From assembly GCF_000150275.1 (NCBI RefSeq), contig NW_002060944.1, positions 8,321,360 to 8,385,359 on the forward strand: a stretch of DNA of 64,000 bases, written 5' to 3'. The notes beneath the pieces were generated by a model, which worked only from the letters and a program-made list of their open reading frames with translations, searched no databases and had not been told where the DNA came from. The stretch comes from Trichoplax adhaerens. Taxonomy: Eukaryota; Animalia; Placozoa. How positions within the stretch are numbered: the stretch's first letter is position 1; each line of letters starts with the position of its first letter. Shown here piece after piece: positions 1 through 64,000 of the stretch. The translations under genes and the position numbers were made by a program.

Positions 1-1320
1 AATGTAGATGGTAAAAAGGTGAAAGAAACAAAAGTAGGTATTTTTAACTTAAGATATGGTATAATAGTTTCCATAGTTTGATAATATTCAAAATCATATG
101 AGATTTTGACGTGGGAATAACGTTTCTTAATCGTTTTATAATTAGGTTGCGGACTCTCGAAATGGTAGCTTGTTAAATTTTCAAAAAGCATTGCGTAGTG
201 CCGCTAGAAAATTACTGTGGCGATTAGATCCTGAGGAGGTAAGCATTTACATAGACAATATCACACTTTATATATTTGATCAGGCAATAATAATTAATTT
301 CTATTATTTATTGATATAGAAAAAATATGATCACTATCTCTTAATGAACTGTAAAGTTGTGGAATTAAATGAAAATGTCACTTTTATATTGATTCATCCA
401 TCCGCTGATTCTATCAACTGTATAAAAAATGATGCTAATTCTATAACGGCTAATGGGTATTACTTCCTTCCTATAACGCATTTTGAATTAGGCAAGTATA
501 AATAGAGCATGAATATTGCTATCAGACTATCAATATTTTGTGATACTTTAGTAGTGCATTTAGCGATGATATTGCTGTCCGACTGCTGTTTATGTTATTG
601 ATGGAATGTATACTTACGACGGTTATTATACTTTAGCTTGTTTGTACATGTATGAACCGGAAATAGTCCAGTCATATTGTTGGCTTTCACTTATTCTAAA
701 TGTTCTAGAAAATATGGCAAAGAGGGCTGAGAGAGAGGTACTTATGTTAATAATGATGGGATATCCTTCAATTTGATGTTAATAAAGAATCTTATTTAGG
801 ATTATACTTTTCTTTTTTGTTATTATGCCATATTTACTATATTTCAAGTAATAGTAAAGTTTGGAGCTGCTTCTAAACGTAGCATCAAACTTTTATTCTT
901 GATTACTTTAAAACGAATGTGATCTATCAATTATACTGATATTAAAGAATACTTAGAATTTCCTATCAAATCTTATTCACTTATTAGGCAATAACACAAT
1001 CAGAAACTATGTTGGCTAAGAAACAATATCAGGAGATTGTCAACTTAACAGAGGTAATAGTTGATAAGATTGCAGTAGTTTAATGAAGCAAAAAGTATTT
1101 TTTACTCTATCAAATCTAACCATAAATTACCTTTTCGAATTTTTCTAATAAGATACTTGTCTTTTGATATTTTTAACTCGGTATCCGATGAAAATTGTAG
1201 TCTTTAGAAGCAAATTGGAAGGATATGCGATGGATTGGCGAAACCGCTTGCTATATAAGCGGACGGAATAAAGCTAAACTTTTGTACAGTGTTCCGTTGG
1301 CTCGTGTTTTGCAGCCATAG
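1..1320 (+). CDS. ANKFN1: 3' part of ANKFN1/wide awake (banderuola)-like protein; exons <1-33, 146-238, 320-491, 637-737, 988-1053, 1201-1320
   Basis: Spliced frame is open through six exons with AG acceptors and GT/GC donors. It reads ...LPITHFELACLYMYEPEIVQSYCWLSLILNVLENMAKRAEREAITQSETMLAKKQYQEIVNLTESLEANWKDMRWIG..., which resembles my recollection of the ANKFN1 C-terminal region (LP..FEL..YCRLS..RE A.S..E..AK..HQ..W..MRWI). AATAAA at 1523-1528. Confidence 0.75.
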
Positions 1321-4300
1321 TCAATTATTGATGCAATACTAGTTCGAGATTACGCTGATTTAGCTAAATCATTTAGTAATACAAATCTCGAATTGCTATA
1401 GACGCTGAAACTACTTTAAACGCTAATTTGCTGCGAAATTATTTGTAACATTTGCATATACTGACGTACTTTATAGTTTATTTCTATATATGAATGTACA
1501 GCGTTTACATACGTGTTTTCAGAATAAAGTTTTATTTGTTTGAGAGCAGATTCGCTATTTCTCCGGCGTGCTATATGATTTGTCTTGTATAATTATTTGT
1601 CAGAAATACACTGTAATTGACAATTGCAAAGTTTTATCAAGACCTCAAGCAATAATTTTGCGTTATTATTATATTAAACTACAACAAATATTTGTCTAGA
1701 CTATAGTTGTTTTATTTCGAGTGATGGTAACTGTTATGAGTAGAAACATCTATTGGCAAGTACTTTATATCATATATCTATTTTAATGGAGTCAAATAAA
1801 TATGGTACTTCTCATAACTAAATGTCATTATTTGTGAGTCGTTTGTACTGATTGTAAAGTTCGAAATAAGTCAATCAGATCTACAGCTGTCACTGGCTTA
1901 TAGTACAATTAATAATTGGATTTAAAACTGTCATGAATAGATTAATTTTTCAAACATTGTTGATAGCTGCAGGCGTTTGCTTGCCTTAATAAACAAACAA
2001 AAAATTTATAGTTCAATTGTCATAAAGACTATTTGTGTACTTGTATATAGAGAAATTTAGCGGTATTAAGATACATAGCTATAGGATAGCATAAGACGAA
2101 ACTAGATTTAATCACCGAGGACATTGAGGTTGTACCCAATTAACATCTAAGGAATAAACATTCACCGCTATTTTAAATTACCACTCAATACAGTACATTG
2201 AAATTTTATTTACAGTAGCTTCCGAAAGTGAGTGGCTCATTCTAAATATTCAAGATGGTATAACAATGATGGCAATTTATTTGGTATCTATAATGTTACT
2301 TTGTGTGATTGAAAATGTTAATCATCGAAAATTATCAATAGTGAATTATCTATTACGGCTATGATATAAACCTCAAGTGGCATCTTACAGTAGATGATTG
2401 TATCACAATACTTTACTTGTTTGAGCTTTCATTAAAATCATCGCCTATCAACAGGCTGTTTAAATTCCTTATGAAGTCATGCAATGTTGTATAACTGGTA
2501 TTAATAGATTAACAAATGGTGAAATATCAAGATGCATTGTATATAATATCTGCTTATTCAGTGCTATTAATAGTATGTTATTTATCAAACAGTTTATCAC
2601 GTATTGGTATCCTGCATTATAACATAAGACTAACTACATTCGCATAGTATGCCGTAGGAAGTAAATAATCTGTTGTAGCATAATTTAGTGTTTCAACATA
2701 TATTAAATCAAGCCCTTACACGTCCATAATTAATCATGGTCCGATAAACAATCATAATTTTTTAGCTTGTCCCTTCGATATTCGTGATTATCCTTGGATA
2801 CGCTGGGAAAGTGCCCTCAGTTAGTAGATTTGCAAAATTGACTTAATTTCATTAACAATGTCGTCATAGATTGCGTCAAATTTTGTAATAAAATATACAA
2901 CATATGCTTATATGCTACATATGATGTGTACTGATGTCATCAGGCTGGAAACGCCATTTAGGGAAAAATTTTTAGTCAGTATGTTGTCAATATATTTACT
3001 TTAATGTGTAGTTTGTATGAAAGATAGCCGTACTAGTCTATACGAGTGCATAATCCTATATAATGAATTTCTGAATAGGAGAAGCAATGTAAAACCCAAC
3101 TAAATGGATCGTGAATGATCACTTATGTTACTTGATTTTATATAAGGAAAACTTTTTCCAGGATTGACAAGCCTAGTTAAAATACCATTATAATGAAGGT
3201 TTTGTTACTGTTTAAATCAATAAAAATTAAATATCTTGTGTTCAATACTATATTTATGACAGCTATTAGTCAAAACATTACTTCTAATGAATTGTACTAA
3301 CTCATTGTAAACTATCGTAATTGCTTTCTATCAATTCCGATTATCGTCATGATAAGGTAATTCATAATAAAACTTCGGCTTGCATTCATCTATTTTACAA
3401 GACTTTTACATAAAGCTTTATTATCCATGAGCTATTTTTAGATAGTCAATACATCAATAATTATTTTAAAATGGCGTATCATTGTTGATTAAAGATTGAT
3501 TGGATGAACACATGGACAGTAAACACCTAAACTACAACATTCTCTCTTAAGCTTGTAATCAGATTTGTGTTTTGATATAAAAAGGTACAGTAGCATCCTG
3601 CCGTAATTAATTATCGTGTTAATAATATATCATGTGAACTTCCTTTTACCTTTTAACTGGTATGCTAGCGTGCGATAACGCAGTCTTGTTTATCACTGAA
3701 TTGGAGAAATAGTAAACAGTAAGCGTATTAATGTTTTATTGCGTTTACGATTATACTTTCTATGTTACCATAGAAAAAAAATAAACAATCGAAAATATTC
3801 ATTGATCCGTTAATGAGTGACGAAGAAACTGGTTTTACGAGCTTTGAATTTATACTAACCGCTGTGGCTGAACTAGGTTAAGGCCTAGGGTACCATTTTT
3901 ATTTTATTAGGATATCAAACCCACTTTATTAAGAATCGCTGAAACAATGCTCTAATTTATCGTCTATTCGCTACTCCATCAAATCATAAATTTAAAATTA
4001 ATTGCAAAAAATTACTGCAATATATTGGCAGTACCGTACTTGATTTTTTGCTGAATACTATGCATAACTAATTGCGGATAATAGTCAACAATTTAGAAAA
4101 TGATGTACATAAATAAGCTCTTATCGCTTGTACAGGACTACTCTATTCTTAATCGTTGAACTTTTCCTTCCTGTTATTAGCTAAATATACTTTAGTCTTG
4201 GTGTTTAATTACTACTAAGAAGGTCATTCAACCTTCGCTTTAAAATCTTGATCTATGACTTGAGTGAATGATCAATCTGTAGCTCTACTATTAATAAGAA

Positions 4301-4970
4301 TTGGAGCACAGGAATAAAGATATGACTTGTAATATAAGAATTAAAGCCTACATCTGACTTTTAAATATGTGTAACGGTATCCAATTTTAAGTCAATTCAA
4401 TGCAATAATTGTAATAAAAAGCGAGAAAGATATTGGGTCCTAAGAGCTGTCGTTAATTACCTACTGCAACTAATTTTACGGCAAGTTAAGTATCATAATA
4501 TGAATGATCGATCAATCATCCTTTGCTGCCTTTGTTGATCATTCACGACCTTAGTTCATTCTCAACTTGGCGGCATGTTCTTTCTTTCTTGTTGTAGCTA
4601 CTGGATCAAAGTACTGAGTTTTTAAACTTGAACAATAATAAATTTATAATTAATTCATTATGATTATTAGTCATTTCTTTTGTCGAAAATATTATTATTT
4701 TTATTACTAGTGAGGAAAAAACAAGACCAAGTTATTTATTTGTTTTAGTCTCAAATATTGTCTTGTAGATTAAGAAATGAAAGCGAGAAATTTGCCAACC
4801 GTAGCACGCTTAAGAGCTCCTATGCAACTATACCTATATACACTCATATGTTATGTCTTTGTCTATGAAGGGAAGACGCCATTACAGTATAGGGTTTAGT
4901 CGTTGTCGAGTTAGGAATTAATTATAGTTGTACAAGAGGGTTTTATTTCAGTTCGTACAAGACAAGTAAT

Positions 4971-5990
4971 TTATCCATTCATAATCTGTAGGAGCGATTT
5001 GTATTCATTGTTTTGGCTATACTCTACTTTACTGGCGATTGGCAAAGGCAGTAGTTTGAAGAGAGAATTTTGCCTATTCCACAGGTGCAGTGTGTGGTTG
5101 TTGCTGATATGCAAGAGTTGAAATTTTAGCAGCGATCTAATACTGTATACGTACGTAGAATGTTCCAAAGTCGCTGACAGAATATGGTTTGATGAAGGCA
5201 ATTTTATGTAATACTGTACAGTGAAGTTTTACAATCGTTGTTGTTTTCATATTTGGAAAACATTTGATGACAGCGCCATCCTATGCACAGTCGAATCAAG
5301 ATGATGAACACCCGCGGTGTGTTGTCGGTATTCAAAGCAAGATGCACTTTATGTACCTACACCTCTTGAAAAATAATGCCTGCTTTCATGTTCATTTTTG
5401 ATCATCAAAACACTATCCTTCCCCAATTGAATAGTATCATAGACTGTATGGGCTTGATCACTGTACAGCGGGATATTCTGATTGCATAATTTGACTACAT
5501 GTAGTAGCAGCTCTCCTTTCTGACCTTCTACTATAGTATAGTATACTGAGTGTACACGTCCATCCAGATTGACTTCAAAGCCTGATTGTACAAAATGAAT
5601 TTGTTGACACAGTTGGCCCAAGGCTGGAAATAATGCTACAATATTTCATGGATATCAGTCGGATAAATTATCCTATTACAAACCGATAGACAACGCATTC
5701 AGTCAACATGCATCCAAGTGTCCTGGTATTGACTTTGCAGGTCGTTGCCCTTAATATCATAAATTATCAAATTATTTCATTTGTGTTTATAGAAATTATT
5801 TCTATTTATCTCGGTCATTTTAGGAATGATCTTCAATTTTGCAAAGCTATTGTGGCATGCTTGGCTATTATCCTTGACGCCGGTGATAGCTGTTAGGCCA
5901 TCTTGTAGGAATTGTAGCCAGAAATTGAAAATCAATTCCTTGTTCAGGTCTACTCCATGGTATTTAGCGAAGCATCTTGTCTTAGAATTG
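4971..5990 (-). pseudogene. Decayed reading frame(s) of unknown origin
   Basis: ORFs 5349-5621 and 4971-5201 are in the same frame, separated by three stops. Further protein-like open stretches lie at ~5780-5990. No family was recognised with confidence. Confidence 0.3.
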
Positions 5991-6078
5991 GATCAAGGGC
6001 GGGATGAATGGCCTGAGTGACGATGGAGTAAAAACGCAACCGCAGTATGGACGTGGTTGTCCAGTGTACACAGTTACG

Positions 6079-6438
6079 TATGAAGCGCAGTCGTGTCATC
6101 GACTGATACACATCATTCATTTTGAAGCGTTTCTGTACTGTACACAGTATAGAATGAAGCGCAGTGGTGTCATCGACTGATACACATCATTCATTTTGAA
6201 GCGTTTCTGTACCCTGAGTGAGTGTACTGTACAGTAGAGTATGAAGCGCAGTCGTGTCATCGACTGATACACACACATCATTCATTTGGAAGCGTTTCTG
6301 TACTATACACTGAGTGAGTGTACACAGCATAGAATGAAGCGCAGTCGTGGATACACATCATTCATTTTGAAGCGTTTCCGTACACTGAGTGAGTGTACAC
6401 TGCACAGTAGAGTATGAAGCGCAGTCGTGTCATCGACT
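6079..6438. repeat. Minisatellite, ~4.5 copies of a 74-93 bp unit with an internal CAGTCG-N6-CGACTG hairpin
   Basis: Units start TGAAGCGCAGTCGTGTCATCGACTGATACACATCATTCATTTTGAAGCGTTTC at 6081, 6155, 6242, 6335 (internal deletion) and 6415 (partial). Confidence 0.95.
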
Positions 6439-6932
6439 CATGTCACTCATCCATATTCTATTCTTTACTACGGTGATCGTACGACACGAGAGTCGAATGA
6501 CGATCGATTGACTAAAACGTTGAGTACCGTCAGCGTACAGTACTGTACTATGTAAAGTACCGTACTGTACAGTACTGTATGTTGCAAAATTGTGTCATGG
6601 TCATACAGTACAGTACAGTACAGTACAAGCCGTTGTCAATAAATAAATAATAACAATTTATTTATAGACTGTTGATAATAATAATAATAATACAGTAGAG
6701 AATAATCCGCACACAGTTCCATACTGTACACGGATAACTACGATCCAAAATAAAAACAGTCTAATACAAATACACTGTATACCAAGCATACCATCCTACC
6801 CTTCTCCACTCACTTAGTCCGCTCGTCCACTGCAAACTTGTGAATAATGCAATACTATGATGAACGCACTCTTGATAGCGTCGAATTTTTGACGCCCAAA
6901 ATCAGCTGCTCAGGGTTAGCCAAACTGGTTTA

Positions 6933-6963
6933 TGACGTCACACCGATATAATACTATGATTGG
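6933..6963 (+). promoter_or_regulatory. CRE (TGACGTCA) and inverted CCAAT box, probable SLC25A38 promoter
   Basis: TGACGTCA at 6933-6940 and ATTGG at 6959-6963, ~700 bp upstream of the ATG in a locally CpG-richer stretch. Confidence 0.4.
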
Positions 6964-7656
6964 TAGAAAAAGAACATGTGGTGATGCAATTAAAACCATT
7001 GAATGAAACCGGTCCGACGTGTATCATAATCAAACACGCTATTCTTAGATGTTGTTCGCAACGGTAATAACAAATGCAACATCCAGCAATGAGTGAATCA
7101 TACCAACATCATGTGAAGCTGGATGGAGTAGACTAACAAAGACGAAAATAACAACCGTGTTCCACCGCGTGACATCGCATTTTTGTCCACGGGGTTCTCA
7201 ATGCTATACTGTGCCGTTGGAAGACGTTGACGGTACGCGCATTCAACCTCCTATCCACTCATTCATCTTTGGCGCTACTACTTCAATACCCAGTATATAA
7301 TCGCTGGTATCACTGACTGTTAGCCAATTTCATTGACTAGCAAGATTTTTCCAGTTTCTGCCTGTGATTGATATTATTGATCGTCAGCTTCTCGCCACTA
7401 GAAATCCGCGGCTTAACCACTGGATACGAACATATTTTATTGCTCAATGTTGGTAGGATAGTTTACTATGCCATTATCAATAGTTTAGTAGCTAGATCGA
7501 ATCTAGAGATAGTCGTTACAGCCAACCACTGCCAAGTTGGGATAGCTAATTATAGAATTTCAAAAATATCCTTGTCAACATCAAAATAAAGGCAAAGCTT
7601 GGCAAGCAGAAATACCTCGTCAAAATTTTTTTCCCCTTAAAATTGAAAATAACATC

Positions 7657-10600
7657 ATGACTTCCACATCAATGGATAAGGTAAGTTTCCCTACCGGAAA
7701 TATTCTCATTGTAATAGTAATAACTGCTTCAAAATGGTGCATGGCCAGCAACTGCCTGTAATAGAAAATGTTTGATAAGATTGAACGTACAGACCAGTCA
7801 TTAAAACCAGTGACCTTTAGTAAATCAATAGATGTACGATACGCCGGTAGGCATTACTACAGCAACTCTACTGTGTTTTGACGCTCTTCTTATGGACCCA
7901 TACTACAGTACAGCACAGTAGTAGTGTACTCAGTGTACTGTATTCCACCTACTGTACCTTGGCTAAAGGTGAATGTCGCTTTTTGATCTAGGGCGTGCTG
8001 GATAAAAATGAAAATTGTAATACACAGTACAGTATTTACAATTGTGATCATGTTGCATAAAGTTAAGGAAAAAGTAGAGAGAAAATAGCCTTGATCTTCT
8101 ACTATGTTATGATGTCGACACAATAAGAAGGATCTCATCAATTGCTTATTCTATCCTAATTATTAACAGTGAATATCAACCATGCTGTATTCCTGTAGGG
8201 TTATCTTTGGAAGGCATTTGTTGCTGGTTCGTTGAGTGGTTGCTGCTCCACAATTTTATTTCAACCGTTAGATTTGGTCAAAACTAGGCAACAGGCTCCA
8301 CTCGTAGCTTGCAAGTAAGTTTATTTGATCGTAATTGCTATCAATTTTCATTATCAATCTTTCTGATAGTTATTGTAGTAACCTTACTTGATAGCTGCAA
8401 TTTTGAGCGGCAATTCTTGTGCAAACTATATAGCATGTAGTCTAGTAATGTACGCTTCCTAAATATGATTATCAAAATGACGTACTAAAGCTATCACGTC
8501 AGATAAGATCGATAAATAACTGCAATCGAACATTACGGAAATGGTTTTCTACCCTTTTTAACCGACTTGAACCACTACAGTATGTGACTCGATCTGTCTA
8601 TATGTCATATATACGCGTATGTTAGCAGTACTGTACTGTATTAAATAGAACAAGTTAGGTCTCTACACCATGTCCTACAATATATCAGATACTGTAATAA
8701 TACGAGTAGACAGTGTACTAGGTACATTTTTCTGTTGCCCTTACCCTACTCAAGATGAAGAGGCAGTATTCACTTGGCTTACTTCATTGAAAAGAAAACT
8801 ACCTAATTGCATTGCATTTTACGTACTGTAGTTTGCCATATGATAACAAGTAGTCAGCTACTGCAATATCGCAATATCCTATCATCTGTGGACACTAAAT
8901 TTTATTTTATTTTATTGAGCGCCACATGCTCTCGAAATCATATGTGCTATTCTTGTATCTATATTATAAAATTTCCAGGCTTTAGTTAAAATACAGCTAT
9001 TGTAAAGAATTTTATCATGCCACTGAAATGGTTTCCTCTTCTCTTGTCATTTTTACAGCTGATAGAGCTGCAGTATTTCTAATATTGTATGCATTTAAAT
9101 GATTCACCAGATATGAACAATGCATTAAATAAAATTGCCATTTATTTCTATTATTTCTTAGCAATACTGGTGTGCTTCAAGTATTTACCACGGTCGTACG
9201 TAAAGAAAAATTGGCTGGTTTATGGAAAGGAGTAGCACCGGTATGTTAGGATATTTGAAAATTTTATCAATTTTCAATCGGATTTATAACTTTCGGTACT
9301 GTACATTAGTTAATTTGACTCGTAAATTAAGTTTAAATTGCGGATGTCACGGTATTAAATCATATCATTTCTTTTACTGTTATTGCTACTGTAGTCATTA
9401 TCGCGGACCGTCCCTGGTGTTGGTATATATTTTTGCTCTTTATCATTTCTGCGTTCTCATTTCAAGTAAGTAGCGAAGAAACGATAGGAATGTTTATTAA
9501 ATACTTCACGTGATGAACTGTGTTTGGATGGAGCAATGTGTTTATTTTGGATTTGCTGTATTATGTTACTGTAAATAAAAGTTATGTTATACGTCCGTAT
9601 ACCATCAGTATTAGGGCATCTTTATACTTTACGCGATTGGATGTAACAAAAAATTTTAGGCAATCATTAGATTGCAGGTACTCTCACGCTTTGATGCAGC
9701 CAGTGTGTTCTGCAAGACTTCGTCCCGTGATAGTGCAGTTAGCGAGATTCGCAGCAAGTAGCGAGCGTTTCATTACAGTACTATACTACATGAGATAAGC
9801 TTTCTAGTTCGTAAAGAAATTAACGCTTGTTTTTTAAGATATAAAATCTCTATCTCGTCTCATCATTGCAATTATTATTAAAGGAATGACCCTACGCCGA
9901 TGCAAACAGTTTGTCTAGGAGCTACTGCGAGGTCTGTTGCGGTTGTACAAACTTTACCCATAACGGTTGTGAAGACACGATATGAGGTAGGTCGAGTTCA
10001 GGTCATTTTTTAGATGCGCTATTTTTGTGGAAGATGTCTGTAAAAGTACTTGTTAATTTATTCTACTCAGTGTGCAGTGCTGTACTACATATAGACGTAC
10101 GTAGTAGTCCATGTGTAGCATAATTACGATGATGAAAATTCCGTTTAGAGTGCAGTAGTGATAAGAAGCATACACTGTAGTACAGTTGTTCAACTGGAGG
10201 CATCTATCTTGTAACTTGAATTATGCTGGAAAAGTCCAACTGTACAAAGTATACATTAGTCAGATAATTACTGAACTTTGGACAATGTACGGGAAAACAT
10301 ACGCACCCTTTTGTAAATGGTATCGTACAGCATCATTCCCTTGTTATTACGCTTCCGCTATTACGAAATGTTACCAATATACGAACAATGCCAAGTTCCG
10401 ACTCGCTTTTACGAATTTAATTGAAAAATTGTTGATAATAAAAGATATAAAATTTTATCTTGCCTTATAATGTCAAGTTTTTGTTCGAACTCGTTAAATG
10501 TTACTAGTACCCACAAAATGTACTTGATGCTGTTTATTTCATACAGATTTTATGCAATCAAATACAATAAACTTTGTAATTTATGAACGGTTAATTGTCA

Positions 10601-11392
10601 AACGTAGCTTGATTTATTATTGCATATTGTGGTCAATTTTATAAAGTAGGCCATTTGAGATTTTAAAATTTGATCTTTTTTTCTCAGTCTGGTCGGTACG
10701 GCTACAAGAGCGTTGCTGACGCCCTTAAAGGTATTTGGCGTACTGAAGGAGCAAGAGGGTTATACAGTGGACTAACAGCAACTATAGTTCGTGATGCGCC
10801 ATTTTCTGGTCTTTACTTGATGTTTTTTACTCAGAGTAAGAAGTATTTGAATGGAGGTAAGTCACGTGCAATTTTTTTGATCATATATCTCTTGGCAACA
10901 TTCTGCAACCAATATTTCAAAAGTCTATGCTCTGAATGCTTAATTTATTCCTAAAGTAATATCATCTATGTGCTTCTCTTACATGTCTAGTTACAAATGA
11001 TGTTCCTCAAGCTGGTATAACTTTTGCTTCCGGTGTTGTTGGTGGCATACTTGCTTCTGTGGTAACTCATCCACCCGATGTAGTCAAAACAAAATTACAA
11101 ATTGATCCCAAGTCTTATAGAAATACAATATCGACTATCGCCGCCATCTATAAAAGTAATGGTATCTCTGGTTTCTTTAGAGGTTTAGCATTACGTTTAA
11201 CTAGGCGAACTTTAATGGCTGCCATGGCTTGGACAGTTTATGAACAGGTAAAGAGATATTTCTAGAAAACAAAACGAATAGTATTTACTTCTTCATTAAG
11301 TGCCTTAGTTACATGATTTGGAAGCTGTTAGATAATACTAGTATTTTGTTGATAAATTCTAGATATTCCGTGTGGTCAACTTGAAGAAATAA
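7657..11392 (+). CDS. SLC25A38: Mitochondrial glycine carrier SLC25A38; exons 7657-7680, 8199-8314, 9162-9240, 9395-9465, 9884-9986, 10688-10856, 10991-11247, 11363-11392
   Basis: Three carrier signatures ([31 protein letters not shown]), plus subfamily motifs [22 protein letters not shown] and [14 protein letters not shown]. All introns GT-AG and in phase. Confidence 0.93.
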
Positions 11393-13895
11393 CTCTTTAA
11401 GCTTGGTAAATACTGAATTTACCATTGAAGTTCCATTGACATGAACGTACCCCTGTAATGTCATCATGTTTGCATGGACTTGTTTCACGACGTTATGCTC
11501 TAAAAAAAGTTAATGTTGAGATGTTCGATTTCGACATGTGTTATTAATATTATATGTCTATCAAATGGAATACAATTAGATAATGATGCCATTAAGGCTT
11601 TCTTTTAATTATATTCAGATTGATATTTGGTAATATATGTGTATCTAGGATATTTACGTTATCTCACCTATTCAGAGCATCAACTATGATATATAACCAT
11701 TTCTGGAATAATCTGGAATGTACAGTACACTTGCTGAACCGTACTTCCTGAATTTATGTAATACAATCAGCTCTATATTGTATTCGCTTAGCTAATGTAA
11801 TTATTTAATATGAAATATACTTATGTACATTCTAGTACTGTTTTCAATTATCCAATTGCCAAATAGTGTGTTATTATTTTTATGTGATTAAGCCGCTTAT
11901 TCCGTATTTGATTATTCTTTGTCGTAAAATATCAATTCATCAACAGTATTGGTACCGTACGTCTTTTCGTCATCATATTTCACTTTATAGATTGATTTTA
12001 ACATTGCTTTATAGCGATCTACACGTCTACATATACTCTTGTACAGCATTGTATTACCATTCTGAAGTCTGCAGCTATCTGTCCTATTAGATGATATTTC
12101 TAGTTGATGTACTATTTTTTCTTGTCTTTGCGTTTTGTATAAACATGTATAGGTATACGCGTATGTATAGTAGATACTTTCGGGTTGGAAAGGAACCCGA
12201 TTAACAAAAGTATGTAAATTTGCAGCTACTCACGAATTTCTGTATGATATTGAACTAGGTGTTTATCTTGTAAGTTATTACTATGAAAAATGCTGAATAT
12301 TACTGGGCTATTTATTGTCGCCTGAGATACTTGACGACTTTATTGCTTTAGATTTTAGATGTAATTTCGGAGATATATATGTTTGATACATTCCTCTCAT
12401 ATTTATTTACTAAATAGATAAATGTATTCTGTATGTATATGTTATGCATCGTTTCTATGTAAATCAATGCTAGATGAGGAGGAACAGAAACACTGCTTAA
12501 CTTGTATTTAAATGAAATTTACATCGACGAATCGAAGCTAATCGGATGAAAGAATTTAAAGAACGTCTAATGCAGTTCTGTATTGTACTGCTAATATTTT
12601 ACTTTGTTTTTAATTGATTGTCAAATACAATTTTAATAAAATACTCTATTGATTCAAAAATGCGATCTTTTTAGTATTTACCCAGTTCAATGGATGCTGT
12701 AGTGTATTACGAATAGATATCAATAGGCATTAGATGCGTTATTAATGCGCATTTTTTACGGCTGCTGATGTCTAAGAGGCTAGGTTCTGCAATTCTTTCG
12801 CGAATTTGGTGAGATACAGAAGAAGGATAATGCGTATCAGGCGGAAGTAGAGTCAGTCCTACGATAGACTCCATGATATCGAGTGGTGCATTCTTCGCAG
12901 TTTGCGCATAGACTTTTAGTTCATAGACCAGTAGAACTTTTAATCAGCGCCGTTATATCCGGTTAATGGTCAATTGGTCATGCTATATCTAGCTAATCAT
13001 AATTCTACGATATGTTTGCAGTGGATATTGGTTGCTACGAGCACATATGACCAATTCGGTCAGTATATAGTCTCGTATAGTGGGTAATTGATGACTACGC
13101 GTACAGTATCATAGTATGAACTATGAACTGAAGCAGACTAATCGAAGTTGAACTACTGCGCTGTGCTTTTAGAGTACTACACTTTCATATCCTGTTTCAG
13201 AGTTACGTTTAACAGGTTAGGCTTTAGTGACGATCATCGAATCCGCTAAAGTATTACAACAACAGTGGATTTATGCAAGGATAAACGAGCAGGGCATTTT
13301 ATTGGTGATTATAAGAAGTTAGGAACTAGCCTGGATGAGCTTTCATCTCCTGTATAATCATTAATATGGCCATTTATGCCATGTTTGAGCGTCTTATAAT
13401 GAATGATAATCTATAACCGCAACGATGGATCCTCGCTCGCTATACAGAACGTATCAGTTTGGTAATTGAATCTGTTTTGTTAACTAAAATTAAAGTGCAC
13501 AGTAGCGAGTATCACAGAGTCATTCAATGGGAGTCTGATGTAGTTTACTTACAGTATGTACTTACTATGCAGTCCTGGACAGTGTAAAGTAGTAGAAAAT
13601 TAGAAATATGAGAAAAGTGGAGGCGTGTCCAGAATTTTAGGCGTGCCCTAGTGTTGTAAATGCAAATAAAGTCGGCTAACTTTAATGAATAATAAGCTGG
13701 CAGTACAGTACTGTAGTGTACAAGTGTACATGTATACTGTACAGTATACTGCACAACACAGGCAGCTTTCTAGCACAATGACTGTATTTGTACAATATAC
13801 CTTATGTAGTGGCGTTAAGTGCTATACTGTACTTTACGTATCATCTTGAAGTTCATCCTGATACTTTAGGCAGCCTTTAGCGCTATTATAATATA

Positions 13896-14704
13896 GGGAA
13901 AATTAACGATATGCCCCTATATAATATATACAGTATAATTAATTAATTAATGAATTCTAATTCGGTTCAATAATTATGATTATATTATACCTGATTCTAC
14001 CCTAATTCTATTATCGAGGTTTATCATTGCACGCCGCGTGGTACCGCTGACGTACAGTATGCAAGCAGTTCAAGTCTTTGCCGCAGAAAAGTTACAGTAC
14101 CTGAGTACCATACTGTAGATTGTACTAATGTCCACGAGAAAAATGGCGGCCAACGGTGGACCTCTAGGGATTTGAGTAATGCAGTACAGCACTCTAGGTA
14201 CTCAATCTGTACTGTTGTATATTGAGTTGACGCCAATATAAGAAGAAAAAGAGTCTCTGCCTACTACGGTCTAGTCAATCTGTCACATTAGAGCAAGTCT
14301 TGTTCGCTTAACTTCATCTGCCGTCAAGCATTGAACACTTTATTAGCGGAGCTAATTAAAGCATACGAGTTAAGGCATATAGCATTCACTACGACATAAC
14401 CGTGTTGTTGTTGAGATACGGTATTGCAAAAGTGCAACACCATGGCCTACTGGATAATCATGATAGCGCAATGTCTTTCCATGTCCATTGTAGCGCTTCC
14501 AGTAGGTGGACACCATACAGTGTACAGTCGGATTTGTTGACCATAATTGGTATTGATTTAGAATAAACGCACAGTAAAGAAGAGAAGAGTAAACTGGCGT
14601 GTCTTGGACAGTCTATCTAGAAAATTTGTCGCAGTTGCTACTTGAAAAAAATCCAATACAATACAAATACAAATTATAGGGGCATATCGTTAATTTTCTT
14701 TCCC
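13896..14704. mobile_element. Non-autonomous TIR element (MITE-like), TA-flanked
   Basis: Left end TA|GGGAAAATTAACGATATGCCCCTATA; right end TATAGGGGCATATCGTTAATTTTC(TTT)CCC|TA. The inverted match is perfect over 24 bp, and there is no internal transposase ORF. Confidence 0.7.
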
Positions 14705-16904
14705 TACAAATTACTATCCGCTGGCACCCCCCGCATGCGTAAAAATGCCCAACGTTCATGCATCCCAGCACTTGAGCATGGACTATTTTAAGGTTTCGAC
14801 CAGCATCGACAGTATAGTAGGGATCGCTGATACTCTATCGTCCAACCACTACTTCTATAGGGCCAATATCGATCTCTTGGCGTCTACATGTTACTCTCTA
14901 TAGGACATATACAGTATGTACATCGATTAACTTCAACAGTGCCTCCAACGCAAGCAGTGTAGAAAGAAAAGAATTATTAATGCGCTAACCTGATCCGCTT
15001 GCTTGAGAATTCACTGAAAGTTAGACATCCATTTGCTTAACCGTGTAAAGTCGAAAATTATTGTACAACATCATTACAACAAGATTGAAATTATAGCTAT
15101 TCATTTTGTGCAGGTGTTTGCCTAAAGTGTGTAATATATATTGCGTGACTGTTGGGCAAGGCGATCCAATCCAATGAAACGACTCATCCAGAGTAAGTTA
15201 ACCAGCTAAGTAACGTTAGAAGTCAATAAAGTGCAGTACGCATTTCTGTTTAGCCATTTCTCCTCAGTAAACGCGCATAATTTCAAATTGAATATGGACC
15301 CAATATCCATCATTACCTCGGTTATTTCAATAATATGCATCGACCTTAATTGTACTGAGTAGAATAGAGAAGAAAGGCAGATTATTAGAATTTTTGTTAC
15401 TGTCTAGAGGTCATATACATACAGTACGTGTACATGCCAGTCGGTTAGCCATTGACCGTTACGGAATGACATGTTAACAACTTTTTCAACATCACTTGAG
15501 AAAGCAAGTGTTGGTTATGAATCTAAATAACGCATGAAAATTTCATACAAGTAAATATTGTATTTTCAAGTAGCATCTTGTACATTGTTATCACATTTTA
15601 TTTATTATGGTCGCAAGGTTATTTTAGCAATCCTCTTTTAGGATGACACATCCAAAAGACGTTTTTGTTTTCTATCAACTTTACATGAAAAATGAAATTG
15701 TTATCGATTCCAACTCATCATTTATTAATACAATCGATTCATTATTTTTCCATTACTCAACTCAAGTGTGTACACTTATAGTTACTAAATGATAGTATGA
15801 ACGTGTAGGCTGAATACACTAGCTCTAGTATTGATATCTTTTCTCAGCGAAGAACTTTAATCGTCGTCTATATCTACTGTACTTACACGATGCAGTAACC
15901 AAACTTACTAGTCGTCAAAAGCTACAATTTCAACATTTTCAACGTGCTGACTTTAAAATAGACAAGGAAGCTTGTAATTATCCCTTTACTGTATGAATAT
16001 TGAATGATGCGTGATGAAGGTTTGCCCGCGTTGACGATTGTGGTTTCAGCGAATTAATAGTAATGATGCTTTGTCATTTCAGCTTATTGCACTATATAAT
16101 TGAGTCAAGTGTATTTATTTTGTTCAGAAAACTCTGCATTTAACCTAATAAGGACGTCCGTTGCTAATGTTGTGATCACAATTCAAATAGAATGTAATCA
16201 TTACATTACAAGTGATGCATCAGTGAGTGCTGGTAGAATTCTCGATCAACAGTACAAATTATTCTTCTACAATCAACACGCGATAGTCTATGAATCCAAT
16301 CATATTGATCGATTTGGATGCTCTCCACAGTAATATACAAGTACTTTTTTGCCTTTGATAGCTAGATGTAGAACTGTTGTGGACATCATACCTCGAACCG
16401 GCTACAAATTTCAATTCAAAACAATCACTACTTTTACTTTTAGTGAATTGAATGCTGATAGCCCTATTAGCGCTGAGTCGCATCCACTGGATGGTTAACA
16501 ATAATAATAATAATTCTAATTAATGAATTAATACTTAAAACGCCATACCATCTACGTGCAGTTGGTCGAGGTTGAAATTGCATTGTGTAACGTAAAGTAT
16601 GTGTTTTAAAATGGCAGTAACCTATGCTATGGTTGATTCTGATGGCTAGTCTATTTTTCATTTTTTGGGGGATTTATCCAGGACCTGGATTGTACAGTAC
16701 GTGTATCAATCTATCTTACGATTAAAGGTTTACCCAAAATTCAATTATTCTTTGGTGGAAAGCTAAGTGAAATCGCCCTGTCGACGTTGATCTGCGCGTA
16801 TTCAATTGATTGGATTGAAGTCGCCTCCTTGTTCAAAAAGTATTTCAACCATTGACTGTTTTCATCCAACACCTTGAGTGTGTGTGTGTGTCCATTTTCA
16901 AGTG

Positions 16905-19900
16905 ATGGCCATGTTATGCTGCGCCGGTGGTAGAAATACTAGTAATGATCCTGAATATGACATGAAACGTCGCAATAGTAAACTGATTGATAAAGAATTA
17001 TCCAAAGAGAAAAAATCTCGTGGGCGTCAAATTAAAATTTTGTTATTAGGTGCTGGCGAAAGTGGTAAGTCGACGTTTTTAAAACAAATGCGAATCATCC
17101 ATGGTGAAGAATATAGTCAAAAGGATCTTATGGAATTCAAGAACCTCATTTATGGCAATGTGGTGAAAAATATGCGTGTTCTAATTACTGCAAGGGATTC
17201 ACTGGGAATCAAATGGGCTAATGCAGATTATGAGGATTACGCCCAAGAATTGTTAGCAATTGATACCAAATCGACAGTATTCGATTATGCCGCATTTATG
17301 TCTTACGCTGGCAAAGTTGTCGATTTATGGCAAGATCGTGCAATACAGCAAACCTACGACAAAAGGAATCTTTACCAGCTGGTAATGTATCCAATAAATC
17401 ATTTAACAGCTTCATCGAAGCTGATATTAATTCATTATGAACTGGCATATCTCCAATTCTGTCCACTGTTGCACAATGTTGATGATAGCCATTGTTTTTC
17501 CACCGTACAGTACAGTCTATAGTCGACTGTTCTGCATGTCAGACGATTAAGGGGCAAAATGTTACTCTTGCCTTTCATGTCGTTCCTTGGCCTAAAATGG
17601 GCATTGTACTCGACCAGTGCATGAATGATATTTGTTTGACAAGAATCATTCTTGCCTAGGTTGCTTCTACTTCTTCTTCTTTTTCCCCCTCCCTCCTTTC
17701 TTTCTGTAATCCATTCGCTTGTACAGAGACTAATTTGCGCCTTGTTGCCTTACGTCGTCATCTCCTCACTTTCAGCTTCATTGACAACTGTAGAAACGCC
17801 TTTGTCTACGTCATAACACGACCTGAATCTACAGTCAGTGTACGTACACTCAGTACATTGTATTGTACAATACAATGTACTGTAATGTATGTACTGAGTT
17901 GAAAGGGGGGAAAAAAGACCTCCTCCAAACTCAATTTGCGACTACCGACCGACTGCAGTACAGACTTGAAAGTGAATTCATGCATGAGTCATACTGTACC
18001 AATATCCTGTAGTGGATGTTTCAGTACTGTAACCAAAGAGAAAGGATGTGCAGCACAAGACCTTGACAGTCGTAGTTGCAGTCGTCAAATGGAGTAAAAA
18101 CGCAATCCCAAGCCGCTACGGTAAAACCCGATCAAAGGATGGATTGATTTTCCAACCCGAAAGGAGTGCAATCGCCATACAAACACTGTCATTACCACAG
18201 AAAATCGGAACGATAAATGGCGCCCTCCAGTCCAGGCTTCGGGTTGATTCTTAACCACACTCGACTAGTTGTATTGTCTTGCATTAACCACACTCGACTA
18301 ATTGTACAGTATTGCATGACCCACACCGACATGGCGACATAGTGATGTTGCTGTTGGTCCACCTGCTCTCCACTTTTGGCTTGCGATGACAAGCAGACTA
18401 CCAAAGAAAAGCCTCTCTCTCTCTCTTTTCTTGAGTAGTTGCTGCTAGAAGCTTGTCTGTGGTGCTAGAGTAGGCTTTCTACTGTACAGTAGATAGGCAA
18501 GTTTTCCACAGCTTTTATGGAGCGTTTTTGCATCGACTGTCAAAGTGTCCAGCAGTAGTTCACTCGACTGTAATGGAGTCTATTCTTGACTGTAGGTAAA
18601 TTGTACCAATGCATGCATGACTGAGTCACAGGATGCCATCAACAATTCACAACAATATCAAAATGAAATGATAATTAAGAATAAGAAATGAAAGTTTGTA
18701 GTCAATGCATCAATTCACGTAGCTTGCACGCAATCATTTTGTAACGTATTGTGCCCAACCAACTGGACAGTACAATCCAATTCTACAAATAAACTCCAAT
18801 GGGGACGCGTAGTGAAGAAGAAAATGCCATTTCTCTTATGCTAGACTACAACGTCAGCGACGTAGGACAGGATGCTTGTTTTGCAAGGGTAGAATGATCG
18901 TTAAAACAGTTCATGAGCTTTCTCCACTGATGCCATCGTCTACCATTGGATTCGAAGAAATTGAAATGAAATACTCTACCTTGTATCCGACGTGCCATAG
19001 GCATTTGTTACGCTATAGAACTCCTCTTCCAACAATGGTACAGTTCAACTCATACAGGTTAAAAAAACATCTCCATTCTTCAACCTTGATTCTGTAGTAA
19101 CCGGTCACAACTGTATGATGAAGAGGCAGAACTATAGCAAAGGAAATCCTGTGGTGCATCGGTTAAAAGTCATTTTATCGCAATCTTCTTTTCATCAAAG
19201 GGTACATCAAGCTATAATGAATGAATTCGAAAAAAACCATTTCAGTAATATGGTTGCAACAAAAACTGTCCAATTCTACCTTATAACATAGCCTAGGATA
19301 CTCTCCAGTGCTCCATCCAATCCTATTGTTGATTTAGGACCTTGAGTGGGTTTACACTTCCAATGATAGATACGTATACAGTAGAGCAGTGGACAGGGTT
19401 AGACTTAGTGTAGAACAGACATGCAATACACTATCTACCGAATCCATAACTATAAATCATTACTGCTAAAATTAGACTACAAGTGCAACTGTAATAATTG
19501 GCACCAACTTATCATCCTTACAATCTTCTACTTTAATCGATCCATCTCTTATAATATACGTACTTATATAATCGTATCCATCTTTTCCTAGTTAAATACC
19601 CAGTAAGTGATTATCCTACAGGAGGCCATCAAAAAATAATTATAATGTCATCGACTATTCTTGCAGTAATGCAAATCATACTACTGTAAACACTCGCTAA
19701 TCTATACCGACAATAATAGAAGTATTCTCTTATGCATTGTGCATTAATGTAGTATAGGTACTGTATCCATGTAAATTTTCATTTATAACTCGATCCGTCT
19801 TCAGTACAGTGTGCATAAGCCCAATTTTTAGATACAAACATAGGCATAGATTAATGTTTATTCTATTGCAATGCTATCCTAGAATGCTGTTATATGGCTG

Positions 19901-21572
19901 ACCTTTCTTGACTGGAGTCGGTCAATGAGCTACACAACCAGGGCACTCCGATTCATTCTGCAATAATTACACCGTCAAATCATATCATTTATCAAATGAG
20001 ATACTTTTATAGTACAAGTCGTCACACATGTGCAAACGAACTGCCCGAACAACTAATAACTCAATAGCCAACTGATTAAAAAACTAGCTATATATTTGCA
20101 ATGGATTAAGTACTGATAACTTTAATCGCTTGACTCAATACGATCTAGACGGGTAGTAACATTGACTACACATACTACGACTATAGTCAAGGCAATAACA
20201 CGGTTGTATTGTATATATATATAACATATATATATATAATTACAACAAATGCATAAAATGAATATTCAGTATTTTCTAATAAAGTGCTAACATACTACTT
20301 CATCAATTGGATATATTTTTTAAGCTCTCACTCTTTGTAGAATATAGTCACATTAGAGTAAAGTAACTGCATTTTGAAAAAATTTCTTTCTTTTAAAATA
20401 GAGCGATTCAACATATTATTTCATGGATCGAATGAAAAGTCTGATGGATAAGGTAACTCAAAATTTTACTTACGTAGCTATAGCATATCATTACATTGCG
20501 TATTGACTTACAGATCTTGGTGTAAATTAATTATTAACTACTCGTTTATGACGACATTGTAATCATTGACTTAGTAATGATTTCTACTAGTACTGATCTG
20601 CTTATATTGTAGTTCAACATGGATGTACTCTTGCCAAGTAGTAACATACGTATATATCGTTGCTATGTGGTACACATTCTAGTCATGTAGATATTACACT
20701 TAACAGTCTAGTAGCGTTATATTGATTCATTCCTGTATCCCTTCTTACAATTATCGCTGTCTCTTGCATTCACTTTACAAGTAGTACTATGACAAATACT
20801 AATATGGATTGGATCTCTGCTACCATCTGCAGACATGATTAAGAGTTTTATTAATGTCAACGTTTACAATACCACTGTTTGCTATCATAAAACATAAATA
20901 AACTATAAATTTGGCTTATACTATAAAAGTCTTAAAGTTATGTTCAAATCTAAGACGCATTGTAGACTGTTGAAAGTTCTTCCAATAATTTTTTCCATAT
21001 AGGCTTATGTACCAACGAAACAAGACGTTTTAAGATCACGTAAAGCTACGACTAATATCGTTGAACTAACTTTGAATATCAATCGGGTTCCGTTCACTTT
21101 TGTCGACGTTGGTGGTCAAAGATCGCAAAGGCGCAAATGGCTACAGTGCTTTGAAGGTGTAACATCAGTTTTGTTTTTGGTTTCATCGTGTGCATACGAT
21201 CAGGTCTTACTAGAAGATAATAGAACGAATCGAATTGTTGAATCCTGCCAGATATTTGATACAATAATCAATAATAAGTTTTTCGCAAAAGTAGCCATCA
21301 TCTTATTCTTCAATAAGACTGACATCTTGATAGAAAAAGTTTCACTTGTCAGCATAAAAGATTACTTCCCGGAGTTTAGCCGTGATCCTAAGAAGATTGA
21401 AGACGTTAAGCATTTCTTGATCACTATGTTTGAAAAAGTGAGCAATGATCAAAAGCGTGGACTTTATCATCACTTCACTACTGCTACTGACACTGAAAAC
21501 ATTAAATTCGTCTTCAATGCTGTCAGAGAAATGATCTTGGAAGAAAATATGAGTATATTGATGCTACAGTGA
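16905..21572 (+). CDS. GNA12: Heterotrimeric G protein alpha subunit, G12/13 class (canonical), 365 aa; exons 16905-17381, 20402-20452, 21003-21572
   Basis: Motifs GAGESGKST, RSRKAT, DVGGQRSQRRKW, NKTD and TTATDT. C-terminus ILEENMSILMLQ is G12/13 type, the N-terminus has CC, and there is a 51-nt middle exon as in the family. GNA12 versus GNA13 orthology cannot be separated. Confidence 0.93.
18253..18330. repeat. 33-bp tandem repeat, ~2.3 copies, in G-alpha intron 1
   Basis: AACCACACTCGACTA(G/A)TTGTA...TTGCAT occurs twice, followed by a partial copy. Confidence 0.8.
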
Positions 21573-24500
21573 AATGCTTTAACATTACAAATTACGAATT
21601 TTACTGGAAACATAAAATACTTCTCTATGTCCGTTATAGTAATGTTTACATATCAGTAATCGATACTCTTTAGTGTATTTAACTGACCATAACAAAACTA
21701 CCATCAATAAATTACACCATGGTTGATCTAATGGATAATAATATTGTATACATAGTGGAAATAACTATTGCAATTTTTTTGTCTGCAGATTTATTCGCTT
21801 CTGTATATCGTTTAAACTTGCTTATTTTTATCATTGTATAAGCAGCACTGTTATAAGATGAATTCGATAGTTAATTTAAAAAAAAACTCATCATTTATTT
21901 TATTTGTATCTGTTAAGGTTTACAACCATTGTAGTCGTTCCAGTATCTTATACTCTTAACCACAATACTCATGTTGTTATTGGGCTAGTATCTGGATATA
22001 TAAATTGCAATTTCTATTGTATCTGCTATGGTAAATCACTACCATATTTTAACGTCATCAAGAATAGTTTATCATTTCTTGGGCAGAGTGATATCTATAT
22101 TGTCACGCATTTAGAAAGGAACTGTCCTTATTCAAACAATTTTATCAACATTGTTTTGATATACAATTGTATTGATCTAATTAGCTATCATTTTCTACTG
22201 TGCTATCATGTACCTATCTCCTATTGTCTCTCTCATTCTTTTGGCAAGTCACTCTTAGAAAATCTATTAATGTCTAGAATTCTACACTAACCTTCTGTTA
22301 TAAATCAGTCAACTATTTTGCTCTTATAGCTAGTGTGTTGTTGTACTTGAGTAAAAGGTATCGCGTAGGAAATTTCTTTTTGCACCAAAAACGGCATATT
22401 GGAATGCCTGATGTGTATTTTAATACGACATTGAGTGTGATATAACTACTTGCTTATTTGATTATCTGTACCATTCCTCTCATGTCTCTATGAATTTTTC
22501 GGGAAACTAATAGTTAAATTATTGCTTGCTTATATTGATATACTACTCACAGTTAAGATAAAGATTGTCTTAATCATTGTATACTATTGTAGTATAGATC
22601 GAATTTTACTTTCACAAGGTTTTAATGAATATCAGGGTGTATCGTGTAGTTATAAATTTTGATATTAAAGCTTTCTTTTATTCGGACACAAGTAGCATGC
22701 AAATACTACAAGAAATGTATCTTGATATACTTGTTAAAATCAGAAATATCACCTTTAGTGTTGGATACAGTTAACTAGATAATTGTTTGATAAATCAAAC
22801 CGAAGTTGATACGGCTTGTATGTGTTACCATAATATAATATTAATTTAAGGGAATACATGTCATTATATACTTCAAATAATTAATGGCTTTCATTTACAC
22901 ATAATATCAACATTGATCCCAACTTTAAATATGTGACATCATCATAAACAAGGTAGAAATCAAGATTCTGAACAACGACTTCATTAATAATACAACGGGT
23001 AATATTAGTGGACTATTGTTTTAGCCTAGATGGAGTAAAACTTAAGTAAGGTACTGACCAATATTCAAATGATTCGACTTTCAACAAATTCTATTCAATG
23101 ATTTCCTTGATTTCGTTAATTTACTTAAAGAGTATTGTATGCTACCATTCTATTAATTATATAACATATTATATTAAAGTACTCTAGCTAAGGTACGGTA
23201 AAAATTATATGGGAAGATGTCAACTATCACTCAGACCAATAACAAATTTATTTAATGATTGTTTTCCTGTTTGATTATTCTAGTTACCAAATGCAGTATG
23301 CCATATGCGACAAATAGGAAAATACGATAAACTAAAGATTATATTCTTGCTGTTAATTATGAATGTGCAAAGCATGTTAAAAGATGCAATAACGTTCGCG
23401 ATAATACCATAGTTTTATTCTTACACGTGCATTATTTCTAAAATTAATGTACTACCTACGAGCAGTATGATTGCTAGCGAGACGATTATTCAGCAATAAA
23501 TCCTTGCGGTCGAGGTATCTAAGATTAAATACTGTATATTTTATGGAATCAATTGATGTAATTTCTTATATAACATTACTGTTACTAATAGTTACTTTAC
23601 CTTTTATTGTGATATTTAAACACTCAGATTGTATCTGTGTACTATCATTGCTTAGATAAATGCGAATAAATATCGTACCAGGACTATTAAAAGTAGCCTC
23701 TGATTTATTATTTGCAATGTTCATTGTAATATTAGATGAATGCACAGTAAAATATACAGTATGCTGGTTGATACTTGCTAGTCTAAGGCAAACAAAAAAA
23801 TTGAATACTTTCATATAATTGAAAAAGTATCAATTTCCTCATTAGTAAGGGATTACAATCAAAGTCTATATCCATTTGTATTATGATTACAATTTATAAA
23901 TTAATCAATAGTTTTCATATAACCTAATAAGCAAATAGATTTGTATATTCTGGAATCTTTTATTTTAAATAAAAGATTTCAATATGATATTATGCTGTAT
24001 AGCTTGAACAGCTTCTTAACGTATTAAGAGGATACATCATAAAAAGCTAACTTATTGCTTCTTCAGATATTACGCTACCAAATCAGTATTCCACTAAGAT
24101 CTACTCATACACATATACTATTATCCAAGCGTAGACGTCCTAGATATATGAAATTATTTTTTCGAAATATGCGATAACAACTATTTGAGACAATAATATT
24201 TCGAGTTCGGTTATTAATTTATTTTTTTATGCATGTTTTATTTCGTAGCCATGATGTCCTTTAGCAGAGCATAAACTTATAAAATTGTAAAGGTTAACTT
24301 TAGACTTCAATTAATCAACGCTAAACTTTTAGATTTATATCGATATATTACTAGATGATATAGCATTGAGAAAACAACACCTAAATATTAATTATCAATG
24401 ATAAATAGAAGATTTCTGTCTGGTAGCGCCTTGTGGTTATTAATAACATATTAATAACGCTATGAGTGCCGTTAACTTTGATAGTAATTCGATATATATT

Positions 24501-25381
24501 CTTTGTTAACAATAAACTTATGCATCAGCATGCATATCAGATCATCGCTATAGGACATACAAGAAAAGAAGAATACTACAAATAGGTTGATCCTATTGAT
24601 TTCAGTTGCCAGACGTATAGAAACATTATCCAGTTGGATAATTTCCCACACTATTGTCATAACATTACCAAGTCAGCATCAGTTGTAGGGTACGTCCAAT
24701 GGGAAAAGATACAACTTACTAGATAAAATCTATTTATAAAATAATTTTAAAATTACCTTGGTATTGTGTTTTCAAAACGTATCGGACGATGACATTTGTT
24801 AGACGGATATATCCAATTGATGAAAAGTAGCATTATTAACAAGCTGTCTGAATTACTGCTATATGCAAAAGTATAATAACTCGTACCCTATAAGCTTTAT
24901 ATAGGTATTAATTTTCTTATATTAGAGCTTTAACTATTACTATAATTTTATCATTGTCAGTATGTTTAGTGTTACACACGCGGAATATGCTTAAGTCAAT
25001 GCCTTATCTTCGTTAATAGTTGGTTCATATCACTGGGAATGATAATTTGAATAAAAATTTAAAAGTCCTTATCCAAAGAAAAAGGTTTTGCAAATTGTAA
25101 TAGGATTATTGATGTACAAATGGCTAATATTAGATAAAATTTTTGTAGGCTATTAGTATATCAAATTGAATTTCAACAAGGGATTGGTTATTAATTTTAT
25201 TCTTACCCTTTCGTTACTTCAGGGCCACTTTTGATAGCCAAGCGTATCAATACTTAAGGTAGGATTTTAAGATACTCATGTTGCCTGCATTTCTGTTATA
25301 TATTAACATAATATTAAGCATATACAAACTTATTTATAGAATATATCGAATTATTACCTTATTTTAATCAAGATTGAAGAG

Positions 25382-28300
25382 ATGGATACTGTTTTATGCT
25401 TTAAAGCAAATAGCGAACGTCGAGAACAAATTCGACACAGTAAAATTATTGATCAAGAAATCCTACAAGAAAGAACAGAGTACTACAAAACGATTAAGAT
25501 ATTACTATTAGGAGCTAGCGAATGCGGAAAATCAACATTTTTAAAACAAATGAGGATTTTACACGGCCAAGATTTTGACGTCCAAGATTTATTGGAATTT
25601 CGTTCCATTATATATGGTAACATAATTCGAATTATGAAAGTTTTAGTCACAGCGAGACGAAGTTTTGAAATTCAGTGGAAAGATTCTTCTCATCAAAACT
25701 ATGCCGATCAAATTTTAAACTTTAATACTAAAGTAAATGAAATTGAGCCGCATGAATTTGTCGCAGTGGTTGATATGATTCGGGAGTTATGGTTAGACGA
25801 GGCAATTCAAGAAACTTATCGACGAAGAAATGAATACATATTGGTAATAAAACTGAAATTAGCTTGCTAAGGCCTAGTTCAAATATAAAATTGTCGCTCA
25901 TACTTTATGATAGATCTTTAATTTCAAGCTACAGGATAGTCTAATGATTTTTGCATTTATTGATATTCTACCCAAGTAGCTAATTTTTACTTTGAGCTAT
26001 TGCTTATGATAAGCAGATTTACTTTGGGTTTACATATATATTCCTATCATTTAATAATAATGATGAGATAATCTAGATTGCAGATGAAATAGCCGTAGGG
26101 AACCGTCTAATAACGAACAGATTTTTTGTTGCTAAAAATTAGTTGTTATTGATATGAGGCATTTTTCTACCGTACTTTGTTTCAAGGAGATTAGATTGAT
26201 TTATACTGTAGTATATGCATATGATTCACATTATCTAGAGCATTATTCGCCGCCAATATAATTGCCAGATCGAGTGCTTTAAACTATCATTAATATCTAA
26301 GTAGTGTACCTTATATATTTTTTGAAACGTTGCTTGGTAACGTAGTCATTAAGAAGACATAAAAAATTTGACTTTATGGTATTAATCCTGAGTTAAATCC
26401 GCAATGATACACAAAAAGTATCGAATGGAGTTTCGTAGATATGAATTGTATCTTCTATCCGGAAATAATTATCAAAATGACGTAAAACCATCAATATTAC
26501 ACATTCATTTATATTATGTTATTTTCTTATGGATATATTAGCATTCTACATATATTATAAATGCAACTAATTCCTTTTATATACGTATTATTTTAAGTGA
26601 AGGCTTTGCCTGATCGAGGTTATCGTTCATCACTAAAATTTGTTAGGTTATGAACATAAGATGTAGGAAAATGATACCGTGATAGCGGTTAATTCTAAGG
26701 CTTTCGCTTATCTGTAGCAAGAAAAAAATATTTTTATCAAAGTATTAAAAAGTTAATGCAGGTTCATTCAGGGGTTCTGCCATTTGACTAATCTGTGGTG
26801 CTCTGATTTTGTACCAAATCAATCGTATTATCAAGGATACTAAAATATCACACGTTATAGATTCTGTATTACTCTCTTGTCTATGTGCTCATTCAATGGC
26901 TTTCGATCCCCTTTAGCTATGAAAAAACAATTTCATCAAAGTATTATAAAATTATAGCGTGGGTTAATTCAGGCGTTCCAGTATTTAACTCCTTTAATTG
27001 TCCTCTGATTTTATACTAGATCAGTCAGATTATCAAGGAAAGTAAAACATCGCTCATTATAGATGCACCATTACTTCCTTAGGTGACAAGCGGCCAGCGG
27101 TAGAAAATTTGTTTACTCTACTTTCGCCAATAGTTCTCAAAGCTGCCACCATTTCGAAGCTACTGATCGTAGGACGTACTTTTATTTAGTATTATTCATC
27201 AACGACAGCGGTTGTTTAAATGGAATATAACCTCACGGTCTTTGCCTCAATTATTCATAAAATTTAACGTGATTATGCACTGTTATATGTATTGTCGTCG
27301 TGATTCGACAACATATTAAGTCAAAATCGCACAAATAAAGTAGCTAAAATTAGAATTTAATGATAATCATTGAAGTAAAATAAGGTATGACTAGTTTGTG
27401 AACTCTTCCTTTATTAAGTAAAATGGATTAGATAGGGTAAAATAATAAAACTAGAGGATTAGTTCGTATTTCATCTTTCAGTTAAATAGTTTATAAGTTT
27501 TCCTAGCAATAATATAACTATAAGGCTATCTTGCGTACTTCGAATCATAGTCCTAATAATTTAAACGCTATTTACATCGACTAGTATGTCGTACTTAATG
27601 TTAATCTTTAATCCTTTTTAGCGGCATTTCTTTGTCATAGTTTTCAATAGCTAAAATTACTAATGTATGATTTATGGAAACAGGAGTTCGTAATTTATTG
27701 CTTTCAGAAGGTTTATGCAGCTAGTTAGGATGTATTCTGACAATTCTACTGAATAAACGATTGATGAAATATCCAACTTTAGCCATGTTAAAATATATAA
27801 ATTATCTATATAACTTATCCTATAAAGTTAGCATAGTGAAAGAATTTATACTAAAAAATTTATATATATATAGTAGTATCCATGGAACCATTTATGTTTA
27901 AGAGGAATGAAAATACTTCTATCTCTATTTCTATTTGATTGCCAAATGACTGACACCGATGTCTTGCATTCGCTTTTATTCTGCAGGCAGATTCAACGAA
28001 ATATTTCATGGATAGGCTAGAAGTTATTGGCAAGGAGGTGATTATAAAATTATAACAGCAGCTTACCATTTATTTCATTTTGTTCTCCTGTTAATTTTTA
28101 ATCTTAACGAAATGGAGAACGAAGGTAAGCTGACTTAGATATACAGTGGATTAATTAATAATTGCCACATTAGGAAACAATTTCGACACATTCTTGTTAA
28201 CATTAGATATCATTTAAAAGGATTCTAATTTCTTTGGTTATTTCATGTTTCGTTGACATTTACTTTAATTGTGCGCTAATATGTCTTGATTGATGGTGTT

Positions 28301-30270
28301 GGTACTCGATTGGATATAAATCCAAATAATAATCTATCAAGATCAGATATTAAGTAAACGCGCACTTAGGAAATATGTAATACATGAAATACAATCCGGA
28401 GAAATCTTAGTGTAAAATACTTTCAATAGTCACTATAAGTAAGGATAAACGTTCATAGTATTCATACTATCGAAGATTCAAATTATTACTCTGTTAACAT
28501 TAAAAAGCCTCAATTTAATGGTATAATATTGTCCATCTATGATCATGGTTACAAAATGTTTAAAAAATTAAGACTTCAGAATAACAACAAATTCATTTAG
28601 GCGTGTATTATCGTATTAGATGCGGGTATAGCTAACAAGTGTAAAATGATTACACAGATAAAGAATATAGTAATTGCCCTATGTTGCAAAGCGTCTATGT
28701 TTTAGTTTAATATAGACTATTAACCAAATAGCAAAAAAATGAAAGCCCAATATCGCTTGTAAACTATTACTCAAAGTTTAAAGTTAATAATGAAACGATT
28801 CATTTGCTTTACTGATACGGTACCGGTGGCTGATATTCGTAATTATCAAGCAGCCACTAGCGAATATGTCCTGCGATGTAATTCTGAATGTATACTGCAA
28901 TCTGCTGTTCGATTTCTAAGTTAAAAATGAAATCCTAAAACTCATGTTCGGTTTAGATTAGAGCATTTTATCTTTACATTATTTGCTGATCTATTCACTG
29001 CAATGATTAATTCATAACGGATAAAAAATTTTCATTTGTATAACCTAGTTGTATACGATTTAAGAGGCATACCAAGGATAAGAGGAAAACTTTAATCTAG
29101 AACGAGAATATCGATATCGCTCTAAAGTAATGAATCCTGTGATATTAAGAAGCATTTGAAACTTTTATCACAAATTTAATCTTTTACTGTATATCAAACA
29201 TATTTTAAATTTCTTGCACAAGTTTCTTTACAATGTCTGGATAAACACAAATGTAGTATACAACTTTACTCTATATTAAAGCCTAATTAGAGATATATCA
29301 CTGATAGCAAAAGAATGAAAACGATAAGGTATTTTTACTTTTAAGATGCCGTAATTAGTTGAAAATTATAGAAAGAATTGTGCTATTTTTTAAGTAACTG
29401 GCTATAAAGTTATGAATTCAATGTCGGTCCAAAGATACTTTTAGCTGATCTATTTAGAAGGAAACATAAAAGATAACTATTAAGAAGGTTTCATGAATTG
29501 TACTTATCAAGCTGCTACTCACTGATATAGTCGACATCTTAAAAATATCTGAAACCATAATGCAACTATGCTAAAATCAATTTTTGATACCCAATGTTTC
29601 AAGAAATTACCCGTAGATTAGATATAATCTTCGTAAGCCTCGTAGCAAAGCTTGCAATGAATCAATTTAATTTGATCAATTTTAACTGTAGGATTACGTT
29701 CCAATTCGAAAAGATGCTTTAAGGATGAGAAAGGCAACAAAAACAATTGTTGAATTTACCACCACAATTAATAAAATCCCATTTGTCTTTATTGACGTTG
29801 GTGGGCAAAGATCTCAAAGGCGCAAGTGGTTACAATGTTTCGAATCTATTACTGCCATTTTATTCTTAGCAGCAGCTAGCGATTATAATCAAGTTTCACT
29901 AGAAGATAGAAAAACTAATCGCCTACTGGAATCATTAGAAATATTCGGTGCCATAGTCAACCATGAGCTCTTAGCTAAAGCTTCTAAAATCTTATTTTTA
30001 AATAAGATTGATTTACTGGAGGAAAGGTTAACCATAAGCAATATCAAAAATTTCTTTTCTGCATTCAATGGGGATGAAAATGATTTAACAACCGTTAAAG
30101 AATTTATATTGCAGCTTTTTTCCAACAAGATGGAAGCCAATAATGACAATGATAAATCATTATATCATCATTATACTATCGCTACGGATACTGAAAATAT
30201 TAAGGTGGTATTCCGTGATGTAAAACAGACCATTTTACAAGAACGATTGGGAAGCTTGTTACTACACTAA
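25382..30270 (+). CDS. Second, divergent G12/13-class G-alpha, 363 aa; exons 25382-25843, 27987-28037, 29692-30270
   Basis: Same 3-exon structure and 51-nt middle exon as the upstream paralog. Motifs GASECGKST, RMRKAT, DVGGQRSQRRKW, NKID and TIATDT; spliced ORF is intact. Confidence 0.92.
26699..27077. repeat. Old ~200-bp tandem duplication (2 diverged copies) in intron 1 of the second G-alpha
   Basis: Shared anchors GGCTTTCG, ATCAAAGTATTA, ATTCAGG, CTCTGATTTT, ATTATCAAGGA and TTATAGAT recur at a ~200 bp offset. Confidence 0.8.
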
Positions 30271-32508
30271 ATTGCCAAATTGTGTATTCGTTATTTGTCT
30301 TCTTCATTAATGCGCTATAATATGATTTGAGTTGTAGTCTCAATGAATTTACTTTTAACTCTTTTTCAAGTTAAAATTGCCTTGTGATATACATTAAGTT
30401 AATAATGACCGAGTGATCTATTTTACAACAAGTTTACAACCCAAGTAATAATAACTCTACGTATGAAAATCACTCAATTAAAATTTCTCAGCTTATATGG
30501 TAATGAGGACAAGATTAATATGATGATAACGATATGGACTTTTACTGTAGATTATATTAATTATTAACCTTAACCTGATAAAATAAGGATAGAGACTTTA
30601 CTTCTTTTTCTTCTGTATATGTTGAAAGCTAACTCTATGATCTCAGTCGCTACAATTTTAAATATAATTCCACATAGTATGCTTTGCTTAAATAATTCGC
30701 CCAGATAATATTTAGTCCCATACTCTTTCCAACTGAAAAATAATATAGAGAACTAGCAGAAATGTTAAGTTGATTACCACTTCATAACTGATCAATACAA
30801 CAAATAAATTAAAACAAAAATCTAACGTTAACGTGATTTAATTTTATTTATTTTATTGGATGAAGATATTTACAAGCCTGTTCTGATGTAGCTGATGTTG
30901 AAAAATTCAACGATTAGTATAGAATACCCTTTTAGTAGAACGTCTAGAATGTATCGTCTTGTCAATTGGGGAGAATAAATTGAATAGGGTAAACATGAAT
31001 TATTACGGTTTGATATTTCAGATGTTTCAATACGATAAATTAATTATTATATTCGCGTAATATGCCTGTTATTTAGCAGTATGTTCGACTAACAAGACTT
31101 ATGTAAAGGAGTAATTTCATTAAATTTATTGCACTCGTATTCGATGATGTTTCAAGTTATTCCATCTTTGTCCTATGAGAATAATTAGCCTTTGATATAG
31201 TAATCACGATGAATTATTGCTTTGTTGCATAGCCTTAAAATAATTAGGTGTACTGTATACTATGTTTGTATGTCTATCATTTATTTGCTGGTATGACTAC
31301 GAAATTTGACATTATTAGGAGGAAAGGCATAGTTTCTAAGTGATAGTAATCTATCACCAGACAAGGCTAGAATGATCACTGTAATCGGCACATTTATCAC
31401 ATAACAATGTCAAAACTGTTCATACTTTTCCTTTTAACTAGTTCAAAGGAGTCAATCAGACGTAATCGATCTTGGATGGCTATATGATCATTTTATTTCC
31501 AAATATTTTCGCATACTGTATAAATTACATAATATGCCTAACGTTTATTTGCTTCTATCATTGTATCACAAGACACGACTAAAAGGAAAACTACAATTTT
31601 AAGTATGATATTAGCCAAAGAAATAAACATGGACACTTTACCATTGACAAGGTTCCATTCTGACTGGGCCATTTTGCACCATTTAATTGAGTAAGAGGAC
31701 TACAGGCCTCAGCGTATTGTAATCCCAAAGTACTCTGTCGACATCAACATTTCTATATATCAAAGTCCTGTAGTTTATCTGCTGATAAAATGCCACACCA
31801 AACAAATCTTCCTAATATGATTAAAAGAGCATTTTGATGCAGAAATATGAACATAGTCTGCATAGGCTGTCTTGACTCCAGTCTTCGACATTTTATATTA
31901 CCGTAATTTATCATTACCTTATGTTGTGTAAAGCGATAATAAGTCATGGATTATTAAAATTTCATATTTTCATTATTTGGCTATATAGCCTTACAAAATG
32001 TTATCACTGTAGTCTTTAGCATAGTCAATTACATGTTTAGATGAGGTTTTGTTTTGTTTTAAAATGTACCAAGTTGTATTATGTAGTATAGCTATTGATT
32101 TATCATAGGATACAAGGTAGATAATTATAGATTAGCTTTATACGAAATAGAACATCGATTTTGTTGATACTATGACATTAAAATGCTTACGATAACCTAG
32201 AGTTTACAAAAGCACGACGAGATTGCTTTAGTTGCCTTCTCAAGTACACATCAATTGATATCAATCTAAAGAATTTTCTACATTCTGTATTACAGTATAT
32301 GAAGGATGGTTATGAGCAGCTTGACAGTATAACAATTTTTAGTTGATCCAAGGATGTTCTTTCATGTCAGTAGAATCCTTTTTTTTTTCGTGTATACGTC
32401 TATTAAAACGGAACGTTGCCTTTTTCCTGAATTGTTTTGACTATACAGTATATAATTATTTCTTTATGGAGTTATGGATATTGAGTATAGTAAGAGAGAA
32501 AGGTGTGT

Positions 32509-32781
32509 TTAATCGTCGTCTTCTGGCACAAATATGTCATTCTCTTCTAAAAAGGCCGCGCCTCGTTTGGATAACTGGGCACCCAGGTAGGTAAAAGAAA
32601 CAGAGATCACTACTGCTTTAATAGTTCCAAATCTATCAATATGTGGCTTATCATGAAACACGGCTGAAGGTTGGTTCGCTATAGTCCGACTAAAGAAGTT
32701 TTTCGATTTATTCCATTTGGATGCAAACAGTAGTGATGGACGAGCGGCGGCACGCAAGGAAAAAGTAGCAAAGATCGCCAT
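32509..32781 (-). CDS. SMDT1: Essential MCU regulator (EMRE), intronless CDS; likely start MAIFATFSLRAAAR (alternative in-frame ATG at 32865)
   Basis: C-terminus FTYLGAQLSKRGAAFLEENDIFVPEDDD matches the EMRE signature (FLYVG..ISK.FAALLEE.DIFVPEDDD). The Arg/Ser/Ala-rich N-terminus looks like a mitochondrial presequence. Confidence 0.93.
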   Translation of the reverse strand: MAIFATFSLRAAARPSLLFASKWNKSKNFFSRTIANQPSAVFHDKPHIDRFGTIKAVVISVSFTYLGAQLSKRGAAFLEENDIFVPEDDD

Positions 32782-33864
32782 TATGACCAGGAAGACTGAG
32801 GCCACGGACAGCGGACGTCCACAGTTTTTCCTTCTGATTGCGACGGACTGACTGACAAAGGCCATACGGAAGGACTGGACTAGTACGGGTGTAAGCGCTG
32901 TCTGTTGTACTGGTCATTTTACTATACTGTAAAGCTGGAAATGTACACGGTACCTTAAAGTGTAGTAAATGGCCAGCCGTCTACCCTCTTCATTTTAAAG
33001 ATGGTTTCCAGTCCCTCTCTCTCTTAATACTACGCAACCGAATCATACACCAAGTATTAATTATGACAATATAGGAAAATCAATCCTTTATTTATTAGAT
33101 GCAATCTCCATGATTATCATACAAAGTGGCAGTGCACTGCCATATTGTTGAGTCTAACCATATACAAATGTCAAGATGAGGCGTTCAATATAGCAGGTCG
33201 TGAACATAGCAATATACTATATGAAAACCTGCTTTCTTCGATCGTTATGGTCGGGAATAAATGGTTTTATGACTGATTATGCCTGTCTTACATCTCTCTA
33301 CTTTTTCAATTAATGACAGATCAGTATGCCACTACGCTACTACGGTATAAGAGGAAATTCGCCACACTATATCCATCAAAGGGCGTAGACTAGACTTTAG
33401 ACATCATTGCGATAGGGTATACGCTCAGTACATTTTAGCCCTGGTATCTATGACAACAAGCGGGCAAACTCTGATTTCTCCAAACATCCTTACTATGCCC
33501 TTGCAGTCATGCAAGAGGGCAAATACAACCAAAAAGAAATAATAAGTTAACTTACTGATGACGGTATCAACATAAGCAATTACTGTATTTGTGTAGTCGA
33601 TCAATAGACTGTAAATCTAAACCACGGGATAGAACGGATTGCTATGAGATGAGAATAACGTACTCATCAAGTTCAACTGATTGTGAAGTCGACTTAGTTT
33701 GCTGCTACTAGATACAGTATTCCACTCTACTAAGCACTGCTAACAAGTTGATCAGTTTTGATTGATTATAGTAATACTGTACAAATAGCTAAAAAACGAA
33801 TATTATTCGATGTCCTTACAATTTCATTCGATCTTTTGTGGTAACCAGTAGTCAACTTTCCGTC

Positions 33865-36619
33865 ATGCCTAACTTCTTTTTGGTAGCTGGAGCTACACAG
33901 TTATCAGTAGCGTTGTTAAACGTTATCATACCAGCCGTTGCATGGTTAACAACAGGAATTATATCAGCTACTACGGTTCCTGCTACATATTTTTTGGGTC
34001 CAGGTGTGGTTGGCATTACCGTAAGTACAGTATACATTTCTTAATCAGTATTCTACAACGGAGATATTTGAAAAAATTTAGTCATAAATTGCTTGATACA
34101 CATTTACAATAATCATATCTACGGATATAGCCTGATTAATGCATATACCAGCTTTTATAACAAACTTGAATAGTTTGAACAAAGCAGGTAATATTAAAAC
34201 TATTTTATTTTTTTTTCACTAAAAATATTCAATTAAAATATACTGGTATTTAGACGCAGTAGTTAAGTTAAAAGACATAAAATTGAAGATTTACTACACA
34301 GTCGGTACGTTATTAACAGTAGTTTCATTTCTGTGATCTAGTTTAAGTGCGATAAATGCGGTAATTAATAAGATGTTATTAACCACAGTGGATATTCTAT
34401 GATCAACATTTACTTCTGTTCAAGTTATTGTAAACATTGATCCATTTAATACGTTATCGCGATATTTCTGTTTTCTTTAAAGCTCGCTACTTCGGCCTTT
34501 TCATGCTTTATGGCAAGAAATAAAGCACTTGATACAGTGGTAGGTTTCTTTTATTGTATGTAACACTATAGAATATAAAAACGTTAAAGAGTCGCAAAGA
34601 TAATCTTAGACTAGTTAATATATTTAGCGTCTCAAATGTTTTGTAATATTTCATTAATCTGTCGCTTGTACTGTCGTTAAGCAGCACTACTACTATGTAA
34701 AATTTATTATGCAAAATTAGCAATTTTGCATAATAGTGCATAATTATTATCTTAATAGTTATAATTGAAAGTGGTTACTTATGCTGTAAATATATCAAGT
34801 TACAATCACCGTAAAGAAATTTTGATTTTTTCTATTTGGCTGTGATATCTACGCTTACATTGACATCAATGCAATCTCAAATAGTAATAATAATTTTATT
34901 TACTTTTAGGTTGCAGGCATTTATGTTTTTTCACTACTTGCTACAACATATTCTATTAGCAGTATTTTAATGTTTATTAGTGTTATAGTACGGTTGGCTA
35001 CTTCAAATCTATTAAATACTGCTGTTGGAGCTTTGATTTTCACCTTGGTTACCATCGCTATTTTATGTGCATCTATGGGTGTTGCTATATGGGTCATTTA
35101 CACAGCAAGAAAAATGTTACTCAAATCTGACTCTGTACAATCAGTTGACAATCCTGATTCCCCGCCGACCGTAGCTGAGCCAACAAACTGTTTAACAGAT
35201 AGGACATTGGCCATATTAGAAATGTCAGCCGGTAACTTACTTGTAATAACCCCGGGAGTAGCAATATTCTTCCCATCTATTCAAAGACTGTATTGTGTGT
35301 TACCGCTATATGCTGGATCATTGGTAAATAAGTAATTGTGGATTACCACTTAAAAATTGCATTGGATTAGCTTATAAACAAGTTATGAATGTACCACTCT
35401 GATTCCTTTTTCAATCATTTTGTTTACTAATGACAGCTGATTGCTTCTGGAATGATGGGATATGATTATACAACTAAGAAAAGATATGCTCTTGTAAGTA
35501 GCAAATACATTGACGATTGCTACACATTGGTATCATGATCAACCTTACAGTAAAATATTATGCTTATTCATCTTTATATCAAATGCATTTTGTAGATGTT
35601 GTGGTCGTTTGTTATGACTCGATTAAGCCTGCTATTAACTACTGTAGCTATCGCTGGAACTGGATTCTATTTGGGCATCACTGTTGGAAGTGGTTCTACA
35701 GCTCCTACTAATTTAGCTCTTATTTCATTAATTCTGTTGGTTAGCATTTATGGCTTTATAATATCTATTGTATCGTTGGTTGTTACACGTAAGAGACTTG
35801 GGATAGTTTGCAGTTGTAACTTTAATGTCAAAGATATGGAGTTTATATTTGGTGTGACAATGGTGGTATTAGGAGTAGTATATGCTATTGTAGCAGCGGT
35901 TGGATTAGTTTTGTTTGCAGCTCGCTATTTTACAATTGTTGGATTTTTCGTTGCATGCGTGGTAAGTGTTAATCATGGTAGTAAGTAAAATATACATATT
36001 GAAATTTACCCTACTAAATTAATTTCATTTCATAACGGGCTATCGTTCAAATATTTAGTAATTAATTTTGTGTTACGATCATCTACGTATATAGTCTAAT
36101 TGCAATTTGCTTATTATGTCATGAAATAGTTGCTGTTAAATGGAGAGTTAGGTATGGACTCTAGGGACGTTAAACATTTTGTAAGTACTGCCTTTCGATA
36201 TTTCTATTACGAATTGGATCGTTAATGTCGCATAATTACCAAAATTATTTAGGCAGTCTGCTGTAAATTGGTGTTCATTTTGTATTCGTAAATTGCGTAA
36301 TGTAAAATTATCATGATATAAACGATACTTTTAATTTTTGTCATTGTACATTTAGGAAATTTCATTTGTTGTGAGATCAGTCTTGTCTGCCAGCTTTTCC
36401 GTTGAATGTGCAGTATTGACAATTGTGGAGTTTATTGCCTATTTGCGTTTAAATCCATCTTCCGGCCTTCTAGTACGCGGAGTTGCTATGATGGCTACAA
36501 TTCTTGTATTTAATATAGCCACATTTGGTGTAGCAGTAGCGGCTACCGTGAAAACAGGCAGAAAACATCAATTGTGCGGTATTTCTTCCCAGACTGGCCC
36601 ATCTGAAGCTGAATCATAA
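33865..36619 (+). CDS. 454-aa polytopic membrane protein with three tandem MS4A/CD20-like 4-TM modules; exons 33865-34020, 34483-34539, 34910-35323, 35437-35493, 35596-35961, 36130-36180, 36356-36619
   Basis: All six introns are GT-AG phase 0 and the spliced ORF is open, with ~12 hydrophobic segments. Each module has a 57/57/51-nt exon after TM2, like the CD20 YIISGSLLAATEKNSRKCL exon. Confidence 0.75.
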
Positions 36620-37524
36620 AATTAATCAATTTGAATATTATGGATTTCATTTTTTATGATGGGTTCTTTAGATTTGAAGTACAGTTGATTTTAACAACTC
36701 TTTCATGGTTTGGAAATGGTTGCAAATCCTACTCGAATGATTTATCTATTATATAGTATGAATTAAAAGACACATTTGGTAATACGTCCAGTATTGGCGA
36801 AGTTGATTAAAAAAAATTTGGCTTTTATTTACTCTACCCCTTAAATACCCAGTTTGTTATGACTTAACACATTCAATAATTCATTTTGGATAGCTTACCT
36901 AAATTGATAATTTTATTCAGCTTTGTATGTTTCATATTACTTTGGTAAATCAGCTTGCCTAAACAATACCTTGCATGTAGTGTAGTAGTTCATTTCATTA
37001 GTAATTTATTGCAATGTTGTTTACTCTGCATGAGAATGTGGTTAAAGATAAAAGTTCAATGAATTATTATCCTAGCATCTGCATGAGTAAAGTCTTCAGC
37101 TATTTATCTATTAATGACAATGTAAATTCCAATTTTTCTGCATGTCATTCCTGTTGACTGCTCAATCAGTAATGACCTAATCCCTTCTACCTTATGCACT
37201 AATAAAGAGCATCATGATACGCAATCGAATGACGTCAACTATGACTTTTCAACGAATGATTGAAAATGCAGATCAGCTGTCCAGATATCCGTTCGAAACT
37301 GATTGTTCACAGCCTTCTGTAATGGAGAATTGTCCACATCTTATAATGACCTATTAAAAGCTGACTTAAAATAGGAATTGCATATACAACTGGTATTATT
37401 TTATATATCTGAATCATGGACTGCTAGAAATTGCTAATGTAGGCCATGTTTTGGACGTATGGGCGTTTTAATGGGGTCCGTCTGCACGTCCGTTGGTCAA
37501 ACACAGAATCCCTGCACTTCTACT

Positions 37525-37638
37525 TACAGTACAGTACAGTTGTAGAGTACTGTAGAGTACAGTACTGTACTGTACTGTAGAGTACTGTAGAGTGTAAAGT
37601 GTACAGTACTGTACTGCTACAGTACTGCGAACTGTACA
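37525..37638. repeat. TACAG/CTGTA low-complexity palindromic cluster upstream of the SLC45 array
   Basis: Dense mix of TACAGTACAG, GTACTGTAC and GTAGAGTACT. Similar clusters lie at ~6535-6627, ~13700-13752 and ~17830-17895. Confidence 0.8.
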
Positions 37639-38117
37639 CCGTGCTCTAGTGACCAGTATTACATCAAATTTCATCATTTCAATGTTCATTCATGTAATCA
37701 TGACTATACTGGTATTGTACTGTACTGTATATAAGTCAAGGTAAATGACCAATTTCAATTACAACCTGTCAAGTCTCAAGTTGCAGCATCAGTCAACTGT
37801 TTTACTACACCTGATCAAGGCAATATCAACCGCAGTACGGCAGTAGCACTCATTACTTTCATATACACTAGTGTTTGCAATTGTTGATCATCTAGTGCAC
37901 TCCCTACCTCGGTCGACCAGCACCAATAGCCTTTGGTAGTAAAGGTACTCATTGAATGACAGTCTCTTGCTGCTGCAGCAAAGTCAGTATCAAGATCGAT
38001 TGAAACGCCCAACGTTGACTGCTGACCAGTGGATTATTTTCATTGGATGAAGTGACCTGACCCACCAAAGGGTTGACCACACTCATCCGTCTCTCTCCAC
38101 AGCCAATAGGACACAGT

Positions 38118-40084
38118 ATGAAAATTGCAAGTTTCATCAACGGTGCTGAAGCATCAGCGGACGACAGTCAACACCGACGTTACATTGACAGCGACGTCAT
38201 GAAAGCCGATGATGATCAACAACATGGTGGCAGGGTAAGACCTTACCAGATTATTATGTTATGTTGTGCGTATACAGGAACAGAACTTGCTTATGGTGTT
38301 CAAGCGGCTTATGTTACTCCAATCTTAGCTGGTTTAGGAATTCCATTACGCTATTTAACGTTAGCTTGGGCCATTAGCCCAATACTAGGGTTATTGACGC
38401 AGCCAGTGATAGGATCATGGTCGGATTCGTGTACATGTCCATGGGGGAGACGACGGCCATTCATGGTTGCCATGGCTATTGGTATCTTGATCGGTCTATT
38501 AGCAACAGCGTTTGGTAAAGACTTGGGCTTATTAGTGTCGTCCAATAGTTTATCCTTTGCAATCGCCTTCACTTTGATTGGCAACGGGATATTAGATTAT
38601 TCATTAGATTCATCAGGTGTACCTTGTCGTGCTTACCTCTTTGATGTAACTCCGCAAAATCAGGAGCACAAGTTTCAAAGATTGGCTGCTATTTTTGCCT
38701 CTGTTGGTGCTATTGCTGGCTATTTAATATGTGGAATTGAATGGAATTTCGCCTTTGGTCAAGTTATCTTTGATCAAGCTCATTCAGTATTCATCTTAAC
38801 CGCAGTCTTGGTTTGTTTGTTTTATATTGTATCTTTATTCAGTGTCAAGGAAGTCCCATTTATACAAACACAACAACATCGACTCGATGCTGCAACCGGA
38901 AGCAAGGAAATCCAATTGCAGGATACTAGCCAACATGCCCAATCGCAACATTCAAATGATATTGTCATCCATGAAGACCAAACTGGTAGAGAAATACAAG
39001 CCAATCCTAGTCGTTCACATATAAAAGCAGTCTTTTATGCTGTTACAAAAATGCCAAGAGAATTTGCCATTTTATGCTTATTAGACTCCATAGCATGGAT
39101 AGGTTATGTTTGTTTTAGTGTATTTTATACCGATTTCGTTGGAATCGAAGTATTCAAGGGCAATCCCACTGCACCATTGAATTCTACTGACTATTTACTC
39201 TATCAGAGAGGTGTTAAAATTGGAAGTTGGGGATTACTCGGTCAATCTGCTTTTGGAGGAGCATTTGCCTTGTGTCTGGAGAGGATATGTAGAGTGACTG
39301 GTATGATTAGTATAATTTGAATCATTTTCAAATTTTTAACGAGCGATACAATCAATATATGGCTGTAGATTGAAAAGTTAAGCCAACTGTTTGTTATATA
39401 TACTGATATTCGTGTACATAAACTTTTAGGAAGTCGTTTAATAATGATTGGCGGATTCTCATTGGTGGGATTATTATTATTTATTATGGCTTTTGTTAAA
39501 GTTTTACCATTTGTCATTGCTGCTGGTACATTGACTGGTATCGTTTTTGCTATCATCTATTCTATACCCTTTGGTCTAGTTGGACAATATCATGCAGCTT
39601 TTAAGGTAAATGACATAACAACTCGTACACTATATGCTGTGCCCTAATTCTATCGATTGTAACGAGCTTAGAATAAACTACTATGATAAAAATTTAGATG
39701 GATTGACAATCTTATTGGGATGGAATACTATTTTATAGATGTGTATGAAATAATATGTACAGTATGACGTTAACTATTCTTTGTCAAATTAAATTGTAGG
39801 ATGATCCTCGATGGAGTACCAGGGGTTTTGGTATCGATTCTGCTATCTTAAATAGTTGTATGTATGCTGGACAATTAACGGTATCATTTTGTGTTGGCGC
39901 TATAGTCGAAGCAAGTGGTACTAGAGATGCTGCAGCGATGACGATGGGTGGATGCCTACTGACATGTGCTTTTCTATCCATATTTGTTGTTGAGCCACAG
40001 ACAAAGCCATCACAAGTTGAACTCAATGATTTCACCGCCAATGAAAATAGGAACAATGATTGCACCACTGTTGGTGTAGTTTAG
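38118..40084 (+). CDS. SLC45 family MFS transporter, copy A; exons 38118-39300, 39430-39605, 39800-40084
   Basis: Motifs AYVTPIL, SPILGLLTQPVIGSWSD.C..WGRRRPF, LD..D..PCRAYL.D, YTDFVG..VF.GNP.A and Y.RGVK.GSWGL. Confidence 0.93.
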
Positions 40085-41012
40085 ATTTAACCAATGGTTC
40101 AATATCAATCCCTTTACGAATTACCTTCTATTTTTAAGAAAGTACTATCGAATTTGTTAAACTGTAAATTATTTATTTGCAATCACCGTTGAAATGGAAT
40201 TTTTTATCTGAATGAAATAAGCGCATAAATATTATAAATGGCAATTATTTGGGCAAAGCGACCTGACTTACTTATAAATGTATGTTGACTGAAAAATTTT
40301 TATGATTTTTATCGACATAATTAGTAAATGATATGGGTCTATAATTTATGATTGAAATGAAGTGATGATGAGCATGCTTGCAAGCAGTTATCACATTTCA
40401 CCATCTACTACCTGTATGAATACTGCAGTGTTGCTGTTCTTATAAGTTCTTTAAACTTTATTTTTGAATATTATTGGATACATTTGCCTGTTTATCTGAT
40501 GTATTATAATTATTTATCTAAAATTTAAGGAATTGTCAGCCATTTTATTACATTGTATCAGGACTTCTAAGAGGAAATTGGCTTAAAAGTCCCTAATTTT
40601 ACGCAGATTTGCTATTCTCTGTTACCTGAACTCTTTCAAGTAAATTATTTACGTAAAAGTTTTATTGTTGACCAATGTATAGTACTATTAAATAACTTTG
40701 ATTAAAGCCATTATAATATCATACTTACTATGTGCTAATACCGCGCATGTTTTGACAATCTTCTGAGGCTAATTGTTAGTTCTAACTTACGACGTATACC
40801 GAAAATAGTAGATATGTATCAGCTCAACGAAATAGTCTGACAATCCTTTAAGACTGATATATTAGTTTTTTATTGTACTGTACTACAAAATAACAGATAT
40901 GTATCAGTTCGGCGAATTAGTCTGGCTTATTGGTTTGTAGTAGCGATATTTTACTAAACGTTTTATTGTATTGGTAGACGATATTTTATACGGTTAATCC
41001 GAGCCTGGGCGT

Positions 41013-41026
41013 GGTGCCATGGCAAC
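41013..41026 (+). promoter_or_regulatory. RFX X-box-like site upstream of SLC45 copy B
   Basis: GGTGCCATGGCAAC is one mismatch from the palindrome GTTGCCATGGCAAC. Confidence 0.4.
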
Positions 41027-41733
41027 TACCTTCTATTAATTAACTGCGATTAAGCGACGATATTACAGTCGGCTGTAGTATGCCAATACCGTCCTTTCAA
41101 TATGAATGATGTACAGATTTTAGAGTTCTACTGCACGAGAGAAGGAGACCAGGTTGTAATTTGTGTGGTGTCCTGCAGTTTCAGACAATTACAGCATAGA
41201 CAGTGTGCTGTACAGTTACTGTTTATACCATACTGCCCATGGCGTCCCATCAAAAATACAGAGTTTGGAAGCTATTCCTACAATATTTGAATGAAATAAA
41301 GCCTTGATCATTCAATAATATCACTGCAATATACTGTAGCACACTATAGCGCATTTTACCTACTGTACGAAACAGTAGAGTAAACAATTTACAGTAGTGC
41401 ACTAGCCTTTTTATTGTGATTTAATTTCTTTCTTGTCGATCGTAGGTGAATCAGCCGGGCTGATGGAATTGCTAGAGTAACAATATCAAAGATCATATTA
41501 TACTCGTAATTACATCAATTGGGCGTAGTTCGTGATTGTAAATTGCCACCTAGCGATAGATCGGAGTGAGACTATCCAACTTGCAGTAGTTGAAGACATC
41601 TACTTGGGGGAGGCTTCAATCATTTTTACATACAACAGTCGACGATTTACTTAGGAACTTCCCGGCCGTAAAGACTATATATGGCATTGCTTTATTTCTA
41701 GAGTAGCAATTCTTCATTCAGTTTATAATAATA

Positions 41734-43528
41734 ATGGGTGCCGATGAAAATTGGAATGGAAATAACCCTCAGGAGAAAATGTTCAGTCCAGAAAATGATC
41801 ATCACCCGATCAAAGCTAACGCTAAACCTTATCAAATTGTCATGCTGTGTAGTTTTTCAGTGGCTATTGGAATAGGCTATAGTGCCCAATCTGCTTATGT
41901 AACACCTATTTTAGCTGAATTAGGCATGCCTGTACGTTACTTGACTTATGTTTGGAGTTTCAGCCCTATCGTTGGTCTGATTACCCAACCTTTTATTGGA
42001 TCCATGTCAGACGGATGCACCTCAAGATGGGGTAGAAGGCGACCATTTATTTTAGCTTTTGCTATCGGCACTTTGATTGGTCTACTACTACTAGGCTTCG
42101 GTAAAGATATCGGATTAGCTATATTGCCCGGTAAGACAAGCGTAGCAATCGCTTTAGTTCTTATAGGCAATGGAATTCTTGATTATAGTTCAGATGCAAG
42201 TCAAAGCCCAGCTCGAGCCTATCTATGCGATGTAACACCAGAAGGGCAAGAACAACGAGCTCATAGAATCTGTACTATTTTAATGGGTTTAGCCAATGTT
42301 GTTGGTTTTTGTATCTGTGCTATCGATTGGGATGAGTTATTTACGCGCGATGATGGAACTGTTCCGATAACATCCGTTCAATTTGTTTTCCTTCTTAGTG
42401 GCATCTTGTCTACCATAGCCTTTATAGTTTGCATATTTAGTGTTCGCGAAATTCCTTTATCAAAAGTCGACAAGCAAAAGCAGATAAAAAGGGAACAAGA
42501 CATTGCAGATAATCGACCTACTGCACAGGATAATGACGTCAAAGTCATTACTGAAAACGAAGAGAATGACTGTAATGAGCAACCCGTTTCTTGCTTACGT
42601 TCTGTTTATAATGGATTTGTCCAATTGCCTAAGGAATTACTGGTTTTAGTCATTATGAATACACTATCATGGACTGGTTTCATGACTTTTATTCTTATCT
42701 ACACCGATTATATTGGTATCGTGATCTATAATGGAGATCCAACCGCTGCAGTTAATACTACTGAGTACGCATTATATACTGCTGGTGTGAAGACAGGTAG
42801 TTGGGCTCTTGTTGGTTATGCTGCTATGACTGGAGTTTATGCATTATCTCTTGAAATTATCGAAAGATACGTTAGTAAGTATTCCAAGTCAGAATAAAAA
42901 TTTTAAATATTATGATCAGTAGAATAAACATCTTATACTCATAAATATGAAATCTTTTTTTATAGGTGTGCGTATTCTGTTACTGTTGGGATACGGAGGT
43001 GTCGGTGGTCTAATAATTTTAATGTCTCAAATAAATTCTCTTCCATTAGCTGTAACTATCAGTTGTAGTCTAGGTATCAGTTTTGCTACAATGTTTTCCA
43101 TACCGTATGCCTTAGTAGGCGAATATCATGTTTATTTCAAGGTCGGTTAGCGTACTAGTGACTGATATATACAATTTGTTAATATACTGTATTTCAATGC
43201 AGCGGTATCATAAAAATACCTTAACTGATTACATGATATTGTATTACAGAATGATCCACGATGGAAAAGTAGAGGCTTTGGTTTTGATTCAGCTATGCTA
43301 AATTCTTGCATTTACGTCGCTCAATTAATCGTTGCATTCGGCGTAGGTGCTATTATTGAGGCTGCTGGAAGTAGAAATGCCGCCATTTTATTTAGTGGAA
43401 TTTGCTATGTAGCTAGCGGATTAACGTCAATAGCAGTAAGTGTGTTACCAAAATCCGATTGCGACGAGGCAGAAAGTGAACCAAAATCACCAAAGCTAAA
43501 AGTTATGCAACAAGTAACATCTATTTAG
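41734..43528 (+). CDS. SLC45 family transporter, copy B; exons 41734-42874, 42966-43141, 43250-43528
   Basis: Motifs GSMSDGCTSRWGRRRPF and YTDYIG..IYNGDP; intact spliced ORF ending QQVTSI. Confidence 0.93.
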
Positions 43529-44068
43529 CTACTGGAATAAACGTAATAGACTAAAGAAAGAATCCTAGCGCGAGCTTTATGGCATCCTAACGTTGAATAA
43601 CATTAATATAACTTGCATCATTAATGCTAACCGCTTTTCTGACTGTAACTTAAAGCATGATATAATACCATCTAAATAAGAATGAAATTATCAGTAAAAG
43701 ATTATATCACTAGCTAGCTTCATATACAATAAATTACTATTAAGCCATAACAGTCTAACCACTATTTATTTTAATTTTTGAAAAATTGAAGATTATCGGA
43801 TCATTATATTTATACGCGATTTACTGGTATGCACTGATTTTAACCATTCTAAATTTTAATCGATGAATAGTCACTGCTTATCGTTTATTCCCAACAAAAT
43901 CAAAATGCTTTTAATATTTCTTATTGATACTTTCTACTCAATCGACTTGTGTTATAATTAATAATTGCAAACGGCTAAGTATTCGGATATTTATTGATGT
44001 TCGGATGTCCAGATTAATCGTTCTAAAGACAATGTATACGTACCCATACTTTACAGCATGTAATTCTT

Positions 44069-45039
44069 AAAATGTCGCAAGAATTAACTTTTTTAGGTTT
44101 TTATTAGACTCCATGGCTTGAATAAGTTATGTTTGTTTTAGTATATTTTATACCGATTTCGTTGGAATTGAAATATTTGAGGCATCTCATAGCGCCACTT
44201 AATTCTACAGCCTAGACTATTTACTCTATGAGAGAAGTGTTAAAACTGAAAGTTGGGATTACCGTACCCCTCAAATCTGTGCTTGGATAAGCATTTACTT
44301 TGTATCTGGAGACGATGAGTAGAATGACTGGCGCTGTATGATCAGCATAATTTCAGTCATTTTCAAGTTTTACTAATGATACAAGTTATTGCAATAGATT
44401 GAAAGGTAAAATCAACTGTGAATATATCTGTATACATAATTTTTAGGAGTCGTTTAATAATCATAGTGATTGGCGAAGTTCTATTGATAAGATAATTACA
44501 GTATTTCTTCTTATTATTATGGATTTTGCTAATTTTCTACTATTGGTCATCGCTGCTGGTACATTGATTAGTATAGCTTTTGCTATCATCAGTTCTACAC
44601 TCTGCGGTCTAGTTAGACAATGTCATTTAGTCTTTAGGGTGAATTGTAATTCTATATAATCATATAACAACTCGCATACTTTATACTGCGTCAATAATTC
44701 TATTTATGACGATAAATTTGTAACTTATAATAAAGGATCTTAATTGATTCATGATTTTATAAGGATATAACACTATTTTGTGAGGGTATAAATTAATATT
44801 CACGGTAAGACCTTAGCTATTCTTGAACAACTTAAATCGTAGAACGATCTTCCATGGAGTATAATCGAAGCAAGTGATACTAGAGATACTACAAATATCG
44901 CAATTCCTACTAGTGATAAGTGATTTTCAGGCTATTTTTTGTCGCCAAACTACAAATACAGCCATCACAGATTGAAGTCAACGATTTTACAGTCGATGAA
45001 AATAGGAATAATGATTGCACCACTGCTAATGAAGTTTAG
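44069..45039 (+). pseudogene. 5'-truncated, decayed duplicate of the 3' half of SLC45 copy A (with introns)
   Basis: Colinear with 39048-40084, including both introns. TGG>TGA at 44119-44121, indels, and a deletion in the last exon. Confidence 0.9.
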
Positions 45040-46190
45040 ATGAAACCAATGGCCTATTCTAAATTATTAATTTGCAGTGACTTTTGAATTTTGTCTTAGT
45101 GAAATATGAATATTATGAATCTCAGTTATTCAGATCTTACCACCATATTGAAGTTTGTACCAGTATAACCATGTTATTGCATTGTTAGCGTGTTCAATGT
45201 ATGCATAATCACTGGTCATTGCTTATATTATTCTCAATTAAATTAAAACATTTCCAATACATTTCTTATAAATACTTTTTGTTCTAAATAAGCTATGGTA
45301 TAATATGCTTGATAATGAATGATATCGTTTTGTGTCTCATGAATATATTGGATAAATTTGCCTATTAATTTGTCAAATAGATTATTTAAATTTAAGAAAT
45401 TATCAGTCATATTATAATACTGTACGTGGATTTACTATTCAATGTCACTTGAGGAATTCTTTCAGCTGAATTATTATGTCACAGTTTAGCTGGTACTCAA
45501 TTCATTATTAAATAACGTTAACTGAATCAAAATTATCCTATCTAATATATGCTATTATTGAATACATTTTGACCATCCTTTGAGGCTAATTGTCAGTTCT
45601 AAGTTATGCTGTAAAATAATAGATATGCATCAGCTCAACCAATAAGTTCATCTTGTTATTTCTAGTAACAACGTTTTATTTTAAACGTTTTTAATCCTAG
45701 CCTATGAGATTAGGTGGCGTGCCATCAACGTTTCATTGGTAGCCGGATCAACTAGCTATTATCTCCAGCAAAGATTGTTAAGATTGCTGGTTTGCTGTGC
45801 TACGCCTGCACCATTTTCCCAATATGAATAAGTTGGGGTGGCCTCATGATTACTAAATGGATTCTACGCTCACAGTTGTCATACATGATGGTTATCGGCT
45901 ATCTTTGTACAACACGACAGAAGATGAGGTTATAATTTGTGTAGTTGCAGTCTGGCAGGCGAAAGAGCATAATGCACACCACATCCCTTCCAAAATGCAT
46001 AGAGTATGGAAGTAACTAGCTTGAAATGCTCAAATCAAATAGCTTTGGCCAATCCAGTTCCAACTACAGTATACACTGTGCTGTACAATATACATTAATC
46101 AATCCTAGCTTTGATGAATCAGTCGCAGTATTGGCTAAAAGGGCTAGTCAAATCCTAGCTTTGACCAATCAATCCTAGTATTGACAAAAC

Positions 46191-46279
46191 ATATATATAT
46201 ATATATATATTGTATGTATATATATATATTGTATGTATATATACTGTATATATATATTATATATATATATGTATACTGG

Positions 46280-46310
<31 letters not shown>
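46191..46310. repeat. Interrupted (TA)n microsatellite
   Basis: Seen directly; it accounts for the YI-rich spurious ORFs here. Confidence 0.95.
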
Positions 46311-46731
46311 CACTGCATTGTATACAGTACTCTATGTACATTATGACGTATATCGCTACTGTAGCAAACACTGGAGTAGTTCAGTGACCTTTTGTCATGA
46401 TTCGATTCTACTGAACAAATAAATATACAGTAAAATTGTTATTCAATAATAACTATCAGTCGATTATTGGTGTATTAGCCAGGTGATTGGTTAGAGCATC
46501 GGGAAGCCAAATTGCAATACTTCTTGCTTACATATTGTATTACCATTGGAAAAACACATATTGCCTCAATTGGATTATCCATCTCAGTCGAGTGCATCCA
46601 CTTTTTGCGTTATCGATTATTTCTTCCATCTTACTGTTGATGATCTGTTCAGGGAGTTGAGGGCAGTAAAGATTGTGTGTGGTTTTGCTTTGCTTTTGAA
46701 GTAGGAATTCTTCATTGAACCGGCAGTAATT

Positions 46732-48528
46732 ATGGATCACAATGAAATGGGTGAAGGAAATAGCCATCAGGAGAAAATCTCCGATCCAGAAGATGGTCAC
46801 GACCCGATCAAAGTCAACGCTAAACCTTATCAAATTGTCATGCTATGTTGTTTTTCAGCTGCTCTTGGAGTAGGCTATAGTGCCCAATCGGCTTATGTAA
46901 CACCCATTTTAGCCCAGTTGGGCATGCCTTTACGTTACTTGACTTTTGTTTGGTGTTCTAGTCCTATCGTTGGCCTAATTACCCAACCTTTTATTGGATC
47001 CATGTCAGATGGATGCACATCAAAATGGGGTAGAAGGCGACCATTTATTTTAGCTTTTGCTATTGGCATTTTACTCGGTCTATTACTAATCGGCTTCGGT
47101 CGAGATATCGGATTGGCTATATTGCCCGGTAAGACTAGTGTAGCTATCGCTTTAATCATTGTAGGCAATGGAATTCTTGATTATGGCTTAGACACAAGTC
47201 AAGGCCCAGCTCGAGCTTATCTGTACGATGTAACACCGGAAGGGCAAGAGCAACGAGCTCATAGAATTTGCACTATTTTAATGGGGTTAGCTAATGCTGT
47301 TGGTTATTGTATCTGTGCTATCGATTGGGATGAGTTATTTAGGCGTCAGGATGGTACCACTCCGATAACATCCGTTCAATTTGTTTTTCTTATTAGTGGC
47401 ATATTATCTACTATAGCTTTTATAGTTTGCTTATTTAGTGTTCACGAAATTCCTTTATCAAAAGCCAACAAGCAAAAGCAGCTAAAAAGTCAACAAGACG
47501 TTACAGATGATAAACCTTCTTTACAGAACGATCACGATCAAGACGTTAAAGTCATTACTGAAAACGGAGAGAAAGACAATAAAGAAAAATCTGTTTCTTG
47601 CTTACGTTCTGTTTATAATGGATTTTTTCGATTGCCGAAGGAATTACTAGTTTTAGTCCTTATAAACACACTATCATGGACTGGTTATATTACTTTTTTT
47701 GTTATCTACACCGATTTTATCGGTATCGAAATCTATAAAGGAGATCCTACAGCTGCAACTAATACTACTGAATATGCATTATATACAGTTGGTGTGAAGA
47801 CAGGTAGTTGGGCTCTTGTTGGCTTTGCTATTGTTACTGGAGTCTATGCATTAGCTCTTGATGTTATTGAAAGATACGTTAGTAAGTATTCCAACTTAGA
47901 ATAAGGATTTTAGATATTATGATCGGTAGAACAAACATTTTATACTCATAGACATAAATTCCTTTTTACACAGGTGCTCGTATTTTGTTACTATTTGGAT
48001 ATGGAGGTGTCGGTGGTCTAGTGATTTTAATGTCACAAATTACTTCTCTTCCATTAGCTGTTGCTATTGGTTGTAGTGTTGGCATCAATTTTGCTACAAT
48101 GTTTTCCATACCGTATGCCTTAGTAGGCGAATATCATGTTTATTTCAAGGTTGGTTTCACACTAATGACTATATTATCAAATTTCTTGACCGTATTTAAT
48201 AAAATACTTATAATAACATGCTTTAATGATGATTTATATTGCCACATAGAATGACCCACGATGGAAAGATAGAGGTTTTGGCGTCGATTCAGCTATATTA
48301 AATTCTTGCTTCTATGTAGCTCAATTAGTCGTTGCATTCAGCGTAGGTGGTATCATTGAGGCTGCTGGAAGTAGAAACGCAGCCGTTTTATTTGGTGGAG
48401 TTTGCTATGTAGCTAGCGGATTAATGTCAATTGGAATAACTTCGGTGCCAAAAACCGAATGCGAAGAGACGGAAAGCGAACCAAAATCACCCAAATTGCA
48501 AATGTTACAAAAAGAAACTTCTATTTAG
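46732..48528 (+). CDS. SLC45 family transporter, copy C (close paralog of B); exons 46732-47881, 47974-48149, 48250-48528
   Basis: Highly similar to B in exons and introns; intact ORF ending QKETSI. Confidence 0.93.
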
Positions 48529-51463
48529 CTACTAAAATAAATGTAATAATCTATAGAGAGAATCTTAACGCAGAGTTTTATCGCATCCTTTCATTGAATA
48601 GCACTAATATAACCAGCATCATTAACGCTAGCTGCTTGTTCTAAATGTAACTGGAACCCAGTATATAAGATTCCTGGCAGGAATAAAATTGGTAGTAAAA
48701 GAATATATTATCACCTGTATGGTAGTTTCAACTATGTAGAACAAATAGTACTGCTATTAAGCCATAGCAGTTTGGTCACCACCTGCTTTAATTTTTGAAA
48801 AAAATTAAAGATTATTGGATCATCATATCGAAATGATTTATGCTACTGATTTTGGTGTCGTCTGTGCGAAGCGATTAAAATAATCGTTTAAGCTTTCGTC
48901 ATTAATAATTACTGTAGCTGTTAAAATTATCAAGAGAAAAAGTTTAATGATCCTATTCTTTATTTTATGTCACATTGGTCGAAAATATCATCATTAAAAC
49001 TATTTTTGATCCGTATATTAAAGCTAATATAGCGCTCTTATTATTTGTAGCTCTTTCAACGGATGGATGTTCACTATTCATTGCTTATTCTTAATTAAAT
49101 GAAAACATTTTAATCTCTCTTGTCAGTACTTTCTACTCTAAACCACCTGTTATATAGTATTAGGAATTAGTAAACTACTCCGAGATTTATTGATATCCAG
49201 ATTAAGCATTCTAAAGACAATATTTTAGCAGACGAAATTTGATCTATATTTGTTTTACCTATAGCACTGTAGACTGTGGAAATAGCCATATTCACAGCAG
49301 GATATGGCTCTAAGCTTGTCTGACTACTATTGTCTTAAGTTTGCAATCAGATTGGGATTGTACTCATGATAATTTTAATTGACAATGCACTTCAACATCA
49401 ACGCACTTATAGATTAGTACACGCAAAAATTGTTACTATTTGTAAGTTTGACTGGAATGATGGTTTCCATTTGCCCATCAGTCATCGAGTGATTCGTAAT
49501 CAATATGATAACTGCCTTTAAATATCATAGTTGGTATAACTTGGACTACTTCAGCGGTCTAATTGTAAATCTAAAAATTGTATACTGTGAGATTAAGGTT
49601 TGCCAATACCGTAGTGTGTTACCTATACTTGTAATATATTATCCAAACCTTGTGTGCATCACTATCAGGTTCTATTACAAATAAGACCACGCTATTATGA
49701 CTACTGTGGTATAAACTCAAACAATCAGGCTAAAAGCTGTATTGTGATTAGTGACTTTTCATGTAGATCGAAATAACATTACTAATTACTCATAAATGTA
49801 TATACAAACAGTTATTGAAGGAGATTATTTAGTATTATGTAAATCGTGTACCCCAACTTTTTTATACTCGTACAATGTAGATTAACACTAGTGTCTTCCT
49901 CATATATATTTTATGGATATGACGATGTAGTTGTTGCACTGAACTCTTTTCATTAATAATTAATTAATGAATGCAGTATGCAAGCATGCCAACAACTACG
50001 GTATATCAATTGTAATTTTTGTATATTTTAACTAACTAAATACTTTGAATTAATGTTATATTATAGTAGAACAGAAGTTCTTTATTTTTATCCAAAATTT
50101 TAGTGTTCTATTGAGTACGTATCTTACGGATATATACCAGCTAGGTTAAATGTCCGACCTGATCGATAGAATATTGGTAGTGCAATTGTATCAGTTGCAT
50201 GATAAGTAAAGTTTACGGTAGCATTAGCTGAACTGTTTTCTCGTAGTAATAGATTAGATTTCCTACGAAGCTATGCACATTGATAAAATATAAGCAAAGC
50301 AGTAAAATTGAATCTGTTTGTAGCTGGATTGCTAAATTAAATTTATTAAAAAACACTTTGATTCAAAATCGTGAATAGGTCGACCTGTAATGCTAAATAA
50401 TCCATTGGGGGATTGGTGAAGTCTTGCTAGGTGTCATTAAGGATTGGAAAAGCTGGATTGGAAAATAATTGCATATATATAATGAGCAAGATACTTTGTA
50501 AAGTAGTATGCTGTAATACGAATCGTTAAATAGGAATGGCACCATTCACTATTTTATATAGATTCATCAATTTAAAGGATTCCCATCAAGTAAATCATAT
50601 GGTGTAAAAATGTACATTTGCCATTCAATATGCACTAATTGTCTACTAATTCGAGCTAGTCGATCAAGGACGCGACAAATTTTTACTCAATCATCTTGAA
50701 GAGCATGATATCTAATTTGTGGTATAGGTTTTATACTACGGGTAGTATAAATTAATAAAATTAAACTAAAATAGGACATTTTTGTAATGATAGCAGTTGG
50801 CAGTTACCACAGCAGAGAGACGCAACTGTAGCTCAGCATGATTTCTGACGAAAAATGTAAGCATTAAAACTTAATTATCTTGGAATTTTAAAGTTAAGGT
50901 ATTAATCATTACATTGCTATGACATCAGAAGCATACGGCTAGATAATTACAAATATGAAATCTATGATAATAATTGATTGAAATATTTACCTTATAAATG
51001 ATTATAGATTATAGTCACTAAAGCAATTCTCTAGAATCTACATTAAACTACAGTATTTAAGTTTTAATTTGCTATTGCTTGATGCAGTACATCATTACCT
51101 TTTTTGTCCTATACGGTATGCGAGATAATCTTGATGAAAGTTGAAATAGATTCTTTACTGGAAATTGACTAAAATTTCTAACGTATATAAGTCTAACCAA
51201 CTTTGAATAGAATAGTAGATGAACAAAAAGTATTATTAATGTCTATTTATATTTTTCATATTTTCAATATATGATTTATTAAATATATTTATTGTCTAGA
51301 ACGTTGTCGGAACTGCTATAAACTGTACACCTGCTGATTTACTACGGCACTAGTTAGACTAAGCAGTTGTTGATATAGAATTTAATTTCTTAGTAAGGTA
51401 AAGTTAGACATTAAGGATTAGATAATCTTATTACAATTCTATATACTTGAGGGTAATTTAAGA

Positions 51464-54400
51464 ATGAAAGAAGTCATAGACTTAACTGGCCAAGAATATG
51501 AAGATATTGGCACGAATATACTAAATAATAATACCGATAGCATTAATCAAAATGTTGCTAAAAATACTAGTTCTGGCGACGGCCAAGCTAATTTATTCAA
51601 GCTTGTTTTCCTACCATCATCAGTATCCGTTGCTGAAATGTACTTTGCCTTTCTCGATAATTATTGTATACCTATAGAATTAATGTCTCATATTCCAGTT
51701 CAATTTTCCGCCATTTTCTTGTGTCTCTATTATTGGATTTTTTGCTTCACCATTAGTTTGCAATTCATCAGATCTATGCACAAGTCGATTTGGACGACGA
51801 AGACCTTTTATTAATGGTATCCTTTTCGTTTCAATTTTTGGAGGCTCTCTGTCGACTTATGGTCGAACGATAGGCCTATTAATTCGGCCACATCATTTAT
51901 TGCTTGCACAAGTTATGGTCACTACTGGTTTAATTATTACTTACATCTACTCATTGCTTATGATGATTCCAGCCAGAGCTTATGTTATGGATGTTACTCC
52001 TGCCGATATGCATTCAACTGTTAATAGCATTATTACATTCGTAGCGGATATAGGAGGATTGGTAGGCTTTGTAGTTTATGGGTATGCTGCTTTTACTCGT
52101 ATATTTTATTCGATTTTTTAGTAGTAGGCTTCTATAGGAATCACATTTATTCCAATGCTCATACTAGCGACAATAAATATTTGCTTATTATTATAATAAA
52201 GGCTAGCGAGAATTCGTACGCGTAATAAATACTATACTCCATTTTTTTATTTTAAAACTAATATAGGATTAATTGGAAGTCGACAATATTTGCTAAAATA
52301 TTTGGAGATCAAATTTAAATTTCTTTGGTTGTGATAACTTTTGTTGCAGTTCTTATAATTTTTATCGTATGTATTAGTTGTAAAGAGGTTCCACTTGAAA
52401 GAAGTGAACTAAAGGTTAATAATATTGCTGACTTCATTTCTGTCAAGAGGGATGAGGAGGAAGAAATACTTTTAATACCCGTTGGCGATACCGATGATAG
52501 AACATTAACTATCAATCAATTTTCATGTGATGAAGTACCGAATCGGATATCAACAAAGCCTAAATTAACTCTTGAAGAAATTCGATCTTGGAATATTTTT
52601 TATCAAATTTATTACGTTACTTAAACCATGCCTAAAGAATCAGTAGTATTATCGATAACGAGCCTATTAGGCTGGTTAAAATTTTCTATATTCGCTGTAT
52701 TTTATACAAATTTTATTGGTCAATCTATCTTTAAAGGTGATCCCAATGCAGCTGAAAATTCAACAGCTTTACAACATTATAATGCCGGAGTAAGATATGG
52801 CAGTTGGGATTTAGCGCTGTGCACTCTTGCCACTACACTTTACTCCATCATAGTGAGGCAATTGAGCTTTTATTGTAGTAAGTTAACCTTTTAAGCTATT
52901 GCTATATTTAGAATTTCGATCTTTTCCTGCATATTACTGACCAATCTGACATTTAAATTGTAAGTATATCTTTCGTACCAAAGCCATTTATTCCAAAAAA
53001 TTAAAATTTTTAAATTAATCTTACTTGATTACAGTACTGTAGACTAATACTCCTTAGTTGTGGAATATCCGAGAAAGTAAAAATTACAATTTGAAAATAA
53101 TTTAATTTATTATAGATATTAAAAATTGTTTAATATTCCTGTAGCAACCTAATTCTGGCCATAAGCTGTGCCATATTGTAGTAATACATGTTGATAGGAT
53201 TAAGCATGCCAGCGATGGACATTCTAGAAATTAAGTTTCAGTCAAGCAATAAATCAACCTACCTTGTAAATTTCTGACTAGAAAGTAAAGTATCACAGTA
53301 GCGACCAATTAAAGAATTTGTATATCTGATCCAGCAATTACAGACCTTGATCCAGCAATTACAGACCTTGATCCATTGCTCACAGCTGTATGATGCCTTA
53401 ATCGTAACTTTAATTAATCATAAGCAATCTTATAAACTTTTTACTCGCAATTCCAATAGCGTAATTTTAATTTATTTAATAGATGCTAAATATGTCAATG
53501 CTGTAGGATTTTTACTTATCAGTATCGCAACCGTAGTCATGGCTTTCTTGGATAACGTTGTACCTGTCATATGTCTTGCTAGTATGCAAGGTGTTGGCTT
53601 TGCTTCCATATTTACTTTGCCATTTGCAATATTGGATTCGTATCGTGAATATTTCGTTGTAAATTTAAGCAATATCATCTGCTACTTTAAGTTGGTAAAG
53701 CAGTCTAAGTTAGCGGTTTTGGATATTATTATACAATCAATTCATTCATCATCATTATATTTAACAATTATCGTACTTGGTATATTATAGATTAAATGAC
53801 TAGACTAATTATATTGAAATCTTATTTACTAAGGTAGCTGCCTTGGAGATATATCATACAAAACTACTTCGTTAATCATGACCATATATTAATTAATGAA
53901 GGCATTACTTCACACAGTATAGATTAAACGTCCAGGTTTCATTATACTAATATTTAGTTCACTAAACTAGCTGTTTTTGATATATTACACAAAACTACTT
54001 CGTTGATCATGATCATATCTTAATGATTACATTACTGGATATAGTGTCGATGCAATAATTGAGACTGATTATGTTGATATCTTAGTCCCTATGCTAGCTA
54101 TTTTAGATATATTACATAAAAATACTTTGTTGATCATGAACGTGTGTAAATGATTGCATTCCTATACATATTATCAATGCATTAATTTAGACTTATTATG
54201 TTGATATCTTAGTCCCTGAGCTAGTCGTTTAGGATATATTATACAAAGCTACTTTATTGATTATGACCGCATGCTAATGATTGTATTATTTGATATATTA
54301 TACATGCAATAATCTAAACTGATCATAGTGATATCATATTAACTAAGCTTGCTATTTGGATATATATAAGTACTTATATTATAAAATACAACTTTCTTGA

Positions 54401-54850
54401 TCATGATCGTACGGTCATGATTGTATTACTTAACGTATTATAGATGCAATAATTTAGACCAGTTATTTTGATATTCTTATCCACTAAGCTAGCTGTTTTG
54501 GATCTACAGTATATTGCTACAAAACTGCTTCATTGATCATGAGAGTTTATTAATAGTTGCGCTATTGATCATATCATGAACAGAATGATTTTAGGTTGAT
54601 CCTATTTTTCATTAATATCTTATTCACGTAGGAGCGAAGGGATAAAAGATGGTTCTTGAGAGATTATGGAATAGATATCTCTATTCTTATAAATTCATCT
54701 CTGTTATGCTTTATTATCATTAGCTTTGCCGGTAGAGTATTAATTGCAGTTACTCATTCTCCCAGATCGGCTATCGTTCTGTCTGCTGGGTGGCTATAGT
54801 GCTTTATGTGCTATTAGTTCTTTATTCATTTACGATATACCCGGCTGAAT
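51464..54850 (+). pseudogene. SLC45 pseudogene, copy D (4-exon type, closest to F)
   Basis: Frameshift at ~51700-51725 (SDLCTSRFGRRRPF lies in another frame). In-frame TAA at 52316-52318 (GAA in F) and 52622-52624 (AAA in F). Apparent frameshift in the last exon near 54790. Confidence 0.88.
53712..54631. repeat. Seven diverged ~127-bp tandem units filling the last intron of pseudogene D
   Basis: Units start at ~53712, 53836, 53969, 54096, 54223, 54350 and 54491, with consensus AGCTGTTTTGGATATATTA.ACAAAACTACTT..TTGATCATGA...ATGCAATAATTTAGAC...GATATCTTA.TC.CTAAGCT. Confidence 0.9.
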
Positions 54851-57429
54851 CTCATAAAGCGAACACCTTTTCAATACAGATAGTTCGTTAGTAACTTCAT
54901 CTTCAAAGATTTCTATCAATTAACAGTAATTAAATCCAAGAATTCATTCATTAAATGACATACTGTAGTAGCAAGAATCTGTTATAGAGTTAACATCAAT
55001 AAATGTGAAACCGGAAAGTCGCTGTATTAATAAATTAATAAATATTACTTGCTCCATATCTATATAATAAAGCCATTTGATCGTATTTAAGATACGGCAT
55101 ACGAGGAATAAACTTGCAGGGTAAATTTGACAAAAATGCTAACAATTGTTAGCTTCGTGATTATAAGACGATGCAGATCGTTACCTACATCATATAAATG
55201 TAGGATTTTTTTAGCCATAATATTAAAAACGTGAATTGAATAATTTTCGTATAGGAGAAGTCTTTCCTCCAAAGGACTGCAGATTGCAAATTACACGCAT
55301 ACAATTCAAATACAGATCATAATTATTTTGTCTAAAAAGGCCTGCGAACAGCAGCTGTACGCATATATTTTAACGGTAGAATATAATTTACTCTTAATAT
55401 ACAGCTGTTAGGCAACAGATTGCAAATAAGGACCTAATATATCAAATTTTTAATGTACTGTACACTGAACAGTACAGCCATTGGAGCTCGAAAATTTTTA
55501 ACTTACCCTAGCAGCTAATAAAGCATCAATAAGAGATTAATAAAGAAATTACTATTGCATCAACTAACATGATATATAGCACAACTCTGCGTTATGCCTG
55601 TGTCCAAATGAAATGTGTCCACACCAGCTCGTCTTAATTGACAATAGACAGTTTAAAGCCGCAAAACCAGAATGCAGAGATGACAGCTGATTTTATACGC
55701 TGTTCCCACCATGTAAACTGCGTAAAAAATCAACAAATGTAGCTGAAATTGTAAGCTATTAGCAATGCTGAAAAGAAAAATCCAATACCTGATAAAAGTA
55801 ATCTAAGTTAGTTGGGCTATTTTCTGAAAGAAGGCGTCAGATTACGAAGAAATGTGCAAGAAGAATTTAAATTATATCTATCAGGTGGTATGCCATTTTC
55901 GATACTATAGGTCATCCGCCATATGGCACAAGAGCATTAGCTGGTAATCATTATGAGGTCAATATGAATCTATTTAACTCGAATAGAAATGCATTTCATG
56001 GTATATTAAGATAAGGAATATGGATTAATTTTTAGTACTTCATATATCTTTCGTAAAAAGCGAGTTTTTTGTAACAATTAGAAAGATCTAGGGTTTATCA
56101 GTTACAGCAAGAAATTGATTTTGTTTCTTTTAGACTAATGATATGGGATTCAGTTCGATATGTGTGAGAGCAGTAAATTACTACCTAAACTTATTCTATC
56201 TTGCTCCTTTTGATTAGCATTATTTGAAGCTTATTTTTTAATAAGATTGGAAGGGTAACATTGATATAAAGTACTGCAGAATGTTATTTAATGTCGTACT
56301 AAGAAGAAACAAGAAATCTTCTTTTTATATTTAATTTAGGCTTCAGTTATTTATGTAGGCACTTTTAGAGAGCTACTGTATCATTTACAGATATTTATGT
56401 ATATAATAATAAGGATAGAATAACTAAAATAACTTGATCACCTTGGCCTTGATAATATCCCAAGAACGAAAAGGTTATCTGATTATAATAGAAAATGACA
56501 AATAGGTGATGGAAACTTACTACTAATATCATGAATCGCTAGAAATGTACCGGTATTCTTCTGGTGGTCCGTGCTAATGCTCGATTACCATGAGGAAGCA
56601 GTAATTGAGTGTGTGGGATCAAATGCTTTAATGCCATTAAAGCATGCAATTAAAGCCGATCCGCTAATTCTATTAGACTAATGATATTATGAAGTTGTAT
56701 AAATAGAACTATTGCTACATGATAGTTCGTGCTGCTATAATACTGCACGTTTCCTGTTGTTTTCTAAGGATGACATCCTTCAAATCCATGCAAATTTTTA
56801 ATCATTAATTAGTTAAGTAAATCCGTATAGTTTCCGTTATCTTCTTCAATAGTGTAATATCATAACTTATTTTTAATGATCCTTCAGTATTGATTTCCTA
56901 ATATCATGATATAGCATTAGTGAAGATGCAGGCTTTAATTCCTGTATAGAAATGCAATCCTTTAATTATACAAGCTGCCGGTGATTTTATAATTCATACG
57001 CGCTTAATCTTATCCAAATTTGAATGACTTAATCAGTAATGCTAAACAGACACATTGCTCTTAATATTCTCTAGCAGTAATATCATTATCTAATGTCATG
57101 ATCTCGTGGTATAGCACCACTAAAGGAAATAGGTTGTCATATCTAAGTAAAAATTATGTAATACTTCTTCATATCTAGTGATGTATAATTCAAAAGGAAA
57201 ACAAAAATTGATTACATTAAAGCTCTGCGTGATATATTAATCACTGATCTATTTATACCTGTGTGATGTATAATATATGATCAGGTACAAATACCCCCAA
57301 TAGAGATTTCCAGGTAAGCTTAATCAAACGGTTCGAAGATATTCGCTATGCCAATGCTGATTTTACTCTAATCAAAGTAAAGTTTCATTGTCTACGTTAA
57401 AATTGGCACGACTGTGATCTGTCTACAAA

Positions 57430-60090
57430 ATGGAATCTCGATCTAACTGTAATAGCCATCGATTGACAAGGAATAAATTGGAAGCCATCAGAAATCGATC
57501 TCAGATGGTCGAAAATGATGAAGAAGAACGATTGATAGATCAAGGGACTACTATCAAGTTTTTTGGCTATCGCTTAGTTATGCTATCGGCTTCTAGTTCT
57601 GTTATTGAGCTTTCTTTCGCTATTGAAGCCGTTAATGCGATACCAGCATTGCTACAATTAGGTGTCCCAGTAGAATTCGCAGCTTATTTATGGTGTATAA
57701 GTCCACTGTTGGGTTTTCTAATACAGCCCTACTTGGGTTATTTATCAGACACTTGTACCTCTTCTTGGGGACGCCGGCGTCCTTTTATGATCATTTACTT
57801 TCTGTTGATGTCAATAGGTCTTGGAATAGCAGCTTTTAGCACCAATATTGGCTATGCTATTGATTCTAATCATAGCAAAGTGGCTATAGCCTTTGCCTTC
57901 GTTGGCTTTACTTTGTTAGATTTCTTCCGTAACTCATTGGAAGTCGTATCGCGAGCTTACCTAATGGATGCAAGCACCGATCATTTTCAGCAATTGGCTA
58001 ATAGCATCTTTACAATTATGGCAGCTAATGGCGGTATCTTGTGCTATGCTATCAACGGGTACTTTTAATAGGAAAAATGAAATTATATTTAATACGTTTC
58101 TTAAATAGTAAGACGCATATATCTCTAAGTAATGAAATTATACTGATTGATTGTTTCATGCTTACGACAGCACATAGTTTAGGATATTATGACATACGCG
58201 TATATGAATCGAATTTTAGAATTAAATAGTTCTTGCCTATTTTCCAATAGTCTGAATATCAATTTATATGCAAAAAGCATTTAGGGAAAGTTGATGATAC
58301 GTTTTGAATATGAAAAAATGTTTACTTTGTAGTTCAGGCCAATTCTAAATTCAGAGGTTATAATGCTTTGCGGCTGGATATACGCGTAGATATAAAATGA
58401 TACCGTAGGCGATTATTGAAAGATAGATCTAGATAATTGCTGATATCCGATGATATATTATAACTCTGTCTTTATAAGTGCAAATAATTCGTCTAGTTTT
58501 CATTAACAATAATTTCTCCACTACTAGGATGAATTTATTTAATTGTTTGATTAATCAACCTTCGTTTTCTAGGAAGAGATAGCGATTAAAATAGCATGAT
58601 ATTAGCTTATAATTCCTTGTATAGCATATATACTCAGCCTAAAGATTCTTTTTTCTATTATAGTCCCTTGCTTTACCTTAAATTGATCATTTTTAACGTT
58701 TATCTTGATAGGATTAGTTGGAAATATTCGCTAGGAAAATTTGTTGGTGGTCAATTTCAAGCTGTAGGTACGATCTGTTTGATCTTGATGACCATCATGA
58801 TGGCAACATCTTTAATTAGTATGCCTGAAAAGTTAAGCTATGCCGGCTGCCATACTAATCAGGGTAGTCGAAGTAGTATAGCTAGTAACATTGACGATAG
58901 TTACTCTGATGGCGAATCCGATATTTCTCTCTCTCTTTCGCAACATTCTCATCCATCATCGATCATTCGACTTCAACGCTACACTGCTCATCATTCACAC
59001 TATTTCAAAGTAAAAGAAATCTATAGTTCGATTATTGGCATGCCCCATGAATTACGTAAATTAAGTTTAACCTGCTTTCTTGGATGGTCGTCTTTCCTTA
59101 ATTTCCTAATTTATTACACCGACTATGTCGGTCAAGAAATTTATAATGGCGATCCTACAGCACCCATCAATTCTACATCGCACCATCTTTACATACAAGG
59201 GGTTATGACAGCGTCATGGGGATTAATTGGTTATATGCTTGTCTCTGTCATCTATTCGTTTATGATAGAAAGTATTATTATTCAATTCGGTAGGATAAAC
59301 AAAAATTGCGTAGCTCTACGAAGTTCAGTAGCTGTTTTCGTTTTAAATAGTCTGCTATTTTCTTTATCGACATTGACTAACACTACATTGCATATTTATT
59401 GCAGGCCCAGCTGTAACATTTAGTTGCAGCTTTGCCGTTGTAGGATTGGCAATAGGCATCATGACCACTTTAGATTCTGTAGCACCTGCTATTACGTTAG
59501 CCGCCTTTCAAGGCATTTCTTTTGCTATTAACTATAGTGTTTCCTATGCTTTACTAGGCGAATATCATAAATACTTTAAGGTAAGAATAGAATATCACTA
59601 GAATAACTAATCCATTATTATACTATACATAACATGAGTATTTACTATATTTTGTTATATATCAATATACACGTATATGCTAAAACCTGAATCCTGGCTA
59701 TTATACATAATAGCCGGGATTCGGGTTTTAGCCTTACCATACGATACTAGTAGATATGTTTAATTATTAATTCTAATTATTTTCATTCCGCATATTTCTG
59801 TCTAATACATCATTATAACTCGTATTTTACTCACTCTTAATACAAATTTCAATTCTTTGTGGCAATAGGAAGAAGAGGATTCACGTTGGGAACATCGAGA
59901 ATTTGGAATTGACATTTCTATCCTACTACTATGCATGTATCTTGCACAAATTTTGGTCGCTTTTGTGACTGGAGCTATCATTTATGCTACCAATTCGCCC
60001 ATTACACCGATGATTATGTCTAGTATTTCAGCTTTATGTTGTGCTATTGCTGCTGCCTTTTTAGATCGTGTACCTATTAATAAGTTCTAA
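57430..60090 (+). CDS. SLC45 family transporter, copy E; exons 57430-58058, 58712-59289, 59405-59580, 59869-60090
   Basis: Motifs GYLSDTCTSSWGRRRPF and YTDYVGQEIYNGDPTA; GT-AG introns in phase; intact ORF. Confidence 0.92.
59679..59732 (+). repeat. 54-nt near-perfect inverted repeat in intron 3 of copy E
   Basis: GCTAAAACCTGAATCCTGGCTATTAT-AC-ATAATAGCCGGGATTCGGGTTTTAGC. Confidence 0.9.
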
Positions 60091-61533
60091 ACTGGTTTTA
60101 TTGACAGCTGCTTACTATGAAGATAATACGCTATTTTTAGTTCTAGTTGTAATTAATTACTAGTTCAGGCTAAACTTCAGAAATTTTAATTCATAAAAAA
60201 TTGTGAATTATATTATAGTAGGCAAAATAGTGTTAAAATTATTTACAAATAGGAAGTGTTTTTAACTTTGCAGATATTAGTTTTACTACTTATGAAATCA
60301 CGGATAGAAAATGTGGATTGTAAAAATAGATTATAGTATCGGTTGATTAACATAGTACGATGAATTTGCTGTAAGAAATTGACAATTTCTGATACGTAAA
60401 CTTCTTAGCTCTGTTGACAGTGTTACGAAATAGATGAAAATAATCTTTCCTACTTGAGTTGCTATACGCGAATTTGTATTTATGCAAAGATATTTACCGA
60501 TCACTCGCTCTATATACATTCTACATGGATATCGTATACTCATAACAAATTCACGATCCTTTTGCACTGATTTAGTAACAGAAGTTTTTGAAATAGCACT
60601 AAATATATGTCAATGATTGTAAAAGTATGGCTATAAGACGACGGTCGATAATAGCTAAACTAGGAAATAGATGGATCTGTTGTATATATATAGATAGTAA
60701 TAGATTAAATACGATATCTTAACCATAAAGGCATAAATAAAGGAAACACTATATATATGTACGTATACGATGATTGTATGGTAGTACTTGTAATACAGTA
60801 GGTGATAACATTGTAAAAGGCGGACTGATAAGTTACTAATTGTAGTGCGAAGTGTAAACTGTAATCGTATCGAGGTGTAACCTCGTGTAGCTATAAATAC
60901 CGATCAACTAATAATAAAATGCAGTTATCAATCTTACTCACGGAGTGAACTTATTATTGAAGAACATAACAGGATCAAAAATAAAAATTTACATATTTCT
61001 TGCTAAGGCTAAAAATATCATGATTTATGAGTTAGGTAAACGTTGTTTACTTCATCTATACGGTTAAACGTAATTATACATTTAGCTCATCTTATAATAT
61101 CAAAAATTCAAATATATTACATTCAGTAACCTTGCAGATTCAAATAAATTAATTTATGGTACTGTATTAATATAAAGTCACGGCTTAACTCTAGTTTTTA
61201 ACCTTCGTTCGAAACTTTAAAATTTTAAATAGGAGATAATGAAATCTAAGGTAAAAGATTGTATTTCATAATGACATTTTTGGGGGTATTCCGTTAAATC
61301 GAATAAAAATCGATTGTTATTTAGCTTCAAGTAATTATTTTCTGTAAAGTAACAGCTGTTTGCCCAATTGTGGTCCATATGATAAACAATTTACTCATCA
61401 TGCTAACGATGTTTTTCTATATCTTTATAAATACGATCTTCTATAAGCCAATTTCATTTATATTTATCTACGGCCATAGCTAACAAGATCGCTTGACCGA
61501 TACTTCAATTATTTGCTTATAACTTCAAATTTA

Positions 61534-62950
61534 ATGGATCAATCTAGAGACGAGAAAAACGATGATACAGCATATGAAATAGATAGTAACTGCAATCAGG
61601 ATAGAATCGAAGATGGAAGAGAAGCATTGGAATCAATCTCAAAACATGATAAGAGACTCCTAATCAAACTAGCTACATTAGCACTTGCATCTTTTTTTCC
61701 AGAAGCTTTCTATACATTTTTTGATGTCTTTGCCGTACCATCCCAATTAAGCCTAGGAATACCTATTGGACTAACACTAATTCCCTCGATTCTTGCAACC
61801 TTAATCGGATTTTTTTTAATTCCAATCGTTGGCAATTTATCTGATCGTTGCACTTCTCGGATTGGAAGACGACGACCATTTATCATAATTTTCTTTATAT
61901 TAGTTTTAACATCTGCTGGGATGATATCTTTTAGTCGGATAATCGGTCTTGAGCTATGGCCTCATCATTTATTAATAGGGCGTATTATACTTATCGTTGG
62001 ATTAATTATGGAGATGTCATGTTGCTCTATATTATTAGCGCCTGCTAGAGCTCTTGTTATGGATGCTGCTCCGATTGATATGCAAGTTACTGCTAACAGT
62101 TTAATAACTTGCTCAGCAGGCATTGGAGCTGCTACTACTACTGCTATTAGTGGGTTAGCTTCCAATCTAATATCGATATAATAGTAGAACTTTGATACGA
62201 TGATGATGTCTACTTTATATCGAAGATTATCTTATCCTGATAAAATAATAGCAATAAGTTAAAGTTACATTGATAGACTATATTAGTTAACGAATTACTA
62301 AGCTAGCAGTATACTCATGTTTTTTAAATATAGGATTAATTGGAAGAAAACGCCACTAGTAAAAATATTTGGTGGACAAATTGAAGTAGCTTTCATTTTG
62401 ATAGCTTCAATAGGTATCGTAGTGATACTGATTGCGACGACAAGCTATGCAGAAGTTCCATATACCATCATTGGCTCTACTGATGTATTAATCCATAAAT
62501 CATCAAGTAGAAAAAGTAGCGACGATTTGAACATGTTTGCTAAGGACTGTAAGGCATATAGTTCTATCCAATCGACTGTTATACAAAAAGATCAGATGGA
62601 AATAACAGATAACTTAACTGATGATAAACTACAAGCAATTACTGCAAAAGAGATAAGTAATTGGAATCATCTGTATCAGACTTATTATTTTACTAAAACT
62701 ATGCCAAAGGAGTTACTCATTTTGTGGATAGCAAGCTTCTTTAGTTGGCTATCATATAATTCATTCGCCTATTTCTTAACTGATTTTGTTGGTCAATCAA
62801 TCTATCATGGTAATCCTCTAGCAGCCGAAAATTCGACAGCTTTACATCGTTATGATCGCGGTGTCTCTGCTGGAAGCTGGGGTTTCCTGGGCTGCACTGT
62901 TGTATCCGTCGTATATTCCTTGACGCTTGGGCGAATAACAAAATATATCG
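61534..62950 (+). CDS. SLC45 family transporter, copy F, 3'-incomplete (exons 61534-62153, 62334-62950; remainder lost in the gap)
   Basis: Motifs GNLSDRCTSRIGRRRPF and TDFVGQSIYHGNP; frame is open up to the donor at 62951. Confidence 0.88.
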
Positions 62951-63119
62951 GTAATTTAAAGTTTTATTTTTTGTGTCTAAATAAATTGTGAATCCTTTAT
63001 TCCATTTTAGATATAATTAATAAATTTTGGAAAGCTCTACCCATTCAAACAAATATTTAATTTAATAGTTACCAATACAAAATGTAACACTATTTACACG
63101 TAATATATATGCTATATAA

Positions 63120-63169
63120 NNNNNNNNNNNNNNNNNNNNNNNNNNNNNNNNNNNNNNNNNNNNNNNNNN
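63120..63169. other. Assembly gap (50 N)
   Basis: Run of N. Confidence 1.
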
Positions 63170-64000
63170 TACCGATGATAGAACATTAACTATCAATCAA
63201 TTTTCATGTGATGAAGTACCGAATCGGATATCAACAAAGCCTAAATTAACTCTTGAAGAAATTCGATCTTGGAATATTTTTTATCAAATTTATTACTTTA
63301 CTTAAACCATGCCTAAAGAATCAGTAGTATTATCGATAACGAGCCTATTAGGCTGGTTAAAATTTTCTATATTCGCTGTATTTTATACAAATTTTATTGG
63401 TCAATCTATCTTTAAAGGTGATCCCAATGCAGCTGAAAATTCAACAGCTTTACAACATTATAATGCCGGAGTAAGATATGGCAGTTGGGATTTAGCGCTG
63501 TGCACTCTTGCCACTACACTTTACTCCATCATAGTGAGGCAATTGAGCTTTTATTGTAGTAAGTTAACCTTTTAAGCTATTGCTATATTTAGAATTTCGA
63601 TCTTTTCCTGCATATTACTGACCAATCTGACATTTAAATTGTAAGTATATCTTTCGTACCAAAGCCATTTATTCCAAAAAATTAAAATTTTTAAATTAAT
63701 CTTACTTGATTACAGTACTGTAGACTAATACTCCTTAGTTGTGGAATATCCGAGAAAGTAAAAATTACAATTTGAAAATAATTTAATTTATTATAGATAT
63801 TAAAAATTGTTTAATATTCCTGTAGCAACCTAATTCTGGCCATAAGCTGTGCCATATTGTAGTAATACATGTTGATAGGATTAAGCATGCCAGCGATGGA
63901 CATTCTAGAAATTAAGTTTCAGTCAAGCAATAAATCAACCTACCTTGTAAATTTCTGACTAGAAAGTAAAGTATCACAGTAGCGACCAATAAAGAATTGA
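63170..64000 (+). pseudogene. Near-identical copy of 52489-53319 (part of pseudogene D)
   Basis: Same sequence at offset 10681, including the intron and the premature TAA. By eye there is one substitution (TACGTTACT vs TACTTTACT) plus differences in the last few bases. Confidence 0.92.

Follow-up and report, generated by a model that had tools for sequence, protein, structure and literature searches.

A conserved placozoan gene that probably joins three highly diverged CD20/MS4A-like units in one predicted 12-helix protein

Introduction

The locus described here raises the question of whether three four-helix units of the CD20/MS4A type can be carried, in a fixed order, by a single polypeptide, and in an animal that branched off very early. 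CD20/MS4A proteins are medically important, and both their basic biochemical role and their working oligomeric state are debated. A survey from 2010 reportedly concluded that invertebrates are without the CD20/MS4A family. The genome of Trichoplax adhaerens appears to point the opposite way, with ordinary CD20-like genes sharing a common intron plan in a very early-branching animal and, beside them, an old, conserved family whose members carry three different units on a single chain, always in the same order. The gene at the centre of this work lies in a window of 64,000 nucleotides (the whole stretch of DNA that was analysed, to which all positions refer). An earlier note, made from the letters of the window, had read it as a triple CD20-like protein produced by duplication within a gene.

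Results

The gene is modelled as seven exons at 33865-36619 (+), which yield 454 codons and a stop. All seven exons are in phase 0 and have lengths divisible by three, and all introns are GT..AG. The coordinates and peptides in the earlier note all hold, including its small exons of 57, 57 and 51 nt. The parts of the gene are as follows.

33865..34020, + strand: exon 1, start codon and TM1-TM2 of unit 1 (52 aa)
34483..34539, + strand: exon 2, 57 nt, phase 0, TM2 end and basic cytoplasmic loop of unit 1
34910..35323, + strand: exon 3 (fused), TM3-TM4 of unit 1, cytoplasmic linker and TM1-TM2 of unit 2 (138 aa)
35102..35203, + strand: linker of units 1/2, within exon 3, conserved
35437..35493, + strand: exon 4, 57 nt, phase 0, TM2 end and basic loop of unit 2, starting L-I-A-S-G
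35596..35961, + strand: exon 5 (fused), TM3-TM4 of unit 2, linker with a C-x-C motif and TM1-TM2 of unit 3 (122 aa)
35785..35841, + strand: linker of units 2/3, within exon 5
36130..36180, + strand: exon 6, 51 nt, phase 0, TM2 end and loop of unit 3, starting L-L-L-N-G-E-L-G
36356..36619, + strand: exon 7, TM3-TM4 of unit 3, basic C-terminal tail and stop (87 aa)

Hydropathy gives ~12 hydrophobic helices, in three successive sets of a two-TM part, a small exon and a second two-TM part, in agreement with the three four-TM modules that had been claimed. Basic residues are located in the three small-exon loops, in both linkers and in the C-terminal tail; loops on the outer side are very short. 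By the positive-inside rule, each unit would have four TM helices, with cytoplasmic N and C termini and a short basic TM2-TM3 loop. Exon 1 carries G-A-T-Q in TM1 and ends, directly before the intron, with Y-x3-P-x3-G-x2, in register with the corresponding exon end of the CD20-like genes described below. Among 13 phase-0 AG..GT candidates in its intron, exon 2 is the sole one with a strong pyrimidine tract (12/15). Direct similarity among the units is weak, and the repeat is recognized mainly from the exon plan and from comparison with paralogues; exon 6 does resemble exon 4 of the same gene (z 4.6).

Exons 3-7, the small exons 4 and 6 included, are kept in L002, L003 and L004, three contigs of other placozoan-like samples, where changes fall mostly at third codon positions, splice sites are retained and intron identity is 48-54%. 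Exon 4 retains 17-18 of its 19 residues in these contigs, and its mismatches with L002 are distributed 0/2/8 over the three codon positions; for exon 6 the distribution is 5/1/9, with 14/17 residues kept. Mismatches in the linker of units 1/2 are distributed 7/2/16 and 4/4/11, with neither stop nor indel in the orthologues, and those in the gap-free linker of units 2/3 are distributed 2/2/11-12. Charged residues within helices are conserved as well, namely E (TM1) and R (TM3) in unit 2 and both R and E in TM3 of unit 3. These patterns indicate that exons 3-7, with both linkers, are under purifying selection, and mark the locus as a protein-coding gene of a placozoan-type genome, conserved across placozoan lineages. 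Exons 3 and 5 contain the unit junctions and read straight through them without stops. Because both inter-unit linkers are conserved coding sequence, the three units are predicted to form one polypeptide from one gene, as the earlier note had proposed.

When exons 1, 3, 5 and 7 were searched singly against their own genome, each matched only itself, so that the gene is single copy at the sequence level. Paralogues surfaced only via a CD20-like profile, and then via the exons of one of them (T2) together with profiles. Full seven-exon, all-phase-0 models on the same plan were obtained for T2 (L027, 461 aa) and T3 (L038, 483 aa), exons 2-6 of the same plan were modelled for T5 (L043), and T4 (L031) is probably a further triple paralogue. 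By these models, the genome holds at least three more genes of the same triple plan. T2, T3, T5 and probably T4 share with the 454-aa gene the all-phase-0 plan, the fused exons 3 and 5 with identical ends, small exons of 57-60 nt and a unit-by-unit positional correspondence; they differ from it in showing only ~20-30% identity with it and in an exon 6 of 57 nt instead of 51 nt.

The likeness to these paralogues is specific to position. Exon 3 matches exon 3 of T5 end to end (BLASTP E 1e-4), exon 5 matches exon 5 of T3 (BLASTP E 0.006) and, over 101 columns, T2 and T3 together (hhalign E 3.2e-4), and exon 2 has 6/19 residues in common with exon 2 of T3 in an ungapped alignment. Exon 6 resembles its counterparts in T2 and T3, the motif L-T-I-V-E-F occurs in exon 7 of all three genes, and the E in TM3 of unit 3 is retained in T2 and T3. 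When the units were scored against those of T2 and T3, same-position pairs scored best, with diagonal values of 44, 109 and 76, none of which was reached in more than 1 of 2000 shuffles. Each unit thus appears nearer to its positional counterparts in T2 and T3 than to its own neighbours, and the positions are not interchangeable, which argues for a triple plan that is old and position-specific. The proposed origin by duplication is supported by these paralogues of the same plan, with their position-by-position match, and would be an old event.

The genome also contains CD20-like single-unit genes, and in the five found (X, Y, Z, L020 and L023) the TM1-TM2 exon ends at the same motif position. 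Three of them were modelled, X (L005), Y (L007+L013) and Z (L014), and in all three this exon is followed by a second exon of 57 nt, in phase 0, and by a third that carries TM3-TM4. Their TM1-TM2 exons match positions 1-40 of Pfam PF04103 with 18.7-22 bits; CD20 is the sole Pfam family match for X and Y and the best for Z, and a profile of the X, Y and Z exons matched only human CD20 in the PDB. The 454-aa gene follows the same plan, with its small exons at the same places. The earlier note had ascribed a 19-aa exon at this position to MS4A/CD20 genes in general; it is present in 3/3 of the CD20-like genes modelled here, which is the scope of the check, and a search of the literature on the vertebrate MS4A exon plan found nothing usable.

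We compared the units with X, Y and Z in an anchored test, with ungapped alignments fixed at the exon borders and 2000 shuffles that preserve residue class. Unit 1 scored z 4.1 (0/2000) and unit 2 z 3.3 (4/2000), values to be read with the caveat that similarity between transmembrane sequences is inflated; both were stable across six window sizes. A register shift of 1-8 residues destroyed the score, and the comparison of X with Z behaved in the same way. Exon 4 likewise peaked at register 0 against the CD20-like small exons, so that units 1 and 2 match X, Y and Z in exact exon-boundary register at both introns. A profile of the fused exon 3 of the triple family matched the TM1-TM2 profile of the five CD20-like genes with an hhalign E of 5.8e-4, the alignment reaching to 2 residues from both exon ends. 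As possible counterparts of the motifs sought (L-G-x-x-Q...G in TM1 of CD20 and P-x-W-x-G in its TM2), G-A-T-Q and P-x3-G are seen in unit 1 and A-I-L-E-M-x-A-G and P-L-Y-A-G in unit 2; neither motif is present in unit 3. The assignment of the modules to a CD20/MS4A-like type is upheld by exon plan and boundary-anchored similarity.

Several other comparisons gave no such signal. The expectation that the Pfam CD20 profile (PF04103) would recognize the modules was not borne out: exons 1, 3, 5 and 7, searched singly, gave no CD20 match even at E 10, whereas X, Y and Z match with one exon, and no exon of T2, T3, T4 or T5 matched CD20 in Pfam. The Pfam matches that exons 1, 3, 5 and 7 did give, among them DUF3278 and glycophorin, were rejected as noise. 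PDB sequence searches with exon 1 and with the exon-3 profile returned chance matches and did not find CD20. Small-profile hhalign of the gene's own exons directly against X, Y and Z gave E 0.05-0.4 at a probability of about 1%, gapped alignments of whole TM1-TM2 parts were mostly not significant, unit 3 alone was not significant in the anchored test (z 1.3), and the T2 units did not pass that test against X, Y and Z.

Beyond this genome, a full HMMER profile search with exon 3 among 1.84 billion representative proteins returned the placozoan orthologue as its only genuine match; another match, P0003, was rejected as a junk translation of a tandem repeat. A word-index protein search retrieved two orthologue fragments with exon 3 and nothing with exon 1, and a scan of JGI metagenomes gave no relative. 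A 464-aa open frame matched by one profile (L042, profile A7) proved to be an unrelated, intronless GPCR of the rhodopsin type. A literature search on MS4A in Trichoplax turned up no relevant paper.

Discussion

We consider it likely, from sequence comparisons, that this locus is a single gene for a 454-residue, 12-helix protein of three very diverged CD20/MS4A-like units, formed by triplication and perhaps working as an adaptor. The ancestral unit would have consisted of a TM1-TM2 exon, a phase-0 exon of ~57 nt with the TM2 end and a basic cytoplasmic loop, and a TM3-TM4 exon, and an in-frame fusion would have joined the last exon of one unit with the first exon of the unit after it. The fused exons may be the scar of an intragenic tandem duplication, or of unequal crossing-over with breakpoints inside those exons. 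MS4A bundles otherwise meet as separate subunits; here the chain itself would set the order and number of three non-identical CD20-type four-helix bundles, and, by the positive-inside pattern, the N and C termini would lie on the cytoplasmic side together with the three basic loops and the pair of conserved linkers. We infer that the protein is most likely a non-enzymatic membrane adaptor or organizer like CD20 or Fc-epsilon-RI beta, and not a ligand-binding receptor or a transporter.

The unit resembles PF04103 proteins (CD20/MS4A, TMEM176) and X, Y and Z in its four TM helices with both ends predicted to lie inside, in a putative TM1 motif G-A-x-Q/E...G, in the aromatic-x-G-x-x at the TM2 end immediately before a phase-0 intron, in the 57-nt exon for the TM2 end and basic loop followed by a TM3-TM4 exon, and in membrane-adjacent cysteines after TM4. 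The 454-aa gene differs from them in having three units instead of one, in its very short outer loops and in having no exon that is recognized at the Pfam level, and its unit 3 retains neither the TM1 nor the TM2 motif.

In chicken, opossum and platypus, tandem MS4A polypeptides of 2 and 6 units have been described, which the authors took as support for MS4A oligomerisation (Zuccolo et al., 2010, PMC2826416). Like the placozoan gene, these vertebrate genes have several MS4A-type four-TM units following one another within a single open reading frame. They have 2 or 6 units, each readily recognized as MS4A by PSI-BLAST, and are genomic predictions only, whereas the placozoan gene, likewise known from genome sequence, has three units that have diverged beyond exon-by-exon Pfam detection, in an order that is conserved in at least three paralogues (T2, T3 and the 454-aa gene). 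The earlier note's suggestion that no 12-TM triple MS4A had been described was too strong, given the vertebrate tandem proteins and the further triple genes of this genome. Tandem MS4A proteins are already known, and what is seen here would be a three-unit placozoan version with a fixed unit order.

Other readings of the locus differ in what they would change. The triple genes might form a placozoan-only family of 3 x 4-TM repeats without CD20/MS4A descent, their exon plan and motifs being convergent or generic features of hydrophobic hairpins. The lack of a Pfam CD20 match for the exons of the 454-aa gene, T2, T3, T4 and T5, a search among 1.84 billion proteins that reached the orthologue only, and hhalign probabilities of at most 39% all speak for such a family, as does the warning that, where MS4A and invertebrate proteins show short similarities in TM segments, the same similarities recur in unrelated proteins (Zuccolo et al., 2010, PMC2826416). 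We nevertheless think it unlikely, given that two intron positions, their phase and the 57-nt length are identical in 3/3 modelled CD20-like genes and 2/3 units, that at both introns the highest score is the one at exactly register 0, and that the TM1-TM2 parts align end to end. An error in the gene model would cut deeper, leaving no 12-TM chain if exons 1 and 2 were foreign, if translation began internally or if the units were expressed separately. Such an error would fit the finding that no orthologous contig covers exon 1 or exon 2, and that L002 departs from the locus upstream of mid-exon 3, a break that, judging by L003, is most likely an assembly chimera. It is very improbable, however, since exon 3 begins at a conserved acceptor without ATG in all species and hence requires upstream coding exons, each unit junction falls within one open exon whose substitutions are of the coding type, and all seven exons, counterparts of exons 1 and 2 included, recur in T2 and T3.

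Twelve helices, together with the conserved intrahelical charges of units 2 and 3 (the unit 3 E also in T2 and T3), would suit a 12-TM transporter or a pore-forming channel in which the 3 x 4 layout makes a central pathway. We give this very little credence, as a family-profile match of the kind expected for 12-TM transporters (MFS and others) is absent from the Pfam results, the repeat is 3 x 4 and neither 6+6 nor 5+5, and solved CD20 is a dimer of compact four-helix bundles with no evident pore. The sensor or channel role suggested in the earlier note gained no support from these results, which include very short outer loops. There is a slim chance that three non-equivalent CD20-type bundles in fixed order assemble with pseudo-threefold symmetry, leaving a central or inter-bundle pathway, and hence make an ion-conducting or ligand-gated sensor. 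Such a protein would be a sensor in an animal without neurons and a single-chain model for MS4A oligomerisation and ion conduction.

If the likely link of the triple genes to CD20 is true, the family and its gene plan would date back to near the base of animals, and the protein would be a natural, defined hetero-trimer on which bundle packing and pathway formation could be tested. Were the link false, the genes would still represent a placozoan-specific family of 12-helix proteins. With no family member adjacent to it, the 454-aa gene sits alone, a G-alpha gene lying on one side and an SLC45-like array on the other.

Structure of the triple gene

The gene lies in an AT-rich window (33% G+C) and comprises seven open segments separated by GT..AG introns, all in phase 0, which give an ORF of 454 codons plus a stop. 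A hydropathy profile of the joined exons revealed about 12 helices, laid out as three units that each consist of a two-helix part, a small exon and another two-helix part, with exons 3 and 5 each carrying the end of one unit and the start of the next in a single uninterrupted exon. All TM1 strings and small-exon peptides described in an earlier note on this DNA were present in that form. Database and family searches used single exons as queries, and later statistics were computed piece by piece. No CD20-like gene adjoins the triple gene among its neighbours in the window.

33865-36619 (+), triple gene, exons 1-7 of 156, 57, 414, 57, 366, 51 and 264 nt
29725-30270 (+), upstream neighbour, G-alpha C-terminal exon
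38073-39320 (+) and 41734-42897 (+), downstream neighbours, at least two long SLC45-like sugar-transporter-type ORFs

Coding status and conservation

A word-index protein search with exon 3 retrieved two ORF fragments (77-78% identity). Their contigs, two ENA metagenome scaffolds (L002 and L003) and one from a Logan assembly (L004), contain the orthologous locus of other placozoan-like organisms; the comparison covers exons 3-7, exons 1 and 2 lying outside these contigs. Protein identity over these exons was 62-95%, intron identity was 48-54%, and all acceptors and GTAAG-type donors were kept. Based on the mismatches by codon position, the diverged introns and the retained splice sites, both exon 4 and exon 6, the small ones, code for protein and evolve under purifying selection.

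Mismatches between the triple gene and L002 by codon position
Exon 3: 29/12/59
Exon 4: 0/2/8
Exon 5: 27/18/58
Exon 6: 5/1/9
Exon 7: 26/17/42
Linker of units 1-2: 7/2/16, gap-free
Linker of units 2-3: 2/2/11, gap-free

Both inter-unit linkers were among the best conserved stretches of the gene, and their coding-type pattern indicates that the units are read as one chain. Exon 3 starts at a conserved acceptor and is without a start codon in every species compared, and upstream coding exons are therefore needed. Exon 2 is the sole candidate in its intron with a good pyrimidine tract, and is further supported by its length of 57 nt and by 6 of 19 residues identical, without gaps, to exon 2 of the paralogous triple gene T3. 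It is very probable that the locus is a single gene encoding a single chain. Midway through exon 3, the L002 sequence gives way to an unrelated, bacterial-looking aldo-keto-reductase-like ORF (69-467, within L002:1-740); this break most likely reflects an assembly chimera, since L003, a scaffold of the same study, shows no such switch.

A family of triple-unit genes

Single-exon searches for paralogues in our own genome assembly (105.6 Mb, 1414 contigs) retrieved the gene itself only, and a HMMER search of 1.84 billion representative proteins with an exon-3 profile matched only an orthologue fragment and a second sequence, which was rejected as a repeat artefact. A weak match of an exon-3 profile on contig C1385 (L042:382-1701 (-)) was an intronless 439-aa rhodopsin-type GPCR ORF and was discarded as false. 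Searching the genome with a CD20-like exon profile led to T2, whose exons retrieved T3 and T4, and a profile of the T-gene exons retrieved T5. All four loci carry fused 'TM3-TM4 + linker + TM1-TM2' exons.

T2 (L027), C1412:9.19 Mb, 461 aa from seven phase-0 exons, of which 3 and 5 are fused and the small ones measure 57, 60 and 57 nt
T3 (L038), C1412:9.21 Mb, 13 kb from T2, seven exons, 483 aa
T4 (L031), C1409:2.38 Mb, at least one fused exon 3, the sole exon seen
T5 (L043), C1411:4.14 Mb, exons 2-6 on the same plan

The T2 locus is repeated with 99-100% protein identity on C1226 (L028/L033), a small scaffold interrupted by long runs of N, which is probably an unmerged haplotype or assembly duplicate.

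Exon 3 aligned with that of T5 from residue 3 through to the final residue in each (BLASTP E 1e-4, 26% identity), both ending in Y-A-G-S-L. Exon 5 aligned with that of T3 without gaps for 66 residues, beginning at residue 2 (E 0.006, 32% identity). Exon-5 profiles compared with hhalign gave E 3.2e-4 across 101 columns, a stretch that takes in both halves of the fused exon; invariant columns include W-S at the beginning and G/A-C two residues short of the end. We also used an anchored, ungapped test covering the 20 residues that precede the first intron, the small exon and the 25 residues that follow the second intron, with the register taken as fixed because it is set by the exon borders, and 2000 shuffles that hold residue class (hydrophobic, polar, charged) in place. 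Against T2 and T3, the top score always fell on the unit at the same position, and no more than 1 of the 2000 shuffles equalled any of these diagonal scores.

Anchored scores against T2+T3
Unit 1: same position 44; other positions 22, 17
Unit 2: same position 109; other positions 10, -1
Unit 3: same position 76; other positions -25, 20

The three-unit plan therefore predates the split of the paralogues, and the positions have stayed distinct. In all probability the triple gene belongs to a placozoan family of triple-unit genes. Within the gene itself similarity among the units is weak, and only two comparisons stand out: small exon 4 with 6 (z 4.6), and TM3-TM4 of unit 1 with that of unit 3 (z 3.1).

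Relationship to single-unit CD20-like genes

The Pfam CD20 model (PF04103), searched over the whole genome, retrieved three exons elsewhere, belonging to the single-unit CD20-like genes X, Y and Z.

X (L005), C1409:5.090 Mb
Y (L007+L013), C1409:5.095 Mb
Z (L014), C1408:3.61 Mb
Further CD20-like first exons: L020, C1411:7.35 Mb; L023, C1380:0.18 Mb

X and Y, putatively separate genes, are tandem neighbours on the same strand. The TM1-TM2 exons of the three genes matched profile positions 1-40 with 18.7-22 bits, CD20 being the sole Pfam family matched by X and by Y and the top-scoring one for Z, and a profile of these exons matched only human CD20 among all PDB chains, the match ending in P-L-W-G-G-I-M. 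In each, the TM1-TM2 exon ends in phase 0 two residues past the G of P-I-W-x-G, followed by a 57-nt, phase-0 exon (19 aa, hydrophobic then basic) and a further exon with TM3 and TM4; with L020 and L023, all five genes end this first exon two residues after W-x-G. The exon plan of X, Y and Z is that of each unit of the triple gene.

In the anchored test against X, Y and Z, unit 1 (z 4.1, 0/2000 shuffles) and unit 2 (z 3.3, 4/2000) scored significantly and unit 3 did not (z 1.3), an outcome stable over six window sizes. Identities were 14/64 for unit 1 with X and for unit 2 with Z, compared with 15/64 between X and Z. Sliding the register of either partner by 1-8 residues reduced scores of +28, +46 and +72 to values near or below zero, with the same loss between X and Z. 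Three-sequence exon profiles of the triple gene matched X, Y and Z weakly in the right register (hhalign, E 0.05-0.4), and gapped alignments of whole TM1-TM2 parts were mostly not significant. The fused-exon-3 family profile (seven sequences) matched a five-gene CD20-like profile in the TM1-TM2 part of unit 2 with E 5.8e-4, covering both helices and ending two residues short of either exon's end; with only the T-family profile, the match was on TM1 at E 0.0024. At the profile level, the TM3-TM4 part gave no match.

The earlier note had read the gene as three concatenated MS4A/CD20-like modules and named Pfam CD20 as a check on each third. Exons 1, 3, 5 and 7, searched singly, lacked CD20 and any other credible Pfam match, and no Pfam CD20 was found in the exons of the T genes. 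That reading is partly supported: it holds for the single chain, and is backed on the CD20 side by the exon plan and by units 1 and 2, but not by Pfam or unit 3. Descent from CD20-like genes is, on balance, likely.

Proposed origin, topology and role

The triple plan most likely arose by tandem duplication, applied twice, of a segment running from within the first to within the last coding exon, of which fused exons 3 and 5 would be the expected scar. Chicken, opossum and platypus are known to encode polypeptides in which 2 or 6 MS4A units follow each other in tandem, an arrangement tied to oligomerisation, and MS4A genes were reported absent from invertebrates (Zuccolo et al., PMC2826416). 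The triple gene likewise joins several units in one polypeptide, but has three, occurs in a placozoan, and is ancient, position-specific and part of a small family. Our literature search turned up no publication on placozoan MS4A-like genes.

From sequence features, we conclude that the predicted product is one chain in which three different CD20-type bundles are joined in a fixed order. The positive-inside pattern would place the short N-terminal end, the loops encoded by the three small exons, the two linkers and the basic C-terminal tail in the cytoplasm. Because the outer loops are so short (about 4-13 residues), we favour a putative role as membrane adaptor or organiser over that of a chemosensor; we saw no support for a transporter role. 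In units 1 and 2, TM1 has a conserved polar residue, Q or E, where the TM1 motif of CD20-like genes has its Q. Also conserved are an R in unit 2 TM3 and an E in unit 3 TM3, the latter shared with T2 and T3. A conserved C-x-C just past TM4 of unit 2, which also occurs in X and Y, may be a lipid-anchoring site. The linker of units 1-2 (window 35102-35203) is more conserved than its flanking helices, and its runs L-L-K-S-D-S-V and D-S/T-P-P...T-N-C-L-T-D may represent a sorting or phosphorylation motif.
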